From NCBI GenBank assembly GCA_001769505.1, contig MEOF01000052.1:13557-77556 (forward strand): 64,000 nt of DNA, in the 5' to 3' direction. Made by a program: the position numbers and the translations under genes. Numbering within the stretch: the first letter of the stretch is position 1; the number at the start of each line of letters is the position of its first letter. This document shows positions 1 through 64,000 of this stretch, piece by piece. Below the pieces are notes generated by a model. It ran no database searches. It had not been told where the DNA came from and worked only from the letters and a program-made list of their open reading frames with translations. The stretch comes from Bacteroidetes bacterium GWF2_33_38 (lineage in GTDB: Bacteria; Bacteroidota; Bacteroidia; Bacteroidales; GWF2-33-38).

Positions 1-458
1 TATTTATTTTAACTATTCCTTTTTTCTTAAAACGATTTGGAATTAAAAACGTAATGTTAATGAGTATGTTTGCTTGGGTTTTACGTTTTGGTTTATTTGC
101 TTATGGCGACCCTATGGGAGGTTTGTGGATGATTATTTTATCGATGATAGTTTACGGAATGGCTTTCGATTTTTTCAATATTTCAGGAGCTTTATTTGTT
201 GAAACACAAACACATCCATCGATGAGAGCAAGTGCTCAAGGTTTATTTATGATGATGACCAACGGTTTAGGAACTATTATTGGAGCATATGGAAGTGGAG
301 TTATAATTGAAAAATTCTTTATGCTTGAAGATGGAAATAGAAATTGGCCAGAAATATGGATTGCATTTGCAGCATATTCATTAGTTGTAGCAATTTTGTT
401 TGCAATTTTATTCCGTCATAAACACGATCCAAAAGTTGTTGCTAATTTTAATCACTAG
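1..458 (+). CDS. nucleoside permease-like MFS transporter (NupG/XapB-like), C-terminal part; 5' end lies outside the window
   Basis: The frame is open from the window edge (..IPFFLKRFGIKNVMLMSMFAWVLRFGLFAYGD..). It has consecutive hydrophobic TM segments and resembles nucleoside:H+ symporters by recall only. Confidence 0.5.
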   Translation, partial: FILTIPFFLKRFGIKNVMLMSMFAWVLRFGLFAYGDPMGGLWMIILSMIVYGMAFDFFNISGALFVETQTHPSMRASAQGLFMMMTNGLGTIIGAYGSGVIIEKFFMLEDGNRNWPEIWIAFAAYSLVVAILFAILFRHKHDPKVVANFNH

Positions 459-545
459 TTTAAAAAGGAAATAAGGATATAGGGAAATAAAGGAATAAGT
501 TAAATTAAAATCTTTGTTTCTCTTTTATTTTTAAAGTAAAAATAT

Positions 546-854
546 ATGATTTCGTCAGAAGAAATAAAACTAATTGCAACTAAAATAAAAGAGAATTTTT
601 TTGTTAAAACAATCATATTGTTTGGCTCTTATGCTTATGGAAAACCTGAAAGCGAAAGCGATATTGACCTTTGTATAATTACTGATGAAAACAAAAGAAA
701 ATTAGAAATTATTAGAGAAATCAGAAAATTATTAATGACAACAATTAAAGAACCTATTGATTTATTGGTTTATAAAGTTGATGAATTTAATGAGCGTTCT
801 ACCATAAAAAGCACACTTGAATATAAAATTAAAAACGACGGAATTTATTTATAA
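546..854 (+). CDS. minimal nucleotidyltransferase (MNT, MntA-like antitoxin)
   Basis: Contains the GS-X(9-10)-DXD nucleotidyltransferase motif (LFGSYAYGKPESESDIDLCIITD). Its stop overlaps the start of the downstream HEPN ORF by 1 nt (TAATG). Confidence 0.8.
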   Translation: MISSEEIKLIATKIKENFFVKTIILFGSYAYGKPESESDIDLCIITDENKRKLEIIREIRKLLMTTIKEPIDLLVYKVDEFNERSTIKSTLEYKIKNDGIYL

Positions 855-1243
855 TGAGCAAAGTTGATGTTGTAAAAGAATGGTTTTATTTAGCTGAAAC
901 TGATTTAAAATCGGCAATATTTCTAAAAGGAATGTCCCCAATTCCTGTAGAAATAATTTGCTATCATTGTCAACAATCTTCAGAAAAATATTTAAAAGGA
1001 TTTCTTGCCTTTCACGACGAAAAAATTGTAAAAACTCACGACTTGATTGTTTTAAATAATTTATGTAAAAAATTCAATTCTGAATTTATAAAAATTGAAG
1101 ATTTCTGTTTAAGACTAACCGATTATTCTACAAATATTAGATACCTAGCAACCTTAGATATAACTCAGAATGATATGGAGTTAGCAATTATTGATGCAAC
1201 AAAAATTCAAGAATTTATTTTGAAATTCGATTTCAATTTTTAA
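854..1243 (+). CDS. HEPN domain protein (HepT-like toxin partner of MNT)
   Basis: 129-aa helical protein translationally coupled to the MNT gene. Has a HEPN(PF05168)-like pattern (..KTHDLIVLNNLC.., ..YSTNIRY..). Confidence 0.7.
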   Translation: MSKVDVVKEWFYLAETDLKSAIFLKGMSPIPVEIICYHCQQSSEKYLKGFLAFHDEKIVKTHDLIVLNNLCKKFNSEFIKIEDFCLRLTDYSTNIRYLATLDITQNDMELAIIDATKIQEFILKFDFNF

Positions 1244-1289
1244 AATTTTATTCAAAAGAACAATTACATTTTAAATTTTCATATCGAAA

Positions 1290-2084
1290 ATGAAACAATA
1301 TTTAGATTTATTAGACCACGTTCTAACTACAGGAAACACTAAATCTGACCGCACAGGCACAGGTACAATTAGTATTTTTGGTTATCAAATGCGATTTAAT
1401 TTGAAAGATGGATTTCCACTTTTGACTACAAAAAAAACGCATTTACGTTCAATTACACACGAACTTTTGTGGTTTTTGCAAGGTGATACAAACATAAAAT
1501 ATTTAACCGATAACAAAGTTTCCATATGGGACGAATGGGCTGATGCCGGAGGAAATCTCGGACCAGTTTATGGTTATCAATGGCGTTCGTGGCCAACAAC
1601 AGATGGAAAACACGTTGACCAAATTTCGCAAGTTGTTGATTCTATAAAAAACAATCCAGATTCTCGCCGTCATATTGTAAGTGCTTGGAATGTTGGCGAA
1701 TTAGACAAAATGGCTTTGCCTCCTTGTCATTTATTAATTCAATTTTATGTAAACGATGGAAAACTTTCGTGTCAATTGTATCAACGCAGTGCTGATATTT
1801 TCTTGGGAGTTCCATTCAATATTGCAAGTTATGCAATGCTAACCATGATGATTGCTCAAGTTTGCGGTTTAGAAGCTCATGAATTTGTTCATACGCTGGG
1901 CGATGCACACATTTATTCAAATCATATTGAACAATGTAAATTGCAATTAACTCGAGAACCTCGAAAACTTCCAACAATGAAATTAAATCCAACTATAAAA
2001 AGCATTTTTGATTTTAAATTTGAAGATTTTTCGTTAGAAAATTACGACCCACATCCACATATTAAAGGAGAAATTTCGGTGTAA
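1290..2084 (+). CDS. thyA: thymidylate synthase
   Basis: 264 aa with classic ThyA motifs (DRTGTGT, PPCH active-site Cys, [18 protein letters not shown]). Confidence 0.97.
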
Positions 2085-2087
2085 GCT

Positions 2088-4481
2088 CTAAAATTGGATT
2101 CGATATAAAAACATTGGAAAAAAACCTGTTTGGTAATCATAATTAACCGTTTGGTTTCTTGGATTGTATGTTTGTCGGTATATGTTTTTATTGTCAGTAA
2201 CATTTTGCAAATCAATAGCCCATTCTTGATTAAATTTTTTCTTGTTCATTTTAAAACCAATTCTTAAATCAGCTCTAAAATAATCTTCAAATCTATTTTC
2301 AAAAGCCGAAGACCAATTATATTGAGCCTGATTAACAGCTGCCGAAGCCTCAATATCTATCGGAATATATCGCTTACCTCCTGCATAAACGCCCTTTACA
2401 TCAATCGTTAACGAATTATTTCCAATTTTAAATTCATATCCTGCAAGAGCATTGTAAACAAAGTTTCCATTAAAGGCAGTATTTCGTTCGACTCCATCAA
2501 ATCCTGAATATTTCGATTCAAATAATGAAGCTGTCATTAAGAAATAATATCCTTTGCTGAAAAATTTTTCAAAGGTAAATTCAATTCCATAATTTTTACC
2601 TGTTCCTTCGTTTACCAAGCTATCGTAAGTCGATGAGTAAAAATCGTCGCCTGAATTCAAAATTGAATAGGCAAAATTCGATTCAACTACCGGAACATCG
2701 AATAAATATTGATAATACAATTCTGATTTGAATCGGACATTTTCAGAAAATAGTTTTTCGTACGCAAGAACAAGCTGATGCGATTTATAGGTTTTTACAT
2801 CTTTATTTGTGTACAAAATATCATCGTTTTCAAGTTTGGTTTGTAAAAAATAAAAATGTCGAGCCAACATTTGACTATGTAGTCCATATCCTAAACTAAT
2901 CGATTGCGTGTTGGTAATATTATATTTTAATCCCAATCGAGGCTCTGCTGTAACTTCGTTGTTAATTTTAATCATTTGAGAATACAAACCCGAGTTGAGC
3001 ATCAAATTGTCAGAAAAATTATGTTGCCATTGCACGTAAGCTCGAATAATTGATAGGCTTCCCTCTACATTAAAACTATTAACATCTGTATTTATTGAAA
3101 AAACCGTATCGTTATTTTTTAAACTATACAAATCGAAGTACGCTCCGATATTCAAATTGTTTTTTGAATCAAATTTGGTTTTTAAATGAGTTGATACAGA
3201 ATATTTTATTTCGTTATAACTCGAACGATAAAATTTGTACCCCGAACCTTCGATGACTGTTCCTGCAGAATCAAAACGTAATGAATCGACTTGTGTTGAA
3301 GAAGAGTTTCCCTGTACAGCAAGAATTGTTTTGATACGAGTTTTGGTATTAAAAAAATACAAATGAGTTAATCCGACAACTCCGGTATTTGAACCAAATT
3401 TAACATCTGTTCCTAGTAAATTGTAACCCGATTCATCGTCGGTATCGGCATCAACATTTTCGCTATCGTTAAGTTCAATGTAACTAATTCCGCCTAATCC
3501 GATTAAGGAAAATTTACCGATTTTTGTTTTAGCAAAATCTAATTTAAAAGTCAAATCCTGATATTGCGGAATTGCAGAACCTGCACCGAAATTTAAGCCC
3601 ATTGCACTCATCACTCCCAACGTTGAATATCTATAATTTGCTAAATACGATGAGTTGTGTTTGTCGGAAAAAGGTCCTTCGGCTCCCAATTCAAAACCGT
3701 TAAACCCTATTTGCCCAACGTATTCGCGTTTGTAAGTATTTCCTGCTCTCATATTCAAATCGAAAACTCCCGATATTGCATTTCCGTATTCGGCAGGAAA
3801 TGCTCCAGTAAAAAAATCAGAGTTTGTAAGCAAATTATTGTTAAGCATGCTTACCGGACCTCCCGTTGTGCCGGCAGCTCCGAAATGGTTTGGGTTGGGA
3901 ATTTCAACTCCATCGAGTCGCCAAAGCAAACCTGATGGAGAGTTTCCTCTAATAATTATATCGTTTCGAGTATCGCTAACCATCGAAACACCTGCATAAT
4001 TTGCAGCCATTCTCGAAGGGTCGCCCAAACTTCCTGCAAATCGTTCGGTTTCTTCAACTGTAAATGTTCGAGCACTTACGGTTGCCATTTTATTGAGAGC
4101 TTCGTGTTTTCTTCCGCTTGCCGAAATTACAACTTCATCAGTCTGAATCACATTTTCAATAAGCTGTACATTTATTACAATTTCTTTCCCCGAACTCACA
4201 TTCAAATTGTTAACCAAAAAGGTTTTAAAACCCATGTACGAAACCTGTATAGCCTGCCTTCCGATTGGGACATTTTGCAATATAAATTCTCCGTTTATAT
4301 CCGAAATTGTTCCATTTACCGGATTCGACTCTAATAAAACTACACTTGCTCCGGGAATCGGTATTTGCGAATATTTATCAATCACCGTTCCTCTAATGTT
4401 TTGCATAATATCTTGAGCAAAAGCTATCGAAAGGCTTGCTGTCAATAATAAAGTTATCGTTAACGTCTTTTTTAAGTTCAT
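2088..4481 (-). CDS. TonB-dependent receptor-like outer-membrane protein with N-terminal CarboxypepD_reg domain
   Basis: Signal peptide, then a carboxypeptidase-regulatory-like domain (IRGTVIDKYSQIPIPGASVVL), then a plug-like region (IIIRGNSPSGLLWRLDGVEIPNPNHF). The long beta-barrel part ends in an aromatic residue (..YRIQF). Confidence 0.75.
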   Translation of the reverse strand: MNLKKTLTITLLLTASLSIAFAQDIMQNIRGTVIDKYSQIPIPGASVVLLESNPVNGTISDINGEFILQNVPIGRQAIQVSYMGFKTFLVNNLNVSSGKEIVINVQLIENVIQTDEVVISASGRKHEALNKMATVSARTFTVEETERFAGSLGDPSRMAANYAGVSMVSDTRNDIIIRGNSPSGLLWRLDGVEIPNPNHFGAAGTTGGPVSMLNNNLLTNSDFFTGAFPAEYGNAISGVFDLNMRAGNTYKREYVGQIGFNGFELGAEGPFSDKHNSSYLANYRYSTLGVMSAMGLNFGAGSAIPQYQDLTFKLDFAKTKIGKFSLIGLGGISYIELNDSENVDADTDDESGYNLLGTDVKFGSNTGVVGLTHLYFFNTKTRIKTILAVQGNSSSTQVDSLRFDSAGTVIEGSGYKFYRSSYNEIKYSVSTHLKTKFDSKNNLNIGAYFDLYSLKNNDTVFSINTDVNSFNVEGSLSIIRAYVQWQHNFSDNLMLNSGLYSQMIKINNEVTAEPRLGLKYNITNTQSISLGYGLHSQMLARHFYFLQTKLENDDILYTNKDVKTYKSHQLVLAYEKLFSENVRFKSELYYQYLFDVPVVESNFAYSILNSGDDFYSSTYDSLVNEGTGKNYGIEFTFEKFFSKGYYFLMTASLFESKYSGFDGVERNTAFNGNFVYNALAGYEFKIGNNSLTIDVKGVYAGGKRYIPIDIEASAAVNQAQYNWSSAFENRFEDYFRADLRIGFKMNKKKFNQEWAIDLQNVTDNKNIYRQTYNPRNQTVNYDYQTGFFPMFLYRIQF

Positions 4482-4689
4482 AAAGTTTATCTAGTTTATA
4501 AAGTCCATAAAGTTTTTAAAGTAGAAAGAAAAGAGATTAGAAGTTGGACGTTAGATGGGCTCGAGTAGCTTGGACATTCTTGTCCGAGAAAATTTATTCG
4601 TGAATGCGATAAGTTATTCAAGTTCATAAAGTCCATAAAATTTGTAAAGTTTTTAAATCTGGGGGATTATATAATTTCAATTTCTAAAA

Positions 4690-5067
4690 TTAAATAGTTT
4701 TTTCGTCTGTGCAAAGTTTAGCCTTTTTATACTTTTTTGCAATAATAAAAATACCTATTGCATAAAGAGCAATGTTAAATATTCCTATCGAGAATACTCC
4801 AATTGAGAATATTCCTGCCGAAAATATTCCTATTGAGAACATTCCTGCCGAAAAAACACCAATACTAAAATCACCGGCTGCGAAAAAGCCCATCGAAAAC
4901 CGACCTGCACTAAAAATTTCATAATGGTTAAAATGTAAAATTCCAGCTACTAAAATTAACACTAAAGCTGTTCCTAAAATCCAAAAATTTGTTTTCATAA
5001 TTCGTTTGTTTTTTTTGATTAATAAAAATTTGTTTCTGCAATGATACGAGCTAAAAAATCGTTGCAA
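4690..5067 (-). CDS. small membrane protein with tandem G-x-F-S-x pentapeptide repeats; likely true start at the internal Met (MKTNFW.., about nt 4998)
   Basis: The sequence FSAGRFSMGFFAAGDFSIGVFSAGMFSIGIFSAGIFSIGVFSIGIF is encoded by 15-nt tandem DNA repeats. No family recognised. Confidence 0.45.
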   Translation of the reverse strand: MQRFFSSYHCRNKFLLIKKNKRIMKTNFWILGTALVLILVAGILHFNHYEIFSAGRFSMGFFAAGDFSIGVFSAGMFSIGIFSAGIFSIGVFSIGIFNIALYAIGIFIIAKKYKKAKLCTDEKTI

Positions 5068-5147
5068 AAATTTATGTGATTACGAACTATAAAATGTGAT
5101 AACAAACTAGCTTGTGTTGCGATTAGCAAGATTTTGTGACGAAATGC

Positions 5148-5200
5148 AAGCCGTTTTATTTAAAATTTGCCACGAAATTTCGAGAAACTGGAACTAAAAT
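5148..5200. repeat. left copy of a 53-nt imperfect direct repeat bracketing the cas12a locus; a pseudo-3' end of a LytTR gene
   Basis: aagccgttttatttaaaatttgccacgaaatttcgagaaactggaactaaaat matches 10348-10400 at 46/53 positions. On the minus strand it reads VPVSRNFVANFK*, versus the genuine LytTR C-terminus VPVSRNYVVNFK*. Confidence 0.85.
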
Positions 5201-5270
5201 ATCTTTAGAAGCAAAGCTTTAGAAAAAGATAAAAAGCAATACTCTACCAATAATGTTAGAAGCAAATATT

Positions 5271-5336
5271 AGAAGCAAAGCTTTTTGAAAAAGCTTTGCT
5301 TCTTTTTGCTTCTTTTCACCAAAAAGCGTTGCTTTT
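5271..5336. repeat. REP-like unit 1: perfect 16-1-16 palindrome agaagcaaagcttttt-g-aaaaagctttgcttct plus a conserved tail
   Basis: Palindrome at 5271-5303. The tail ..tgcttctt..ccaaaaagcgttgctt is shared with the unit at 5748-5828. Degenerate half-copies lie at 5207-5240 and 5257-5267. Confidence 0.8.
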
Positions 5337-5623
5337 TTTACCAATAGTAGAAATTTTAAAAAACGATTTGACAAACAACTATGCTTTGATTCCCAAGGCT
5401 ATCTACAATAGTAGAAATTTTTAAAAACGATTTGACCGTCAATTGTCATTTCTGTATTTTAAATCTACAATAGTAGAAATTTTTAAAAACGATTTGACGT
5501 ATTTTATCTCTATTCTAAGCTCGTATCTACAATAGTAGAAATTTTTAAAAACGATTTGACACAAATATTTCTTGAAAGGCACTACCAATCTACAATAGTA
5601 GAAATTTTAAAAGCCGATTTGAC
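5337..5623 (-). CRISPR. type V-A CRISPR array: 5 repeats of 36 nt and 4 spacers (26-28 nt), transcribed on the minus strand
   Basis: Repeats lie at 5337-5372 (degenerate), 5401-5436, 5463-5498, 5525-5560 and 5588-5623 (3 substitutions). The minus-strand consensus GTCAAATCGTTTTTAAAAATTTCTACTATTGTAGAT ends in the canonical Cas12a handle AATTTCTAC-TATT-GTAGAT. Confidence 0.95.
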
Positions 5624-5650
5624 TCTATGGTCAAAACCAGCACAAGCAAA

Positions 5651-5665
5651 GGTACAAAATATAAG
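5651..5665 (-). promoter_or_regulatory. candidate CRISPR leader promoter (near-consensus Bacteroidota -7 box)
   Basis: The minus strand reads cttaTATATTTTGtacc about 30 nt upstream of the first repeat. It is close to, but not exactly, TAnnTTTG. Confidence 0.25.
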
Positions 5666-5747
5666 GGTTTTTCAAACAAATAATGAAAACTATTTTACCC
5701 CACCTCGTAAAAAAAAAATACAACTATTTCAAATAACTAATTGTTTT

Positions 5748-5828
5748 AGAAGCAAAGCTTTTTAAAAAAGCTTTGCTTCTTTGTGCTTCTTATTGTTTCT
5801 TTTCTCCAAAAAGCGTTGCTTCTTGCTT
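5748..5828. repeat. REP-like unit 2: palindrome agaagcaaagcttttt-a-aaaaagctttgcttct plus a conserved tail
   Basis: Palindrome at 5748-5780. The tail aligns with unit 1 apart from a roughly 13-nt indel. It sits between the RAYT stop and the CRISPR leader. Confidence 0.8.
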
Positions 5829-5839
5829 CAATAAAGCAT

Positions 5840-6430
5840 CTAATCAAAAGAGAATTGTTTAATTAATTCAAACGAAATTTTTTTCTTATGAAAAAATATG
5901 AAATTTTCTTTGTTATCGAACCATTCTATTACCGCTTGTCGTTGCAAATTCGATGGTTTATCGCTCAAAATGCTATTGTAGCTACTCCACTTGTATGCCC
6001 TAAAATCGTTAACATAACCATGGAGTTGTGGATTAGCATGAATATAAAAGACAAGGTTTGTAAAATATTCATTCGTATATATTTCTATTCTTTTGAAAGG
6101 ATTTTCAAATAAACTACCATGCCTACTTTGTTGTTTATTTGTAGCTTTAGAATAACTTGTAAAAAAACGATGAAATGCTTGACTTGGCTTTTCTAAAAGC
6201 TTTGCTTTTTGTAAAAGCAAAGCTTTTTCTTTCACACGTATCAACAAATGAAAATGATTTGGTAATAAACAATATGCAAATGTTTCGACATAATCAGATA
6301 AATATTCGTTATACCGATTGAGAAAAAAGATGTAATTAAGTTCGTTAAAAAATATTTTATCGGAATTATTTCCTCGATTAAAAATATGATAATATTTCCC
6401 TTCTTCGAGTTCTAGTTGATGCTTTTTCAT
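5840..6430 (-). CDS. IS200/RAYT-like Y1 HUH transposase (REP-associated tyrosine transposase-like)
   Basis: HUH motif LLPNHFHLLIRV and C-terminal Tyr motif FYIHANPQLHGYV..WSSY, typical of COG1943/Y1_Tnp proteins. The gene is flanked on both sides by the same REP-like palindrome. Confidence 0.8.
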   Translation of the reverse strand: MKKHQLELEEGKYYHIFNRGNNSDKIFFNELNYIFFLNRYNEYLSDYVETFAYCLLPNHFHLLIRVKEKALLLQKAKLLEKPSQAFHRFFTSYSKATNKQQSRHGSLFENPFKRIEIYTNEYFTNLVFYIHANPQLHGYVNDFRAYKWSSYNSILSDKPSNLQRQAVIEWFDNKENFIFFHKKKISFELIKQFSFD

Positions 6431-6446
6431 GTTTTATTCAGTTTAT

Positions 6447-6479
6447 AGAAGCAAAGCTTTTTGAAAAAGCTTTGCTTCT
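6447..6479. repeat. REP-like palindrome 3 (identical to 5271-5303), in the 63-bp gap between the cas12a stop and the RAYT start
   Basis: agaagcaaagctttttgaaaaagctttgcttct, with perfect 16-bp arms. Confidence 0.85.
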
Positions 6480-6493
6480 TATGTCATTACCTC

Positions 6494-9400
6494 TTATTTT
6501 AGGTTTTGCACAAAACTTAACCATTCTTTGTTGCTAATTGCAAGTTTTATTTTTTTCAAATCATCGGCTTTTTTAATTTGTTGCACACACCACAAACCTT
6601 TCAATGCAATGTGAAAAGCTCCGTTTGCATCGGCATCTTTTGGCAAATTTGGCATTGCATTTCGGCTATCGTAAAAAACTCCGTTTTTTGCTACTGGCGA
6701 AAGTATAAAATCAATATCGGTTCCCGATTTCGATTGCCGCAACATAAGTGTTAAAGCCAAATAATGTAAAAGTTTCGAAAACAATTGTTTATCGTCTTGC
6801 AAAAGCAATTCGGTTTTTAAATTTTTTCCATTTTTATATTCAATTTTAAATTTATCAAAAATCAATTTCAATTCATTTGTTACATTCACTTCGTCGCTTG
6901 CTTTGGTTTGTGGATTGTAGCGGTAGCGAACGTCGCTGTGTGTGCAAACTGTCCATTTTGTTTGGCTTCCTTCAGCTTTTTCGGTAAATTTTTTATAGTC
7001 GAATTCAAATTCAAAATAATTTTTATCGGCATTAAATTTTATACTTTCAAATTTTTCGAAAAACAATTTTGCTTTTTCAACACTTTCGTATTTGGGTTTC
7101 AAAAAATCGACAAAACCTGTTGCTGGGTCAATTTTGCTTGTGTTCCAAGCCGGAACATAAAACAAAAATCCGCTTTGTTTTCCCATTTTCTCGAAACTTT
7201 CAAATTTGTTAGTCAATTGCAAAGCATTTAAAACTCCTGCGGTTTCGTTTACATCATTATTTTTGAAAACCAAATAATTGAGTTTTTCAATCAACATTTT
7301 TTCAAGTTTTTGGTAAACTTGTCGTTCCACTTTTTGTCTGCCACGCATAAAACCTGCGTTTAAATCTTCCATAACCACAATTGCGTTTTCGTCAACCATC
7401 ATTGTTGCAATTTGATGCACAACTTGGCTCAAATATCCTTCTTTGAGTTCTTTTATGGTTTCAATTGTTTTCCAATCTTGACGAGCGTTTGCTCGTTCAT
7501 TTTCTTTGTTTACCAACAAATTTTTATAATCGGTTTCGTGTTCTTGGCTTGTTGCAATTACGTTTAACGATTGTTGTTTCAACAATTCGCCTTTTTGATT
7601 TATAAGTGTGAGATAAATCAAATGTCGTTCGCCACGGTCTAAACCAATAATTTTAACATCCGAATTCGATTTCAAATATTCGTTCACTTTTGTATTCAAA
7701 TATTCGTTTCCTTCGGCTTTAAAATTCAACGTTATTGGAACGTGAAATTGAAATTTATCTAATGTAAAACGCTTATCTTTAATTAAATCGTAATTAAACG
7801 AACTTTGTTTTTTATTGTTTAGTGGATTTTTATTGTCAATTGCTTGATTTGCTTTGTGAATAATTCTATCAGTTTGTTTTATTGACGATTGTCTGAAAAA
7901 AACTTCGGCTTCTCCGTTCAATTTATAAACCACGTTTTGCAAATTTTGCTCGTCAAACAACATTTTCCAATACAAAGTGTGCATATTTGGTTTTCCTTTG
8001 CTGAAAGGCGAAAAATCTTTATTATAGATTTGAAATAAATACAATTTTCCTTCGTCAACTAATTGATTTATATATGTTTCGTCGAGTTTTGTGAAAGTTA
8101 ATTTATAACCTTGTTTTTCAACTTCTTTGTAAAACTCGCTTAAATCGTTGTACGTTTCAGTTTTCGAAAATTGATGATTAAAATGTTTCCAATCGGTATG
8201 TTTTGCTATTGATTGTTTGAAAAAATCAATCAAATTTTCCATATCTTTTCTAACAAAAGCATCGCCTTTTTTGTGCGTTTCTTTTTGATATTTACTTTGT
8301 ATTTCGGCTGATGGTTGAAAACTTTCAATTCCTTTTGCTGATAAAAATACTTTTGGTAACATTTTATTTGCTCCTGGCAATAATTTGTAATTCATTTTTT
8401 CAAAAGCCGTTTCTTCGTTTTTGCAAACAGGAACATTTCTTTCGAAAATTCGATTGTTCGATTTTGACATAATTCCCAAATAAAACAAACCATTTTTTCT
8501 GAAAATTACGCTTGTGTTAACGGGTTCTTTGTTTACATCCCAACCATTTAGCAATGTGCTATTTTCAAAATTTAGTTTTATTTTTTCGGTGCTGTAAGCT
8601 TTTTGAGTTAAGTAATTTCTTACTTTATTATAAATTGAAATTGTTTGGCTCAAATGTTCAAATAAAGCAGTAAATAAACTGTAAAAAAGTTCGTCTTTTT
8701 CTTTGTCTTTATCTTTTAAACTCAAAGGTTTGAGAAAATGAATTAAATTTAAAATGCTATCCAAAAAATCTTTTATTTGCGAAACTTGTTCTTTTTGATT
8801 TCCCAATTTTATATTTTCGGGATATGGTTCGTTCAATAAATCTTTAATTACTACATAATTATGATGAATTTTTTGAAGCAAATCAATTTTGTTGTCTTTG
8901 TCCAAACCAAGTTTTGCAAAATATTCACTAACAATATTTTTGTTGTTTTTTTCTTTAATTATTTCACTATCACATTCATTTAATGCGGTTTGTATAGTTT
9001 CAATATTGAAATCTTGTTTTAACCATTTTGCTTTACGTTCGTCGTATTTTTCTTGTTTTTCTTTTGATGAAATTGGATTTTGTTTTTCATAATAATCGTT
9101 CAAAGCTGATGAAATTATGCTCCAATCACCAAATAATTTTTGTGAAATATCGGTCAACGAAGTATCATTTCTTAAATAAATTTTAGATAAATCGAATGTT
9201 TTTAAACCAATAATTAAATTTTTGATTGCTTCAAAAATGTTTGTAGTGTGTCCATCGTCTTCGTAGTTACACAAAACGCTACTATAAAATTGTTCAATAT
9301 TTTCGAGTAATTGAGCATCGGTTTCAAAAGTTTCAGCAACAAAAGAAACGCTATGTCTGTCGCTTAAAATTTGCTTGTAAAGTTGTTTGAATTTTGCTTG

Positions 9401-10240
9401 TTTTTTCTTTTTGTCGGTTTGTTTTTGGTTATAATCGGTATTTATATATTCGTTTAAACCTTTAATTTTTGTTTTTCCTTCATCGGCAGTTCTTCCACCA
9501 ATAACAATGTTGTAAAGTTCAATTCCTGTTTGTGTAAGTGTTTGGTTAAAAAAACTTAATGAGAAAATTTCGTCTAAAGTTTTTCCTTGCACAATTTCTT
9601 CCATTTCAACAAGTGTTTTGTTCAAATCTGAAATTAATTCGGGAGCATCTTTTTTAATTTTTTCATAAATTTTCAAATTATCTATAAACTTTGGCAAGTT
9701 TTCGTTAACCAAACGATATGCAATTGCGGTCGCTTTTTCATCGGCAACATACATATTTCGTCTATTTTGGTGAAAACCCGTGAAATAGGTTGTGAAATCT
9801 TTGAATTCGTTTACTAATTCTTTTTGTTCGTCGTCAACAAAATTTAATAAATCTTGTTTTATCAATTCTTTTGCAAAAAGGTTTTTAAAACGTTCTTTAA
9901 TTTCATCATTTGGATTTTTTGCAAAAGCATCAGCAATTTGTTTACGGAGTGAATTGCGAATGTTATCAAATTCTTTTTTATCGGTATCGTCTTTTTCTTT
10001 TTTGTTGAATATCGTTTCGTAAGTTTCTAAACCGTGCAATTTAAAATCGCATAAAACCATTTCAATGAAATATTTATGATATTCATCAATAATTTTCTTT
10101 ACTTTTTTATAACTAACAGCTCTTTCATTGTCTTTTTCAATTAATCCATTTATTTCAATAAATTCTTTAGTTTTTCCTTGTGGAATTAGCTCAAAACGTA
10201 AAGTTTTCGATAATGAAAATTGATTTGTAAATTGTTTCAT
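6494..10240 (-). CDS. cas12a: Cas12a (Cpf1), type V-A CRISPR effector nuclease
   Basis: 1248 aa with the hallmark N-terminus FTNQFSLSKTLRFELIPQGKT. RuvC-I IIGLDRGERHLIY, RuvC-II IVVMEDLNAGFMRGR and RuvC-III KDADANGAFHIALKGLW all retain their acidic catalytic residues. A cognate array lies downstream on the same strand. Confidence 0.97.
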   Translation of the reverse strand: MKQFTNQFSLSKTLRFELIPQGKTKEFIEINGLIEKDNERAVSYKKVKKIIDEYHKYFIEMVLCDFKLHGLETYETIFNKKEKDDTDKKEFDNIRNSLRKQIADAFAKNPNDEIKERFKNLFAKELIKQDLLNFVDDEQKELVNEFKDFTTYFTGFHQNRRNMYVADEKATAIAYRLVNENLPKFIDNLKIYEKIKKDAPELISDLNKTLVEMEEIVQGKTLDEIFSLSFFNQTLTQTGIELYNIVIGGRTADEGKTKIKGLNEYINTDYNQKQTDKKKKQAKFKQLYKQILSDRHSVSFVAETFETDAQLLENIEQFYSSVLCNYEDDGHTTNIFEAIKNLIIGLKTFDLSKIYLRNDTSLTDISQKLFGDWSIISSALNDYYEKQNPISSKEKQEKYDERKAKWLKQDFNIETIQTALNECDSEIIKEKNNKNIVSEYFAKLGLDKDNKIDLLQKIHHNYVVIKDLLNEPYPENIKLGNQKEQVSQIKDFLDSILNLIHFLKPLSLKDKDKEKDELFYSLFTALFEHLSQTISIYNKVRNYLTQKAYSTEKIKLNFENSTLLNGWDVNKEPVNTSVIFRKNGLFYLGIMSKSNNRIFERNVPVCKNEETAFEKMNYKLLPGANKMLPKVFLSAKGIESFQPSAEIQSKYQKETHKKGDAFVRKDMENLIDFFKQSIAKHTDWKHFNHQFSKTETYNDLSEFYKEVEKQGYKLTFTKLDETYINQLVDEGKLYLFQIYNKDFSPFSKGKPNMHTLYWKMLFDEQNLQNVVYKLNGEAEVFFRQSSIKQTDRIIHKANQAIDNKNPLNNKKQSSFNYDLIKDKRFTLDKFQFHVPITLNFKAEGNEYLNTKVNEYLKSNSDVKIIGLDRGERHLIYLTLINQKGELLKQQSLNVIATSQEHETDYKNLLVNKENERANARQDWKTIETIKELKEGYLSQVVHQIATMMVDENAIVVMEDLNAGFMRGRQKVERQVYQKLEKMLIEKLNYLVFKNNDVNETAGVLNALQLTNKFESFEKMGKQSGFLFYVPAWNTSKIDPATGFVDFLKPKYESVEKAKLFFEKFESIKFNADKNYFEFEFDYKKFTEKAEGSQTKWTVCTHSDVRYRYNPQTKASDEVNVTNELKLIFDKFKIEYKNGKNLKTELLLQDDKQLFSKLLHYLALTLMLRQSKSGTDIDFILSPVAKNGVFYDSRNAMPNLPKDADANGAFHIALKGLWCVQQIKKADDLKKIKLAISNKEWLSFVQNLK

Positions 10241-10347
10241 GTGGTTTATGTATTTTTTCTCATAAAGTTAGAAAAATACATACAAGCAAAAAAACTTTTA
10301 AGCAATATTTTATGATTGCGTTAATTGTTGTCCATTTATATTAGGAG

Positions 10348-10400
10348 AAGCCGTTTTATTTGAAATTTACGACGTAATTTCGAGAAACGGGAACTACGAT
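10348..10400. repeat. right copy of the 53-nt direct repeat (the genuine 3' end of the LytTR gene plus 8 nt beyond its stop)
   Basis: aagccgttttatttgaaatttacgacgtaatttcgagaaacgggaactacgat, offset exactly 5,200 bp from the left copy. Confidence 0.85.
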
Positions 10401-11192
10401 TTCGGTATTTTTGAAAAATAATTGAATCCCCTGCGAATTTCCGGTTGATTTTTCGATTAAATCTGTATTTGCGATGAATGAGCGATGAACTTTTACAAAG
10501 TTTTTGTGCTTAGAGAGCAGTGTTTCTATTTCTTTAAGTGTAGCTCTAATTATTTTCTTAGCTGTTTTGCTCTCATTAAAATAATTTATCTCAACATAAT
10601 TTCCCTGCGACATTATACATATAATATTCGACGAAGATATTGATATCATATCATTTCCAACATTCGATGTAAAAGTTATTATTTCTGATGAGTTTTGTTG
10701 AATATGGTTTTGTTGAATAGTGTCAAGAGCTGTTGTATTCTTCTTCAATTCGTTAACATAGCCCACATAAACGAAAAAGATTGTCGGAAAAAGTCCGATT
10801 GTAAATGTTGAAATCAGAAAATACAGAAACGAACCAAGTGTTAATTTAAAGTTTGCAATAAAAATCGAAGAATACAAAACATTCATGCAAGCAATCAAGG
10901 TAATTAAACCCGTAATGGTTAAGATGCTTGATAATAAAGTAACATTTTTAATTTCGACGAATTTATACTTAAAAATAAGTACCCATATAGATTGATAAAT
11001 TATGTATGTAACAAAAGTAACAAAACCAAATCCAAGTGATTGAAAAAAAAGATTTTCGAGTTCATTTATTCCAAAAGGTTTAAAAATAAATAAGAACATA
11101 AAAATAAATATTCCCAACAAAAATGCAGGAATAATTTTTACACGTTCAAACGCGACAGGTGCAGGTTGCTTTAATAATTTGATAATATTCAT
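10356..11192 (-). CDS. membrane-anchored LytTR DNA-binding domain protein
   Basis: N-terminal half has 4-5 TM helices. The C-terminal LytTR domain reads ..NYVEINYFNE..FVKVHRSFIANTDLI.. Confidence 0.75.
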   Translation of the reverse strand: MNIIKLLKQPAPVAFERVKIIPAFLLGIFIFMFLFIFKPFGINELENLFFQSLGFGFVTFVTYIIYQSIWVLIFKYKFVEIKNVTLLSSILTITGLITLIACMNVLYSSIFIANFKLTLGSFLYFLISTFTIGLFPTIFFVYVGYVNELKKNTTALDTIQQNHIQQNSSEIITFTSNVGNDMISISSSNIICIMSQGNYVEINYFNESKTAKKIIRATLKEIETLLSKHKNFVKVHRSFIANTDLIEKSTGNSQGIQLFFKNTEIVVPVSRNYVVNFK

Positions 11193-11243
11193 TAATACAA
11201 ATATAGGTGTTGGAATATAAAATAATCCAAGCTATTCAATATG

Positions 11244-12092
11244 CTATTTCTTTTTCTTCGAACGTTTTACAAGCTTCAAAATAACATAAAGAGTTATCCC
11301 AAGAATTAACCATAATGGCCACAAATAAAAGATTCCGATTATAAAAATTATCAAGCCACTCCAACCCGACGAAATAGCATCGCCTAATTTTGAAAAGAAA
11401 CTTGGCTCGTTATAATTGTAGTCGTTGTACTGATTTACCGTTAAATTTATAGTACTATATCCAACCTGATTATTCAAAAATTTAAGTCGGCCTTCGGCAG
11501 CGTCAATTTCTTCACGTATTTGTTTGATTTTGTACTCAACTTCAAGTATTTCGCTTATGGTGTTGGCTTTTTTCAAAATCTCGTAATATCGTGTTTCTAT
11601 TTCCTTTTTAGCTTTTAATCGTGCTTCAATATCAACAAACTCTTCGGTAACGTCGGTTAGTGATACACTTTTTTGTATTACTTTTTTCACATCAACAATA
11701 AGCGTATCGAGCAAATTGTCAAATTTTTCGCTGGCAACTCGTATCGTTAAGCTATTTGAAATCAAATACGATGTATTATTTTCAACTTCGCTCGAAACAT
11801 ATGCGTTGTAGATTCTCAATCGTTTCTTAATTTCCGAAATCGAAGCATCGTAGTCCGCCACTTCAACAGATACGTTTGCTGTCTTGATTATTTTTTCAGC
11901 TATTTTATCTTTTGCCAAATCGTCGATTGATTTTGGAGTTTCCGCCTCTGTATATTCCTCAACATTAGCAGATTTTGCTGTCTGCTCAAATTCCACAGCA
12001 CCGTCAGCCATCATCTGAACATTGTCGCTCATTTGACTGCACGACATTAGCGTAAGCACCAAAAATACGAGTAAATATAAGTTTTGTCTCAT
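11244..12092 (-). CDS. DUF4349-like lipoprotein with coiled-coil region and C-terminal TM helices
   Basis: Lipoprotein signal (..LMSCSQ), coiled-coil segment and two C-terminal TM helices. The family assignment is by recall. Confidence 0.45.
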   Translation of the reverse strand: MRQNLYLLVFLVLTLMSCSQMSDNVQMMADGAVEFEQTAKSANVEEYTEAETPKSIDDLAKDKIAEKIIKTANVSVEVADYDASISEIKKRLRIYNAYVSSEVENNTSYLISNSLTIRVASEKFDNLLDTLIVDVKKVIQKSVSLTDVTEEFVDIEARLKAKKEIETRYYEILKKANTISEILEVEYKIKQIREEIDAAEGRLKFLNNQVGYSTINLTVNQYNDYNYNEPSFFSKLGDAISSGWSGLIIFIIGIFYLWPLWLILGITLYVILKLVKRSKKKK

Positions 12093-12203
12093 CTTCGTAA
12101 TGTTTTAATTAATTTTCATCAAGACATAAAGTTATGCTTATAATCTCATATTTCAAAAATCTGCATTATAATTTATTATATTTGTATCTAAATTAATTTT
12201 TAA

Positions 12204-12755
12204 ATGAAAACCTTTACATTTCTACTTACTATTATTGTTGCAAGCATTTTGTTTTCTTGCAACTCAACAAAATATCCTGAATACATTAAAAAAACGGATA
12301 GCCTGTTAGCAAGTCTTGATAGCATTAGTGTCAAATATCACGAAATAAATTACGGCAGCGTGAAAATTATGTTTGATTTGGTTTCGAAAAATCATGAATT
12401 AATCAAAGAAAACGAAAGCCTTGATTTAGCAAATAATCAAGAGTTAAAACAAGATTTGTTTCAATACGGAAGAATTCACAAAGCTTTTAAAAAATATTTG
12501 AAAGAGTATGATAAAACAAATTCGGATATTGAATTTAATAAAAATCAGTTGAATACTTTTAAAGATGATATTTCGAATAACTTGATAAGCGAAGAAAATA
12601 TCATTAAGTTTTATGACGATGAGCTAAAAGCTCATTCAAATTTAGTTGAGACTATTAATTTTTATAATCACGACGTATCAACTTCCATCAAATTGTATAA
12701 AGAAATTCATACTCGTATGTCTGAATTTTTAACTCCTTCGACAAAAAATGAATAG
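12204..12755 (+). CDS. hypothetical lipoprotein
   Basis: Signal peptide with Cys (ILFSCNS). Overlaps the downstream TPR gene by 8 nt. Confidence 0.45.
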   Translation: MKTFTFLLTIIVASILFSCNSTKYPEYIKKTDSLLASLDSISVKYHEINYGSVKIMFDLVSKNHELIKENESLDLANNQELKQDLFQYGRIHKAFKKYLKEYDKTNSDIEFNKNQLNTFKDDISNNLISEENIIKFYDDELKAHSNLVETINFYNHDVSTSIKLYKEIHTRMSEFLTPSTKNE

Positions 12756-14604
12756 TTCATTTCTTAAAAAGATAAGTGGGTTCATTATTTTTATTCTCGT
12801 TGCTTTAATTTCATTTTCTCAAGTAAACGAGAGCCAATTGGCATTAAAATACTATCAAAACAAAGAATTCGACAAGGCTGCCGACGTGTATCTAAAATTG
12901 TACGAAAAACAAAAATCAGCATATTTTTACAGCTACTACATCAATTGTCTTCTTGAATTAAAAGATTACGAAACCGCCGAAAAATCACTAAAAAAAGAGA
13001 TAAAAAAAGACCCAGCAAATTTATCTCTCTATGTAGATTACGGATTTGTTTTTAAAGTTCAAAACTATTTTGCTAAAGCCGATGAACAGTTCGAAACTGC
13101 AATAAAAAATATTTACCCCGACCGCCAACAAATTATGAATCTTGCAAATGCATTTATCGGAAAACGCGAATTCGATTACGCCGAAATGACATATAGAAAA
13201 GGTCAAAAACTAGAAAAAGACTACGATTACAATATGGAACTTGCAAACCTTTATTATATCGAACGCAACTACGAGGCAATGATTGATGAATACTTGAACT
13301 TACTCGAAACCGACGAAAATTATATTCAGACAGTTCAAAATCGTCTTCAGAATGTTATTTATACCAGTAATGACGACTCGATGCTCGAAATTCTAAAAAG
13401 CAGTTTGATAAAACGAATTCAAAAAAGTCCCGACATAAGTATATTTTCGGAATTATTAATTTGGATTTATATTCAGGACAACGATTTTGAAAATGCATTG
13501 ACTTATACAATAGCTATTGATAAAAGGAAAAAAGAAAATGGCGAACGGCTTATCCTCTTAGCCCGTTCAGCAAATACAAATGAACGATTCGAAATTGCTA
13601 TCGAAGCATATAAATATGTGATTAGCAAAGGTATTGATTCAGAATATTATACCGATGCAAAAAACGAATACCTAAACTCAATATACAATAAAATTACAAA
13701 TTCGGGAATCTTCACAAAGATAGAAATCGAAGACCTTGAAAAAAGTTACCTTGAAACACTAGATGAACTTGGGAAAAAATCCACTACAATATCATTAATT
13801 AAAGAGTTAGCTCATTTACAAGGGTTTTATTTACATAAAGTTGATTCTGCGATAAGTTTGCTCGAAAAATCGCTCGAGATACCGGGAGTTAAACCATCAA
13901 ATATTTCTGAATGTAAGATTGCTTTAGGAGATTTATATTTATTGAATAATGACGTTTGGGCTGCTACTATATTTTACGGACAAGTCGAAAAAAACGATCC
14001 AAATAGCTTGTTGGGACATGAGGCTAAATTTAAAAAAGCTAAACTTGCATACTATGTTGGAGATTTTCAATGGGCAGAAGCTCAACTAGATGTTCTGAAA
14101 GCCAGCACATCAAAATTAATTTCTAATGATGCCTTTTACTTAGCGTCGATTATTTCCGACAATTTAGCTCTTGACACAAGCGAACAAGCCTTAAAAATGT
14201 ATGCTCGAGCCGATTTACTGAGTTTCCAACGAAAAGATTCACTCGCAATGATTACCTTAGATTCCCTTAGCGAAAATTTTAAAACACATTCGCTCGCCGA
14301 CGATGTGCTATATTTAAAAGCCAATATTTACACAATATCTAATAATTATTTGAAAGCTTCAGAGTTATATGAAAAAATTTATAGCGATTATTCATACGAT
14401 ATTTTAGCCGATGATGCTCTTTATCATCTTGCAATTATTACCGAAGAAAAGATAAATGATAAAGAAAAAGCGAAGCAATTCTACAACGATCTTTTACTCA
14501 AATATCCGGGAAGTATTTTTGTTTCAGATTCTCGACAGAGATATCGAAAATTGCGTGGAGATGTACTAAAAAAGACCGAAGAAAAATTTTTTTATGATTT
14601 GTAG
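12748..14604 (+). CDS. tetratricopeptide (TPR) repeat protein
   Basis: 618 aa with repeated TPR-like A/Y/L helical pairs (ALKYYQNKEFDKAADVYLKLY..) and a signal/anchor at the N-terminus. Confidence 0.65.
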   Translation: MNSSFLKKISGFIIFILVALISFSQVNESQLALKYYQNKEFDKAADVYLKLYEKQKSAYFYSYYINCLLELKDYETAEKSLKKEIKKDPANLSLYVDYGFVFKVQNYFAKADEQFETAIKNIYPDRQQIMNLANAFIGKREFDYAEMTYRKGQKLEKDYDYNMELANLYYIERNYEAMIDEYLNLLETDENYIQTVQNRLQNVIYTSNDDSMLEILKSSLIKRIQKSPDISIFSELLIWIYIQDNDFENALTYTIAIDKRKKENGERLILLARSANTNERFEIAIEAYKYVISKGIDSEYYTDAKNEYLNSIYNKITNSGIFTKIEIEDLEKSYLETLDELGKKSTTISLIKELAHLQGFYLHKVDSAISLLEKSLEIPGVKPSNISECKIALGDLYLLNNDVWAATIFYGQVEKNDPNSLLGHEAKFKKAKLAYYVGDFQWAEAQLDVLKASTSKLISNDAFYLASIISDNLALDTSEQALKMYARADLLSFQRKDSLAMITLDSLSENFKTHSLADDVLYLKANIYTISNNYLKASELYEKIYSDYSYDILADDALYHLAIITEEKINDKEKAKQFYNDLLLKYPGSIFVSDSRQRYRKLRGDVLKKTEEKFFYDL

Positions 14605-15491
14605 TGAATAATAAAAAATCATTCATACTTGGGATTTCTGCAATTCTTTTCTGGTCAACAGTTGCAACAGCATTTAAGTTTGCATTAAACAACTTAAATT
14701 ATATTCAAACCATCTTTTATTCGGTTTTATTCTCAACCCTTATTATATTCGTGTATTTAGTCATCGAAAAAAAACAATCTCAACTATTCCAGTTTACGTT
14801 AAAACAATATTTTTTCTCGGCATTTCTTGGATTTTTAAATCCGTTTTTATACTATCTGATTTTACTCAAAGCATATTCTTTACTTCCAGCTCAACTAGCT
14901 CAACCACTTAATTATACTTGGCCAATAATGCTGGTTTTACTTTCGGTTCCTTTGCTTAAAAAGAAACTTAAGAAAATTGACTTGATTGGTATTATGGTTA
15001 GCTTTTCGGGTGTAATTTTCATATCGCTAAAAGATAATTTTTCGTTTAATAATATCGAAGAACCTTTTGGAATAATGCTGGCAACGGGAAGTTCTATTAT
15101 TTGGGCTTTATTTTGGATATATAACTTAAAAGATGACAGAGACGTGGTTGTAAAATTATTTTTAAATTTTCTATTTGGACTCATCTTTATTACCATTACT
15201 ATTTTTGTAACCGATAATTTTATTATTCCAACAAAAGAAGGTCTTAATTCAACGCTTTATATCAGTTTTTTTGAGATGGGAATCACATTTATTTTGTGGT
15301 TAACGGCTTTGAAACTGTCAACTTCTCAAGAGAAATTAAGCAACTTAGTTTACATTTCTCCTTTTCTATCACTTATTTTTATTACGATATTTCTACACGA
15401 AAATATTTATTCAACAACTTATATCGGACTCAGTTTAATTGTTTTAGGTATCTTTGTTCAAAATATTTTCAGCAAGAAAAACCAATTTTAA
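14604..15491 (+). CDS. EamA/DMT family transporter
   Basis: 295 aa with about 10 TM helices and a two-fold EamA-like repeat architecture. Confidence 0.65.
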   Translation: MNNKKSFILGISAILFWSTVATAFKFALNNLNYIQTIFYSVLFSTLIIFVYLVIEKKQSQLFQFTLKQYFFSAFLGFLNPFLYYLILLKAYSLLPAQLAQPLNYTWPIMLVLLSVPLLKKKLKKIDLIGIMVSFSGVIFISLKDNFSFNNIEEPFGIMLATGSSIIWALFWIYNLKDDRDVVVKLFLNFLFGLIFITITIFVTDNFIIPTKEGLNSTLYISFFEMGITFILWLTALKLSTSQEKLSNLVYISPFLSLIFITIFLHENIYSTTYIGLSLIVLGIFVQNIFSKKNQF

Positions 15492-15512
15492 TATTTCAAC
15501 TTAATCTGAAAC

Positions 15513-16067
15513 ATGGTTTTAGACAGAATTATATTAGGAATCGACCCCGGAACCTGCATAATGGGATATGGAATTATTCATGTGATAAACAATAAGCCTA
15601 AACTTTTATCAATGGGGCATATTGAAATTAATAAGTTTAGCGATCCATATTTGAAACTAAAATATATTTACGACCGTACTCTTTCGTTGATTATACAATA
15701 CACTCCTGATGAACTTGCAATTGAAGCTCCATTTTATGGAAAAAATGTACAATCGATGTTAAAATTGGGAAGAGCCCAAGGAGCTGCTATTTCAGCTGCT
15801 TTATCGAGAAACTTACCTATTTTCGAATATGCTCCAAAAAAAATAAAAATGGCAATTACGGGAAACGGAAATGCATCAAAAGAACAAGTTGCCATGATTT
15901 TAAAAAATCTTCTAAAACTCGATGCTCTACCTACAAAACTCGATGCTACCGACGGACTCGCTGCAGCATTTTGTCATTTTTATCAAAATAATGCTCTTTC
16001 AAGTACAGGAAAATCATATTCAGGCTGGGCTGATTTTGCAAAGAAGAATAACGATAGAATTAAATAA
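15513..16067 (+). CDS. ruvC: crossover junction endodeoxyribonuclease RuvC
   Basis: ILGIDPGT catalytic Asp motif; 184 aa; ..ELAIEAPFYGKNVQSMLKLGRAQG.. is typical of RuvC. Confidence 0.9.
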   Translation: MVLDRIILGIDPGTCIMGYGIIHVINNKPKLLSMGHIEINKFSDPYLKLKYIYDRTLSLIIQYTPDELAIEAPFYGKNVQSMLKLGRAQGAAISAALSRNLPIFEYAPKKIKMAITGNGNASKEQVAMILKNLLKLDALPTKLDATDGLAAAFCHFYQNNALSSTGKSYSGWADFAKKNNDRIK

Positions 16068-16068
16068 A

Positions 16069-16461
16069 CTAAAGATTTTTGCTGATTGCTTGAGCAATTT
16101 CTTCAAATCTTTCTTTCGAAATCTTTAATTTTGGTCTTTCAAAATTAATATCTCCAACATTATTAATTGGAATAAGATGAATATGAGCATGAGGAACTTC
16201 CAAACCAATTACAGCGGTTCCGATTCTCTTACATGGAATTGCTTTTTCAATTGCAATTGCAATTTTTTTTGAAAATATATTCATTGCCGCTAATTTTTCA
16301 TCGGATAAATCAAAAATATAATCAATCTCGATTTTAGGAACGACCAATGTATGTCCTTCGGCTAATGGAAAAACATCTAAAAATGCGTAAAAATCAGCTG
16401 TTTCCGCAATTTTATATGATGGGATTTCTCCTTTAATTATTTTAGTAAAAATTGATGACAT
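16069..16461 (-). CDS. HIT family hydrolase
   Basis: Histidine triad HAHIHLIP; 130 aa. Confidence 0.9.
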   Translation of the reverse strand: MSSIFTKIIKGEIPSYKIAETADFYAFLDVFPLAEGHTLVVPKIEIDYIFDLSDEKLAAMNIFSKKIAIAIEKAIPCKRIGTAVIGLEVPHAHIHLIPINNVGDINFERPKLKISKERFEEIAQAISKNL

Positions 16462-16934
16462 TATCTCGAAATTTCAACTATTTCAAAACTCATTGTTCCT
16501 GATGGTACGCTGATTTCAACAGAGTCTCCAACAGTTTTCCCAACTAATCCTTTGGCAATTGGAGTATTAATTGAAATTTTTCCAGCTTTTAAATCTGCTT
16601 CACTTTCTGAAACAATCATATATTGCATTTTAGTTCCATTTTTAATATTTTTAATGGTAACTTTTGAAAGTATTTGAACTTTTGAAATATCAACTCTTGA
16701 TTCGTCTAAAATTCTAGAATTCCTGACAACTTCTTCTAGTTTTGAAATTTTAAGTTCCAACATTCCTTGGGCATCTTTCGCAGCATCATACTCAGCATTC
16801 TCTGATAAATCTCCTTTATCGCGTGCTTCTGCAATCATTTTTGAAATATTCGGACGTTCAATATTAATTAATTGATCTAGTTCATCCTTCAATTTCTTCA
16901 TCCCTTCGGGTGTTAAATACGATACATTTGACAT
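16461..16934 (-). CDS. greA: transcription elongation factor GreA
   Basis: 157 aa. N-terminal coiled-coil with DLSENAEYDAAK and a C-terminal FKBP-like domain. Confidence 0.92.
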   Translation of the reverse strand: MSNVSYLTPEGMKKLKDELDQLINIERPNISKMIAEARDKGDLSENAEYDAAKDAQGMLELKISKLEEVVRNSRILDESRVDISKVQILSKVTIKNIKNGTKMQYMIVSESEADLKAGKISINTPIAKGLVGKTVGDSVEISVPSGTMSFEIVEISR

Positions 16935-17061
16935 ACATTAGTAGATTTAAATTAAAACAAAAAAGAATCCCGATTGCTCGAAACTCTTTCTAGGACAAAG
17001 ATAATCGTTTTTTCCTTATTAAAAAAAACTATTTATAAAATTGATGTTCGACTAAAATATT

Positions 17062-17094
17062 GAGACTAAACCTCATTTATTAAGGTTTAATCTC
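17062..17094 (-). terminator. hairpin downstream of the PorV-like gene (putative terminator)
   Basis: gagactaaacc / ggtttaatctc form an 11-bp stem with one mismatch and an 11-nt loop, just after the stop at 17108. The T-run is weak. Confidence 0.35.
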
Positions 17095-17107
17095 ATATTA
17101 ATATGAT

Positions 17108-18217
17108 TTACAAACTAATTCTTGCTCCAATTGAATGGCATCCAGCGAAATTTTCGGTAGCTCTGTAAGAATAATCTAAGGAAAATACTGAACCATTATC
17201 ATTCAACGGAATTTGAACTGAAGCACCTACAGAAGGTCCTGTAAAAGCAACAATTCGAGTTTCTAGTTTATCAACTCCTGTCTCGTAAGAATAACCACCA
17301 CGAATCAATAAAATATTCTTGATATTATATTCTAATCCGAAATGAAATCGATCTTTAGTAAATGAATTCGATGTAAAGGTAGTCGATAATCTTAGCAACT
17401 GATCTGCTTTAACATCTTTTGATGTTGAATCGGCTTTAACAACTGTAGGAATATCATAAGACACTCCCATCTCAAGTGTTGATGGCAACTCACAATCTGC
17501 AGAACGTTGTTCAACAGTCATTCCAACTCCTGATGATTCGGGAGTTCCCCTGAATGAAAGTCCATCTCCTTTATACTTCATGGTTGGACCAACATTCTTC
17601 AACGTAATTCCAAATCTAAAATTATCGGTTTTCTTCTCATCATTTTTATACTTTCCTATGCCAGTAACATATATAATTCCTGCATCTAAAGCTATTCCTG
17701 AAGCTGACAAATCGGAAATCGCCTCATTAACAATTTTCACTGACATTCCTCCGTAAATACTATTTGAGAAAGCATTTGCATAACTCAAGGCAATGGTTGT
17801 ATTTTGAGGGTGAAAATTACCAATACCTCCTTCAGGAAGATCTACGGTTGTAATTTGATTATTACCAAAATCAAGCGATACAACAGACAATGAAAAAGCA
17901 CCTGTTTCGCTAATTTTTTGTGTCAAACCAAAAGCGTTTACATTAATATCCGATCCTTTAAACCAATTTGTTCGAACAAACATTAGTTCTGTTTTATTGG
18001 TAAAAGCCGTACCTGCAACATTTATTTGAACTGCTTCAAGACCTGAAACCGAAGCAACATTTGAACTTCCTAATCCCGAACTTCTAGCCCAAGGATTTAG
18101 AAGAAGTTGTGATGCTCCAGCTTGTCCTGCTCTTTGCTCATTACCAGCATAAATATTTGTAGTAATCAAACAAACAAGAAAACTTACTATGCCTAGACTG
18201 ATTGCTAACTTTTTCAT
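17108..18217 (-). CDS. PorV/PorQ-family-like outer-membrane beta-barrel protein (T9SS-associated)
   Basis: Signal peptide. The N-terminal pattern AGQAGASQLLLNPWARSSGLGSSNVASVSGLEAVQINVAG resembles the PorV/PorQ motif (..F L.i..darsaGmG.a.vA....NPA). The remainder has beta-strand periodicity. Confidence 0.55.
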   Translation of the reverse strand: MKKLAISLGIVSFLVCLITTNIYAGNEQRAGQAGASQLLLNPWARSSGLGSSNVASVSGLEAVQINVAGTAFTNKTELMFVRTNWFKGSDINVNAFGLTQKISETGAFSLSVVSLDFGNNQITTVDLPEGGIGNFHPQNTTIALSYANAFSNSIYGGMSVKIVNEAISDLSASGIALDAGIIYVTGIGKYKNDEKKTDNFRFGITLKNVGPTMKYKGDGLSFRGTPESSGVGMTVEQRSADCELPSTLEMGVSYDIPTVVKADSTSKDVKADQLLRLSTTFTSNSFTKDRFHFGLEYNIKNILLIRGGYSYETGVDKLETRIVAFTGPSVGASVQIPLNDNGSVFSLDYSYRATENFAGCHSIGARISL

Positions 18218-18263
18218 TCGTATATATTTTTATTTTTCTTAATAATTAATAGTGTTAAAAAAA

Positions 18264-21200
18264 TTAGAACGCATTTAAGTCAACTGGACGTAACGCTCCA
18301 AACCATTTTAATACTTTCTCTCCTACACCATCAACTTCGATATGAATAATGTAAACACCTCCAGCAATTGTGATATTGTAAGAGTTTTTCAAATCCCATT
18401 GAATAAATGTATCCGGACTATCTTTATCGTACCTTCGAATTAATGTTCCATTTACAGAATAAATCGAAACTTTACATTTTTGTGGTAAATTGGTAATTCT
18501 TACGAAATTATCAATCTGTGTAAGTTCATATTCATTATAGCCATAGTATGGGTTTGGTACAACATTTATCATTTCCAATGCTTCTTCTAAAATTGACGAA
18601 ACATTTTTTGAAGTTGCAAAAGTTCCTCCGTTTCCATCATCAGTTGTGGAAAAAGAATAATAAGGTATATTTTTATTAACCGCTAAACTGTCGCTATAAT
18701 ATGCTTGAGAACCCATTTTCTTCCTATAAGGCGAACTATTTCGTAATTTAATAGTTACATCTGATGCAAGAAAATCGTATGCAGGATTTGTCATTGGAAC
18801 CGAAACCCACATCGCATTCATAAATACATAATCCGAACTATCGTTTGCAAACATTCTTCTAGCCCATTCGCCTCCATCATACGCAGGCATATCGGTAATT
18901 ATTTTATTCGATTTCGAGCGAGTATTATGTCCTAAGACATAAACAAAATGTTTCCCTCCCATCAATACATCTCCTGCTGAACCACCAGTTGAATAATATA
19001 AATTAGTCGCAGCACGCTCGGTCGGATTCCATTTCATATCTTTACCATTCTCGCTAACTATTTTTGACGATTCTCCAAAAATCATGTTTAATCGCTCTCC
19101 TGTTTCAACATCAATTGCATAACCTGGGAACCAGCCCATTCCTTTTGCAGCAATATAATGAGCATCATTGATATTTGAACTTGAACTATCTGGATAAGTA
19201 TCTCCAAAGGCACAAGCTGTTCCATCCTTGTTAACAGATGGGTCATCTCGTAATTCAAATTTTAACACGTTGCCATCAGAAAAAGTATTTTCATCTGCCG
19301 ACATTTCTACACAAGTAGGGCCAACTGATTGAGTTTCCATTACTGTATCATTGTCGGTTGTTTCAATAACAGGGCATCTCGTCCATAATGATTTATCTGA
19401 TGTTAAAACAATATTCACATTCGATAATTTCTTCTCACGAGATAAAATTTGAGTTAAATTTTTTGCATTTGTAGGTCCGTGGAAATACGTACTCCCTAAT
19501 CTGTATGGAGCCCATGTTCCATCCAAAATTTTCTCATAAACCTCGTTTGGATCCATTGGAGTTAAACCATCTTCAATTGCATACAAAGGAGCATAAATAT
19601 TTCTATCGTTATGTAACCTTGCACAATTATCACTAAAACCAACTTGTCCATCATAATTTTCAACACCAGCTTTAATCCAATCTTGGAAATCGTGCCCATC
19701 GCCATCAGGTAAGAACCATAGCCAAGGTTTGCTTGGGTCTTCGTATTCCATACTTGCATACAAAAATCCTCCGTTATCAGGAATTTCAGCTGAGGCTGCT
19801 GGTTGTTTTGGCCATAATTGCGGTGCAAAAGGATAGGGTACTTGACCTATTTCAATTGACAAACCTAACTCAGATATAATTTGTTCATTTGATAATGATA
19901 TCCATGAGTCCGACGAAATTGTGCCTATAGAAACGTCATTTGTTGCTCCGGCTTTATCAAAAATTTCCCATTTAGCATCGAAAATATAACCATTTACATC
20001 GTAATTTAAACTATCGGTAATCCAATATGAGTTATAGTAATAATGACCATCAACATAATTAATAGAATCAGGAACCATTCTTATTACATATTCTCCAGCA
20101 GGTACATTTAATGGATCAATTACCTTAACTTTAATTGGGCTATATCCTTGTTTATATTTTAACACATCTGCTCTCCAAGGTTCGCCTGACATAATTTCTT
20201 CAATAGATTCGTCATCTAAATCAAGAACATTGTATCCACAACCGTAACCATCGTGCTGTGTAATTGGAAGAAAGTCTCCATATTCCGAGTTTAGTTCACA
20301 TCCTCCAAACATATTATCTGTTTTATGAGGAATTGCTTCAACTGCTGAAATTGACCCACCATCAGCAGTCTTACGACCAGCTTTATAAGGAGTAATTTGA
20401 CCATTTAGGGCATTAGGATCCAACTGGTTATATGTTTTGTAGTTATTATAAGCATAAGCTACCGCAATAAAATAATATTTTTTATTATTTACAATTGCAT
20501 TATCTCCTGTAGCAAAAGCGTCTTCTTTTATTCTAAATGTATGAGAAACTCCTTCATCGCTTCCATTGACCTCTTCAGTGGGTATATTTGCATTTAATTC
20601 TTCCGACCATTCAAAATTAACCAATTGCGTTACACCATCTTTCACATCACATTGAAATACCAATACAGCCTTTGCTGGATCATGAATATCTCCAATTGAA
20701 ACATCTTTGTTAGCTAATTGAAACACTTGATACCCTTGAAATCTAAAATACAAATCACAATCAACTAAAACATAAGTAGTGTCGTAATTGGGTGCAGGAC
20801 CAACAACCATTTCATAATCTAATGGGCATGTAATAAATGGGTCTTTAGCATAATACGATTCTAAATAGTTGTTTGATGTCTTTTTATTCCAAATATGGAA
20901 TATTAATTCTTGATCTAATTCTACCACTGTTAACTCGGGTGCATCTGGTCCATCAAGAACTTTAAAGCAGGCTTCGAATAATTTTTGTGCTTTATTATCG
21001 GCATTTTTTACTTCATTGACTGACGCCCATGCAGTAGTTGTTGCACGTGCCCAAACAACTCCGGTTGTAATATCATTAATCATACCTGGCTCTAAAGTAA
21101 AAGGACCAGCAGATTGAACAAATCGTCTATCCTCAGGTTGATTGTTTTCAGTAAACTCATCCCATGTGGGCATTACAACTCCTCCTTGTCCCCAACCGCA

Positions 21201-22661
21201 AGGATCGGTGTCACTTGGAAACATAAAATCAGTTGTTTGATTGGGACTTGCAAGTCCGGTATTATATCCATTTCCCCCATAATACATTGGGTCGCCCGTT
21301 TTCCATAATCCAATTAATAAATTATAATGTTCAGCTGCTGTATTTGGATCGCCAGTTGTACCACTAATATTACTAAAATAAATATATCGACGCATTCCCC
21401 AACGCTCATTATCAACAATACCGTCTCCAAAGTTTAATCCATTAATATTCCCGTTCATAATGTCTCCGGGACCAGCCAACTCCTTGTCGCCTGTTAATGC
21501 ATTATATCGATATCCATTTTCGCAATCTAAATTATCAGCATCATCCCAACTTGATAAATCATCTTCGCCATCGTTATCTTTGTAGGGACCTTCGAAAAAG
21601 TCAACTCCTATAGCTGGAGGATGAGCTCCATAATGTTGAGTTCCTCCCTCTCCGTCAACTTCATCTCCATTGTATAAAAATCCTAGTCCTCTGTTTACAT
21701 CACAACCAACATAATCATCTGTGGCATCGCCTAAGTCAGCATCCGTCCATACTCCAAAATAGGTATTTTTCAAGGTATAGGTTGACCTATTTATTATCTC
21801 ATAATTATAAAAAGTCATACTATTTAATTCGTCATTGGTTGAAAATGCAAATGCTTGACCATGAAGTTCCATTCCAATAGCATCTCCTCCCGATTCAGTA
21901 TGAATATTTCCTTTATCGTTATAAACCCACCACAACGTTTGGTCTCCGTATAATCTAACTTTTCGTAATTCGCGAGATGTTCCACAAGCTTCAGAACCAT
22001 CTAAATCATAAAAAGGATAATCTCCATCGTAAGGATCGTAATATCCATCTTCATTCACATCAAAGAAAGGAGCTAAATAATAAGGGTAACCATGTGCATA
22101 ATCACCATGAGCTGGCCAATCTAAAATGATTTGAGGAATCGCATAATTTGGAAACAATTCGGCTTTCTCTTCAGCCGTAGCATTCATATAGGCTCTAAAC
22201 TCAGAGACCTGAGCTCTAGAAACTACAAAATGTTTATCGTATTCTCTACAAACCGTATCAGAAACAGAAGCTTGACGTGAACCAGAAGTTACCAATGGAC
22301 CAGGCCAATAGTCAACACCATCTTGTCGGAAACGCATAGCTGCGATTTTCAACTGATTGTTCACATCTAACCCTCCAATCCATATTGAACCAGCAAACAA
22401 GGCTGTCTTACCAGAACCTTTTGGAACCTCGTATTTTGCAGTTCCTTGTAAGTCCCACCACATATCTCCACCTGTATGAATCAACGCTCTTACGTTGTTC
22501 AATTCCAAATAAGTCGAAGCCGTTGCCGGAGTACATCCCGCAGTAACCGATTTTGTTGACTTATTTGTAGTTTCGTATTCTCCCTTGTACTTATCGGCAA
22601 AAGATTTTGCACTGAAAAAACCTAAGGTTGTTGCTAATAAGATTAAGCTAATTATTCTCAT
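18264..22661 (-). CDS. very large secreted protein (1465 aa) with a T9SS-CTD-like C-terminus; function unknown
   Basis: Signal peptide. The C-terminal ~100 aa (VVPNPYYG..VSIYSVNGTLIRRY..GGVYIIHIEV..) resemble a T9SS sorting domain. No catalytic motif was recognised. Confidence 0.5.
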   Translation of the reverse strand: MRIISLILLATTLGFFSAKSFADKYKGEYETTNKSTKSVTAGCTPATASTYLELNNVRALIHTGGDMWWDLQGTAKYEVPKGSGKTALFAGSIWIGGLDVNNQLKIAAMRFRQDGVDYWPGPLVTSGSRQASVSDTVCREYDKHFVVSRAQVSEFRAYMNATAEEKAELFPNYAIPQIILDWPAHGDYAHGYPYYLAPFFDVNEDGYYDPYDGDYPFYDLDGSEACGTSRELRKVRLYGDQTLWWVYNDKGNIHTESGGDAIGMELHGQAFAFSTNDELNSMTFYNYEIINRSTYTLKNTYFGVWTDADLGDATDDYVGCDVNRGLGFLYNGDEVDGEGGTQHYGAHPPAIGVDFFEGPYKDNDGEDDLSSWDDADNLDCENGYRYNALTGDKELAGPGDIMNGNINGLNFGDGIVDNERWGMRRYIYFSNISGTTGDPNTAAEHYNLLIGLWKTGDPMYYGGNGYNTGLASPNQTTDFMFPSDTDPCGWGQGGVVMPTWDEFTENNQPEDRRFVQSAGPFTLEPGMINDITTGVVWARATTTAWASVNEVKNADNKAQKLFEACFKVLDGPDAPELTVVELDQELIFHIWNKKTSNNYLESYYAKDPFITCPLDYEMVVGPAPNYDTTYVLVDCDLYFRFQGYQVFQLANKDVSIGDIHDPAKAVLVFQCDVKDGVTQLVNFEWSEELNANIPTEEVNGSDEGVSHTFRIKEDAFATGDNAIVNNKKYYFIAVAYAYNNYKTYNQLDPNALNGQITPYKAGRKTADGGSISAVEAIPHKTDNMFGGCELNSEYGDFLPITQHDGYGCGYNVLDLDDESIEEIMSGEPWRADVLKYKQGYSPIKVKVIDPLNVPAGEYVIRMVPDSINYVDGHYYYNSYWITDSLNYDVNGYIFDAKWEIFDKAGATNDVSIGTISSDSWISLSNEQIISELGLSIEIGQVPYPFAPQLWPKQPAASAEIPDNGGFLYASMEYEDPSKPWLWFLPDGDGHDFQDWIKAGVENYDGQVGFSDNCARLHNDRNIYAPLYAIEDGLTPMDPNEVYEKILDGTWAPYRLGSTYFHGPTNAKNLTQILSREKKLSNVNIVLTSDKSLWTRCPVIETTDNDTVMETQSVGPTCVEMSADENTFSDGNVLKFELRDDPSVNKDGTACAFGDTYPDSSSSNINDAHYIAAKGMGWFPGYAIDVETGERLNMIFGESSKIVSENGKDMKWNPTERAATNLYYSTGGSAGDVLMGGKHFVYVLGHNTRSKSNKIITDMPAYDGGEWARRMFANDSSDYVFMNAMWVSVPMTNPAYDFLASDVTIKLRNSSPYRKKMGSQAYYSDSLAVNKNIPYYSFSTTDDGNGGTFATSKNVSSILEEALEMINVVPNPYYGYNEYELTQIDNFVRITNLPQKCKVSIYSVNGTLIRRYDKDSPDTFIQWDLKNSYNITIAGGVYIIHIEVDGVGEKVLKWFGALRPVDLNAF

Positions 22662-22696
22662 ATCTTTTTATTTATTTCTTTTATTCAATTAAAAAA

Positions 22697-25600
22697 TTAG
22701 AACGACAATGAAACTCCGAATATAATTCTTCGAGGTAAGGTATAATTATATGGACTATTTACTGCCATAGAATAATAATTTACAAATGCATCAACATCGT
22801 TTTGAGCATTTATTTGATCTTGAAAATCGGCAGAATTCAAATACCCATCATCATCAGGATTACCAGTGGCTCTATATACATTTAGAATGTTTTTGGTATT
22901 TAACAAGTTGGCTACATCTAAATAAACATTTAAATAAATCTCTTTCTTTTCTTCTCCTTCTTTTCCAAATTCTAAGAAAATATCTCGGTCTATTCTCATA
23001 TTAATAGTCGTTCTCCATGGCTTACGTGAACCATTGATTGATCCTTCTAAATAACTATTCGAACCGCTCGACGTTGACCCAACATTATTGAATTGGGTTG
23101 AAGTAATATTTAATTGTCGGCTATATGGAGAGCCGGATCCAACATTAAATACAAAGTTTGCTCCTGTATTTTGAAAAATGTCCATTCCAAACCATTTTGG
23201 TCCGTTATATTCAGCTCCTTCCCCATATCGATAATCAAGGCTTGTAACAATTGCATGTCGTTGGTCATAATCAAACGGAATAGTTGTTCTTAGGTTCGGC
23301 TGATTTGTTTTTGCCAAATTTATACCTGTTTCAGCATTTGAACCAGTTCCATTTGCAAATTGCAAGGTATAACTAGCACGAATGGTAACATTTCCTGTTC
23401 TACGTAAATCATATGAAAGAGTAAACCCTTTAACCGTTCCAAAGTCAATATTTCCGTAAGTCATATAATTAACCGGGTATGCTCCATATATATTAACAAC
23501 TTGTTGCATATCTCTCATTTCACGGTAGAAAGCAGAAAGTTTCAATGCAGATGTATTGTTTAATTTTTGTTGAAAACCTAATTCATAGTCAATTGTTTTC
23601 TCTGGTTTAGCATTTGGGTTATTCAAAACATCTGAGTTCATCGAATTAATGTAGTAATATTGAATTGGATCTAACCTGCCACCATAACTAGGTCGTTTTG
23701 TTAACACGTCGTAATGTGCAGTAAACACAGCCACATCAGAGATTGGAAAAGAAAAACCTACACGAGGTGAAATACTAATTTGTGGTTTATAATCTTCAAA
23801 CGTCTTGTCTGAATCGTAACCAACTTCATTAATTTGAGCATCGTCTTCGTATAGAAGAGGCGTAATTCCAGAAGCTCCCGAAATAACAGTAGGGTCATTA
23901 ATTTCTGTTCCTTCTGCATTGTACCACACAGAACCGTTTCTAAAACCTTTAACTACAGATGGATTATTTGCGTCATCAACATAAACAGCATAGTCTTCAC
24001 CGATATTGCTAGGTAATTCAAAGTCGCTTGCGAAAGCTAATGAATTAAGTTCACCTGCTGTTTGAATTGCACTCAATGAATAAGCATCTTTCAGAACTTT
24101 TTGATTTGCATCATATCTGTCAACGCGAACTCCGACTCTAAAAATTAAATCTTTAAAGGCAAATTTATCTTGAATATAACCAGCCATATAGTTCGGTCTA
24201 AATGCAGGAACTTCTCTTTTAAATCTAGTATTTCCAGCTTTGTCTTCATAAGTTGCATCAAAGAAATCTTGTAATGATGGGTTTCCCGACATTTTATTTC
24301 CGTGATGATCATAACCATAATAAGTTACCAACGAATTTCCACTATTAAATAATTCATCGGCACTAAAATAATCGATTGATAATTCAGAAGGATCGTAAGA
24401 ATCAACATCAATCCACTCTCGACTATCCAAATCAACGCCTAAATAATCTCTAAAATTAATGTCAAATTCAGCTTGACTTTCTTTGTCATACTGTCTGTTG
24501 TAATTAATAGTATCTTTAAATGTACCATCATCAGTGTACATTGCTATTGGGTTTTCAAGATCTAACTGAATAATATGATTATTCATTAACCCACGAGCAA
24601 GAGACCATAATCCAATAGGACTTATACCGTAATAACTGTCTTCTCTTTGTTCAAACTCAAATCCTACTGAGATTTCATGATTTTTAATATCCGCAGCTCC
24701 TTTTGCGGTTACGCGATACTGATTCGCTTCGTACTTAGAATACTCGTTATATTGAACTCCAGGCAAAGTCCATAATGCGTAAACTCTATTATTAGTGAAT
24801 TCTCCGGGTCTTTCTCCATTAAGAATAGCTCCCCCTGCTTGAATTGTATTCAAATTTCGATATTTTTCAATATCATCATACATATCAAAGTACGTTTGAG
24901 TATATTGTCCTGATTCAGGATTTATTTCTGATGGAGTAAAGCGAACAATGGTATCTCTAAAACCGTTCAACACATAACCAGACAAAACCTGACCATTTAC
25001 CGTATCGACGCCAAAACCATACGAGCTAACTCTATCAATTTCGAATGTACCAACATGACCATAATTAAATACATTGTCTTTATGAGTATCGTCTTGAGTA
25101 ACACTTGTTGATCTTGAATAATCGATTTGAATCTGGTAGTACGCATTTTTTAACAAGGATGATTTTGCTTGTTCTTCATCAGGTGTTAAATCAATAAATT
25201 TCTGTGTTAATCGAGCATAAGTTCTCCAGTTCAAATATATATTTTGAGGATTGTTCTGCGAATTGAATAAAGAATTTGAGTAAATAAATTCATGTCTATT
25301 CAAATAATCAACGGTTCCTCCAACAGTTACGTTAAAATTAAGGCTTGGTTGGTACTCAACTTTTGCTGAAAAATTAGCTCTTTTCATACCAATATTTTCT
25401 TTAGCCTTTATATTATAAAAGTCAGCTGTATCTAAATAATCGGCAGATAAAACCGTTCCTTCGCCATAAGCTACCAATGGGTTTTGCGTAATATAATCCA
25501 AGGCATCGTCGTTTGCTTTCCAAACTCCAATTGCAGATGGGTAGTCGTCTTTAACATAACTAAATTCTCCAGCAATCAAAAAACCCATAACTGGATTTTT

Positions 25601-26407
25601 TTTAGTTGAATCTCTTTTGTCTGTAACCGATAATAGAGGTCCAGAAACATTAAATCCAAGTAAGTTATGATCATAAGGATCTAAGAAATGTGAAGATTCT
25701 CCTTCAATAGCACCATAAAATTTCTTCGACGGTCCTTTAGTTACGATACTAATAACACCACCTGTTGCATCTCCATATTCGGCCGGCATACCTCCTGTAA
25801 TTACACTAACTTGTTCAACTGCCGACTTTGGCAAATTTGAAGTACCCCTAACTTTAATTCCATCAATATAAGTAACATTACCTTCGTCACGAGCACCACG
25901 AATACTTCCTACTTCACCATTTTCAGAAAAAACTCCCCCAACAGTTGTTGCAACAGCTTCAGCTGAACGACCAGGCATCTTTGCAATTGCCTCTGATGTT
26001 ACGGTACCTCCTGACTCAGCAGCATCTTTCTTGATAAGTGGCTCAATATAGCCGGTAATTACAACCTCGTCAATTTGTTGAACCGAAGATGTCATTTTAA
26101 AATCTAAGAATGTGATTTTTCCTCCGTTAACCACAACGCCATTTACTTGTTGTGATGAATAACCAACGTATGATACTTTTACATCATATGTTCCAGCAGG
26201 AACGGGTTTAATAACATACTTTCCGTCAAAATCCGTCATCCCTCCCGTTACTGAAGATCCTTTACTTTCAAGCGAAACGTTTGCAAAAGGAACTGACTCC
26301 CCTGTTGCGGGATCTTTAACAATTCCTTGTAGAGTTCCAGACGATTGTGCAAGTATTATTCCTGACGACAATAACGCAAAAACTAATAGAGTTACCTTTC
26401 GTAGCAT
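22697..26407 (-). CDS. TonB-dependent receptor-like outer-membrane protein (1236 aa) with CarboxypepD_reg domain
   Basis: Signal peptide; LQGIVKDPATGESVPFANVSL (CarboxypepD_reg); plug-like GSIRGARDEGNVTYIDGIKVRG..GMPAEYGDATGGVISIVTKG; C-terminal aromatic residue (..SLSF). Confidence 0.75.
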   Translation of the reverse strand: MLRKVTLLVFALLSSGIILAQSSGTLQGIVKDPATGESVPFANVSLESKGSSVTGGMTDFDGKYVIKPVPAGTYDVKVSYVGYSSQQVNGVVVNGGKITFLDFKMTSSVQQIDEVVITGYIEPLIKKDAAESGGTVTSEAIAKMPGRSAEAVATTVGGVFSENGEVGSIRGARDEGNVTYIDGIKVRGTSNLPKSAVEQVSVITGGMPAEYGDATGGVISIVTKGPSKKFYGAIEGESSHFLDPYDHNLLGFNVSGPLLSVTDKRDSTKKNPVMGFLIAGEFSYVKDDYPSAIGVWKANDDALDYITQNPLVAYGEGTVLSADYLDTADFYNIKAKENIGMKRANFSAKVEYQPSLNFNVTVGGTVDYLNRHEFIYSNSLFNSQNNPQNIYLNWRTYARLTQKFIDLTPDEEQAKSSLLKNAYYQIQIDYSRSTSVTQDDTHKDNVFNYGHVGTFEIDRVSSYGFGVDTVNGQVLSGYVLNGFRDTIVRFTPSEINPESGQYTQTYFDMYDDIEKYRNLNTIQAGGAILNGERPGEFTNNRVYALWTLPGVQYNEYSKYEANQYRVTAKGAADIKNHEISVGFEFEQREDSYYGISPIGLWSLARGLMNNHIIQLDLENPIAMYTDDGTFKDTINYNRQYDKESQAEFDINFRDYLGVDLDSREWIDVDSYDPSELSIDYFSADELFNSGNSLVTYYGYDHHGNKMSGNPSLQDFFDATYEDKAGNTRFKREVPAFRPNYMAGYIQDKFAFKDLIFRVGVRVDRYDANQKVLKDAYSLSAIQTAGELNSLAFASDFELPSNIGEDYAVYVDDANNPSVVKGFRNGSVWYNAEGTEINDPTVISGASGITPLLYEDDAQINEVGYDSDKTFEDYKPQISISPRVGFSFPISDVAVFTAHYDVLTKRPSYGGRLDPIQYYYINSMNSDVLNNPNAKPEKTIDYELGFQQKLNNTSALKLSAFYREMRDMQQVVNIYGAYPVNYMTYGNIDFGTVKGFTLSYDLRRTGNVTIRASYTLQFANGTGSNAETGINLAKTNQPNLRTTIPFDYDQRHAIVTSLDYRYGEGAEYNGPKWFGMDIFQNTGANFVFNVGSGSPYSRQLNITSTQFNNVGSTSSGSNSYLEGSINGSRKPWRTTINMRIDRDIFLEFGKEGEEKKEIYLNVYLDVANLLNTKNILNVYRATGNPDDDGYLNSADFQDQINAQNDVDAFVNYYSMAVNSPYNYTLPRRIIFGVSLSF

Positions 26408-26681
26408 AGTTTGTATTTTAATAAATATATTCTTTGGTCAAATTTACAGGTCGTAAATATACGCATTCTTAGAAATAAAAAACAATTTTTTTTGACTAAA
26501 AGCAATTCGTTTTATGCTATTAAGCATTAACTTGTTGAAAGTTTGTAAAGTTTATAAAGTTGAAAGTGAACATGCAATTAGTAATTGTCAATTAACAATT
26601 TTCAAATTACCAAATTAGCAGATTAGTTTATTAGCACATTTTACAAATCTCCAACTTCATTTTCAAATTATCAAATAACTT

Positions 26682-27065
26682 CTATGAATATTTACGATTT
26701 AAAATTTCTGATTTAATGATAGCATCTTTCAAGTCGAAATAGACTTCCTCTTCAGGAGTTTCTTTGACAATTATTTTCGAAATCTTTTTTCGAGGAACAT
26801 AATCATCTGACTCGATTGAAAACGATGCTTCATCAACGATTTGCTCTAGGCTTGCTGTGGAAACTTCTAGGGTATAATCTGCAAATCGTTTTTCTTGTTT
26901 AAATCTTCCTTGTGGCTCAATATTAGGAATTACAGGTTGTTGAACCAAAACTTCTTTTTGATCCTCGATTTTTTGTTTTTTCTTTTTGGCTCCATTAATT
27001 GCACTCACTACAAAAATTATAATGGTAACAATAATGTAAACGATATTATCTGTAAAATTTTCCAT
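26682..27065 (-). CDS. hypothetical membrane-anchored protein
   Basis: Single N-terminal TM helix followed by a K-rich stretch. No family recognised. Confidence 0.35.
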   Translation of the reverse strand: MENFTDNIVYIIVTIIIFVVSAINGAKKKKQKIEDQKEVLVQQPVIPNIEPQGRFKQEKRFADYTLEVSTASLEQIVDEASFSIESDDYVPRKKISKIIVKETPEEEVYFDLKDAIIKSEILNRKYS

Positions 27066-27070
27066 TTTGA

Positions 27071-27430
27071 TTATTCTTTTTTCTTGAATTTATAAATTAT
27101 TCGTTTGAAAAGAGGATCTTTATTCACGCTTTTATTTTTTCTCATAAAACGATTCCTATTTTTCTTATTATTGATTCTTTTTGATGTTTTTTGTGTTTTT
27201 AACATTCGTTTATAAACTGTTTTATCAGAACCAACTTCTTTCTCGCTTCCAACTTTTTTCCAATGCTCTTTTACTGCTTTTTTATGTGCTTTTTCTTCTT
27301 TTTCTCGCTTTCTCCAATATTCTTTTTTTTGGCTCTCGGTCATTTTCGACCAATCTCCTTCTTGTGAAAAAGAAAGAAATGGAATTATTATTAGAAACAA
27401 AAAAAATAATATCCGAATATAAAAATTCAT
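27071..27430 (-). CDS. hypothetical secreted, highly basic (Lys-rich) protein
   Basis: Signal peptide followed by a KE/KK-rich low-complexity sequence. Confidence 0.35.
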   Translation of the reverse strand: MNFYIRILFFLFLIIIPFLSFSQEGDWSKMTESQKKEYWRKREKEEKAHKKAVKEHWKKVGSEKEVGSDKTVYKRMLKTQKTSKRINNKKNRNRFMRKNKSVNKDPLFKRIIYKFKKKE

Positions 27431-27455
27431 TATCTTAGCAAGAAATTTTTGTCAT

Positions 27456-27890
27456 ATGTTGAAATCAAAGTTAAGATTTTTTTTAATATTTCTTATTTTT
27501 AGTGTTATTTTTTCTGGATGTAAAAACGATAATAACTACATTCCATATGTGTATGTCAACACCTATGTATATTTAAGCGACCCCGAGTTTTACGAACTCA
27601 ACGCTGTGGGAAATGCGGTTTTTTACGATTATGAGGGATATAAAGGAATTATCATTTTTAGGAAATCGATGGATGAATTTTTAGTTTTTGACAGATGTTG
27701 TTCGTACGACCCAACTACCGAATGTGAAATTGTTGAAAAAACCGACGATTCGTATCTTGTAAAATGTGATTGTTGTGGTTCAATATATTCGTTATATGAT
27801 GGATATCCGTTAGAAGGTCCTGCGGCTTTACCATTAAAGAGCTATAACCTCACTTTTGATGGAAATAATACCTTACACATTTACAATTAG
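27456..27890 (+). CDS. hypothetical Cys-rich lipoprotein
   Basis: Lipobox FSGCKN. Contains the Cys cluster (DRCCSYD..ECE..KCDCCGSIY). Confidence 0.45.
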   Translation: MLKSKLRFFLIFLIFSVIFSGCKNDNNYIPYVYVNTYVYLSDPEFYELNAVGNAVFYDYEGYKGIIIFRKSMDEFLVFDRCCSYDPTTECEIVEKTDDSYLVKCDCCGSIYSLYDGYPLEGPAALPLKSYNLTFDGNNTLHIYN

Positions 27891-27931
27891 ATAGAATCTA
27901 AATTGTTCATTATAGAACTAAATACAAAAAA

Positions 27932-27960
27932 GAAAAGCGGAGAATCTCCGCTTTTCTTTT
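27932..27960. terminator. bidirectional rho-independent terminator between convergent genes
   Basis: Perfect 12-bp arms gaaaagcggaga / tctccgcttttc, flanked by A-runs and T-runs. Confidence 0.75.
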
Positions 27961-29354
27961 TAATATCTGTAATGATCTGGTTTATATGGACCATGTTCAG
28001 GAACACCAATGTATTTTGCCTGATCAGGAGTCAATTTGGTTAATTTAACTCCAATATGATTGAGATGAAGTCTTGCAACCTCTTCGTCTAAGTGTTTTGG
28101 CAAACGATATACATCAATATCATAATTATTTTTCCATAAATCTAGCTGAGCAAGGGTTTGATTTGTAAATGAATTACTCATAACAAATGAAGGGTGTCCT
28201 GTTGCACAACCAAGATTTACCAATCGACCTTCGGCAAGAAGAATGATTGAGTGTCCATCAGGGAAAAAATACTGATCAACTTGAGGTTTAACATTTACTT
28301 TTTTAACCCCTGTAATTGCCTCCATTTTTTCAACTTGAATTTCGTTGTCGAAGTGTCCAATGTTGCAAACAATGGCTTGATCAATCATTTTCGACATATG
28401 GTCTGCCGTAATAATATCTTTATTTCCAGTAGTGGTAACATATATATTTCCTTCGCAAAGAGCATCTTCAACTGTTGTAACCTGAAAACCTTCCATTGCC
28501 GCTTGCAATGCACAAATTGGGTCGATTTCAGTAACAATTACTCTTGCTCCATAGCTTTTCATCGAGCGAGCACAACCTTTTCCTACATCGCCATATCCGC
28601 AAACAACCACAACTTTTCCAGCAAGCATGATATCTGTTGCTCGTTTAATTCCGTCAGCAAGAGATTCTTGACATCCATAAAGATTATCAAATTTTGATTT
28701 TGTTACTGAATCATTAACATTAATAGCTGGAAACAATAGTTTTCCTTCTTCTTTCATTTGATACAAGCGATGAACTCCAGTAGTTGTTTCTTCCGAAACG
28801 CCTTTTACTTTTTCGGCAACTTTATGCCACTTTTGTGGATTCTTTTTTATACTTTCTTTTAAAATTAAAAGCAATTCTTTTTCATCAGGACCACTTGGAG
28901 TTCTATCAAGGATTGATGCATTTTTCTCGGCATCTCGCCCCACATGAATCATCATAGTTGCATCACCACCATCATCAACGATTAAATCAGGACCTGAGCC
29001 ATCGGGAAAACACAAAGCTTTTTCGGTACACCACCAATACTCTGCTAATGTTTCACCTTTCCACGCATAGACAGGAATTCCTACAGCCGCTATTGCAGCA
29101 GCAGCATGATCTTGAGTTGAAAAAATATTACAACTGCACCAACGAACATTTGCTCCAAGTTCGACTAATGTTTCAATTAATACTGCCGTTTGAATTGTCA
29201 TGTGTAAAGACCCCATGATCTTGGCTCCTTTTAAAGGTTTTTCTGCACCAAACTTTTTTCTTAACGACATCAGCCCTGGCATCTCATTTTCAGCCAAAAC
29301 TATTTCTTTTCTTCCCCATTCTGCGAGGGAAATATCTTTTACTTTATAATCCAT
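27960..29354 (-). CDS. ahcY: adenosylhomocysteinase
   Basis: 464 aa. N-terminus [26 protein letters not shown] and NAD-binding [10 protein letters not shown]. Confidence 0.95.
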
Positions 29355-29405
29355 AGTGTATTTAATTATTTTTCAAAATTAACAATTTCATTAGAAATAA
29401 CAAGG

Positions 29406-30335
29406 TTAAATTTTTATTATTGATTTACATATAGCGATGTCATTTTCGATTTGAGAAATAAGTTCAGCTATCGAATCGAATTTTTTTTCTGTTCGAATAT
29501 ATTTAATAAATTCTACCTGAATTGATTTTTTATATATATTCTCATCAAAATCAAAAATATGAACTTCGATGGTTGTGTTTAATTTATTTTCTGTTATCGT
29601 TGGTTTATGACCAATGTTTAACACTCCATTATAAGACTTATTATTAATGTAAACTTTTACAGCATATACGCCTTGTTTTGGCACTAATTTATTCTTATCA
29701 ACAATTATATTTGCCGTTGGAAAACCTATTTTTCTTCCTATTCTAAGACCATCAGTAACAATTCCTGTCATGAAATAATTATATCCCAACAAAGTATTGG
29801 CATTTTCAAGTTCTCCTTCCGATAACATTCTTCGAATAGTTGTTGAACTTATGTTTGTTAAGCCTTCTCGATATTCCTCTACTTTTTCGATTTCAAAATT
29901 CCATTCCTTTGCATAATTCTGAAGATTATCAAAATTTCCTTCACGGTTTTTTCCAAAATGATGATCATAACCAAAAATAATAGACCTAAGACCAATCATT
30001 TCCACCAAATATTTTTTTACAAAATCCAAGGGCGACAAAACGGAAAACTCCTTTGTAAAAGGACAGACCAAAACTTTATCAATCCCTAAATTATTGAACA
30101 ATTGTGTTTTTTCGTCCAGAGTATTCAATAAAAATATTGGTTTTTCGTTTTGCTGTAAAACGATTCGCGGATGTGGCCAAAAAGTAATGATTAAAGGGGT
30201 TCCATTAATTTCTTTTGCTTTTTGAAGAAGTCTATTAATTATTTGCTTATGTCCAAGATGTACACCATCGAAAGTACCAATTGTAACAACGGGATTCTTT
30301 ACTTTAAAATCTTCAATATTTCGACAAAAATTCAC
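29406..30335 (-). CDS. ribF: bifunctional riboflavin kinase / FAD synthetase
   Basis: VVTIGTFDGVHLGHKQII; C-terminal riboflavin kinase domain (GFPTANI..); 309 aa. Confidence 0.93.
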   Translation of the reverse strand: MNFCRNIEDFKVKNPVVTIGTFDGVHLGHKQIINRLLQKAKEINGTPLIITFWPHPRIVLQQNEKPIFLLNTLDEKTQLFNNLGIDKVLVCPFTKEFSVLSPLDFVKKYLVEMIGLRSIIFGYDHHFGKNREGNFDNLQNYAKEWNFEIEKVEEYREGLTNISSTTIRRMLSEGELENANTLLGYNYFMTGIVTDGLRIGRKIGFPTANIIVDKNKLVPKQGVYAVKVYINNKSYNGVLNIGHKPTITENKLNTTIEVHIFDFDENIYKKSIQVEFIKYIRTEKKFDSIAELISQIENDIAICKSIIKI

Positions 30336-30427
30336 AAACTATATTTAAAGGGCTACAAAAGTACAAAAATGTTTTAAGACTTTCTTTTTATTTGTAATTT
30401 TGCGTACTAATTTTTAAACTAATACAA

Positions 30428-31594
30428 ATGAAAAATCAATTATTTATCCCTATTTTGTTATTATTGTTTGCGTTGATTAATTCTTGCACCCAATCTTCTG
30501 AAGGTTACATCATAAAAGGAAATCTAGAAAACGGAAACGGAAAAATAATTTTAATGAACGAACTAAACACAACTAGCTTAGACCTTATTGATTCTGTTAA
30601 AATAGAGGATGATGGTTCATTTCTTTTTGAAGGAAAAACCTCAAGCCCTATGTTTCTATTTTTTCAGATGGGAAACAACAATTTTATCACACTTGTTGTT
30701 GACTCTCTTGATAATATTGAGGTTACAGGCGATGCTAATAATTTAGCTGGGACATATAACGTAAAAGGTTCAAAAGACTCTGAGTTAATTCGCGAACTCA
30801 ATATGCGATTGTCAAAAACACTTTTGCAAGTTGACTCAATTGCGGCCATTTTTAATCAAAATAAAGAAAACCCATCTATTGATTCGATAAAAGCGGAGCT
30901 TGATAAAACATACGCTCAAATAATAGCCAAACACAAAGAATTTGTTACTTCATTTCTCGACAAAAATACCGAATCGCTTGCATGTATCATGGCTCTCTAT
31001 CAACAAGTGCGAAGAAATCCAATATTGAATGCTGTTCAAGATATTGAATATTTCGAAAAAGTTGATAATGCTTTATCTAAAAAATATCCACAGTCAAAAC
31101 ACACTAAAGCATTACATGCCAATGTAATCGAAGTGAAAAAAGTTATTGCATCTGAACAATCAAAACCTCAAGATGCGAGTATAGGAGCCATCGCTCCAGA
31201 AATTACATTGCCAACTCCAACAGGAGAAATGATGTCGTTATCTTCTTTAAGAGGCAAATATGTACTTTTAGATTTTTGGGCAGGATGGTGCCGACCTTGC
31301 AGAATGGAAAGCCCAAACTTAGTTGCAAACTATAAAAAGTTTCATTCTAAAGGATTTGAAATTTTTCAAGTTTCTTTGGACAAAACTAAAGATGAATGGA
31401 CGAAAGCAATTGAAAAAGACGGACTAAATTGGAATCACGTGAGCGACTTACAATACTGGAACTCGACAGCAGTCAAAACGTATGGTGTTGGAAGCATTCC
31501 TGCAAGTTTTTTAATTGATAAAGATGGAAAAATCATAGCAAAAGATTTAAGAGGCGATGCACTTGGGCAAAAATTAGCTGAGATTTTTAATTAA
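30428..31594 (+). CDS. TlpA/AhpC-TSA family thiol:disulfide oxidoreductase lipoprotein
   Basis: Lipobox INSCTQ and a C-terminal thioredoxin fold with FWAGWCRPC (CxxC). Confidence 0.85.
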   Translation: MKNQLFIPILLLLFALINSCTQSSEGYIIKGNLENGNGKIILMNELNTTSLDLIDSVKIEDDGSFLFEGKTSSPMFLFFQMGNNNFITLVVDSLDNIEVTGDANNLAGTYNVKGSKDSELIRELNMRLSKTLLQVDSIAAIFNQNKENPSIDSIKAELDKTYAQIIAKHKEFVTSFLDKNTESLACIMALYQQVRRNPILNAVQDIEYFEKVDNALSKKYPQSKHTKALHANVIEVKKVIASEQSKPQDASIGAIAPEITLPTPTGEMMSLSSLRGKYVLLDFWAGWCRPCRMESPNLVANYKKFHSKGFEIFQVSLDKTKDEWTKAIEKDGLNWNHVSDLQYWNSTAVKTYGVGSIPASFLIDKDGKIIAKDLRGDALGQKLAEIFN

Positions 31595-31673
31595 ACCCAT
31601 AAAATCAAATCCTTGACGGACTGTTTACTCAAGAGTTTGACTTAAAAAATGAAGATGTTTTTTCATAATTTTA

Positions 31674-32537
31674 ATGCACGAAAATAAAATAAAAAGCTAC
31701 CTTTCCTTAGTTAAGTTCAGTCATACAATTTTTGCATTGCCATTTGCTTTCATTGGTTTTTTTTTGGCAACTCAAAAATATAATTTTGAATTTAAATGGT
31801 CTTTACTAGGACTGGTTGTGCTATGTATGATTTTCGCTCGCAATGCAGCCATGGGATTCAATCGACTGATTGACAGAGAAATTGATCTTAAAAATACAAG
31901 AACTGCAAATAGAGAAATTCCGTCAGGAAAAATTCAAATAGCTTCGGCTCGCTTATTTATTATTGTAAATGCTATTTTTTTTGTAGCAAGTACATATTTT
32001 ATTAACCCTTTGTGTTTCTATTTGTCGCCTATTGCTCTTCTTATTATTTTAGGCTACAGCTTTACAAAAAAAATTACGGTTCTTTGTCATTTTATACTAG
32101 GTCTAGGGCTTTCCCTTGCTCCTATTGGTGCTTTTATTGCGGTTACTGGAGAATTCAAATTATTGCCAATGCTTTTTTCGATTGTTGTTTTGTTTTGGGT
32201 AAGTGGATTCGATATAATATATGCCTTACAAGATGAAAGTTTTGACAAAGTCGAAAACTTGAAGTCTATCCCTGTTTTATTCGGAAAAAAACGAGCACTT
32301 CTTCTTTCTCGACTACTTCATTTAATTGTTGTTCTTTTTATTGGTTTAATTGGACTTTTTGACTTAGGAAATTTTTACTGGCTTGGGGCGTTTATCTTTT
32401 CAATTTTACTTATGTATCAACACACGATTGTGAAAGTAAATGATTTATCGAAACTAAATTTAGCCTTTTTTACTGCAAACGGAATTGCGAGTGTAATATT
32501 TGGAATATTTGTAATTCTTGGCTTACTTGTACGATAA
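31674..32537 (+). CDS. UbiA family polyprenyltransferase
   Basis: NRLIDREID (NxxxDxxxD) and YALQDESFD motifs; about 8-9 TM helices. Confidence 0.8.
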   Translation: MHENKIKSYLSLVKFSHTIFALPFAFIGFFLATQKYNFEFKWSLLGLVVLCMIFARNAAMGFNRLIDREIDLKNTRTANREIPSGKIQIASARLFIIVNAIFFVASTYFINPLCFYLSPIALLIILGYSFTKKITVLCHFILGLGLSLAPIGAFIAVTGEFKLLPMLFSIVVLFWVSGFDIIYALQDESFDKVENLKSIPVLFGKKRALLLSRLLHLIVVLFIGLIGLFDLGNFYWLGAFIFSILLMYQHTIVKVNDLSKLNLAFFTANGIASVIFGIFVILGLLVR

Positions 32538-32629
32538 ATTTTGTTCAACATATATTTTGTGGCATTTGTAAAAAAAACATTGTAGTTTTGTAAATGTTGT
32601 GAGATGAAAATATTTTCCGACAATTTAAA

Positions 32630-33076
32630 ATGTTATGTGGTTCAATTTTTGTTAATTCTTTTCTCTTTAAAAAAATGAAAACACGAAAACTAATAATAAC
32701 GATAGTTTTATTAAACCTGCTTGTAACAATTGGGTTTACACAAACTCAGACAATCCCACCTGTCATTATCAATGCATTGAAAGTTGGAAATGCAGCCGAG
32801 TTGGCGAAAAATTTTAATACCGAAGTCGAACTTGTAATTTTAGAAACCGAAGAGGTTTATAGCAAAGCCCAGTCGGAAATTATATTGAAAGACTTTTTTG
32901 CTAAAAACAAACCAAACGATTTCAAAATTCTTCATCAAGGAGGAAAAGAAGATTCAAAATATGGAATTGGCAACTTATCTACATCAAATAACGTTTTTAG
33001 AGTTTATTTTTTACTGAAAATGAAAAACGAAAAACTATTGATCCATCAACTTAGAATCGAAGATAACGATGAATAA
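32630..33076 (+). CDS. DUF4783-like secreted protein; likely true start at MKTRK (about nt 32675)
   Basis: Signal peptide after the internal Met. The pattern ..VGNAAELAKNFNTEVELVI..YSKAQSEIILKDFF.. is recalled as DUF4783. Confidence 0.45.
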   Translation: MLCGSIFVNSFLFKKMKTRKLIITIVLLNLLVTIGFTQTQTIPPVIINALKVGNAAELAKNFNTEVELVILETEEVYSKAQSEIILKDFFAKNKPNDFKILHQGGKEDSKYGIGNLSTSNNVFRVYFLLKMKNEKLLIHQLRIEDNDE

Positions 33077-33911
33077 CTCTTTTCTCAACGATTTTATCGA
33101 AAATGCAATTAAAGAAGATATAGGAAGTGGCGACCACACAAGCCTCTCCTGCATTCTAGAACACAAATTAGGGAAAGCCAAATTGATTGTAAAAGATGAT
33201 GGAATAATTGCAGGTATCGAAGTCGCAAAAAATATTTTTTCGAAAATTGACCCAAACCTCAAACTCGATTTTTTTTTAGAAGACGGTGTTGCAATTAAAT
33301 ATGGAGATATTGCTTTTACAGTAAACGGAAGCATTCATTCAATTCTAAAATCCGAACGATTGGTTTTAAACATCATGCAACGCATGAGTGGTATTGCCAC
33401 AGAAACGAATAAATACGTTCAAAAACTTGACGGCTTACATACAAAAATTCTTGACACCCGAAAAACCACACCCGGAATACGATTCTTAGAAAAAGAAGCC
33501 GTGAAAATCGGAGGTGGCACAAACCACCGTTTTGGCTTATTTGACATGATAATGATTAAAGACAATCATATAGATTATGCAGGAGGAATTGAAAAAGCAA
33601 TACTTGCCACTCATAAATATTTAAAAGATAATAAATTGAATTTAAAAGTTGAAATCGAAGCTCGTTCGATTGATGACGTAAAAAAAATTCTTCAAATTGG
33701 CAAAGTGGATAGAATTATGCTTGATAATTTTTCAACTGAAAAAACTCTTGAAGCAGTCAAAATCATCAATCGTAAGATTGAAGTCGAGTCATCAGGAGGT
33801 ATAACTTTTGAAACTATTAGAAAATATGCAGAGTGCGGCGTTGATTTTATTTCCGTAGGAGCATTAACCCACCATATCAAAAGTTTGGATATGAGTTTAA
33901 AAGCATTTTAA
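33069..33911 (+). CDS. nadC: nicotinate-nucleotide diphosphorylase (carboxylating) / quinolinate phosphoribosyltransferase
   Basis: 280 aa with ..EDIGSGDHTS.., ILDTRKTTPGIR and MIKDNH motifs. Confidence 0.92.
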   Translation: MNNSFLNDFIENAIKEDIGSGDHTSLSCILEHKLGKAKLIVKDDGIIAGIEVAKNIFSKIDPNLKLDFFLEDGVAIKYGDIAFTVNGSIHSILKSERLVLNIMQRMSGIATETNKYVQKLDGLHTKILDTRKTTPGIRFLEKEAVKIGGGTNHRFGLFDMIMIKDNHIDYAGGIEKAILATHKYLKDNKLNLKVEIEARSIDDVKKILQIGKVDRIMLDNFSTEKTLEAVKIINRKIEVESSGGITFETIRKYAECGVDFISVGALTHHIKSLDMSLKAF

Positions 33912-34852
33912 GACTCTGAAGAATTCTTTAAAAAATCTATATTTCTTTTCAAATTATCGTAGCCAGTTCTTTCAATGGGCGTATTTTTAAATAAAGCATT
34001 AAACTCTTCGTGCGACAAATTCTCCCAAAAGTCGTTCGTATTTTTGTTTATATGCTTGTTTGTCAAATAACTTTCTTCGTTTGTTAAAACAGGTTTATTA
34101 TTCCACGGACAAACATTTTGACAGATATCGCAGCCAAAAATCCAATTTTGATATTTTCCCTTTAAACTTGTCGAAATCTCTTTTTTATTCTCAATGGTTT
34201 GATACGAAATACACTTGTTAGCATTGATTACATAAGGAAATTCTATTGCTTTAGTGGGACAAGCATCGATGCACTTTGAGCAACTTCCACAAAATTCGGT
34301 TCCCAATTTCTTGTCATATTCGAGTTCTAAATTGATAAAAATTTCGCCAATGAAAAAGAACGAACCTAAATCTTTATTAATTAAACACGAATTTTTACCA
34401 ACCCAACCCAACCCTGCATTTCTAGCCAAAGCCCTTTCCAAAATCGGTGCAGAATCGACAAAACACCTCCCATCAATTGTGGCATCAAGTGCTTTAAGTG
34501 AATTCAACAAAATCGCAAGTTTGTTTTTCATTACACTGTGATAATCAAGACCTAAAGCATATTGCGAAATATTATATTTATCACTATTTTCAACTTTTGC
34601 CGAAAAATAATTATGAAGAACAACAATAGCCGACTTTGAGCCTTCTGTAATCAAGTTCGGATCGATTCTTTTTTCAACATTTCGATTCATATACTGCATT
34701 TCTGCATTCATTCCATTTTCAAGCCATTTTTTAAGATGAATTTCTTCTTCTTCAAACTTCGATAACTTAACAATTCCGATTTTATCGAATCCTAAGTCAA
34801 AAGCTTTAGCTTTTATTAAATCGGTTAAATATTTTTTAGTTAAATTTCGCAA
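33908..34852 (-). CDS. queG: epoxyqueuosine reductase
   Basis: 314 aa. Two 4Fe-4S motifs (CGSCSKCIDACPTKAI and CDICQNVCPWN). Confidence 0.88.
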   Translation of the reverse strand: MRNLTKKYLTDLIKAKAFDLGFDKIGIVKLSKFEEEEIHLKKWLENGMNAEMQYMNRNVEKRIDPNLITEGSKSAIVVLHNYFSAKVENSDKYNISQYALGLDYHSVMKNKLAILLNSLKALDATIDGRCFVDSAPILERALARNAGLGWVGKNSCLINKDLGSFFFIGEIFINLELEYDKKLGTEFCGSCSKCIDACPTKAIEFPYVINANKCISYQTIENKKEISTSLKGKYQNWIFGCDICQNVCPWNNKPVLTNEESYLTNKHINKNTNDFWENLSHEEFNALFKNTPIERTGYDNLKRNIDFLKNSSES

Positions 34853-34915
34853 TATTTAAAATCTTAAAACAGATGAAACATCCACAAGCAATAAATTGAA
34901 AAAAAAAATAAACAC

Positions 34916-36283
34916 ATGAAAATAACATATTTATTCGGATTTATCCTACTCATGAACACAGTTTTTGCTCAAAAAGAGGATTCTATACAAATCGCGAGCA
35001 TATACAAAAACGCACTAAATAGTACAATTGCACATAAAAACTTAAACTACTTGTGCAAAAATTACAGCGAAAGGCTTTGTGGTTCCGAAAATGCTGAAAA
35101 AGCAATTCTTTGGGGAAAAGAAGCTATGCAAAAACTTGGGTTCGATACCGTATATTTACAAAAAACAATGGTTAAACATTGGGTGCGAGAGAAAAACGAA
35201 ATTTGCAACATATCATCTACTAAACTAGGTCAATTCAATGCAAACGTTATTGCTTTAGGCGAGTCGGTTGGAACCTCAGGAAATGGAATTGAGGCAAATG
35301 TTATTGAAATTTCAAGTTTTGAAGAACTTAAAAAATTAGGGAGAGAAAAAATAGCCGGAAAAATAGTTTTCTTCAATTTCAAAATGAACAACGATTACTT
35401 TATGACTTTCCATGCATATGGCGATGCGGCAGGATACCGAGTTCATGGAGCTTCGGAAGCGGCAAAATATGATGCTAAAGCAGTGATTATTCGTTCACTC
35501 AGTTTGATTTCAAGCAAAAATCCACATACAGGAATTATGCGTTACGACGAGGAAATAAATAAAATTCCAGCTGTTGCAATAAGCACAATCGATGCAGACT
35601 CGCTTAGTACTTGGCTTAAAAATGATAATAATCTGCAAATTTATTTGAAAACAAATACCAAATTTCTCCCCGAAACTTTATCTTATAATGTAATTGGAGA
35701 GATACGAGGAGAAAAAACTCCTGAAAAAATTATTACGGTTGGTGGTCATTTAGACTCTTGGGACAATTGCGAGGGAGCTCACGACGACGGTGTAGGTTGT
35801 ATGCACGCAATGGAAGTTGGTCGTATTTTTAAAGACCTAAATATAAAGCCAAGCAACACAATACGAACTGTTCTTTTTATGGATGAAGAAACCAACCAAC
35901 GAGGCGGAAAATCATACGCAGAAGAAACCAAATCAAAAAACGAAACCATAATTGCAGCATTGGAATCAGATGCTGGAGGATTTACGCCACAAGGGTTTTC
36001 CATAGATGGAAACGAATCCCAATTACAAAAACTTCAAACTTGGAAACCTCTTTTTGAACCTTATGGACTTTTTTATTTCAAAAAAGGTTGGGGGGGTGTA
36101 GATATTCATCCGCTGAAAGAACAAGGAGTTCCTTTAATTGGACTAATTATCGACTCGCAGCGATATTTCGACTATCAACACTCTTCTACCGATGTTTTTG
36201 AAGCCGTAAATCGAAGACAAATGCAATTGGGCAGCGGTTCTCTTGCTTCGTTAATTTACTTAATTGATAAATACGGATTATAA
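34916..36283 (+). CDS. M28 family zinc aminopeptidase with PA domain
   Basis: GGHLDSWDNCEGAHDDGVGC and ..FMDEE.. metal-ligand motifs, plus a signal peptide. Confidence 0.8.
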   Translation: MKITYLFGFILLMNTVFAQKEDSIQIASIYKNALNSTIAHKNLNYLCKNYSERLCGSENAEKAILWGKEAMQKLGFDTVYLQKTMVKHWVREKNEICNISSTKLGQFNANVIALGESVGTSGNGIEANVIEISSFEELKKLGREKIAGKIVFFNFKMNNDYFMTFHAYGDAAGYRVHGASEAAKYDAKAVIIRSLSLISSKNPHTGIMRYDEEINKIPAVAISTIDADSLSTWLKNDNNLQIYLKTNTKFLPETLSYNVIGEIRGEKTPEKIITVGGHLDSWDNCEGAHDDGVGCMHAMEVGRIFKDLNIKPSNTIRTVLFMDEETNQRGGKSYAEETKSKNETIIAALESDAGGFTPQGFSIDGNESQLQKLQTWKPLFEPYGLFYFKKGWGGVDIHPLKEQGVPLIGLIIDSQRYFDYQHSSTDVFEAVNRRQMQLGSGSLASLIYLIDKYGL

Positions 36284-36297
36284 AACACATTTAAAAA

Positions 36298-37272
36298 TTG
36301 AAGTTAATGTCAAAAAAAACTAAGCTATTTTTATTCGGTTTTATATCTGCTTGCATGTTATTATCTTGCTATGTAAATAATGACATCGAATTAAAAATCA
36401 CTGAACGAAAAGTATTAAAAGGAGTCCCTTCTGCTTCGGGAATTAGTATTTATAACGATAGCATTTTTGTAATTGGCGACAATTCTCCATGGATTTTTCA
36501 ACTGAATCAACATATGGAATTATCTAAAAAAATCCCATTAGAAAAAAGGAACTATTCAACCGACACCCTATACTCAAAATCAGAAAAGCCGGATTACGAG
36601 GCATTTGAAGCAATCAAAACCGAAATGGGAAATAAATTTTATTTACTGGGGTCTGGGTCGAAATCTCCACATCGCGATGTTTTATTAATATTCGATTACA
36701 ATAGTAAAAATTCAATCAAAACATATTCGCTGGAAAAGTTTTATTCCAACATAAAATCGTCGAGAGAAATTGATGGACATTTTCTTAATATTGAAGCCCT
36801 TGCAATCGAAGGAGACAAGATGTTTTTGTTTAACAGAGGAAAAAATTTGATGCTTCAATATTCATTAAAAGAATTTACCGAATATGCGGTTTTAGGCAAA
36901 GGATTTCCTAAAGCAAAAATTTACGAAATCGAACTCCCGAAAATTAATGGAATCGAAGCTGGCTTTTCAGGAGCAACGGCAATACCCAATCAACATAAAA
37001 TTATTTTTACGGCCTCAATTGAAAATACCACAAACCCTATTGACGATGGCGACATTCTTGGTAGTTTTGTTGGAATTATCGATTTAAATGAAGTCAAAAA
37101 TCAATATTTTCCTTTAAGTTCGCCTATTTCAGAAAACAATGAAATTCTCAAAATAAAAGTTGAATCAGTAACTATTTCGAAGCAAATTACTGAAAACTGT
37201 CTTGAAATTATACTTGTTACCGATAGCGACGGAGGAGATTCTGAAATATTAAAAACACATTTAACGTATTAA
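36298..37272 (+). CDS. hypothetical lipoprotein
   Basis: Lipobox LLSCYV. No family recognised. Confidence 0.4.
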   Translation: MKLMSKKTKLFLFGFISACMLLSCYVNNDIELKITERKVLKGVPSASGISIYNDSIFVIGDNSPWIFQLNQHMELSKKIPLEKRNYSTDTLYSKSEKPDYEAFEAIKTEMGNKFYLLGSGSKSPHRDVLLIFDYNSKNSIKTYSLEKFYSNIKSSREIDGHFLNIEALAIEGDKMFLFNRGKNLMLQYSLKEFTEYAVLGKGFPKAKIYEIELPKINGIEAGFSGATAIPNQHKIIFTASIENTTNPIDDGDILGSFVGIIDLNEVKNQYFPLSSPISENNEILKIKVESVTISKQITENCLEIILVTDSDGGDSEILKTHLTY

Positions 37273-37291
37273 ATAAAACTAATTAAAAACC

Positions 37292-38281
37292 ATGAGAAAC
37301 GTAATTATTATTTTAACCCTAATTTTGGCATTTTCATCATGTAAATCGAACCGAGAATTTTTTACCAAAGATGGTTTCACACAGGGAACAACTTATCACA
37401 TTGTATACAAAGCAAGCGAAAACCAAAACTCAGAAATCGATTCATTGCTCAATCTAGTAAATAAAACATTTTCGCTTTACGACAAAGAATCTATGCTTTC
37501 GAAAGTCAATGAAAGAGAATCTTACGAAGTAAATGAAATGTTTGTTGAATTGATTAATTTATCGACCCGAATAAGCAATGAAACTAGTGGCGGGTTTGAT
37601 ATAAGCGTTGGTCAATTGGTAAATGCCTTTGGATTTGGAAATACCGATACCATGGCTATTGATAGTGCATTAATTGATAGTTTGCGACAATATGTTGGTT
37701 TTGAAAAAATCAATATTAATGGTACAAAAATTACAAAAATCAAAAATCTTAAAATCGACTTAAATGCAATTGCTCAAGGGTATACCTGTGATGTAATTGC
37801 CGATTATTTCGACAAAATCGACCTCAATAATTATTTAGTTGAAATTGGAGGAGAAGTTAGAGCAAAAGGAGTAAATGATAAAAAAATGATTTGGAAAGTC
37901 GGAATAGATAAACCGGTTGACAATAGTGGATTAGAAAACCGTGAGTTGCAAGAAATTATTCTTCTCGAAAATAAATCACTCGCTACAAGTGGCAATTATC
38001 GTAAATTTTATGTAAAAAATGGAGTTCGATATTCCCACACCATAAATCCCAAAACAGGTTATCCGGTTAAACATAATTTATTAAGCGTAACTGTTTTGGC
38101 AAATACAGGAGCTGAAGCCGATGCATATGCAACTTCTTTTATGGTTCTCGGGCTTGAAAAAGCTATGGAAATGGTTAATAAAAATCCCGATTTAAAAGCC
38201 TATTTTATATCTGCAAATGCTGATGGAACTTTTAAAATTGATATGTCAAACGGAATGGAAGACCTAATTTTTAAAGAGTAA
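37292..38281 (+). CDS. apbE: FAD:protein FMN transferase (ApbE family)
   Basis: Lipobox FSSCKS. ApbE-like segments GGFDISVGQLVNAFGF, AIAQGY and LATSGNYRKF..YSHTINPKTG. Confidence 0.85.
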   Translation: MRNVIIILTLILAFSSCKSNREFFTKDGFTQGTTYHIVYKASENQNSEIDSLLNLVNKTFSLYDKESMLSKVNERESYEVNEMFVELINLSTRISNETSGGFDISVGQLVNAFGFGNTDTMAIDSALIDSLRQYVGFEKININGTKITKIKNLKIDLNAIAQGYTCDVIADYFDKIDLNNYLVEIGGEVRAKGVNDKKMIWKVGIDKPVDNSGLENRELQEIILLENKSLATSGNYRKFYVKNGVRYSHTINPKTGYPVKHNLLSVTVLANTGAEADAYATSFMVLGLEKAMEMVNKNPDLKAYFISANADGTFKIDMSNGMEDLIFKE

Positions 38282-38340
38282 AGTCAATCTTTTTTCTAAT
38301 GTCTAAATCCGAGAAGTAGTCTTTTCTGATTATTGTATAT

Positions 38341-38964
38341 CTACAAATTCTTTAATAAAACTGATTCCTTTTGGGCAAGTTTGTGCTCAATAAGCATTGC
38401 TTTTTTTGAAATCTCAGATTGAATAATGCTTTTATGACTAGAAGTTAAACTTAAATAAAATACAGAGACGTCAAAACCATCGCTAAAATGAATACAAGCG
38501 TTATCCTCTTTTCGAAGAAAAAAATCTTTTGAATCAATATCTCGTTCACTTTCATACTTTTTAAATAACATTCGTTTTAGGAATTGAACATCATCATTAG
38601 CGAGCTCCGAAAACTTATGTTCACCAGCAACTAACAAACCATCAATGAAATAAAAAATAGATTTTTTCTTAATGTTATTTACTTTGTCCTTGAAAATTAA
38701 AACCGTAAGAGTAAATGTTAAATACTTTCGAGTTAGATTATATTTGGGTGTGCCTTTTAATTTGATAACATCTTGGATGGAAGTTCCAAATTCTATTTCT
38801 CCAAACGAAATTTTATTTTTAGCATTAATACAGTCTCCCTCTTTATTAAATACAGAGAAAGCATACTCAACAAAACTTTTCATGATATAGCCATCATAAT
38901 AATTTTGTCGGTAATAACCTTTTTGCTTGACTCCTGTTAAAGATGGAATTCTAATGTTTAACAC
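38341..38964 (-). CDS. hypothetical protein
   Basis: ORF only; start uncertain (internal Met MKSFVEY..). No family recognised. Confidence 0.3.
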   Translation of the reverse strand: MLNIRIPSLTGVKQKGYYRQNYYDGYIMKSFVEYAFSVFNKEGDCINAKNKISFGEIEFGTSIQDVIKLKGTPKYNLTRKYLTFTLTVLIFKDKVNNIKKKSIFYFIDGLLVAGEHKFSELANDDVQFLKRMLFKKYESERDIDSKDFFLRKEDNACIHFSDGFDVSVFYLSLTSSHKSIIQSEISKKAMLIEHKLAQKESVLLKNL

Positions 38965-39103
38965 GTAGTAAAAATTTAAGCAATTATACCTATTTACAGT
39001 TTAAAAAGTTTCATTAATAACATAAAAAATATCAACAAAAGACGAATATTTTATGATAACTTTGTTCAAAAACTAATTAAAAAAGAATTAAAATTGATTT
39101 TCT

Positions 39104-41176
39104 ATGATTAACGAGCAATTATTGAATCCCAAAAGTATAGTTGTAGTCGGAGGTTCTGACAATATTCAATCACCCGGAGGTAAGGTCTTAAAAAATTTAA
39201 TTGATGGAAAATATCAAGGAAATTTATATGTTATAAATTTAAAACAAGATAGCGTTCAAGGTGTAAAAGCATACAAAAATGCAAGTGATTTACCTCAGGT
39301 TGATTTAGCTATTATTGCCATAGCTGCTAAGTTCTGTCCCGAAACGGTTGATATTCTTGCCAAACAAAAAAATACAAGAGCGTTTATTATTCTTTCCGCT
39401 GGATTTAGCGAGGAAAATGAAGAGGGAGCCAAACTCGAAAAACAAATTGTTGACACAATAAACAGTGTAAAAGGGAGCTTAATAGGTCCTAATTGTGTGG
39501 GATTTTTAAATTCAAATTACAATGGAATATTTACAACCCCTATTCCAAAACTTGACCCAATGGGCGTTGATTTTGCATCAGGGTCGGGAGCAACGGCGGT
39601 ATTCATTATGGAAGCAAGTATGCCCAAAGGGTTGCAGTTTTCAAGCGTATATTCAGTTGGAAATAGTGCTCAAATAGGAGTTGAGGAAGTTGTGAAATTT
39701 TGGGACGAAAGTTACGATTCTTCAACAAGTTCAAACGTAAAATTATTATATATCGAAAGCATAAATAAACCTCAAATGCTTTTAAAACATGCAGCTTCTT
39801 TGATTCGAAAAGGCTGTAAGATTGCCGCCATAAAATCAGGAAGTTCTGAAGCTGGAAGTCGTGCTGCATCATCTCACACAGGGGCCTTGGCTAGTTCCGA
39901 TGTTGCTGTAAATGCCTTGTTTCGAAAAGCGGGGATTGTGCGTTGTTACGGTCGCGAAGAATTAGCTTCGGTAGCATCAATTTTTATGCACAAAGAATTA
40001 AAAGGGAAAAATATTGCTATAATAACTCATGCTGGAGGACCGGCTGTGATGTTAACCGATTCTTTGTCAAATGGTAAATTAAATATTCCACACATTTCAG
40101 GAAAAAAATCAGAAGAATTACTCTGCAAACTTTTTCCGGGTTCATCGGTTGCAAATCCAATCGATTTTTTGGCAACAGGAACAGCAGAGCAATTGGGACA
40201 TATAATTGATGCCTGCGAAAACGATTTTGATAATGTTGATGCAATGGCCGTAATTTTCGGAAGCCCCGGCTTATTCGCTGTTTACGATGTTTACGATTTA
40301 TTAGATGAAAAAATGAAATCGTGTAAAAAGCCAATTTATCCAATTCTCCCATCTATTATAAATGTAAAAGACGAAATCGAACATTTCTTAAATAAAGGGC
40401 GGATTAATTTCCCCGATGAGGTCGTTTTTGGAAATGCCCTTAGTAAAGTTTATCACACTCCAAAGCCTCAAAATGAGAAAATTGAATTGCCAATAATTGA
40501 TAAAGCAAAAACCAGAAATATTATTGACAATGCTCCAAACGGATACTTGTCGCCAAAAGATATTCAAGGATTGCTTGATGGTGCAGGAATTCCTCGTGCA
40601 GGCGAAGCGGTAGTAACAACAAAGGAACAAGCCATTGAATCGGCTCAAAAACTCGGATTACCGGTTGTGATGAAAGTGGTGGGACCCGTTCACAAATCAG
40701 ATGTTGGCGGAGTGGTGCTTAATGTAAAAGATACGGAAATTGTTGCAAAAGAATTTGACCGAATGATTAAAATAAAAGACACAACAGCCATTTTAATTCA
40801 GCCTATGCTATCGGGAGTTGAACTTTTTGTTGGAGCAAAACGCGAAGAAAAATTCGGGCATATGGTTCTATGCGGTTTAGGTGGAATATTTATCGAAGTA
40901 TTGAAAGATGTAAATGCAGGACTTGCTCCACTATCTCAAGATGAAGCCAATGATATGATTAAAAATTTAAAAGGCTATGGAATTATCAAAGGAACTCGTG
41001 GACAAGAACCTATAAATGAAGAAATCTTAAGAGATATTGTTGTACGAATTTCAGCATTGGTAACAGTTGCTCCTGAAATCTTTGAAATGGACTTGAATCC
41101 ACTCTTAGGAAAGTCTGATAAAGTAGTTGCTGTTGATGCTAGGATTAGGATTGAAAAAGACAATGTCAAATTTTAA
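39104..41176 (+). CDS. ADP-forming acetyl-CoA synthetase / acetate--CoA ligase family protein (CoA-binding + ATP-grasp)
   Basis: 690 aa. N-terminal CoA-binding segment (PKSIVVVGGSDN..), succinyl-CoA-ligase-like domains with SHTGALA, and a C-terminal ATP-grasp domain. Confidence 0.85.
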   Translation: MINEQLLNPKSIVVVGGSDNIQSPGGKVLKNLIDGKYQGNLYVINLKQDSVQGVKAYKNASDLPQVDLAIIAIAAKFCPETVDILAKQKNTRAFIILSAGFSEENEEGAKLEKQIVDTINSVKGSLIGPNCVGFLNSNYNGIFTTPIPKLDPMGVDFASGSGATAVFIMEASMPKGLQFSSVYSVGNSAQIGVEEVVKFWDESYDSSTSSNVKLLYIESINKPQMLLKHAASLIRKGCKIAAIKSGSSEAGSRAASSHTGALASSDVAVNALFRKAGIVRCYGREELASVASIFMHKELKGKNIAIITHAGGPAVMLTDSLSNGKLNIPHISGKKSEELLCKLFPGSSVANPIDFLATGTAEQLGHIIDACENDFDNVDAMAVIFGSPGLFAVYDVYDLLDEKMKSCKKPIYPILPSIINVKDEIEHFLNKGRINFPDEVVFGNALSKVYHTPKPQNEKIELPIIDKAKTRNIIDNAPNGYLSPKDIQGLLDGAGIPRAGEAVVTTKEQAIESAQKLGLPVVMKVVGPVHKSDVGGVVLNVKDTEIVAKEFDRMIKIKDTTAILIQPMLSGVELFVGAKREEKFGHMVLCGLGGIFIEVLKDVNAGLAPLSQDEANDMIKNLKGYGIIKGTRGQEPINEEILRDIVVRISALVTVAPEIFEMDLNPLLGKSDKVVAVDARIRIEKDNVKF

Positions 41177-41198
41177 ACCCCACTTTAATCTTATTCAG

Positions 41199-41248
41199 AA
41201 TTAATTAAGCGTGTTGTGAAATTATACAACACGCTTAATTAATTTTTG
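41199..41248. terminator. bidirectional rho-independent terminator between convergent genes
   Basis: Perfect 19-bp stem aattaattaagcgtgttgt / acaacacgcttaattaatt with an 8-nt loop, followed by a T-run. Confidence 0.8.
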
Positions 41249-41251
41249 GAT

Positions 41252-43297
41252 TTATTTGATTAATTCAACACTTCGTTTTACGAATTTAGTTAATTCTTCG
41301 CCTTTAAGCATATTATTCGATAATAAAGCTAAATCGATTAGTTGTTTTACCAATTTGTTTTCTTTACCATAATTGTTTAGCAGCTCTTTTTTGTTTGCGT
41401 TAATTTCTGTTGTTTTCTTTTCTATTTCGGCAATACGGTCTTTATCTGCTACTGAAATTTCCTCGTCTTTTTTATCTTTATTTCCAGAATTTATTTTTTC
41501 TTTTTCAGCAATAAGCGGATTTAATTCTTCGATATAAACTTTTAATTTAGAATCTAGTTTATCTTCCTTTTGTTTTAAAATTTTGTTTACAACTGGATGA
41601 TTTGAATTTATAACTAGATTGTATGTATCGGGCAATTGACCATATATATTCATCTGTGGATTTAATGACGACATTTCTTTCATTCGTCGCATATATTCTG
41701 ATTGAGTAATAATTACCGGAGCATCGCTTTCTTTGAGCCCTTCGAATGCAACTAAAAAGTTAGAATCGATTGGCAACTGACCGAAAAACACATGACGAAC
41801 ATCGTCTTCTTGTTCTTTGGTGAACGAAGACTTCAACTCTTCTTCTTTTTCGATAAGTTTTTCTACAATATCGGCATCAACTCTTTTAAAATTAATTTTT
41901 TCTAATTTTTGCTCAATGTGATTGATAAAATGAACATCTAATTGCCCATCAAAAATTAAGACATCGTATCCTTTCGATTTAGCCGCTTCGATAAAACTGT
42001 ATTGTTTATCAAGATTTGTTGTATAAAGACAAACTACGTTTCCATATTTATCGGTCTGGCTATCTTTTACAATATTTTTATATTCTTCGATGGTAAAATA
42101 TTTTTTTTCAGTGCTTTTGAAAAGCGAGAAATCTTTTGCCTTTTCGTAAAATTTTTCATCAGACATCATTCCGTAATGAATGAAAAGTTTTAGATCGTCC
42201 CACTTAGCTTCAAATTGAGTACGCTCGTTTTTAAAAATATCTGACAATCTGTCTGCTACTTTCTTTGTTATGTGCGATGAAATTTTCTTAACATTCGAAT
42301 CGCTTTGCAAATAACTTCTCGAAACATTTAATGGAATATCGGGCGAGTCAAGTACACCGTGTAAAAGAGTCATAAACTCTGGCACAATTCCCTCAACCGA
42401 GTCGGTAACAAACACTTGATTAGAGTATAGTTGAATTTTATTTTTTTGAATTTCGAGATTTGTATTGATTTTAGGAAAATAAAGTATTCCTGTTAAATTA
42501 AACGGATAATCAACATTCAAATGAATATGAAATAAAGGGTCTTCTGAATAAGGATAAAGCTCTTTGTAAAAATTGTTATAATCTTCGTCTTTTAAATCAG
42601 CTGGCTTTTTAGTCCAAGCAGGAGAAGTGTTATTTATAAATTTATCCTTTCCGGTTTCTATCATTTTACCATCTTTGTACTCTTGTTCTTTTCCAAAAGC
42701 AATCGGAATAGGTAAAAATTTGCAATATTTATTCAAAAGGTCTCCTATTCTAGCTTCTTCAGCAAATTCACTTGAGTCGTCGTCGATGAAAAGTATTATG
42801 GAAGTACCTCGTTCCTTTTTCTTTGATTCGGTCATTTGATATTCGGGCGAACCATCGCATTCCCACTTAACCGCTTTCGCCCCTTCTTTGTACGATAAAG
42901 TTTCGATTTCGACCTTTTTAGCAACCATAAACGAGGAATAAAAACCTAGTCCGAAATGGCCAATAATTGCATGTTGATTTTTGTATTTCTCAAGAAATTC
43001 TTCGGCACTCGAAAAAGCTATTTGATTAATATATTTATTTACCTCTTCTGCCGTCATTCCAATTCCATTGTCAGCAATAGTCAAAGTTTTTTTCTTTGCA
43101 TCAACCGATACAGTAACTTTTAATTCTCCTAGTTCTCCTTTAACTTCGCCAACCGAAGCAAGAGTTTTGATTTTTTGAATTGCATCTACCGCATTTGATA
43201 CTAATTCGCGAAGAAAAATTTCGTGATCTGAGTATAAAAATTTCTTAATAATTGGGAAAATGTTTTCGGTTGTAACTCCAATATTACCTTTTTGCAT
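41252..43297 (-). CDS. htpG: molecular chaperone HtpG (Hsp90)
   Basis: 681 aa with a GHKL ATPase N-terminus (FLRELVSNAVDA..DNGIGMT..IGHFGLGFYS). Confidence 0.95.
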   Translation of the reverse strand: MQKGNIGVTTENIFPIIKKFLYSDHEIFLRELVSNAVDAIQKIKTLASVGEVKGELGELKVTVSVDAKKKTLTIADNGIGMTAEEVNKYINQIAFSSAEEFLEKYKNQHAIIGHFGLGFYSSFMVAKKVEIETLSYKEGAKAVKWECDGSPEYQMTESKKKERGTSIILFIDDDSSEFAEEARIGDLLNKYCKFLPIPIAFGKEQEYKDGKMIETGKDKFINNTSPAWTKKPADLKDEDYNNFYKELYPYSEDPLFHIHLNVDYPFNLTGILYFPKINTNLEIQKNKIQLYSNQVFVTDSVEGIVPEFMTLLHGVLDSPDIPLNVSRSYLQSDSNVKKISSHITKKVADRLSDIFKNERTQFEAKWDDLKLFIHYGMMSDEKFYEKAKDFSLFKSTEKKYFTIEEYKNIVKDSQTDKYGNVVCLYTTNLDKQYSFIEAAKSKGYDVLIFDGQLDVHFINHIEQKLEKINFKRVDADIVEKLIEKEEELKSSFTKEQEDDVRHVFFGQLPIDSNFLVAFEGLKESDAPVIITQSEYMRRMKEMSSLNPQMNIYGQLPDTYNLVINSNHPVVNKILKQKEDKLDSKLKVYIEELNPLIAEKEKINSGNKDKKDEEISVADKDRIAEIEKKTTEINANKKELLNNYGKENKLVKQLIDLALLSNNMLKGEELTKFVKRSVELIK

Positions 43298-43394
43298 ATC
43301 TAAACAATTTTTGATTTAACAATAAATATTTGCCTGGCGATTGTCAAAGCAAATGCCAGAGATGAAGAATAAGGAAAAAACGACAAAATGTCGG

Positions 43395-43922
43395 TTAAAA
43401 AATATTTGGAAAGAAAAAGTACACTACAATTCCAGCAACTATAATTACCGAAATCAAAGCAAAAAATACTTTTGTAACGAGTATCGATTCTTTCTTTTTA
43501 CGTTGTACTTTTTTCTCACTAACAAGCCACTTTACGTTATTCAACACACGAGCAAATGAACTTTCAGTTTTTTCGATAAATGTAAATGCTCCGTGATGCA
43601 TCGATGATATTGCAGTATCAACATCTCCATGCCCCGAAAGCATAATTACTTCCATATCCGGATTTATGTCTTTTATGATTCGTAAAATTTCAACGCCGTC
43701 TTTGCTATTATTATCGGTACTCAGTAAAAAATCGAGAACGACTATGTGAAATTGTCGTTTCGATGGTGGATTTTTCAACATAAACTCCAAGAACTCTTCT
43801 CCCGATTTATATGTTTTAACAAAATAATCGGTTGCTGTGTATAGTTTATTTGTAAGAATTTTTAAATGAAGTTCATCATCATCAACAATATACACATTTA
43901 CTATGTCTTTTTTTTGGAGCAT
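43395..43922 (-). CDS. orphan response-regulator receiver domain protein with C-terminal TM helix
   Basis: Receiver fold (VYIVDDDE.., ..VVLDFLL.. phospho-acceptor Asp context) plus a hydrophobic C-terminal helix. No output domain. Confidence 0.6.
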   Translation of the reverse strand: MLQKKDIVNVYIVDDDELHLKILTNKLYTATDYFVKTYKSGEEFLEFMLKNPPSKRQFHIVVLDFLLSTDNNSKDGVEILRIIKDINPDMEVIMLSGHGDVDTAISSMHHGAFTFIEKTESSFARVLNNVKWLVSEKKVQRKKKESILVTKVFFALISVIIVAGIVVYFFFPNIF

Positions 43923-44011
43923 ATTTTATAAGTTAAATTTAAAAAGGCATATGAATAAAAGGGTAAAATTTCAATTTATAACCATATTTCCATTATACCA
44001 CATTTCCATTT

Positions 44012-46081
44012 TTAATTGTAAGTTGGCAATATACTATATTTTTCAGAATACTCTAACATCTGTTTTGCATAATTGTCTGGATATTCGACTTTAACATCAA
44101 CCATTTTATCTCCCTCAAAAACAGGAACCAACTTCGGATTTACAAATCCGCCGTAAGGAGCAACTTTTAGTTTTTCGAAACGAGCAAGAACCTCAGCATG
44201 TAATTCGGCATCCACCTGCACAGCATACGTTTCGATAAGATTTTTACCAGCTTCGTAGTCGCCTTCCGACTTAATTCGTTGAATTTCTTTTAATAATTGC
44301 CCGAACAATTCGCGAAGTTTTACATGGTCGTTAATCACGAAATATGTTTTATTGTCTTTTGTTTCTTTTGTGATTATTTTCTCTGATTGTCCTTTTTCAA
44401 AACACCATTTTGCAATCAACTGACGATTTCTCATATGTGCTTGCTCAATTGTTTTTCCAGGTTTAATTCTAGTTAATTGAGTCATTAATCCGTTTCTGAT
44501 GTATGAATTATATTCTGCTTTCGCAATATCCAACGATTTGAAAAGTCCTGTTTCAACCATTTTATCATCCATCATATAATATAGTGCAAATAAATCGGCA
44601 CGAGCTTCTTCGAGCGGAGATTGATAATTTTTTAATGCTTCGCTGCTAACTCCTGGCAATAATTGTCCCGAGCCATGTCCTAAACATTCGTGCATATCGG
44701 TATGAATATTCCCTGCTTGAGGTCCGAAATTTTTTGCCAACGCTATTTCTTCTTCTGAAAATGCAAATTCTTCTAGGAATCCATTTCCCAAAGAAGCTTT
44801 ATCGTATGCATAGGTAATATTTTCCATTGTAACCGACTTTGAACCATGGTATTTACGAATCCAATCAGCGTTTGGAAGGTTAATTCCTATTGGGGTTGAT
44901 GGATAACAATCTCCACCAAGTGCAGCAACAGTAATAACTTTAGCAGAAACACCTTTCACTTCTTTCTTTTTAAATTTATTGTCGATTGGTGAATGATCTT
45001 CAAACCACTGTGCGTTATCGCTAATTATTTTTGTTCGTTTAGTTGCCTCGATATTTTTAAAGTTTACGACCGATTCCCAAGTAGATTTTCGGCTCATTGG
45101 GTCGCCATAATTTTCGATAAATCCGTTTACATAATCAACGCTTGACTCTAAATCGGAAACCCAAAGTACATTATAGTCGTCCCAAGCTTGCAAATCTCCG
45201 GTTTTATAATATTCGATTAGCTTATTTATGTGTGCTTTTTGATTTTCGTTTTCAGCAACAACTGCGGCTTTCTCCAAATAATAAACTATTTTCTCGATAG
45301 CTTTTCCATACATTCCTGATATTTTCCAAATTTGTTCTTTCAAAACTCCGTTTTCTTTCACAACTTTTGTATTTATTCCTATAGTCCAAGGTTTTTCTTC
45401 GTTTGGACTTTTCTTTGTTGCATAATACGCTTCAACTTCTTTTTGTGTAACTCCTTCGTAAAAATTATTAGCTGAAGTCGTAACTAAATCTTTTTTAGAA
45501 TCTTGCGATACTCGCTTTGATGCAATATTTGTATCGTATAGAATTGGGGTAATTTTAATGATTAAATCATCAATATTTTTGCCCTCATCTAAAGGGAATT
45601 TAGCATTTGGGGAATTTTTAATTAATTCGACTAAATATTCTTTCGAGAAATCGGGAATAATTTTATCAGTCGAGTAATGATGGTGTATTCCATTTGAAAA
45701 CCAAACGATTTTCAAATAATCTTCAAAATGCCTGAAGTTCTCAGAATTTTTATCTCCATTATAATTTTTGTAAATTTCTTCGAGGGTTCTTCGCACAAAC
45801 AAATTGTGTTTATAATTTTGATCAAAAGTAATATCACGTCCCCAATACGCTGCTTCGCTTAAATAGTAAATCAACTCCTTTTGTTTAATTGAAAGTAATT
45901 CGAATTCAGGTATTTGATACCGCATAATTTTAATGTCGGCAAATTGTTCAATCAAATATTTGAAATCATCGGCAACAACAGTTGAGTCTTTAATTTCTAC
46001 ATTTTGGTTGCTTTCAGAATTATTACATGCAATGTATCCCATTGTGGTTAAGATTAAAAAGTAAATGGTTATATTTTTCAT
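44012..46081 (-). CDS. dipeptidyl-peptidase III-like M49 zinc peptidase (lipoprotein)
   Basis: HECLGH (HExxGH) and EEARAD second zinc motif; lipobox-like YIACNN. Confidence 0.75.
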   Translation of the reverse strand: MKNITIYFLILTTMGYIACNNSESNQNVEIKDSTVVADDFKYLIEQFADIKIMRYQIPEFELLSIKQKELIYYLSEAAYWGRDITFDQNYKHNLFVRRTLEEIYKNYNGDKNSENFRHFEDYLKIVWFSNGIHHHYSTDKIIPDFSKEYLVELIKNSPNAKFPLDEGKNIDDLIIKITPILYDTNIASKRVSQDSKKDLVTTSANNFYEGVTQKEVEAYYATKKSPNEEKPWTIGINTKVVKENGVLKEQIWKISGMYGKAIEKIVYYLEKAAVVAENENQKAHINKLIEYYKTGDLQAWDDYNVLWVSDLESSVDYVNGFIENYGDPMSRKSTWESVVNFKNIEATKRTKIISDNAQWFEDHSPIDNKFKKKEVKGVSAKVITVAALGGDCYPSTPIGINLPNADWIRKYHGSKSVTMENITYAYDKASLGNGFLEEFAFSEEEIALAKNFGPQAGNIHTDMHECLGHGSGQLLPGVSSEALKNYQSPLEEARADLFALYYMMDDKMVETGLFKSLDIAKAEYNSYIRNGLMTQLTRIKPGKTIEQAHMRNRQLIAKWCFEKGQSEKIITKETKDNKTYFVINDHVKLRELFGQLLKEIQRIKSEGDYEAGKNLIETYAVQVDAELHAEVLARFEKLKVAPYGGFVNPKLVPVFEGDKMVDVKVEYPDNYAKQMLEYSEKYSILPTYN

Positions 46082-46112
46082 TTTATATGATTTTTAAGTA
46101 AAAGCAAATATA

Positions 46113-46964
46113 TTAATTTTTATTCTTTTCTCTTTTAGTTTTTTTATCAGGACTTCGCAAATCAATTTCTGTATATTCAATCCATTTTCCTTTTTCGTAT
46201 TTTAGTCCATCGTATGAAAAATCGGGACCGTAATATTGGAATTGATCTTTGTAAATGGGTTTTGATGGCGAAAGGTGATCGTAAACAATCATTTTATAGT
46301 TTTCGTCATAACGCAACATCATCGAAACGCGAGATGAAAATTCAAAAACAACCCGCTTTTTTCGTTCCTTATTGATTTTAAAAACCGAAGCTCCAAATTT
46401 AACTCCTTTTTTGCTTAACTTGATAACATCAAGTACTTTCTGGCTTGTAAATTCGTTTTTACCACGCCACCCCATTAAAATATAATACTTCGCTCCTCCT
46501 GCTTTACAAGCAATTGCCTTATAATACAATGCTCCATACCAATTTGCAGAAGTTAAAATTTCTTTTTCGGGTGTCGAAATATTTTTAAAATTATCGTTAA
46601 AAAATTCGTAGAAATATTCTTTCTCATAATAATATTGTATACCTCCAAAACAAACATTTGTAAAATCTGCCATCGGAATATTCCAATTAAAAATCTTAAA
46701 CAAATTGTCTGTTGAATAGGTTATTCCGAGATTTTTAAGATTTGTAAATGTGTAGTTATACGACTCTTGATTATTAAAAAAATGGACTAATACCCTTTTT
46801 ATAGAATCATTATACAAAAGTTTTTCGGTATCACTTTCCGACCATTTTATTTTTTCAAAATATTTTTGAAGCGAATCTTCCTGAAGAATAAATAATTTAT
46901 TTTCCTGAGAAAATATTTCAGATGTATTAAGCAAAATTAGGATTAAAAAAAATAATCTATACAT
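46113..46964 (-). CDS. hypothetical secreted protein
   Basis: Signal peptide. Overlaps the upstream aminotransferase gene by 8 nt, so it is probably operonic. Confidence 0.4.
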   Translation of the reverse strand: MYRLFFLILILLNTSEIFSQENKLFILQEDSLQKYFEKIKWSESDTEKLLYNDSIKRVLVHFFNNQESYNYTFTNLKNLGITYSTDNLFKIFNWNIPMADFTNVCFGGIQYYYEKEYFYEFFNDNFKNISTPEKEILTSANWYGALYYKAIACKAGGAKYYILMGWRGKNEFTSQKVLDVIKLSKKGVKFGASVFKINKERKKRVVFEFSSRVSMMLRYDENYKMIVYDHLSPSKPIYKDQFQYYGPDFSYDGLKYEKGKWIEYTEIDLRSPDKKTKREKNKN

Positions 46965-48156
46965 TTTGATTTAATGCGATATCGATCGCTTTACTAATAA
47001 TATTGCAGGCTTTAAAAATCTCATCGTCGGAAATAATCAATGGTGGTGCAATTCGTAACGAAGCATCGGAAAACAGAAACCAATCAACGATAACTCCCAT
47101 TTTAATACATTCGTGTACAATCTTCTGAACCGTTTCAAAGCTATCTAATTGAACCGCAATCATCAAACCCGAACGACGAATTTCTTTAATGCCAGAATGT
47201 GATAAATAATTGCAAAACAACTCGCTTTTACGCTCAACATCTTCAATTATCTTCTCGTCTAATAAGACGTTTAATGTTTCTAATGCAGCAGCACAAGAAA
47301 CAGGATGACCGCCAAAAGTGGTTATATGTCCGAGAATAGGATTTGATTTAAAAACACTCATTATGTCTTTCGACGAAACAAAAGCTCCAAGAGGCATTCC
47401 TCCTCCCATTCCCTTTGCCAAAACTAACACATCTGGAATAACTCCGTATTTTTCAAATGCAAACATTTTTCCAGTTCTTCCAAGCCCAGTTTGGACTTCG
47501 TCAAAAATTAACAAGGTTTGAGTTTGATTACATTTTTCTCGCAATGCATTAAGAAATCCTCTGCGAGGTTCAATAATTCCCGCTTCTGCCTGAACAGGTT
47601 CAATAATAACACAAGCTGTTTTATCGTCAATTAATTCGATATCATCAAACGAATTAAAATTCAAGTGATATACTTCCGGCAACAATGGGCGAAAAGATTG
47701 TTTCATTTTTTCATCTCCCATAATACTTAAAGCTCCATGCGTGCTTCCGTGATATGCATTTTTGAACGAAAATATTTTCGATTTTCCAGTGTAGCGTTTT
47801 GCCAATTTCATTGCTCCTTCAATGGCTTCGCTTCCCGAATTAACAAAATAAATATTATTTAAATTGTCGGGTAATACAGAAGTAAGTTTTGCAGCGTATT
47901 GAACTTGAGGCGACTGTACATACTCACCATAAACCATAAGGTGCATATATTTATCGACTTGTGTTTTGATAGCATTGATTACTCGTTTATTATTGTGCCC
48001 CAAATTGCTAACCGAAATACCTGAAATTAAATCCATATACGACTTACCCGATTTATCATATAGATAAATACCGTTAGCTTTTTCAATTTCTAGTAATAAA
48101 GGAAATTCGGAAGTTTGAGCAAGAAAATTTAGAAATAATTGTCGTTGAGAGAACAT
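46957..48156 (-). CDS. class-III (acetylornithine/ornithine-type) PLP aminotransferase
   Basis: 399 aa with FVNSGSEAIEGAMKLA, DEVQTGLGRTG and a PLP Lys context (VLAKGMGGGMPLGA). Confidence 0.85.
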   Translation of the reverse strand: MFSQRQLFLNFLAQTSEFPLLLEIEKANGIYLYDKSGKSYMDLISGISVSNLGHNNKRVINAIKTQVDKYMHLMVYGEYVQSPQVQYAAKLTSVLPDNLNNIYFVNSGSEAIEGAMKLAKRYTGKSKIFSFKNAYHGSTHGALSIMGDEKMKQSFRPLLPEVYHLNFNSFDDIELIDDKTACVIIEPVQAEAGIIEPRRGFLNALREKCNQTQTLLIFDEVQTGLGRTGKMFAFEKYGVIPDVLVLAKGMGGGMPLGAFVSSKDIMSVFKSNPILGHITTFGGHPVSCAAALETLNVLLDEKIIEDVERKSELFCNYLSHSGIKEIRRSGLMIAVQLDSFETVQKIVHECIKMGVIVDWFLFSDASLRIAPPLIISDDEIFKACNIISKAIDIALNQNV

Positions 48157-48169
48157 CTTGAAAAGTGTA

Positions 48170-48895
48170 CTATTTTACCATCAAGTTCAAGTCTTTCATC
48201 AATTTTTCTTTATACGACTTACCAATTGGGATAACTTTAGAGCCATCATTTACTTCGACAATAACCGAATTATCTTCAATTGATGTAATTCTGTTAACAT
48301 TTACGATGTACGAACGATGAACTCTTTTAAATTTCGACAAAGGAAGTTTATTTTCGATTGACTTCATTGTAAAATGTATGGTAAACTTTTCGTCATACGA
48401 ATTCACAATTACATAATTTTCTAAAGCCTCAACCCAAATAATATCGTCATATTTTAATCGAACCAATGAAGAATTTTTCTTAATAAATATTTCGTCTTTG
48501 TTTTCAGTTTCGTCCAAATTTTTGGCTTTACGACGAAGTTTATCGTTATAACGGCTTATTGCTTTGTCCACAGCTTTAAAATATCGAGCATACGACACCG
48601 GTTTCAAAATATAATCGGTTACATCGTATTCGAAAGCCTCCAAGGCATATTTTTCTTTAGAAGAAATGATAATAACCTGAGGTTGATAATTTAAACTTTT
48701 CAAAAATTCCATTCCTGACATCTCTGGCATCTCAATGTCAAGAAAAATTAAATGGACTTCTTCTTTACGTAATGCATTGATTGCATCGACTGCACTAGGA
48801 AATGAATCAATTAAGTTTAATTCTTCTGTTCTATGAACAAATTCTTCAATTAACTTTCTTGATAATTTATCATCATCTATTATTATACAATTCAT
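48170..48895 (-). CDS. LytR/AlgR-family response regulator (receiver + LytTR)
   Basis: Receiver domain (MNCIIIDDD..LIFLDIEMP) plus a LytTR domain (..FKRVHRSYIVNVNRI..). Confidence 0.88.
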   Translation of the reverse strand: MNCIIIDDDKLSRKLIEEFVHRTEELNLIDSFPSAVDAINALRKEEVHLIFLDIEMPEMSGMEFLKSLNYQPQVIIISSKEKYALEAFEYDVTDYILKPVSYARYFKAVDKAISRYNDKLRRKAKNLDETENKDEIFIKKNSSLVRLKYDDIIWVEALENYVIVNSYDEKFTIHFTMKSIENKLPLSKFKRVHRSYIVNVNRITSIEDNSVIVEVNDGSKVIPIGKSYKEKLMKDLNLMVK

Positions 48896-48996
48896 CGAAA
48901 AATTCCTTTTATTTACAATTTTAAGTCGTTTGTCAATTTTTTAACAAATGTAACCAAATTTTTTTATAAATTGAACAACAATATTTTAAAAATTTT

Positions 48997-51783
48997 ATGA
49001 TGCGTTTTTTTACATTATTTTCATCAATATTTTTATTCTCGTTTCTTTTGACATTCGCACAAAATTCGGGACAAGAAATATTTTTGAAAAATAAAATAAT
49101 ACTAAAAATTAAACCTTCATTTAAAGATGTTTGCAACAATAAAAGTATTACGAACTCCGAATTAAATCATTTTTTTTCAGAAATTGGAGTAATCAGACTC
49201 GAAAAAAAATTTCCGAACATCGAAAGTCCAAAAAGCACGTTTAATAAATATGGCGAAAAAAATGTTGATATTTCTACTATTTACGAAATTCAGTTTAAAA
49301 ACAATATCTCATTATACAAAATAATTAGTTTTTTAAATTCGCTTGATATAGTTGAGTATGCCCAGCCAATTTACATTGATAAGGTTTTATCTTATGTCCC
49401 AAATGACCCGCAAAACGTAAATCAATATTATTTAAACAATATTCGTGCTTATGATGCGTGGGGGCTTTCTGGAGGTAAAGGAGACAGTTCAATTGTAATT
49501 GGAATTGTAGATACTGGGGTTGATATTGTTCACGAAGATTTAGTTGGAAATATATTTTATAATGCAAACGATACACTTGATGGAATCGACAACGATAATG
49601 ACGGATATATAGACAATTACAGAGGATGGGACATTGCAAACAATGACAACAACCCAATGACTGAACAAAACACAGCTATTGGAATTGATACTCGGCAACA
49701 CGGAACATATGTCGCAGGTTGTGCAGCCGCTCGAACGGATAATGGCAAAGGCATTTCAGGTCCTGGATTCTACACAAAATTTTTACCGATAAAGGTGTTG
49801 AACAGCGATGGTTATATTACAACCGGATATGAGGGTTTGCTTTACGCAGCCGAACATGGTTGTAAAATTATTAACTGTTCGTGGGGTGGATCTTTTGGTC
49901 ATCCATATGGGCAAGACATTATCAACTATGCAACATATAACAAAAATGCATTGGTAATTGCAGCAGCAGGAAATGGAAACGATGAACATGTTTTATATCC
50001 AGCAGCATACGAAAATGTAATTGCTGTAGCCGGAACGAATTCTGCAGATAATAAATGGAATAATTCAACTTATGGAGTCGAAGTTGATGTTTCAACTCCT
50101 GGACAAAATATTTTATTTACCAAAGACGATAATGGTTATAAATACGGCTGGGGAACCTCATTTGCTTCGCCAATTACTGCTGGTGCAGCTGCCATAATTT
50201 CATCTATTTTCCCCCAATATTCGGCATTGCAAATTGCCGAACGATTAAGGATTACTTGTGATAATATTGATACTGTTTCGGGAAATGAAGTATATATTGG
50301 AAAGTTAGGAAAAGGTCGAATTAACCTTTTTACAGCGATTTCAACTAACGAATCGTTTTTTTCGATTCGATTTTCAGAAATTAACTATCAAAGCGTATCG
50401 GGAACTCTCACTGCAGGAGATACTGTATATATGTCTGGAATATTTAAAAATTATTTGGATTCTGCCCAAAATGTTTTGGTTACGTTAACCACCGAAAATG
50501 AAAACATTCAGATTTTACAATCGACTTTTTCAATTGGTTCATTAGGAAATCTTGATACTATTTCGAACATTGAAGAACCCTTTGTATTTGTAATAAATTC
50601 TGAAACTGATTTTGAATCGATTGCAGTATTTAAGCTTATGTTCGAATCCGATAATCAAAACGACTATCAATATTTAAAAGTAAACATAAGCCCATCGTAC
50701 TTAGATATATATCCCAACAAAATTAGCACTACCGTTTGTTCCAACGGACGCATTGGGTACAATTCTTATATCCCTCTCACGGGAGTTGGACTTCAATATA
50801 AAAATGAAGTAGCTTTGTTTGAGGGAGGATTAATGGTTGGCAATAGCAATTCAAAAGTTGCTTGCTCTGTGCGTGATTCAAACGACTATGTTCCTATTAT
50901 TATAGCCGATACTATTTACGAAGAAAACATTGATAATGGATATGCAACAACATTTGAATCGCTTTCAAGCGATCACTCTGACCATTTCGATTTCAAACAA
51001 AAAATTTATACTTGGAACGACTCAATAAGAGATAATTTTATTATTTCGGAATACTTAATCACAAATAATAATTTGGAGAATATTGAAAATTTATATGTCT
51101 CTTTTTTTACCGATTGGGATGTTGTGGTTTCGTACACAAACAAAACAAATTACAACGACGATTTGAACTTAGGCTACACATACAATACGGGGAACGATAG
51201 TCTTTATGCGGGCATTAAGATACTTACTCACACATCTGTGAATCATTATGGAATTGATAATGTTGATGGAGGAAATGGAGGAATTGATATTTCAGACGGA
51301 TTTTCAATCGAAGAGCAATTTTTTTCGATGACTAATAATAGGCACAATGCAGGAAGTAATTCATCTACAGGAACCGATGTTGTTGAAATTATAAGCATTG
51401 GTCCAATTTCATTAAATGCAGGAGACTCTGTAACAATTGGGTTTGCTTTTATTGTAGCCGAAAACTTGTATAAATTAGTAAATTCAGCCAACGAAGCTCA
51501 GTATGCTTATGATTATTTGCATACAAATATCCATAATATAACTCACAATCAGAAAACTACTGCAATTCCAAATCCAACAAACGCCTCCTTGACAATTACT
51601 TCTGACGAAATTATAGAAACTTATGAAATTTTTGATTTAAGCGGAACTCTTGTAAAAAAAGGTTTAAATATTAGGTTAAATGCCAAAATAATAGATGTTT
51701 CTAATTTAAAATCGGGCATGTATTTTATTAAAATTTATACGAAAAATAAAATTGAAACGATTAAGTTTTCAAAAATTGAGTAG
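48997..51783 (+). CDS. S8 subtilisin-family serine peptidase with T9SS C-terminal sorting domain
   Basis: D/H/S triad contexts GIVDTGVD, HGTYVAG and GTSFASP. C-terminal CTD reads IPNPTNASLTI..IFDLSGTLV..SGMYFIKIY. Confidence 0.88.
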   Translation: MMRFFTLFSSIFLFSFLLTFAQNSGQEIFLKNKIILKIKPSFKDVCNNKSITNSELNHFFSEIGVIRLEKKFPNIESPKSTFNKYGEKNVDISTIYEIQFKNNISLYKIISFLNSLDIVEYAQPIYIDKVLSYVPNDPQNVNQYYLNNIRAYDAWGLSGGKGDSSIVIGIVDTGVDIVHEDLVGNIFYNANDTLDGIDNDNDGYIDNYRGWDIANNDNNPMTEQNTAIGIDTRQHGTYVAGCAAARTDNGKGISGPGFYTKFLPIKVLNSDGYITTGYEGLLYAAEHGCKIINCSWGGSFGHPYGQDIINYATYNKNALVIAAAGNGNDEHVLYPAAYENVIAVAGTNSADNKWNNSTYGVEVDVSTPGQNILFTKDDNGYKYGWGTSFASPITAGAAAIISSIFPQYSALQIAERLRITCDNIDTVSGNEVYIGKLGKGRINLFTAISTNESFFSIRFSEINYQSVSGTLTAGDTVYMSGIFKNYLDSAQNVLVTLTTENENIQILQSTFSIGSLGNLDTISNIEEPFVFVINSETDFESIAVFKLMFESDNQNDYQYLKVNISPSYLDIYPNKISTTVCSNGRIGYNSYIPLTGVGLQYKNEVALFEGGLMVGNSNSKVACSVRDSNDYVPIIIADTIYEENIDNGYATTFESLSSDHSDHFDFKQKIYTWNDSIRDNFIISEYLITNNNLENIENLYVSFFTDWDVVVSYTNKTNYNDDLNLGYTYNTGNDSLYAGIKILTHTSVNHYGIDNVDGGNGGIDISDGFSIEEQFFSMTNNRHNAGSNSSTGTDVVEIISIGPISLNAGDSVTIGFAFIVAENLYKLVNSANEAQYAYDYLHTNIHNITHNQKTTAIPNPTNASLTITSDEIIETYEIFDLSGTLVKKGLNIRLNAKIIDVSNLKSGMYFIKIYTKNKIETIKFSKIE

Positions 51784-51787
51784 AGTT

Positions 51788-52513
51788 TTATATTTGGTTC
51801 TTCTTGAAAAATTCTTTTTCTATCATTTCTGATTTTTTCAAACTACGCCTTACCCAAGCCAATTTAATGTTTATGTTTTCATCTTCAGAAAGTTGCCAAT
51901 TTATATTCGATTGTCGTAACTTACCTGATAATTGATGTAAAATAATACCAGCCGAAACCGAAATATTAAAACTTTCAGTAAATCCGAACATATTAATTTT
52001 TAAAAATTCATCGGCATTATTTATCATTACCTCTGACAAGCCTTCGAGTTCAGTTCCAAAAAACAATGCAACTTTTCCTTTTGCCAAGTCAAACTCTTCG
52101 AGACTTACCGCTTTATGATTAGGAACTGTTGCAACAATTCTATAACCTTCATTTTTTAGTTTAGTAATTACGTCAAGTGTATTATTTTCTGAACTGTTAT
52201 ACTTGAATAAGTCAATCCAATTTGCAGCACCCAATGCTACATCGGGATTAATTTTATATTGATTTTTATTTTCGACAACGTGAACAGTCTGAATGCCAAA
52301 ACAATCGGAGGTTCTAAGCACGGCACTTGCGTTTTGCGATTGATAAATATCTTCTAATACTACCGTTAAGTAATTAGTGCGATCTAAAATTTTGGTTTCG
52401 ATTAATTCTTTTCGATTTTCGGTAATAAAAGACGATAAATAATTATATAACTTCTGTTTCATTTCTTGATTACTTATACAAAACAAAAATGATTCAATAA
52501 AAAAAGGGAGCAC
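51788..52513 (-). CDS. TrmH/SpoU-family RNA 2'-O-methyltransferase; likely true start at MKQKLY (about nt 52462)
   Basis: SpoU motifs (..VVLEDIYQSQNASAVLRTSDCFG.., ..ALFFGTELEGLS.., ..SFNISVSAGIIL..). Confidence 0.8.
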   Translation of the reverse strand: MLPFFIESFLFCISNQEMKQKLYNYLSSFITENRKELIETKILDRTNYLTVVLEDIYQSQNASAVLRTSDCFGIQTVHVVENKNQYKINPDVALGAANWIDLFKYNSSENNTLDVITKLKNEGYRIVATVPNHKAVSLEEFDLAKGKVALFFGTELEGLSEVMINNADEFLKINMFGFTESFNISVSAGIILHQLSGKLRQSNINWQLSEDENINIKLAWVRRSLKKSEMIEKEFFKKNQI

Positions 52514-52543
52514 AAAGTACTCCCTTTTTAAAGTTTACAATGA

Positions 52544-52816
52544 CTACTTAACTGCTCCAGTTAATTCGCTTCCAGCTTTAAATTTTACAACTTTTTTTGC
52601 AGGAATTTTAATTTCTTTACCTGTTTGAGGATTACGTCCAACTCTTGAATTTCTTTTTGCAACAGAGAAAGAACCAAATCCAACTAATGCTACTCTGTCT
52701 CCTTTTTTAAGAGCAACTGTTGTAGATTTTACAAAAGAATCTAATGCTTTTTTTGCTTGAACTTTTGTTAAGCTGGCATCTTTTGCCATTGCGTCGATTA
52801 ATTGTGCTTTGTTCAT
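52544..52816 (-). CDS. HU family DNA-binding protein
   Basis: 90 aa: MNKAQLIDAMA.. ..GFGSFSVAKRNSRVGRNPQTGKEIKIPAKKVVKFKAG. Confidence 0.93.
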   Translation of the reverse strand: MNKAQLIDAMAKDASLTKVQAKKALDSFVKSTTVALKKGDRVALVGFGSFSVAKRNSRVGRNPQTGKEIKIPAKKVVKFKAGSELTGAVK

Positions 52817-53094
52817 AAAAAATAATTTTAGGGGTTAATTTATATTTTACTTATACAAATATAGATTATTTCAGCGTTTCAGCAAATTCATGATTTCTTT
52901 TTTTGTTGTTTTGTTAATAAACACGAACTAATGTTAATAAATATCGTAATCAACTATCACAAAACCAAATAATTACATTGATTTTACTTTTTATTTAAAC
53001 TAAATACAAATTATTTAATAGTGCTAACAATCAGATAATTGTGATTTTTTTAGATTTTTTTTAATGATTTTTTAGATTTTAGAAAAAAAAATGA

Positions 53095-53102
53095 TACTTT
53101 TG
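53095..53102 (+). promoter_or_regulatory. Bacteroidota-type -7 promoter box (TAnnTTTG) for tRNA-Ser
   Basis: TACTTTTG ends 6 nt upstream of the mature tRNA 5' end, preceded by an A/T-rich tract. Confidence 0.55.
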
Positions 53103-53107
53103 CAGCT

Positions 53108-53192
53108 GGAAAGATGGCAGAGTGGTCGAATGCGGCGGTCTTGAAAACCGTTGATCTTCACGGGTCCGGGGGTTCGAATCCCTCTCTTTCCG
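53108..53192 (+). tRNA. tRNA-Ser (anticodon UGA), class II with long variable arm; CCA not encoded
   Basis: Acceptor GGAAAGA/TCTTTCC plus discriminator G. Anticodon stem-loop GCGGT-CTTGAAA-ACCGT. Variable arm TGATCTTCACGGGTC. T-arm GGGGG-TTCGAAT-CCCTC. Confidence 0.9.
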
Positions 53193-54771
53193 CTGAAAGG
53201 GACTTCCCCAATAAAAAAGGGGAAGTCCCTTTTTTATTGGGGCTGCTTTCCCCGATGGTGTGGGCGATTGAGGCAAACACAGAATTTAGTTTTAATGTTC
53301 GAACTGCCCCAATTTTTCTATCATACACGATTCCTTCAGGAAACACCAATCTTTGTAATCTCTCTTTCAATACAACATTGCCGGAAGCCCACATTTCTTG
53401 CAGGTTGTCGCAAATATAAATTGCACGATTCAGTATGTTTTTATTGTTCGAAATGGGATTTTGACAATTGTTCAATTCTTTTATAATTTCAATTTGCTCG
53501 GCTTTATACTTTGAATAGAATCTCTCAAAAGTTTCTTTGCTCATTTCTCCCATAACGTAGAATTTTTCTTCAATCAAATCTAATTTCTTTGTAACTTCTG
53601 TTAGATTCGTTTTTATGGCTTTTTCTTTCTCCGTGTTGCTTTTAGTTAATTCATTGAAGGTGTTTTCCAATTGGAATAAAACAGCCTTTTTAAGGCTTTC
53701 TTTTAGCCGAAAATTAGCAAGCATTGAAATGAAAAGCTGATGCATATCCTTTGCGTTTTTATTACATTGACAACCTATTGTTCTACATTTATAATAATAG
53801 ATGTTTCTTGCTTTCATAAGGTAACCTGTAAATGGTTGTCCACATTCGGAACATTTCAGAAAAACCTTTAATGGAATATTATCATTTTCTGCTTTATGAG
53901 GAACTCCATACAGAGGAGATTCCGATATAATATTGTTAACTTTCAAAAAAGTTTCCTTGCTTACCATTGCTTCATGTGTTCCATCTACAACCTGTCCGTT
54001 TAGCAAGCCATGAGAAACTACTCCACAATAAAACGGATTGCAGAATATTTTGTGGAGCTTCTGTTTGTAAATGTTGGCTCCCATTGCACGTAGCTTCAGA
54101 ATAATATCGTCATTCTTCAATCCATTAAGTTTCCATTCAAAGGCATTTTTTAGCTTTTTACCCTCTTCGTTCAACACAATTTTTCTTGTGCCATTTATTT
54201 TAATTACATCGTATCCTTGTGGAGGTTGGGTTACCCATATTCCTTTTTTTAGTTTCTCAACCATTCCTGCTACAGCTTTTTGTTTGCGAAGCTGATTATC
54301 GTATTCCGAAAAAAGAAATTGAATATTCTGATGAAGTACTCCGCTTGGATTGCTTGTATCGGTTGGTTGAGTTACAGCAAAAACCGAAATTCCCTGCTTC
54401 TCCCTTAAATCAGTAACTATTTTAATGGCTGCTCCTCCGGTACGACTAAACCTGTCTAATGTATAAACCAATACTTGACTTATTTTTCCGTTTGATTTTT
54501 TTATAAACTCAAGCATTCGGTTAAATTCTTTTCTTCCATCGGTTTTAGCACTTTCATAAGTCCCCCCGAAATAAGCTACAATATTAAGATTATGCTTTTT
54601 TGAATATTCTTCAATCGCTTTTTTCTGGGTTTCAAGACTTAGGTTTTTGTCTGCCTGTTCTTTACTTGACACACGAGTATAAACGACTACATTGCCTGTA
54701 GTTACTCGTTTAACAATGGTAGGACTCTTTTTGCCGAACCTTTTGGCAAATGTTGCATCTGTTGTCATCAT
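53158..54771 (-). CDS. large serine recombinase (resolvase/invertase N-domain + recombinase domain + zinc ribbon)
   Basis: Catalytic Ser context VVVYTRVSSKEQ, ..YTLDRFSRTG.., and zinc ribbon CSECGQPF..YYKCRTIGCQC followed by a coiled-coil. The last ~30 codons read through the tRNA terminator and 35 nt of the tRNA gene. Confidence 0.9.
   Translation of the reverse strand: MMTTDATFAKRFGKKSPTIVKRVTTGNVVVYTRVSSKEQADKNLSLETQKKAIEEYSKKHNLNIVAYFGGTYESAKTDGRKEFNRMLEFIKKSNGKISQVLVYTLDRFSRTGGAAIKIVTDLREKQGISVFAVTQPTDTSNPSGVLHQNIQFLFSEYDNQLRKQKAVAGMVEKLKKGIWVTQPPQGYDVIKINGTRKIVLNEEGKKLKNAFEWKLNGLKNDDIILKLRAMGANIYKQKLHKIFCNPFYCGVVSHGLLNGQVVDGTHEAMVSKETFLKVNNIISESPLYGVPHKAENDNIPLKVFLKCSECGQPFTGYLMKARNIYYYKCRTIGCQCNKNAKDMHQLFISMLANFRLKESLKKAVLFQLENTFNELTKSNTEKEKAIKTNLTEVTKKLDLIEEKFYVMGEMSKETFERFYSKYKAEQIEIIKELNNCQNPISNNKNILNRAIYICDNLQEMWASGNVVLKERLQRLVFPEGIVYDRKIGAVRTLKLNSVFASIAHTIGESSPNKKGTSPFLLGKSLSAEREGFEPPDP
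53199..53235 (+). terminator. rho-independent terminator of tRNA-Ser
   Basis: gggacttcccc-aataaaaaa-ggggaagtccc (11-bp perfect stem) followed by TTTTTT. Confidence 0.8.
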
Positions 54772-55064
54772 GCTGCTATTTTTAAGTTGTTATTATATAT
54801 TATTGAATCATCGTCATTTTCCGGTTGAGTCAAGAAATCATAAATGATTGCACAAAAATTCTGAATAGAAAGAACAATTTCTTCTGCTTCAGAATCGGCA
54901 ATATCCTCTAAGCCTTCGAAAGTTTTTAATTTTTCGACAGTAAGGGATTCTTTTTCCGGATTGACACTTTTTCCACAAAAACTGTTTTCTGATTTTTCTA
55001 TGTTAGCTGTTAAGTTCATACTTCTGATTAGGTTAACAGTAATGCAATAATCGCTCCGTTCCAA
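54768..55064 (-). CDS. hypothetical acidic protein translationally coupled to the serine recombinase
   Basis: 98 aa. Its TGA stop overlaps the recombinase ATG (ATGA). No family recognised. Confidence 0.4.
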   Translation of the reverse strand: MERSDYCITVNLIRSMNLTANIEKSENSFCGKSVNPEKESLTVEKLKTFEGLEDIADSEAEEIVLSIQNFCAIIYDFLTQPENDDDSIIYNNNLKIAA

Positions 55065-55367
55065 TATTTTCGGTATGTTCGGGAATTTATTTCAAAGTAC
55101 CTCCTATTTCAAAGATTTATTGCATTTAACTGTATTGATTAATAATTAAATTTATTTAATGGCAGATTTTAACCGGAAAAATTTGAAATTTTCATAAAAA
55201 GAAACCATTGGGGACGATGGCTTTTTCATAAAAGGGACTGAATCCAAATTAGTCCAGTAAAATAAGCTCCATTTCAAATCAAAAGTAGAAAAGGCAAGAA
55301 TGATGATTTTCGGTTTATGCTCGATTATGTAGGGTTTTACCAAACAATTCCAAATTAGGGAGCGTTG

Positions 55368-55420
55368 TGTAGTTTTATGTAGCAAAATGTAGTTTTATGT
55401 AGAATTGTGTAGTTTTAAGT
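55368..55420. repeat. three direct repeats TGTAGTTTTA(T/A)GT at 20-bp spacing
   Basis: Copies start at 55368, 55388 and 55408. Confidence 0.8.
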
Positions 55421-55467
55421 TCCATTCTTTTATCTCCGGACAAATGGGTTTTATTCGTTAATAACAA

Positions 55468-55566
55468 GGAGACAATATGGTAATATTGGTGAGCATGTGG
55501 AGACAATGTGGTGTTTATATGGTGATGATGTGGGGGCAATGTGGTGTTGATGTGGTGATGATATGG
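55468..55566. repeat. three tandem ~31-34-bp units (GGAGACAATRTGGTG...), strongly G+T skewed, containing about 7 copies of ATGTGGTG-like octamers
   Basis: Units start at about 55468, 55499 and 55533. There are only 4 C in about 100 nt. Confidence 0.75.
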
Positions 55567-55962
55567 AATTACTCGGGTTTTTCTACCTTATTTCTAAAAT
55601 AACACCAATTTATTATAGGTTAAACTTGATAAATGATAATTTTTAAAAAAGAATTACAGTATTTGACATTTCAATTGATTTTCTAATTAATCACTAATAG
55701 AAATCTAATCATTGATTTTTATTGTTCTAATGTATTTCTAATAAAAGCCTAATATTATTCTTATATATCTCTAACTTATTTCTATTACTTTATTAGCGTG
55801 TATGTTTGTAATTCGCCTTAATGTAATGGCATATTAATCTGATAATTACACCAAAATATGTTTTTCAACTTGCAATGAATTGTAACGTACTAATTACCAA
55901 TAATAAATATAATAATATTGAATATAACAGTAAATTTATTTGCTCATATTGCAAGTTCAAAT

Positions 55963-55970
55963 TATCTTTG
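55963..55970 (+). promoter_or_regulatory. -7 promoter box (TATCTTTG = TAnnTTTG) for the XRE-ImmA gene, next to an operator-like inverted-repeat half-site
   Basis: The box lies 19 nt upstream of the ATG at 55989. The 10-bp inverted repeat is aacttgcaat (55867-55876) / attgcaagtt (55948-55957). Confidence 0.45.
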
Positions 55971-55988
55971 TGAAGAATAAAAATTGTT

Positions 55989-57044
55989 ATGAAAACTACT
56001 GAAAAAATAAATCCACAAATGGTAATTCTGGCGAGGGAATCAAGAGGAATCAGTCAGAAGGAGCTTGCCGATTTACTTGATATTTCAGCAGGTAAAGTTT
56101 GCCATGTTGAGCAGGATGCACAGACATTTAGCGACGTTGATTTTAATCGCCTTTGTCAGGTATTAAAATACCCAAAAAGTTTTTTTTATCAGCAAACCGA
56201 TGCTTTCTTGCCCACAATGGTTAATTTCAGAAAAAGATTGGTGGTTTCTCAACGGTTTATCATGCCAATTGAAGCACAAACCAATATTTTCAGGTTAAAT
56301 GTTGAGGCTCTTGCAAATGAAATAATATTACCAACGTTAAATATTCCTGAAATTAAAGAAACGAGCCCAATAGAAGTAGCTGACAAATTAAGAAAGCTAT
56401 GGAATATTCCCGATGGACCAATCGATAATTTAACAGAAATAGTTGAAAGTAACGGTATATTAATAGCGACTTTTGATTTTGGAACAGAAAGGGTGGACAG
56501 CAGAACAATTTTAACTTCCGGCAGGCATCCAATAATATTATTGAATAAAAAATCTCTTGGCGACAGAAGGCGTTTCAGTCTTGCATACGAGTTAGGGCAT
56601 ATATTAATGCATCTGTTTTATCCTGTTGAAATGGAAAGAGAAATAGGACACGAAGCCAATGTGTTTGCAGCAGCTTTACTAATGCAGGAATCTGAAATAA
56701 GAAAGGATTTTAATCAAGCGGACATAAATATACCTCGTTTATCAGTATTAAAACCCAAGTGGAAAGTTTCGATGCAGGCATTATTGTACAGATCTGATGA
56801 TTTGGGATATATTACTTATAATCACAAGCGATATTTGCTTTCAATGTTTAATCAAATGAAAATTCGCCGGAGAGAGCCAATTGAGCTGGATGTTCCAATT
56901 GAAAATCCAAATCTCCTTTCAAATTTAATGGAAGGATACAGAAACGAGAAAAATTTGTCGGTTAAGCAGATGGCTGACAAACTGTATCTTTTAAAGGATG
57001 ATTATATTGATAAATATGTAGCTGAAACAGAAAAACAATCCTAA
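55989..57044 (+). CDS. XRE-family HTH fused to an ImmA/IrrE (M78, COG2856) metallopeptidase-like domain
   Basis: N-terminal HTH (LARESRGISQKELADLLDISAGKVCHVEQD). The central motif FSLAYELGHILMH...EANVFAAALLM resembles ImmA/IrrE HExxH...E.eAN.FA..lLmP. Confidence 0.8.
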   Translation: MKTTEKINPQMVILARESRGISQKELADLLDISAGKVCHVEQDAQTFSDVDFNRLCQVLKYPKSFFYQQTDAFLPTMVNFRKRLVVSQRFIMPIEAQTNIFRLNVEALANEIILPTLNIPEIKETSPIEVADKLRKLWNIPDGPIDNLTEIVESNGILIATFDFGTERVDSRTILTSGRHPIILLNKKSLGDRRRFSLAYELGHILMHLFYPVEMEREIGHEANVFAAALLMQESEIRKDFNQADINIPRLSVLKPKWKVSMQALLYRSDDLGYITYNHKRYLLSMFNQMKIRRREPIELDVPIENPNLLSNLMEGYRNEKNLSVKQMADKLYLLKDDYIDKYVAETEKQS

Positions 57045-57054
57045 ACCCCATTAT

Positions 57055-57258
57055 ATGACCACAGAAATAAATAATACCATCCACCTTAAAGCATATTCAA
57101 TTGGCGAATTAGCCAAGATGTATGACATTAACTGGCGAACATTAAAAAAATGGATTGAACCTTTTGAATCTGAAGTTGGAAAGAGAAGGGGCAGGTTTTA
57201 CACAATTATTCAGGTTAAAGTTATTTTTGAAAAGTTGGGGATGCCTTCAATTGATTGA
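57055..57258 (+). CDS. small DUF4248-like helix-turn-helix protein
   Basis: 67 aa: YSIGELAKMY..TLKKWIEPF......FYTIIQVKVIFEKLGMP. This matches the recalled DUF4248 pattern (..ELA..Y....L..WI....tp.qV..If..LG.P). Confidence 0.5.
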   Translation: MTTEINNTIHLKAYSIGELAKMYDINWRTLKKWIEPFESEVGKRRGRFYTIIQVKVIFEKLGMPSID

Positions 57259-57279
57259 AATAATATTTTATAAACAATT

Positions 57280-57960
57280 ATGGATACGTCTGATAAAAAA
57301 CTTGGTGCTGAATATGCTTTAGAAAATGCAAAAAAACAATTCGAAGCAGCAGAATTAATTGCAGAAAAGAAGAATTATGGGCTTGCCTGTTCATTAATGG
57401 TACTATCCGCTGAAGAAGCACTTAAAGCTTTTGCTTTATTCGGAGATGATTTTTTGCCTGATTATAGCGGTATTGATTTTACAGAATTATTTAGCAGCCA
57501 TAATTATAAATTGAACCTTATAAGAAGTGCTATTGGTTTGAGAACCATAGTACAGACATTAAATAAAAATATCAATGAACCTGTGATAGAGAACATCGAA
57601 AAGCCGATAGATGAAATCATTGAAATTCGTAGCAAGGGTATTGATAATTTTGTCAATTGGGTTGAGAACGAGATTTCTTCAAAAAAAACAGAATTATCTT
57701 CACAACTTGGATGGTGGAAACAAGCAGAGGCTTTAAAAGAAGATGGTTTTTATATTAAGTACAATAACCAAGGATGGCATTCTCCCCTGAAAATCAAAAG
57801 AGCACGTTATGATAAAACCAAGAAGTATGTTAAAGATTTTATTGATATGATTGTTTTGATTACAACAGTTGATTTTGAGATAGAACCTGTTGCATCCATT
57901 TTTAATGATATAAAACAGAGATTTAACAATTTAAAGAAAAAATATGATAATAAAGGCTGA
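57280..57960 (+). CDS. AbiV-like (HEPN_AbiV) abortive-infection family protein
   Basis: N-terminal pattern ALENAKKQFEAAELIAEKKNYGLACSLMVLSAEEALKAFAL resembles the AbiV family signature (..Na..l..dA..L...g.y..A..la.la.EE.gKa). Confidence 0.55.
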   Translation: MDTSDKKLGAEYALENAKKQFEAAELIAEKKNYGLACSLMVLSAEEALKAFALFGDDFLPDYSGIDFTELFSSHNYKLNLIRSAIGLRTIVQTLNKNINEPVIENIEKPIDEIIEIRSKGIDNFVNWVENEISSKKTELSSQLGWWKQAEALKEDGFYIKYNNQGWHSPLKIKRARYDKTKKYVKDFIDMIVLITTVDFEIEPVASIFNDIKQRFNNLKKKYDNKG

Positions 57961-58654
57961 TTCTTACTTCAGGTACCCTCCATTGAATCTGAATCCTAAA
58001 CAGGTAATTGTTTTCAATGGAATTAGGTACAGCATTGATATTGTAGAAATAGCATATGAGCGTCTCTGCAAAAACTTATATGATTTTGTATATTCTGAAA
58101 ACAAGCCTTCATTTCCTGTGATATTTTCAGAATGTTGGACTATTATTAACAGTGCTACTATTTTTATCAATCTTTCAATCAGACATTTTAAAATAGATAA
58201 AGAAAATTCTATTTGGGATGGTATTCGTGAAATAAAGGAACTGAGAAATACTAATCAACATCTTGATGAAAGAATTAATGAGGTTTTACTTGAGAATAAC
58301 CTTCCTATTTACGGGGCATTATCTTGGTATTCACAGGAACATTTAGATGCAAAAGAAGGTGTAATTACGACTATCATTTCTGGGTCGTTCACTGGTGACA
58401 CAAACCATATTGTGCTAAATCCCGCTGGAAAAAAGCTTAAAAATACAATATCGGGTATTGAGTTTTCTACAACTGCAAGAACTAAGAATGGATTTGAGAT
58501 AATAAAGGTTGATTTGGAAAAAATAATCAATCAAATCAAGCATGTGGTTAATTATTTTGATAATCAATTGGTACCTCAATTAATTGATGTTGACATCACC
58601 GATAGATACAAAGGGGATTTAGTTATAAGCATGTATGTCAATAAATTAATATAA
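57944..58654 (+). CDS. hypothetical protein with a HEPN-like Rx4H motif
   Basis: 236 aa. Overlaps the upstream gene by 17 nt. Contains ..IKELRNTNQHLDERI.. (R-N-x3-H) in a helical context. Confidence 0.4.
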   Translation: MIIKADSYFRYPPLNLNPKQVIVFNGIRYSIDIVEIAYERLCKNLYDFVYSENKPSFPVIFSECWTIINSATIFINLSIRHFKIDKENSIWDGIREIKELRNTNQHLDERINEVLLENNLPIYGALSWYSQEHLDAKEGVITTIISGSFTGDTNHIVLNPAGKKLKNTISGIEFSTTARTKNGFEIIKVDLEKIINQIKHVVNYFDNQLVPQLIDVDITDRYKGDLVISMYVNKLI

Positions 58655-58672
58655 AAATAAAAATTCAATTAT

Positions 58673-59083
58673 ATGTCAAATTTTATTACAAGCATTTTAT
58701 TCGCTAAATCAATAAAAAAGCACAAAAATCAGTTGCAAAAATTAAATTCTCAAGTAGCTACTTTAAAAGATGATAGCAAAAAACTTTATGATAAAACTCA
58801 AGAAGTATTATTAGATATTGAATGTCCTAAGAATCTTTTGGCAGAGAATTCGACAACACATACTCTACTTGGAATTGAAAAAGATAAAAATGAGAACAAT
58901 GTCTTTGTTTTCATTAATGATAAATCTCTTTTTAAGAAATACTATAGTTCTGGAATTAATCACTTTGACATAGAATGCTACATTTCAGATAAAAGAGAAT
59001 ATCTTAATCGTCGCAGAGTACTTCATCTCATGGGAAAGTATAAAACTGAAAAGGAGATATTTGATTTACCTCACAATCACTAA
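58673..59083 (+). CDS. hypothetical protein (last gene of the island)
   Basis: 136 aa. Its last 6 codons and stop overlap the 3' end of the convergent T9SS gene. No family recognised. Confidence 0.35.
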   Translation: MSNFITSILFAKSIKKHKNQLQKLNSQVATLKDDSKKLYDKTQEVLLDIECPKNLLAENSTTHTLLGIEKDKNENNVFVFINDKSLFKKYYSSGINHFDIECYISDKREYLNRRRVLHLMGKYKTEKEIFDLPHNH

Positions 59084-60862
59084 CTTACCACCATCGGTCA
59101 ACTCTCCATTATTAACTATTTTATAATAATAAATTCCTTGCTTTAAAGCTGAAATGTCTATTAACTGTTTTTCTGTTTTTAGCTCTGTGGTTAATACTTC
59201 TTTGCCAAACAAATCATACACTTCGACTACGCTCAGTGTCCGATTATCGTTTGCCGGATACTGATTACTGATTATCGTTAACTGCTCACTTGCAGGATTC
59301 GGATAAATCGTAAATCGCAAATCGTAATTCGTAATTTCTTTAGTGCTTACATCCAAAAATACCGTAATCGTATAATACGCCGTATCGCTGCAATAATCAT
59401 TATTTGTAATTAGCTGTACTGTTTTAATTCCGGTGTGTGTGTAGCTGTGCTGTGGAAACTGCTCTGTACTTGTGATTGTATCGCCAAAATCCCATTGCCA
59501 GTTTGTGCCGAAGTTACTTATTATGCCAAATTGTACTGTTGCCCCTTCGGTTAAATAAACTGTATCGGAATCTGCTGTTATTTCTGAATTTACTGTATAG
59601 CAGCTATACGACCAGCAACCTTCATAAGTTGTAGTATCAATAGTGCAGGTATTACCCATACTATCGGTTTTTAGCAACCATAAATCGTTTTTGGCAGGAA
59701 GTGAATTATTTATTATGTAGCCTGTGGCGATAAACCCACCATCGTTGGTAAGATTTAAATCTTCTACATAGGTCTGTTTTGTACCACCATAGTAATTGAA
59801 ACTTTTTGACCAAAGAGTATCCCCTTGCATGTTAAATTTTAAAAGCCATACACGGCGACCATTTGGTGTGCCTGATAAATCTGCTTTACCTCCTGCTACA
59901 ATATAAGAACCGTCTGATAACTGACGCACTATTTTAAAATATTCATTTAATCCTGTTGCTCCAAATGTTTTACTCCATTGCTGATTACCAGAACTGTCGG
60001 TTTTTACAATATATCCGTTGTAATAATTATCTGTCATTTTTTTGTCCCCTACAATTATATATCCTTTATCAGATGTAGCAATTGTAAAACCACGATATTC
60101 TTCTGCTGTTGTACCAAATGATTTTTTCCATTCCTGATTTCCCAAACTATCGGTTTTTAACAGGAACATATCATTTGAACTTGTTGAAGGGTTATAATAA
60201 TCGCCCCCAATTATAAATCCTCCATCGGCGGTTAAATCTATTGATTTCAGATTATCATTGTAATTGGCTGCTCCGTATTCTCTTTGCCATTGTATATTGC
60301 CGAGACTGTCAGTTTTTATTAGAAAAACATTTGAATAAGTTTGAGTTGCATCTAAATTAATTCCACCAATAATAAAACCCCCATCGGAGGTTTGTTTGTG
60401 CATAAATCCGTGGTCGCTAACTCCACCTTCTATTGTTTTAAAAGTTACTGAATCGCCATTTTCATTTAATGTAAATAAAAAAGTATCTGTATCTATATTT
60501 ACAGTATCAGGAATATCCCCACAAACAGAATAATAATTATTTGGTAATTGAATTATACTATATCCATCTTCACCATAACCTTGATACCAATCATACATTT
60601 TTGTCCATGTTGTATCTCCTTTTAAATCAATTTTGACAAAAAGTATTGCATAATAGTCGCCATAAATAATTCCAGACGATATATAACCACTATCTGAAGT
60701 TTGAATTATTGACCAGCCTCCATTAACTTGATTATTATAATCAACAAGCCGATGAAAGGCATATTGTGATTTACTTATATTTACTATTGTAAAAAACAAT
60801 ATTAAAATTACTAAAGATTTTTTCATAAAATATTGAATTAAGAAAGGTAGCTTTATTTTCAT
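59066..60862 (-). CDS. T9SS cargo protein, paralog 1: beta-propeller-like repeats + PKD-like domain + CTD
   Basis: ~50-aa repeats (..DGGFIIGG.....LLKTDSLGNxxW..), a PKD-like segment (WQWDFGDTITSTEQFPQHSYTHTG) and a CTD (IYPNPASEQLTI..VYDLFGKEV..GIYYYKI). Confidence 0.75.
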   Translation of the reverse strand: MKIKLPFLIQYFMKKSLVILILFFTIVNISKSQYAFHRLVDYNNQVNGGWSIIQTSDSGYISSGIIYGDYYAILFVKIDLKGDTTWTKMYDWYQGYGEDGYSIIQLPNNYYSVCGDIPDTVNIDTDTFLFTLNENGDSVTFKTIEGGVSDHGFMHKQTSDGGFIIGGINLDATQTYSNVFLIKTDSLGNIQWQREYGAANYNDNLKSIDLTADGGFIIGGDYYNPSTSSNDMFLLKTDSLGNQEWKKSFGTTAEEYRGFTIATSDKGYIIVGDKKMTDNYYNGYIVKTDSSGNQQWSKTFGATGLNEYFKIVRQLSDGSYIVAGGKADLSGTPNGRRVWLLKFNMQGDTLWSKSFNYYGGTKQTYVEDLNLTNDGGFIATGYIINNSLPAKNDLWLLKTDSMGNTCTIDTTTYEGCWSYSCYTVNSEITADSDTVYLTEGATVQFGIISNFGTNWQWDFGDTITSTEQFPQHSYTHTGIKTVQLITNNDYCSDTAYYTITVFLDVSTKEITNYDLRFTIYPNPASEQLTIISNQYPANDNRTLSVVEVYDLFGKEVLTTELKTEKQLIDISALKQGIYYYKIVNNGELTDGGKLVIVR

Positions 60863-60878
60863 AAAGCTACCTTAAAAT

Positions 60879-61760
60879 TTATTTAATAATTACAAACTGA
60901 TTCTGATACACTATAACATTATTATCTTTCACAACATAATGATAAACTCCATTTTCTAACTCCTTAGTTTTGATTACAATTTTATTATCATTACCTGTCA
61001 GAGTATGCTCAAATACTTTTCTACTAATATTATCATATATTTCAATAATACTTCCTGCATAATTACTCGCATTATATTCAAATACAATATTGTCTGAGGC
61101 AGGATTAGGGTAAAGATTAAATTCATTACTATTGTAATAAACATTGTTTGTTGACAGAGTATTGTTATTTACTTTTAAGCTGCGTACTGTTGCTGTATTA
61201 AATTTCAAAACAGGGTATTCAAATTGCTCGTCAAACACCGTTTCCAAAACAGCCAAAGCACTAAACGCAGTTGCAGTATTTCCAGATGCAATTGTTCTGA
61301 TAGCTTGTTCCTGTTCCTGTGTCAATTCAAATATTGTTTTGTTCTGTTCTGCCAAATTAATCAATATTGTCATATATTCATAATATGCAACAGCATCTTC
61401 TACCTTTTCGCTTTCTGCTGTATTCAATACTTCTACCAAAGCATCGGCACAGGCTGCATAATCATTATTCGACAGGTAAATTTCTGACAATAGTTTTTTA
61501 TCTTCGTAATTATCCGAAGTAATTAAAATACTCATTGCCTGTGCCGAATCACCATTAGTAAAGTAATAATCTACAGCAAAGTTATTCAATTGATTTATCT
61601 GTGCTTCATTATAAGCTATTTCTTTTTCGAGTGTTTCTCGTGCAGAGACTCCAATTGTCTGAACCACTGATTTACAAAGTTGATTTGTCTGATTTGCATG
61701 ATTTATACCATACAACCATACCATTATACACAAAATGATCATAGTTTTCATAAAAATCAT
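60879..61760 (-). CDS. T9SS-CTD protein, paralog 1 of the partner gene
   Basis: Helical N-terminal half. CTD reads LYPNPASDNIVFEY..IEIYDNISRKV..NGVYHYVV. Confidence 0.65.
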   Translation of the reverse strand: MIFMKTMIILCIMVWLYGINHANQTNQLCKSVVQTIGVSARETLEKEIAYNEAQINQLNNFAVDYYFTNGDSAQAMSILITSDNYEDKKLLSEIYLSNNDYAACADALVEVLNTAESEKVEDAVAYYEYMTILINLAEQNKTIFELTQEQEQAIRTIASGNTATAFSALAVLETVFDEQFEYPVLKFNTATVRSLKVNNNTLSTNNVYYNSNEFNLYPNPASDNIVFEYNASNYAGSIIEIYDNISRKVFEHTLTGNDNKIVIKTKELENGVYHYVVKDNNVIVYQNQFVIIK

Positions 61761-61780
61761 TCAAAAATCAGCGGTAAAGA

Positions 61781-63541
61781 CTACCTCACAATCACTAACT
61801 TACCACCATCGGTCAACTCTCCATTATTAACTATTTTATAATAATAAATTCCTTGCTTTAAAGCTGAAATGTCTATTAACTGTTTTTCTGTTATTAGTTC
61901 GGTTGTTAATACTTCTTTTCCAAACAAATTGTAAATTATTAGATTGCTTCGTGCCTCGCAATGACGTGCTGATGGGCTGCATGTTACCGTTAACTGCTCA
62001 CTTGCAGGATTCGGAAAAATTGTAAAATGGGCGTTTCGGCTACGCTCAACGACCATTTGAGAGCTTACATCCAAAAATACCGTAATTGTATAATACGCCG
62101 TATCACTGCAATAATCATTATTGGTGATTAGCTGCACGGTTTTAGTCCCGGTGTGTGTGTAGCTGTGCTGTGGAAACTGCTCTGTACTTGTGATTGTATC
62201 GCCAAAATCCCATTGCCAGCTTGTGCCAAAGTTACTAATTGTACCAAATTGTACTGTTGCTCCTTGTGTTAAGTAAACTGTATCGGAATCGGCTGTTATT
62301 TCTGAATTTACTGTATAGCAGCTATACGACCAGCAACCTTCATAAGTTGTAGTATCAATAGTGCAGGTATTACCCATACTATCGGTTTTTAAAAGCCACA
62401 AATCGTTTTTGGCAGGTAATGAGTTATTTATAATATAGCCTGTGGCTATAAATCCGCCATCGTTGGTGAGGTTTAAGTCTTCCATATAGGTATGTTTTGA
62501 ACCTCCATAGTAGTTATAAGTTTTTGACCATACTGTATCTCCTTGCTGATTGAGCTTTAATAACCATGCTTTCACTCCATTAGGTGTACCTGACAAATCA
62601 GGTTTCGTACCGCCTATAATATATGAACCATCAGGTAATTGACGCACCTGGTGAAAATAATCATTAACTCCTGGAGTATTTATTATTTTACTCCATTGTG
62701 TATTTCCTAAACTGTCTGTTTTTATAATATAGCCGTTAAATGTATTATCTGTTGTTTTTCTGCCTCCTACAATAATAAAACCTTTATCTAATGTTGATAT
62801 TGCAAATCCATCTCCTTCATCTACTGTAGTGCCGTAAGATTTTTCCCATTCCTGATTACCAAGACTATCAGTCTTTAACAAGAACATATCATACGAATTT
62901 GTTGACGGGTTTTCAAAATCACCACCAATTATATAGCCTCCATCGGGTGTTAAATCAATAGATTTTAGATAATCGTTATAGTTTGCTGCTCCGTATTCTT
63001 GTTGCCATTGTATATTTCCTAAACTATCAGCTTTTATTAAAAAAACCTGTGTATAGGTTGCTGTTGTATCATAATTGTAGCCACCAATTATAAAACCACC
63101 ATCTGTGGTTTGTTTGTGCATAATATGTCTGTCGTTAAAGCCCTCGTCAATTGGTTTTAACCATTCAACACTACCATTATTATCTAATTTTAATAAAAAC
63201 CCACTGGACGCTCCTTCTGTTGAATCAGCGGCAAATCCACTTATAATAAAGCTACCATCGCTTTTCTGAATAACTGATTTAGGTATATCTCCACCAACAG
63301 TGTAGAAATCGTGCATTATTGACCATGTTGTATCTCCATATTCATTTAATTTCAATATGTACATACCATCATAGTTTTCTAATGAACTACCTACAACAAT
63401 AAAAGTATTGTCTGATGCTTGAATAACTGAACGACCAGCATCATAAAAATAATTCTCAAACCCATACAATTTATGAAATGTAAATTGGGCACTACTAACC
63501 TTAAAAAAAGAAAGCAATAATATACAAAAAATAATTCTCAT
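61781..63541 (-). CDS. T9SS cargo protein, paralog 2 (beta-propeller-like repeats + PKD-like + CTD)
   Basis: Same architecture as 59066-60862. The C-terminal ~200 aa are nearly identical and the N-terminal half is diverged. Confidence 0.75.
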   Translation of the reverse strand: MRIIFCILLLSFFKVSSAQFTFHKLYGFENYFYDAGRSVIQASDNTFIVVGSSLENYDGMYILKLNEYGDTTWSIMHDFYTVGGDIPKSVIQKSDGSFIISGFAADSTEGASSGFLLKLDNNGSVEWLKPIDEGFNDRHIMHKQTTDGGFIIGGYNYDTTATYTQVFLIKADSLGNIQWQQEYGAANYNDYLKSIDLTPDGGYIIGGDFENPSTNSYDMFLLKTDSLGNQEWEKSYGTTVDEGDGFAISTLDKGFIIVGGRKTTDNTFNGYIIKTDSLGNTQWSKIINTPGVNDYFHQVRQLPDGSYIIGGTKPDLSGTPNGVKAWLLKLNQQGDTVWSKTYNYYGGSKHTYMEDLNLTNDGGFIATGYIINNSLPAKNDLWLLKTDSMGNTCTIDTTTYEGCWSYSCYTVNSEITADSDTVYLTQGATVQFGTISNFGTSWQWDFGDTITSTEQFPQHSYTHTGTKTVQLITNNDYCSDTAYYTITVFLDVSSQMVVERSRNAHFTIFPNPASEQLTVTCSPSARHCEARSNLIIYNLFGKEVLTTELITEKQLIDISALKQGIYYYKIVNNGELTDGGKLVIVR

Positions 63542-63589
63542 AATCTTATTAAATTAAAAAAGTAGCCTTTTGGAAAGGCTACTTTTAAG

Positions 63590-64000
63590 TTATTTTATAA
63601 TTACAAATTGATTTTGATACACTATAACATTATTATCTTTCACAACATAATGATAAACTCCATTCTCTAATTTTTTTGTATTAAATTCAATTTTGTTATC
63701 ATTGCCTGAAAGATTATATTCAATTACTTTTCTACTTAAATTATCATAAATTTCAATAATGCTTCCTGCATAATTACTCGCATTATATTCAAATACAATA
63801 TTGTCTGAGGCAGGATTAGGATAAAGTTTAAATTCATTATTATTGTAATAAACATTATTTGTTGGCAGAGTATTGTTATTTACTTTTAAGCTACGTGCTG
63901 TTGCTGTATTAAATTTCAAAACAGGATAATCAAATTGCTCGTCAAATACCGTTTCCAAAACCGCCAAAGCACTAAACGCAGTAGCCGTATTCCCTGATGC
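63590..64000 (-). CDS. T9SS-CTD protein, paralog 2 of the partner gene; 5' end beyond the window
   Basis: The frame stays open to the window edge. It aligns with the C-terminal part of 60879-61760 (AVLETVFDEQF.YPVLKFNTA..). Confidence 0.65.
   Translation of the reverse strand, partial: ASGNTATAFSALAVLETVFDEQFDYPVLKFNTATARSLKVNNNTLPTNNVYYNNNEFKLYPNPASDNIVFEYNASNYAGSIIEIYDNLSRKVIEYNLSGNDNKIEFNTKKLENGVYHYVVKDNNVIVYQNQFVIIK

What the first reader, a model, noticed from the sequence alone, without database searches (positions are those of the whole stretch)
53108..59083. ~5.9-kb large-serine-recombinase island next to tRNA-Ser(UGA), with ORFs at both ends running into host sequence
Seen in sequence: a 537-aa large serine recombinase (YTRVSSKEQ; zinc ribbon CSECG..YYKCRTIGCQC) is transcribed toward tRNA-Ser. 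It has no stop until 53158, so its last ~30 codons are read from the tRNA terminator hairpin (53199-53235) and 35 nt of the tRNA gene. At the other end, the last island ORF (58673-59083) terminates 18 nt inside the convergent T9SS gene, whose paralog at 61781 has no such neighbour. I found no long direct repeat of the tRNA 3' end at the far border. Established knowledge: serine integrases recombine through a 2-bp crossover and leave no long duplications, and attP usually lies next to the integrase gene. Inference: the left junction lies around 53236-53260 and the right junction around 59060. The recombinase C-terminus would then differ between the integrated and excised forms, which could couple integration state to protein sequence.
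Basis: partly seen in the sequence, partly recalled or inferred. Interest (0 to 1): 0.7.

Follow-up and report, generated by a model that had tools for sequence, protein, structure and literature searches.

The report
Serine-recombinase island targeting tRNA gene ends
This is a small mobile defence island that a large serine recombinase inserts immediately after a tRNA gene, bringing its own tRNA terminator inside the recombinase's reading frame, and it belongs to a large Bacteroidota family that does this at many tRNA genes, a target class not usually credited to serine integrases.

Summary
A 537-aa large serine recombinase (LSR) ORF (53158-54771, minus strand) reads through a hairpin and 36 nt of tRNA-Ser(UGA). 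The last ORF (58673-59083) ends 18 nt inside the T9SS gene.

A second copy of the element, 99.7% identical, sits at a different gene, tRNA-Ser(GCU). The matching empty site diverges from the base immediately after the tRNA (...TCCGC|). The left junction is therefore 53193|53194, not 53236-53260. The hairpin belongs to the element and replaces the tRNA's native terminator.

The LSR tail does depend on the insertion site: 537 aa here, 566 aa in the second copy.

This is a family trait. In 68 of 76 related loci the ORF runs into a convergent tRNA (Ser, Asp, Leu, Pro, Arg, Gln); the other 8 keep tRNA 3' fragments. All 73 sequences tested have the in-frame hairpin. The frame stays open to the junction in 69 of 70 distinct sequences.

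The far junction is unresolved. It lies between 58655 and 59065, and the best candidate is the GC at 58977-58978.

Cargo is AbiV plus an RmrA-like regulator.

No evidence shows that the variable tail has a function.

I rate this a new variant of a known kind.

The parts
53108..53193 (+). Host tRNA-Ser(UGA) gene. Its 3' end (T-arm, acceptor strand, discriminator and the C at +1) is the B half of the attachment site.
   Evidence: ARAGORN. Rfam RF00005, 59.4 bits. In 68 of 76 family loci a convergent tRNA sits at this position.
53189..53194 (.). tRNA-side junction (host|element = 53193|53194). The crossover dinucleotide must lie within TCCGC (53189-53193).
   Evidence: Empty site L122 compared with occupied L112 and L121: 0 mismatches in 1195 nt, then divergence right after ...CCGC. 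The two target tRNAs share only the suffix TCCGC; they differ at 53183 and 53188.
53199..53242 (.). Element-borne terminator-like hairpin. Stem A is 53199-53209/53219-53229, followed by T6 at 53230-53235. An alternative palindrome B is 53206-53221/53227-53242. It lies in frame inside the LSR ORF, encoding KKGTSPFLLGKS.
   Evidence: dG -26.8 kcal/mol, z -7.4. A hairpin is present in 73 of 73 family sequences, with inner stems that differ between subfamilies. The fold is more stable in the tRNA sense in 55 of 73. The same hairpin travels with ~90%-identical elements to Ser, Asp and other tRNAs. It is absent from the empty site. The SNP pair 53207 C>A and 53241 G>T keeps palindrome B paired.
53158..54771 (-). 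Large serine recombinase, 537 aa. The conserved protein ends near residue 505 (...NSVFASIAH). The last ~32 residues are a linker, the hairpin-encoded stretch, and antisense tRNA.
   Evidence: Pfam PF00239 (1.6e-26), PF07508 (7.7e-10), PF13408 (weak). 2989 homologues found. Invariant catalytic-domain and Cys residues. PDB matches to the catalytic domains of TP901-1 integrase and a resolvase-family protein.
54768..55064 (-). Small conserved partner ORF (83-98 aa) that overlaps the LSR start codon. Candidate accessory or directionality factor.
   Evidence: An ORF of at least 50 aa ends at or near the LSR start in 66 of 76 loci, most with a shared motif (LTVEKLK.F.G.E..SD.EA..IV). No Pfam, PHROG or PADLOC hit.
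55065..55988 (.). Non-coding control region with iteron-like repeats: 20-nt units at 55355-55420, an 11-nt periodic array at 55468-55585, and 44-nt units at 55694-55784.
   Evidence: the repeat finder. Tandem Repeats Finder. Several metagenome assemblies break here, at 55493/55501. Function not tested.
55989..57044 (+). Fused XRE-type HTH and M78 (ImmA/IrrE-like) peptidase, RmrA-like. Probable switch or regulator of the element.
   Evidence: Pfam PF06114 (9e-16) plus HTH domains. PADLOC RmrA, 3.5e-57. PHROG 2439 transcriptional regulator, 7.7e-82. Conserved in the related element L014.
57055..57258 (+). 67-aa HTH protein (weak MerR/DUF4248-like). Candidate excisionase or directionality factor.
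   Evidence: Weak Pfam hits, E about 1e-3. Conserved next to the XRE-M78 gene in L014 and in L126-L128.
57280..57960 (+). AbiV-type HEPN abortive-infection protein (cargo).
   Evidence: Pfam PF18728, 3.2e-18, above the curated cut-off. The HTH-AbiV linkage recurs in contigs from other sites, L127 and L128.
57944..58654 (+). 236-aa ORF of unknown function, overlapping the AbiV gene's end (cargo).
   Evidence: ORF list. No significant family hit.
58673..59083 (+). 136-aa orphan ORF whose 3' end runs into host DNA and 18 nt into the T9SS gene. Possibly not a real gene.
   Evidence: A search of 1.84 billion representatives finds only its own cluster. No family hits.
58974..58983 (-). Best candidate for the far junction. 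The 10-mer ATGTAGCATT (minus strand) contains the GC at 58977-58978. The junction is bracketed between 58655 and 59065.
   Evidence: The same 10-mer lies at the far end of members of the unrelated-host 4.2-kb elements (exact in L024 and L032, 1-2 mismatches in most others). Contig L119 ends at 58979. GC is the only dinucleotide of TCCGC available there. This is weak evidence: the flank beyond the GC is also conserved in some 4.2-kb elements, and the predicted copy-2 fusion protein was not found.
59066..60862 (-). Host T9SS-sorted PKD-domain protein gene. Its intact 3' end sets the outer limit of the island.
   Evidence: Pfam Por_Secre_tail and PKD. Its C-terminus is identical to that of the paralogue at 61781.

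Best explanation
The stretch from 53194 to about 58978 (at most 59065) is a roughly 5.8-kb integrative element moved by a large serine recombinase. It inserted immediately after tRNA-Ser(UGA), behind the discriminator and the C at +1.

Inferred mechanism. The recombinase recognises the conserved 3' part of a tRNA gene (T-arm and acceptor strand) as one half of attB. It exchanges strands at a dinucleotide within the last five bases, TCCGC. This leaves the tRNA gene intact and produces no long duplication.

The element's P' arm is a terminator-like hairpin flanked by an A-tract and a T-tract. After integration this hairpin sits where the tRNA's native terminator was and takes its place. The same hairpin lies in frame inside the 3' end of the recombinase ORF. 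That ORF has no stop before the junction, so the protein's last residues are always supplied by whatever lies across the junction: antisense tRNA when integrated, the element's other end when excised.

Gene content is a conserved small partner ORF, iteron-like repeats, an XRE-M78 (RmrA-like) regulator, a small HTH protein, and defence cargo (AbiV plus two ORFs of unknown function).

Shown: the tRNA-side junction, recent mobility, element ownership of the hairpin, the site-dependent tail, and family-wide conservation of the arrangement.

Inferred: the strand-exchange chemistry, the terminator function, the roles of the accessory genes, and the far junction.
For: LSR domains and catalytic motif.

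A second copy, 99.74% identical over 2336 nt, at tRNA-Ser(GCU) in another genomic context. Its empty site is identical for 1195 nt up to ...CCGC and carries its own terminator.

The tRNA acceptor strands differ between the two copies at 53183 and 53188. This shows that all but at most the last five bases (TCCGC) of the tRNA 3' end are host DNA.

4.2-kb elements about 90% identical to one another, with the same hairpin, sit at Ser-UGA, Ser-GGA, Ser-GCU and Asp tRNAs in different hosts.

68 of 76 loci have a convergent tRNA overlapped by the ORF, and the other 8 retain tRNA 3' fragments.

Within clusters at 90% identity, a single recombinase carries many different tRNA-derived tails.

A hairpin is present in 73 of 73 sequences, with median dG -21 kcal/mol and z -7.

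The frame is open to the junction in 69 of 70 distinct sequences.

No repeat of the tRNA 3' part of 12 nt or more occurs within 10 kb upstream or in the window.

Cargo and regulator annotations.
Against: No attP (circular) form was found.

The far junction is not mapped.

The only dinucleotide of TCCGC that also occurs at candidate far ends is GC. GC is palindromic, which is unusual for serine integrases because the central dinucleotide normally sets polarity.

In the 4.2-kb group, about 19 nt beyond the candidate GC are conserved among some elements in different hosts. The simple model does not explain this.

No empty site exists for the window's own host; all 19+ contigs of that population carry the island.

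The terminator function of the hairpin is inferred from structure and position only.
Confidence: 0.85

Rival explanations
1. First reader's version. The hairpin is the host tRNA's own terminator, and the element starts beyond it, at 53236-53260. Only then does the recombinase tail leave element DNA.
For: The hairpin looks like a standard tRNA terminator. Unoccupied tRNAs in related genomes have similar hairpins 4-10 nt after the gene.
Against: The empty site L122 has a different hairpin and diverges from the occupied sites at the first base after ...CCGC. The window's hairpin moves with the element to another tRNA. Identical hairpins accompany ~90%-identical elements at four different tRNA species.
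Confidence: 0.02
2. Classical tDNA island geometry. The crossover lies inside the tRNA (T-loop or anticodon loop), and the element supplies a replacement tRNA 3' end, as in tyrosine-integrase islands.
For: Some relatives are followed by tRNA 3' fragments of 12-65 nt instead of a whole tRNA, several of them broken exactly at TTC|GAA in the T-loop (L096, L049, L074).
Against: No displaced tRNA 3' fragment lies at the far end, either in the window or within 10 kb in 60+ loci. The acceptor 3' strands match each host tRNA although the elements are nearly identical. The fragments are better explained by later insertion of other islands into the same tRNA: L087 carries three copies of the tRNA-Pro 3' part in a row, each with its own terminator.
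Confidence: 0.03
3. The junction-spanning tail is functional. Integration state changes the recombinase's C-terminus or the 3' end of its mRNA, and thereby its stability or activity.
For: The frame is kept open to the junction in 69 of 70 distinct sequences, although the other two frames are full of stops. The tail demonstrably changes with the insertion site, 537 versus 566 aa. The ORF has to be transcribed head-on into an expressed tRNA gene and through a terminator-like hairpin.
Against: Beyond the junction the sequence is simply antisense tRNA. Stops fall from 3 to more than 500 codons downstream, so no tail is conserved. The 'KKG..PFL' conservation is equally explained by the hairpin's A-tract, stem and T-tract at the DNA level. 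No excised form is available for comparison.
Confidence: 0.12
4. The island is an immobile, decaying remnant, and the ORF overlaps are accidents of decay.
For: Every contig of the window's own population carries it at the same place. A truncated remnant (hairpin plus 139 nt of the LSR 3' end) exists at the second site (L121). The last ORF is an orphan.
Against: The LSR ORF is intact with invariant catalytic residues. A 99.74%-identical copy at a second tRNA, together with an empty allele in the same host background, shows recent movement.
Confidence: 0.05

Closest known systems
Phage-type large serine integrases (phiC31, Bxb1, A118/LI, TP901-1)
   Same: Same domain series: resolvase catalytic domain, recombinase domain, zinc ribbon, long C-terminal part. 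Short att sites. No long target duplication. attP lies next to the integrase gene.
   Different: The target here is the extreme 3' end of tRNA genes. [quoted passage not shown] The P' arm doubles as a terminator hairpin. One cluster at 90% identity uses several tRNA species.
tRNA-targeting genomic islands with tyrosine integrases (Islander-type; e.g. phage mv4 at the 3' end of tRNA-Ser, 10.1101/2023.11.06.565760; NBU1 in Bacteroides, from my own knowledge)
   Same: They use tRNA genes as conserved landing pads. They keep the tRNA functional. They build tandem arrays at the same tRNA (L087).
   Different: Those elements use tyrosine recombinases. They cross over inside the gene and carry a copy of the tRNA 3' part, which leaves a displaced fragment as a direct repeat. 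Here the recombinase is of the serine type, the whole tRNA remains host DNA, only the terminator is replaced, and there is no repeat.
attP inside a gene: SSV1-type archaeal integrases (PMC8371274, listed) and integration-dependent immunity of cluster G mycobacteriophages (from my own knowledge)
   Same: Integration changes the product of a gene that spans attP.
   Different: In SSV1 the integrase gene is split in two. In the mycobacteriophages the repressor loses a degradation tag, with a proven regulatory effect. Here only the last ~10 or more residues of a serine recombinase change, and no functional consequence has been shown.
Tycheposons of marine bacteria (10.1101/2020.12.28.424599)
   Same: Small cargo-carrying, tRNA-associated integrative elements. 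A minority carry a large serine recombinase.
   Different: A different host phylum. Mostly tyrosine recombinases with partial tRNA repeats. No report there of an ORF-embedded terminator or a junction-spanning recombinase ORF.

Membership tests
Large serine recombinase (serine integrase) | N-terminal resolvase-type catalytic domain with the nucleophilic serine | tested here: met
   PF00239, E = 1.6e-26, residues 28-178. Motif YTRVSSKEQ. Y31, R33, S35 and others are invariant in 33 homologues. PDB matches to the catalytic domains of TP901-1 integrase and a resolvase-family protein.
Large serine recombinase (serine integrase) | Recombinase domain followed by a zinc-ribbon domain | tested here: met
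   PF07508, 7.7e-10, above the cut-off. PF13408 scores 20.4 bits, below its cut-off of 25.3, but C307, C310, C334 and C336 are invariant or nearly so.
Large serine recombinase (serine integrase) | Short att sites, 2-bp crossover, no long duplication | tested here: inconclusive
   The tRNA-side junction is mapped to within 5 nt and there is no repeat of 12 nt or more. The exact dinucleotide and the far junction are not determined.
Large serine recombinase (serine integrase) | Catalyses attP x attB integration, and excision with a directionality factor | not testable with these tools
   Only indirect support: two insertion sites plus one empty site for the same element.
Islander-type tDNA island | Tyrosine integrase | tested here: not met
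   The only recombinase is of the serine type. No tyrosine recombinase ORF lies in 53194-59065.
Islander-type tDNA island | Crossover inside the tRNA gene, with the element restoring the 3' part and a displaced fragment as a direct repeat | tested here: not met
   No second copy of the tRNA 3' end. The acceptor strand is host-specific in the two copies.
Integration-dependent gene alteration (attP within an ORF) | An ORF spans attP, so integration changes its product | tested here: met
   The same recombinase carries different tails at different sites: 537 versus 566 aa, and many tails within clusters at 90% identity.
Integration-dependent gene alteration (attP within an ORF) | The change has a regulatory consequence (tag loss, gene split) | not testable with these tools
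   There is no conserved tail beyond the junction. This needs experiment.
AbiV / RosmerTA-like defence cargo | AbiV HEPN domain protein | tested here: met
   PF18728, 66.8 bits against a cut-off of 27.1. The PADLOC models did not hit it.
AbiV / RosmerTA-like defence cargo | RmrA antitoxin paired with an RmrT toxin | tested here: inconclusive
   RmrA models hit the XRE-M78 protein at 3.5e-57, but no RmrT model hits any neighbour. The same protein type also serves as a regulator of mobile elements (my own knowledge of ImmR/ImmA).

The most novel reading that the evidence does not exclude
The open frame across attP is selected because it makes the recombinase's fate depend on integration state. 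When integrated, the gene has no stop codon of its own. It must be transcribed through a terminator-like hairpin and head-on into an expressed tRNA gene. The result would be truncated, non-stop or antisense-paired mRNA and a tRNA-encoded tail, which would keep recombinase levels low and stabilise the insertion. When excised, a different 3' end is restored. This would be a serine-integrase counterpart of integration-dependent immunity, operating across a whole Bacteroidota family of tRNA-targeting elements.
Probability: 0.12. Interest if true: 0.8.

Novelty: new variant of a known kind. Interest (0 to 1): 0.62.

Why it matters
Serine integrases are the main tools for unidirectional DNA insertion. 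They are generally described as targeting protein-coding genes or intergenic sites, while tRNA genes are treated as the domain of tyrosine integrases (PMC4383910). This window leads to a large family: 2989 hits among the candidates scored, and 556 confirmed relatives among the candidate stretches of a capped scan of species-representative genomes. The family lands immediately after tRNA genes without touching them, reuses the conserved T-arm and acceptor as a landing pad across several tRNA species, and carries a replacement terminator.

This matters in four ways.

- It explains a class of small defence islands next to Bacteroidota tRNAs.
- It shows that island finders relying on tRNA-fragment repeats will miss these elements.
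- It reveals an annotation problem: the recombinase gene is dropped in some pipelines on DNA identical to the window, possibly because it overlaps the tRNA.
- It offers candidate integrases whose attB already exists in almost any bacterium.

Whether the junction-spanning ORF has a regulatory role is open and can be tested directly.

Tried and rejected
1. Empty site for the window's own locus. Exact look-ups of the HU, T9SS, 236-aa and XRE-M78 proteins returned only occupied or truncated contigs of one Rifle groundwater population. A metagenome scan with the SpoU protein found only 52-56% relatives without synteny.

2. Far junction by homology with L014. The local alignment of the two far ends is not better than shuffles: 131 of 300 shuffles reach the observed score.

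3. Far junction by predicted fusion. The copy-2 fusion protein expected for a junction at 58978 is not in the 15-billion-protein collection. This is uninformative rather than negative.

4. Far junction by a native terminator. No significant hairpin lies in 58975-59070 on either strand.

5. Far junction by homologues of the 136-aa ORF. It is an orphan.

6. attP or circular forms. A pattern scan of IMG/VR and of all fetched loci found none. The cluster members examined showed no excised-type tail.

7. Crossover at TT, or at +2/+3. Rejected for the window-type element, because attB and attL already differ at +2.

8. Crossover at CC or TC. This would require CCGC or TCCGC at the far end. None occurs in 58655-59066; the only CCGC sites lie inside the AbiV gene and the 236-aa ORF.

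9. Contig ends as junction markers. The Logan breaks at 53211/53237 and at 59096 are explained by the palindrome and by the T9SS paralogue repeat, not by the element's ends.

10. The consensus RNAalifold run on the ungapped alignment was out of register. I replaced it with per-sequence folding.

11. A homologue search with the gene flanking the empty site found nothing.

Full report
**1. What is in the window**

A 537-aa ORF (53158..54771, minus strand) carries Resolvase (E 1.6e-26), Recombinase (7.7e-10) and a weak zinc-ribbon match. It converges on tRNA-Ser(UGA) at 53108..53193.

The ORF has no stop until 53158-53160. Its tail ...ESSPNKKGTSPFLLGKSLSAEREGFEPPDP is read antisense through a perfect 11-bp hairpin (53199-53209/53219-53229), which on the tRNA strand is followed by T6, and then through 36 nt of the tRNA gene.

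Downstream genes on the plus strand:
- an XRE-HTH/M78 peptidase fusion at 55989-57044, which hits PADLOC RmrA at 3.5e-57;
- a 67-aa HTH protein;
- an AbiV HEPN protein (PF18728, 3.2e-18);
- a 236-aa ORF;
- a 136-aa ORF that ends 18 nt inside the convergent T9SS gene.

A 98-aa ORF overlaps the recombinase start codon. A 0.9-kb non-coding stretch carries 20-nt, 11-nt and 44-nt repeats. No other copy of the tRNA 3' end exists in the 64 kb.

The window is contig DNSL01000057.1 of a Bacteroidales MAG from groundwater.

**2. The same arrangement is a family trait**

The best 120 of 2989 homologues almost all end in a translation of antisense tRNA, for example ...SLSAEREGFEPP......SADRTGLEPATSAVTGRHSNQLNY... 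and ...VGKTGFEPATPWSQTRCATGLRY....

I examined 80 loci from species-representative genomes.
- 4 are cut off by contig ends.
- Of the other 76, 68 have a convergent tRNA whose 3' end is overlapped by the ORF: Ser with four anticodons, Asp, Leu, Pro, Arg and Gln.
- The remaining 8 keep a tRNA 3' fragment.
- More distant relatives in IMG/VR sit at tRNA-Met.

The reading frame relative to the tRNA end is the same in every case: the codon A or V corresponds to the last acceptor base, the discriminator and +1.

In 70 distinct sequences, the 25 codons before the junction contain a stop in the recombinase frame only once. The other two frames contain stops in 44 and 62 sequences.

**3. The hairpin belongs to the element**

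When the sequences are aligned on the tRNA end, every family member shows the same layout: an A-tract, a GC-clamped stem (usually GGGAC...GTCCC), about 5 nt, then the tRNA.

All 73 sequences fold, with median dG -21.2 kcal/mol and median z -7. The inner stem sequences differ between subfamilies while pairing is kept. The fold is more stable on the tRNA-sense strand in 55 of 73, as expected if G-U pairs matter in the tRNA transcript.

A group of ~4.2-kb elements, 86-93% identical to one another, carries one and the same hairpin next to Ser-UGA, Ser-GGA, Ser-GCU and Asp tRNAs in different hosts. Identity stops at ...GTCCCTTTCA|GCGG.

Unoccupied tRNAs in the same loci have their own, unrelated terminators in the same position.

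**4. A second copy and an empty site fix the left junction**

The 90%-identity cluster of the window's recombinase contains a 566-aa member. Its contig, L112, is 99.74% identical to the window over 55501-53166. However, it sits at tRNA-Ser(GCU) beside an M64 peptidase gene.

Only four element positions differ.
- 53207 C>A and 53241 G>T are partners in the palindrome 53206-53221/53227-53242, so pairing is preserved.
- 53269 and 53272 are synonymous changes.

Contig L122, from another run, is the empty allele of that site. It is identical to L112 and L121 for 1195 nt, up to ...CTCTCTCCGC. It then continues with AAAAATAAAGGCTTGCCAGTTATGGTGAGCCTTTTTTG, a strong native terminator (dG -20.9 kcal/mol, z -3.8). 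The occupied sites instead continue with TGAAAGGGACTT....

The host|element boundary is therefore 53193|53194. The two target tRNAs share only the suffix TCCGC, so the exchanged dinucleotide must lie within those five bases. All but at most those last five bases of the tRNA gene stay host DNA. What the element replaces is the terminator.

**5. The recombinase tail does depend on the site**

The same recombinase is 537 aa at Ser(UGA) and 566 aa at Ser(GCU). Within other 90% clusters, one protein appears with Ser-, Asp- or Leu-derived tails and with lengths from 528 to more than 1000 aa.

The conserved protein ends near residue 505. The apparent conservation of KKG..PFL..SLSAE is what the A-tract, stem, T-tract and tRNA end encode.

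The tail is therefore real as a translation product, but nothing shows that it is functional. What does need an explanation is the strict absence of stops before the junction. I record integration-dependent control as the most novel reading that the evidence does not exclude, at low probability.

**6. Alternative crossover geometries**

*A crossover inside the tRNA, with an element-borne 3' end.* This is excluded. There is no displaced fragment, and the acceptor strands are host-specific.

The tRNA fragments that follow some relatives are best read as later insertions of other islands into the same tRNA. L087 has the recombinase followed by two 60-nt tRNA-Pro 3' fragments and then the intact gene, each preceded by its own terminator. 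L075 is similar. L096 lies at the edge of a predicted prophage.

*A crossover at +2/+3 or at the TT further out.* This is excluded for this element, because attB and attL already differ at +2.

**7. The far end is not resolved**

The far junction must lie right of 58654 and left of the T9SS stop at 59066. The right-of-58654 limit rests on two points: the AbiV cluster is packed in one operon-like array, and HTH-AbiV linkage recurs in contigs from other environments.

The best candidate is the GC at 58977-58978.
- The minus-strand 10-mer ATGTAGCATT around it also lies at the far end of the 4.2-kb group (exact in L024 and L032, 1-2 mismatches in most others).
- One JGI contig stops at 58979.
- GC is the only dinucleotide of TCCGC available in this AT-rich stretch.

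There are arguments against it.
- GC is palindromic.
- About 19 nt beyond the corresponding GC are conserved among some 4.2-kb elements in different hosts.
- The similarity between the far ends of the window and of the related element L014 is no better than chance.
- No native terminator lies between 58975 and 59070.
- The predicted copy-2 fusion protein is not on record.

The 136-aa ORF that crosses this region has no relatives among 1.84 billion representatives. It may not be a gene, so 'ORFs at both ends running into host sequence' is meaningful only for the recombinase.

**8. Gene content and likely roles (inferred)**

An ORF of 50 aa or more directly upstream of, or overlapping, the recombinase start occurs in 66 of 76 loci, most with the shared motif LTVEKLK.F.G.E..SD.EA..IV. 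It is a candidate accessory or directionality factor.

The XRE-M78 fusion and the 67-aa HTH protein are shared with L014. L014 is a related element (recombinase 75% identical) at the same SpoU-HU-tRNA-Ser locus of a related host. There the cargo differs, and the element appears to end just after the HTH gene.

The island is thus a conserved backbone with exchangeable defence cargo.

**9. Comparison with what is known**

The enzyme is a member of the large serine recombinase family (membership table). The behaviour resembles tRNA-targeting islands, but the element fails both defining features of the Islander type.

[quoted passage not shown] It also states that serine-recombinase elements usually integrate within genes (PMC5704250). 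Searches for tRNA-targeting serine recombinases in Bacteroidota found nothing specific. Tycheposons include a minority with large serine recombinases. I cannot exclude a description outside the searchable library.

I therefore classify this as a new variant of a known kind. The mechanism class is known. The target class is new, and so is the architecture: attP inside the ORF's 3' end, with a terminator built into the P' arm.

**10. Verdict**

The left junction is corrected to 53193|53194. The right junction remains open. The feature is real, recently mobile, and representative of a large, apparently undescribed family. Interest 0.62.

Noticed in passing
window 53207 and 53241 (compared with L112): The only two non-synonymous differences between the two element copies are complementary partners of the palindrome 53206-53221/53227-53242 (C.G becomes A.T). 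The change weakens stem A but keeps palindrome B paired. This suggests that the alternative hairpin, or a DNA palindrome, is under selection.
   Followed up: partly
window 55355-55585 and 55694-55784: Iteron-like arrays in the island's non-coding region: three 20-nt units (TGTAGTTTTATGTAG...), about seven units with 11-nt periodicity (TGGTGATGATG), and two 44-nt units. Several assemblies break at 55493/55501. They could be an origin or binding sites for a regulator.
   Followed up: partly
L132, L134 (= window 57237-48995, identical DNA): In the JGI and NCBI records with DNA identical to the window, no recombinase gene is called at all. Gene callers may drop an ORF that runs into a tRNA, so members of this family may often be missing from annotations.
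   Followed up: partly
L121:1196-1765 (JGI 3300025095): At the second insertion site, one contig keeps only the hairpin plus the last 139 nt of the recombinase gene, followed by unrelated DNA with a convergent ORF. This is either a decayed remnant that still supplies the tRNA terminator or a chimeric assembly.
   Followed up: partly
L087:11600-11930 and L075:11600-12050: Tandem arrays at tRNA-Pro. The recombinase is followed by one or two ~60-nt tRNA 3' fragments, each with its own terminator, and then by the intact tRNA. L085 is the same host and element without these extra pieces. This looks like accretion of other islands between the LSR element and the tRNA.
   Followed up: partly
window 57237-57320: Many independent assemblies break at 57236/57237 or start at 57320. 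One has a scaffold gap there and one a 2-nt deletion. The region is the boundary between the HTH gene and the AbiV gene. This suggests co-occurring element variants with different cargo that share the backbone up to this point; L126 diverges at the same place.
   Followed up: partly
window 59066-64000: A tandem array of paralogous T9SS-sorted genes (598 aa, 293 aa, 586 aa, then another 293-like gene) with identical C-terminal ends. Population contigs show mosaic variants: 281- and 578-aa forms, and L120 at only 96.7% identity. This indicates recombination among the paralogues.
   Followed up: no
L014:11650-11720: Just beyond the 5' end of tRNA-Ser in the related locus, a second copy of the first ~16 nt of the tRNA (GACCACTCTGCCATCT on the locus strand) lies about 50 nt away. 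It is a partial duplication of the tRNA 5' part, of unknown origin.
   Followed up: no
window 57406-57415: Inside the AbiV gene, the 10-mer TCCGCTGAAG nearly repeats the attL junction TCCGC|TGAAAG. It is also present in the AbiV homologue of L127, so it is probably a coincidence of coding sequence (LSAEE).
   Followed up: partly
L110:11560-11680 and L039, P0107, P0209 tails: A few relatives have ...SLSAG followed by non-tRNA sequence. L110 has GCGGG followed by an imperfect 16-nt inverted repeat. L039 and P0107 share a homologous ~25-aa extension (..S.N.F.EDL.RI..F). These could be attP-like or otherwise unusual junctions and were not explained.
   Followed up: no

Follow-up and report, generated by a model that had tools for sequence, protein, structure and literature searches.

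A candidate toxin or anti-phage cassette with an RmrA-like regulator, an AbiV-family protein and a putative HEPN protein on a small serine-recombinase island of a groundwater Bacteroidales genome

Do the five genes that share an island with a large serine recombinase in a groundwater Bacteroidales genome form a defence cassette, and how do they relate to described systems? Within the window (the whole stretch of DNA analysed, 64,000 nucleotides) five ORFs on the plus strand, here called g1 to g5, occupy positions 55989-59083. A sequence-only reading had described them as co-oriented and tightly packed, and its coordinates and spacings (10, 21, -17 and 18 nt from g1 to g5) were reproduced exactly by the ORF listing of the window. 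The peptides it quoted were likewise recovered, ENAKKQFEAAELIAEKKNYGLACSLMVLSAEEALKAFAL in the translation of g3 and KELRNTNQHLDERI at residues 98-111 of g4 (nt 58235-58276). We regard the ORFs as more than chance open frames because the same five genes are predicted by gene callers in six independent assemblies, because we put the probability that an open frame of 136 codons arises by chance at about 30% GC at roughly 1e-5 per start, and because the GC skew is positive solely over 55-59 kb, while the flanks are negative and carry their genes on the minus strand. Our main reading, to which we give a probability of about one half, is that g1-g5 are island cargo, namely a regulated toxin or abortive-infection cassette stacking two RNase-type effectors.

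The island lies beside a tRNA-Ser(UGA) gene (53108-53193, plus strand; ARAGORN, Rfam tRNA 59.4 bits; the sole match of the Rfam scan), which is followed on its 3’ side by a terminator hairpin made of the perfect inverted repeats I11 and I24 (53196-53242). Together they are likely to represent the left flank of the island and its attachment region. The large serine recombinase gene (53158-54771, minus strand) encodes the complete domain set of this class (Pfam Resolvase, 1.6e-26; Recombinase, 7.7e-10; Zn_ribbon_recom, 6.6e-4), and its final 28 or so codons pass through the terminator of the tRNA and reach the tRNA gene itself. Upstream of it and overlapping by 4 nt lies a 98-aa ORF without family match (54768-55064, minus strand). 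A contig of the Logan collection, L005, corresponds exactly to window positions 53211-59096. The recombinase domains, the adjoining tRNA gene and this contig bear out the proposal that the cassette is carried by a serine-recombinase element, and we describe the island as integrative, about 5.9 kb long and placed just after the tRNA-Ser terminator. This context speaks for the cassette reading. Against it, a pattern search of JGI metagenomes returned neither an empty site nor a circular (attP) junction. Near the ends of the L005 interval (53211 and 59096) the sole match is a 9-nt inverted one. Single-query searches of viral contigs with g1, g3 and the recombinase returned no related loci. SNPs among the assemblies concentrate in paralogous T9SS genes and are uninformative on the spread of the island. 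An apparent 43-nt insertion in contig L003 was rejected as an allele; it is a scaffold gap filled with Ns.

Between the divergent gene sets extends a gene-free control region of 0.9 kb (55065-55988). It holds three tandem arrays, at 55368-55417 (period 10/20), 55468-55567 (period 11/33) and 55694-55784 (period 44). Ahead of the ATG of g1, at a distance of 19 nt, lies a TAnnTTTG motif of the Bacteroidetes type (55963-55970). The motif occurs four times in 4.1 kb, with about three occurrences expected by chance (own estimate), so that we consider the promoter call weak. A sigma-70 scan, which is ill-suited to Bacteroidota, gave promoter counts at chance level.

The first gene, g1 (55989-57044, plus strand), encodes a protein of 351 aa with an XRE HTH (aa 14-70), an ImmA/IrrE M78 peptidase-like domain (aa 153-268) and a C-terminal region. 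That it is an XRE-ImmA fusion, as had been claimed, is confirmed by Pfam (HTH_31/HTH_3 and Peptidase_M78), and the fusion is specifically RmrA-like: fourteen RmrA HMMs of PADLOC match with E-values down to 3.5e-57, and over residues 5-344 the E-values of RmrA models extend from 3.5e-57 to 4e-32; the best is PDLC03954, whose model positions 8-361 of 380 align with these residues. This match is part of the evidence for the cassette reading, and so is the occurrence of g1 homologues in 283 plasmid and 28 phage records. Further matches were obtained with capP (1.2e-15) and capH (1.8e-3) in PADLOC, with phrog_2439 (E 7.7e-82) and with the NCBIfam spr1629 antitoxin model, the last at 132 bits and thus under its cut-off of 335. 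At the position of the HExxH motif g1 reads Y200-E-L-G-H204 (nt 56586-56600; codon TAC confirmed), whereas four relatives read HELGH (alignment A4), i.e. the first zinc ligand is Tyr in g1. Of the protease-gated XRE switch suggested earlier the XRE-ImmA architecture stands, but a working protease gate becomes doubtful on account of this substitution.

RosmerTA consists of an RmrT toxin and an RmrA HTH/Zn-peptidase antitoxin, features varied toxins and acts in phage defence (Millman 2022, Ernits 2023); the COG2856-Xre fusions found in operons with the RNase toxins RelE and PIN (Makarova 2009) are equivalent to it. The earlier reading, which did not recognise the gene combination as a described system, missed that an XRE-ImmA protein joined to a toxin is the RosmerTA/COG2856-Xre theme. 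g1 shows the full RmrA architecture (XRE HTH plus M78), is carried by a mobile element and shares its operon with genes for putative RNase toxins; a high variability of partners is known for RmrA. There are also clear differences. In seven of eight g1 relatives inspected a translationally coupled gene of roughly 200-250 aa lies upstream, giving the order toxin, then antitoxin; here g1 comes first, preceded by 920 nt without an ORF, and four genes rather than one follow it. A pseudogene remnant of an upstream toxin was rejected, as tblastn gave no match ahead of g1. None of the RmrT models in PADLOC matched g2-g5 at E<=1, which is weak evidence given the diversity of RmrT families. The absent upstream partner, the lack of an RmrT match and the Tyr zinc ligand (YExxH versus HExxH) count against the cassette reading.

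A second comparison concerns CapH/CapP, an HTH repressor and an ImmA-like protease over CBASS, and ImmR/ImmA of ICEBs1. Besides matching capP and capH, g1 resembles CapH/CapP in being the first gene ahead of defence genes; two of its relatives directly precede nucleotidyltransferase/SAVED or ThiF (CBASS-like) operons, so the XRE-ImmA fusion also occurs elsewhere at the head of a defence operon. It differs in that both functions are fused in one protein, in its degenerate catalytic motif and, compared with CapH/CapP, in preceding putative HEPN-type genes and not a CD-NTase.

These regulators also suggest another explanation, less probable than the cassette reading and yet to be taken seriously, in which g1 and g2 would be the life-cycle switch of the island, i.e. 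a fused ImmR/ImmA-like or phage repressor that governs excision and transfer by way of the divergent recombinase promoter, with g3-g5 as unlinked passengers acting singly, as one-gene AbiV-like and HEPN-like defences. In agreement with this, g1 heads the rightward operon and faces the recombinase genes across the repeat-rich 0.9-kb region; the family has its founding case in ImmA/ImmR, which controls ICEBs1; and g1-like proteins carry the annotation of cI-like repressors in some phages. A second TAnnTTTG motif (57222-57229) could provide g3-g5 with a promoter of their own, and homologues of g4 are overwhelmingly solitary. However, the top matches of g1 are full-length RmrA antitoxin models, its relatives almost always occur with a small coupled partner gene rather than with recombinases, the gaps of 10 and 21 nt and the 17-nt overlap favour one transcription and translation unit, and the degenerate YELGH fits a cleavage-based switch poorly.

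The second gene, g2 (57055-57258, plus strand), encodes a small HTH protein of 67 aa resembling MerR, DUF4248 and HTH_28, in each case below threshold: residues 12-40 match three Pfam HTH families at E-values of about 1e-3. Membership of DUF4248, suggested by the earlier label DUF4248-like, is not upheld, the match reaching 19.3 bits against a gathering threshold of 27 and, with E 0.0011, being no better than that of MerR_1. A tblastn search of plasmids with g2 gave no match.

The third gene, g3 (57280-57960, plus strand; 226 aa), was proposed to encode an AbiV-like HEPN protein. The family assignment is supported by both curated models, PF18728 (HEPN_AbiV; E 3.2e-18, 66.8 bits against a cut-off of 27.1, residues 10-179) and TIGR04498 of NCBIfam (49.3 bits against a cut-off of 27), and these matches favour the cassette reading. 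A catalytic R-x4-6-H motif, on the other hand, was found nowhere in a scan of the full protein, which instead shows H74-N-Y-K77 at nt 57499-57510. The activity of g3 is uncertain without this motif, but its absence does not exclude membership in the AbiV family, as the literature, including Anantharaman 2013, does not find the motif conserved among AbiV proteins. PADLOC models did not match g3, a word-based search of 5.8 billion proteins returned g3 itself and no relatives, and tblastn gave no match in plasmids and phages. The single-sequence AF2 model (pLDDT 39.3) was unusable.

Lactococcal AbiV is a HEPN RNase toxin cleaving rRNA and is paired with an upstream RNA antitoxin, abiV2, in a type III TA system (Haaber 2008, Zhu 2024); its catalytic motif in L. 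cremoris is 91-RNHKSKH-97, of which R91 and H97 are essential. Apart from passing both family models, g3 shares with it an ORF of about 200 nt directly upstream in the abiV2 position, namely g2 with 204 nt at a gap of 21 nt. Folding does not support an abiV2-like RNA antitoxin beneath g2, as RNA structure in this region is not in excess (z = -0.43), and g2 itself looks like a genuine HTH protein. g3 differs further in being very divergent and in its place inside a five-gene operon with a protein regulator. That it lacks the R and H of the lactococcal motif, together with the missing PADLOC match, weighs against the cassette reading.

The fourth gene, g4 (57944-58654, plus strand), overlaps g3 by 17 nt and encodes a protein of 236 aa. 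While the word-based search returned only g4 itself, an exhaustive phmmer search (E<=1e-3) revealed a widespread unnamed family with at least 509 cluster representatives at 50% identity, which none of the models of Pfam, NCBIfam and PADLOC v2.0.0 covers. The R-N-x3-H motif pointed out earlier, R101-N-T-N-Q-H106 at nt 58244-58261, is real and invariant across this large family: each of the 165 members with 114 aa or more has R-[NDH/C]-x3-H, and R101 and H106 are invariant in alignments of 60 (A1) and 97 (A6) sequences. The sole invariant polar residues of the family are those of the HEPN-type R-[NDH]-x3-H signature, a further point for the cassette reading.

The AF2 model of g4 (pLDDT 94.5) predicts a helical bundle (helices 18-50, 57-82, 96-105 and 107-118, the last one 191-212) with a four-stranded beta domain (residues ~125-190) inserted ahead of the last helix. 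In this model helix 96-105 carries the motif at its C-terminal end, by the helix break between residues 105 and 106; for HEPN proteins Anantharaman 2013 places Rx4-6H at the same end of helix 3. A check of the HEPN fold itself by profile and structure gave no significant match. Foldseek against PDB and BFVD returned nothing at E<1e-3, a sequence search of solved structures gave no relevant match, and hhalign detected no similarity between the g4 profile and either g3 or an AbiU2-like protein. HEPN_Apea matched faintly in five of 157 family members (best E 0.05); it was the most recurrent Pfam hint in A1 (3/60), and in A6 it occurred in two of 97 members, with HEF_HK in four. The HEPN status of g4, drawn from its motif and predicted topology, is putative, and we count the missing profile and structure matches against the cassette reading. 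With the stand-alone HEPN RNases (Apea-like, AbiU2, AbiD/F and AbiJ; Anantharaman 2013) g4 appears to share the R-[NDH]-x3-H ending helix 3, as well as its size of ~230 aa, a frequent solitary state and neighbours from defence islands. It differs from them in its predicted extra beta domain, in being covered by no model and in having no significant Foldseek match to solved HEPN proteins.

We inspected about 26 other loci of g4 homologues, some of them retrieved with a motif-uniform subset of the family. All were from Bacteroidota, apart from one Gemmatimonadota match, on a Gemmatirosa plasmid, which was the only plasmid match in tblastn; phages gave none. Most homologues are solitary, including the closest relatives (37-46% identity). 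Several adjoin Thoeris, Gabija (GajB, 4e-123), TIR_2, HD-PycTM or HEPN_AbiU2 genes, others Mrr and ParDE genes, and these defence neighbours favour the cassette reading; about half of the homologues are placed among housekeeping genes, which does not. Relatives of AbiV, RmrA or g5 were never found alongside, and the proposed g3-g4 pairing of two HEPN proteins is accordingly not conserved.

This bears on a further explanation, in our judgement improbable, according to which g3 and g4 would be obligate subunits of one hetero-oligomeric HEPN machine, an effector of a new, two-HEPN type in which the degenerate g3 regulates or completes the active site of g4, the reverse being equally possible. HEPN RNases are dimers with composite sites, g3 and g4 overlap by 17 nt, and the motif is present in g4 and absent from g3. 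Furthermore, a HEPN_AbiU2 protein (E 3.7e-9) comes next to, and overlaps by 4 nt, the g4 homologue upstream of it on a contig from Crocinitomicaceae, so that a second Abi-type HEPN recurs once. However, the family is paired with another HEPN in only two of about 27 loci, the closest relatives of g4 stand alone, and relatives of g3 were not detected near g4 homologues. We consider an obligate two-HEPN machine less likely than two stacked effectors.

The last gene, g5 (58673-59083, plus strand; 136 aa), is an orphan whose N-terminus is helical. The ORF ends 18 nt within the gene of a T9SS-sorted protein that converges on it (59066-60862, minus strand). Pfam, PADLOC, NCBIfam and PHROG profiles gave no family match. 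It may have an accessory function or confer immunity.

Taken as a regulated cassette, the locus would work as follows. g1, perhaps with g2, would bind the 0.9-kb upstream region and restrain the operon and/or the toxins, probably independently of normal zinc-protease chemistry, since g1 has YELGH and not HELGH. Phage infection or DNA damage would lift this restraint; g3 and g4 would then act as dimeric, metal-independent RNases, and the infected cell would be arrested. As its homologues are usually found alone, g4 would be an autonomous module co-opted into the operon, with no obligate tie to g3. The least probable reading takes the cassette for nothing more than an addiction module (post-segregational killing) that stabilises the island and has no role in phage defence. 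In its favour, TA-like parts are carried by a mobile element, and plasmids often have g1-type genes (283 records, of which many are mobilisable or conjugative). Against it, AbiV and RosmerTA are experimentally phage-defensive, g4 homologues adjoin Thoeris, Gabija, TIR and PycTM genes, and addiction and phage-defence roles are not mutually exclusive.

Judged from its sequence, the cassette is a plausible candidate for an anti-phage or toxin module, assembled for the most part from components of known type. More far-reaching, and in our view improbable, is the idea that the g4 family is a new HEPN-type effector serving as modular partner of sometimes degenerate Abi-type HEPNs (AbiV-like here, AbiU2-like in Crocinitomicaceae), with a hetero-oligomeric RNase gated by a pseudo-protease RmrA-like regulator (YELGH) in a multi-component system so far undescribed.

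Current ideas are not overturned, as both the parts and the logic of the cassette are familiar. Defence systems of Bacteroidota are poorly charted, and if the cassette is active, the g4 family would be a sizeable addition to the candidate RNase defence effectors. The cassette would also show an RmrA-type regulator whose zinc site is degenerate and which precedes HEPN effectors instead of following a single toxin, with a bearing on how RosmerTA antitoxins sense infection. At 5.9 kb, a serine-recombinase island given to defence cargo is very small and would be convenient to clone and test.

All five genes of the candidate defence cassette are present in the ORF listing on the + strand, exactly where the sequence-only reading had placed them: g1 at 55989-57044 (351 aa), g2 at 57055-57258 (67 aa), g3 at 57280-57960 (226 aa), g4 at 57944-58654 (236 aa) and g5 at 58673-59083 (136 aa). 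Spacings from g1 to g5 are 10, 21, -17 and 18 nt, and the two peptides quoted for g3 and g4 were found in the translated sequence. The identical five-gene call was obtained from six independent assemblies, all of one organism, a groundwater Bacteroidales MAG (source names DDX39_11990 and DDX39_11995). GC skew is positive across 55-59 kb only and negative in the flanks, where genes are located on the - strand.

The cassette is the cargo of a ~5.9-kb island next to tRNA-Ser(UGA) (53108-53193), which is followed by a perfect terminator hairpin. A 98-aa ORF lies ahead of the gene for the large serine recombinase (53158-54771, - strand; Resolvase, Recombinase and Zn_ribbon_recom domains), whose ORF runs across the hairpin into the 3' half of the tRNA (53158-53242). 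Near the inferred right junction the stop codon of g5 lies 18 nt within the convergent gene of a T9SS-sorted protein (59066-59083). The ends of both the recombinase ORF and g5 appear to be contributed by the flanking chromosome, fitting ends created by integration. One assembled contig (Logan SRR6488110_196, 5886 nt) corresponds exactly to 53211-59096 and has no terminal overlap. Its ends suggest a branch point in the assembly graph at each island border (~53241 and ~59066 if k = 31), and this branching in turn suggests filled and empty alleles within one sample. Pattern searches of JGI metagenomes found neither an empty site nor a circular (attP) junction, and we therefore only infer mobility of the island. 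Beyond its right end, genes for T9SS-sorted (Por_Secre_tail, PKD) proteins form tandem paralogous sets (59066-63967) with blocks of 82-91% identity (59067-60405 versus 61782-63123, and 60831-61652 versus the next copy). SNPs between assemblies all cluster in these blocks, probably reflecting cross-assembly of paralogues.

Between the leftward recombinase genes and the divergent g1 we found a gene-free region of 0.9 kb (55065-55988) without an Rfam match. It contains three tandem arrays: TGTAGTTTTA with a period of 10/20 (55368-55417), TGGTGnnnATG in about 7-9 copies with a period of 11/33 (55468-55567), and a third with a period of 44 (55694-55784). Possible roles for the arrays are those of operators, iterons or recombination-directionality sites.

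The first gene had been read as a protease-gated XRE-ImmA switch. The fusion itself is confirmed by Pfam (XRE HTH, residues 14-70; Peptidase_M78, residues 153-268), and 14 RmrA models of PADLOC match the whole protein (best E 3.5e-57), with capP and capH matching more weakly. It also matches phrog_2439 of PHROGs (7.7e-82) and, with 132 bits and hence below the equivalog cut-off of 335, the spr1629 repressor/antitoxin family of NCBIfam. The protease gate fared less well: g1 has YELGH (Y200, codon TAC) in place of the HELGH found in 4/4 aligned relatives (31-36% identity), so that it lacks the first zinc ligand. In RosmerTA, a TA family that defends against phages and whose toxins vary widely, RmrA serves as the Zn-peptidase antitoxin; in 2009 the same fusion, as COG2856-Xre, was tied to the RNase toxins RelE and PIN. 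In seven of eight annotated g1 relatives (on Hymenobacter, Roseicitreum and Polaromonas plasmids and in Acinetobacter, Gordonia, Escherichia and Clostridioides phages) an upstream gene of ~200-250 aa abuts or overlaps; in the window neither an ORF nor a remnant of such a partner was found upstream of g1. The cassette differs from canonical RosmerTA: it has no recognisable RmrT toxin, its genes stand in reverse order and its HExxH motif is degenerate.

Two g1 relatives are located directly ahead of CBASS-like nucleotidyltransferase/SAVED or ThiF operons (L031:3016-6981, Hymenobacter plasmid; L038:1992-4897, Acinetobacter plasmid), a placement resembling the control of downstream defence operons by CapH/CapP. 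By analogy, this suggests that fused XRE-ImmA proteins may act as CapH/CapP-type regulators of such operons. Alternatively, g1 and g2 would form an ImmR/ImmA-like switch of the island itself and the remaining genes would be unrelated passengers. The position of g1 across from the recombinase genes is in line with this explanation, the tight gene spacing and the full-length RmrA matches of g1 are less so, and we consider it rather unlikely.

The second gene matches three HTH families of Pfam at E about 1e-3 (residues 12-40). Its proposed DUF4248-like character was not borne out, the score of 19.3 bits being below the Pfam threshold of 27. We also considered g2 as an abiV2-like RNA, and do not favour this candidate because of the HTH matches and because excess RNA structure is absent from the region (z = -0.43); g2 is taken here as a putative small DNA-binding protein. 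For g5 we detected neither a family match nor relatives.

The lactococcal AbiV protein, a dimeric, rRNA-degrading HEPN RNase, requires R91 and H97 (91-RNHKSKH-97); an upstream RNA inhibits it. The assignment of g3 to this family held up in profile searches (PF18728, 66.8 bits, cut-off 27.1; TIGR04498, 49.3 bits, cut-off 27), but in contrast to the lactococcal protein g3 lacks the catalytic motif: a motif scan found R-x4-6-H nowhere in the protein, and the stretch that corresponds to RNHKSKH when aligned by eye reads S-S-H74-N-Y-K77-L-N-L80. The predicted membership stands nevertheless, because R-x4-6-H is not conserved family-wide in AbiV and an alternative His may serve (Anantharaman 2013, Zhu 2024). 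The protein is extremely divergent. A word-based search found no relatives among 5.8 billion proteins, none were found on plasmids or phages, PADLOC gave no match, and a single-sequence structure model was unusable (pLDDT 39). The gene is polymorphic between assemblies of the region (57318-57319 and 57518). At the former position, a TT deletion in L006 shifts the start and results in a 214-aa protein without the first 12 residues, and here L003 has a scaffold gap together with 33 foreign nt; in L004, L80H falls inside the H74-N-Y-K-L-N-L80 stretch.

No match to Pfam or NCBIfam and no meaningful match to PADLOC or PHROG was found for g4. An exhaustive phmmer search revealed a large family: at least 509 cluster representatives reach E<=1e-3, 151 of them also E<=1e-10, and almost all have a length of 225-260 aa. 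In a 60-sequence alignment R101, H106, G124 and W128 are invariant, and across 97 additional sequences this holds for the R and the H alone; R-[NDH]-x3-H is present in 165/165 members of at least 114 aa. The R-N-x3-H motif pointed out earlier as HEPN-type is therefore invariant in the family, whereas the HEPN fold was not confirmed by profile or structure searches. An AF2 model built on the alignment (pLDDT 94.5, pTM 0.90) predicts helices at residues 18-50, 57-82, 96-105 and 107-118, then four strands forming a sheet (residues 125-190), and a last helix (191-212). In this prediction the motif falls at the break that follows helix 3, the position that Rx4-6H has in HEPN domains (Anantharaman 2013). 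Foldseek searches of PDB and BFVD with this model gave nothing at E<1e-3 (HEPN toxin 7bxo_G at a probability of 0.33 only), a profile search of PDB was empty, and so were hhalign comparisons with g3 and with an AbiU2-like protein. Faint Pfam hints within the family concern HEPN_Apea (5/157 members, best E 0.05) and HEPN_Cthe2314 (one member). Judging from motif and model, g4 is probably a HEPN member. One long family member (P0119 or P0138 in the 97-sequence alignment) carries strong TPR repeats (TPR_1, E 3.4e-63), recalling the HEPN-TPR fusions described in other HEPN families.

We surveyed the neighborhoods of g4 homologues at about 26 loci. Neither tblastn nor phmmer detected relatives of g1, g3 or g5 there, and the g3-g4 pairing proposed earlier did not recur. 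Those closest to g4 (37-46% identity) stand alone, beside a tyrosine integrase, between housekeeping genes or by a Thoeris system. The last case, in Flavobacterium amnicola (L041:52-4726, 45% identity), is adjacent to Thoeris-like SIR2_2/STALD, ThsB_TIR and TIR_2 genes; a 343-aa unannotated gene lies directly upstream. Other defence neighbors are GajB (4e-123; placed at L021 by ORF sizes and UvrD domains), TIR_2 (L014), HD-PycTM (L022), Mrr with ParDE (L007) and UvrD helicases (L011 and L013). Housekeeping contexts account for about half of the loci. In a Crocinitomicaceae MAG (L024:327-2307) a HEPN_AbiU2 gene (E 3.7e-9) overlaps the 3' end of the homologue by 4 nt and is followed, with a 1-nt overlap, by a 189-aa protein without known identity; by these profile matches, the family is coupled there with an Abi-type HEPN as it is in the window. 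Another homologue (P0009, 39% identity; L039:1-8628) lies inside a tightly overlapping five-gene operon whose products (1351, 246, 260, 403 and 627 aa) have no Pfam match on record, and which may be an undescribed multi-gene system. From these neighborhoods we conclude that the g4 family is best seen as a self-standing, mobile module, often found with defence genes, and that its coupling to AbiV in the window is idiosyncratic. An obligate HEPN heteromer of g3 and g4, which the overlap of the two genes and the AbiU2 case might suggest, appears improbable given how often g4 homologues stand alone.

The best-supported reading, to which we assign a probability of about 50%, is a regulated toxin/abortive-infection operon on a mini-island. 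It draws on what was observed: the domains identified, the invariance of the motif, the order of the genes and the contexts of homologues. The RmrA-like HTH/pseudo-peptidase g1 and the small HTH protein g2 would control two RNase-type effectors, the AbiV-like g3 and the R-N-x3-H protein g4, the latter being a module able to function by itself that was added to the operon. Such an operon would entail a trigger, RNase activity, a repressing or neutralising role of g1 and a defence phenotype. A purely addictive role, as the antitoxin kinship of g1 might suggest, is improbable beside the defence genes that adjoin g4 homologues. The operon would work much as RosmerTA/COG2856-Xre and AbiV-type HEPN TA/Abi systems do. 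The theme is familiar. Concrete leads open to testing are the unusual way in which RmrA is wired here and the g4 family, for which Pfam (2025 copy), NCBIfam and PADLOC v2.0.0 have no model.
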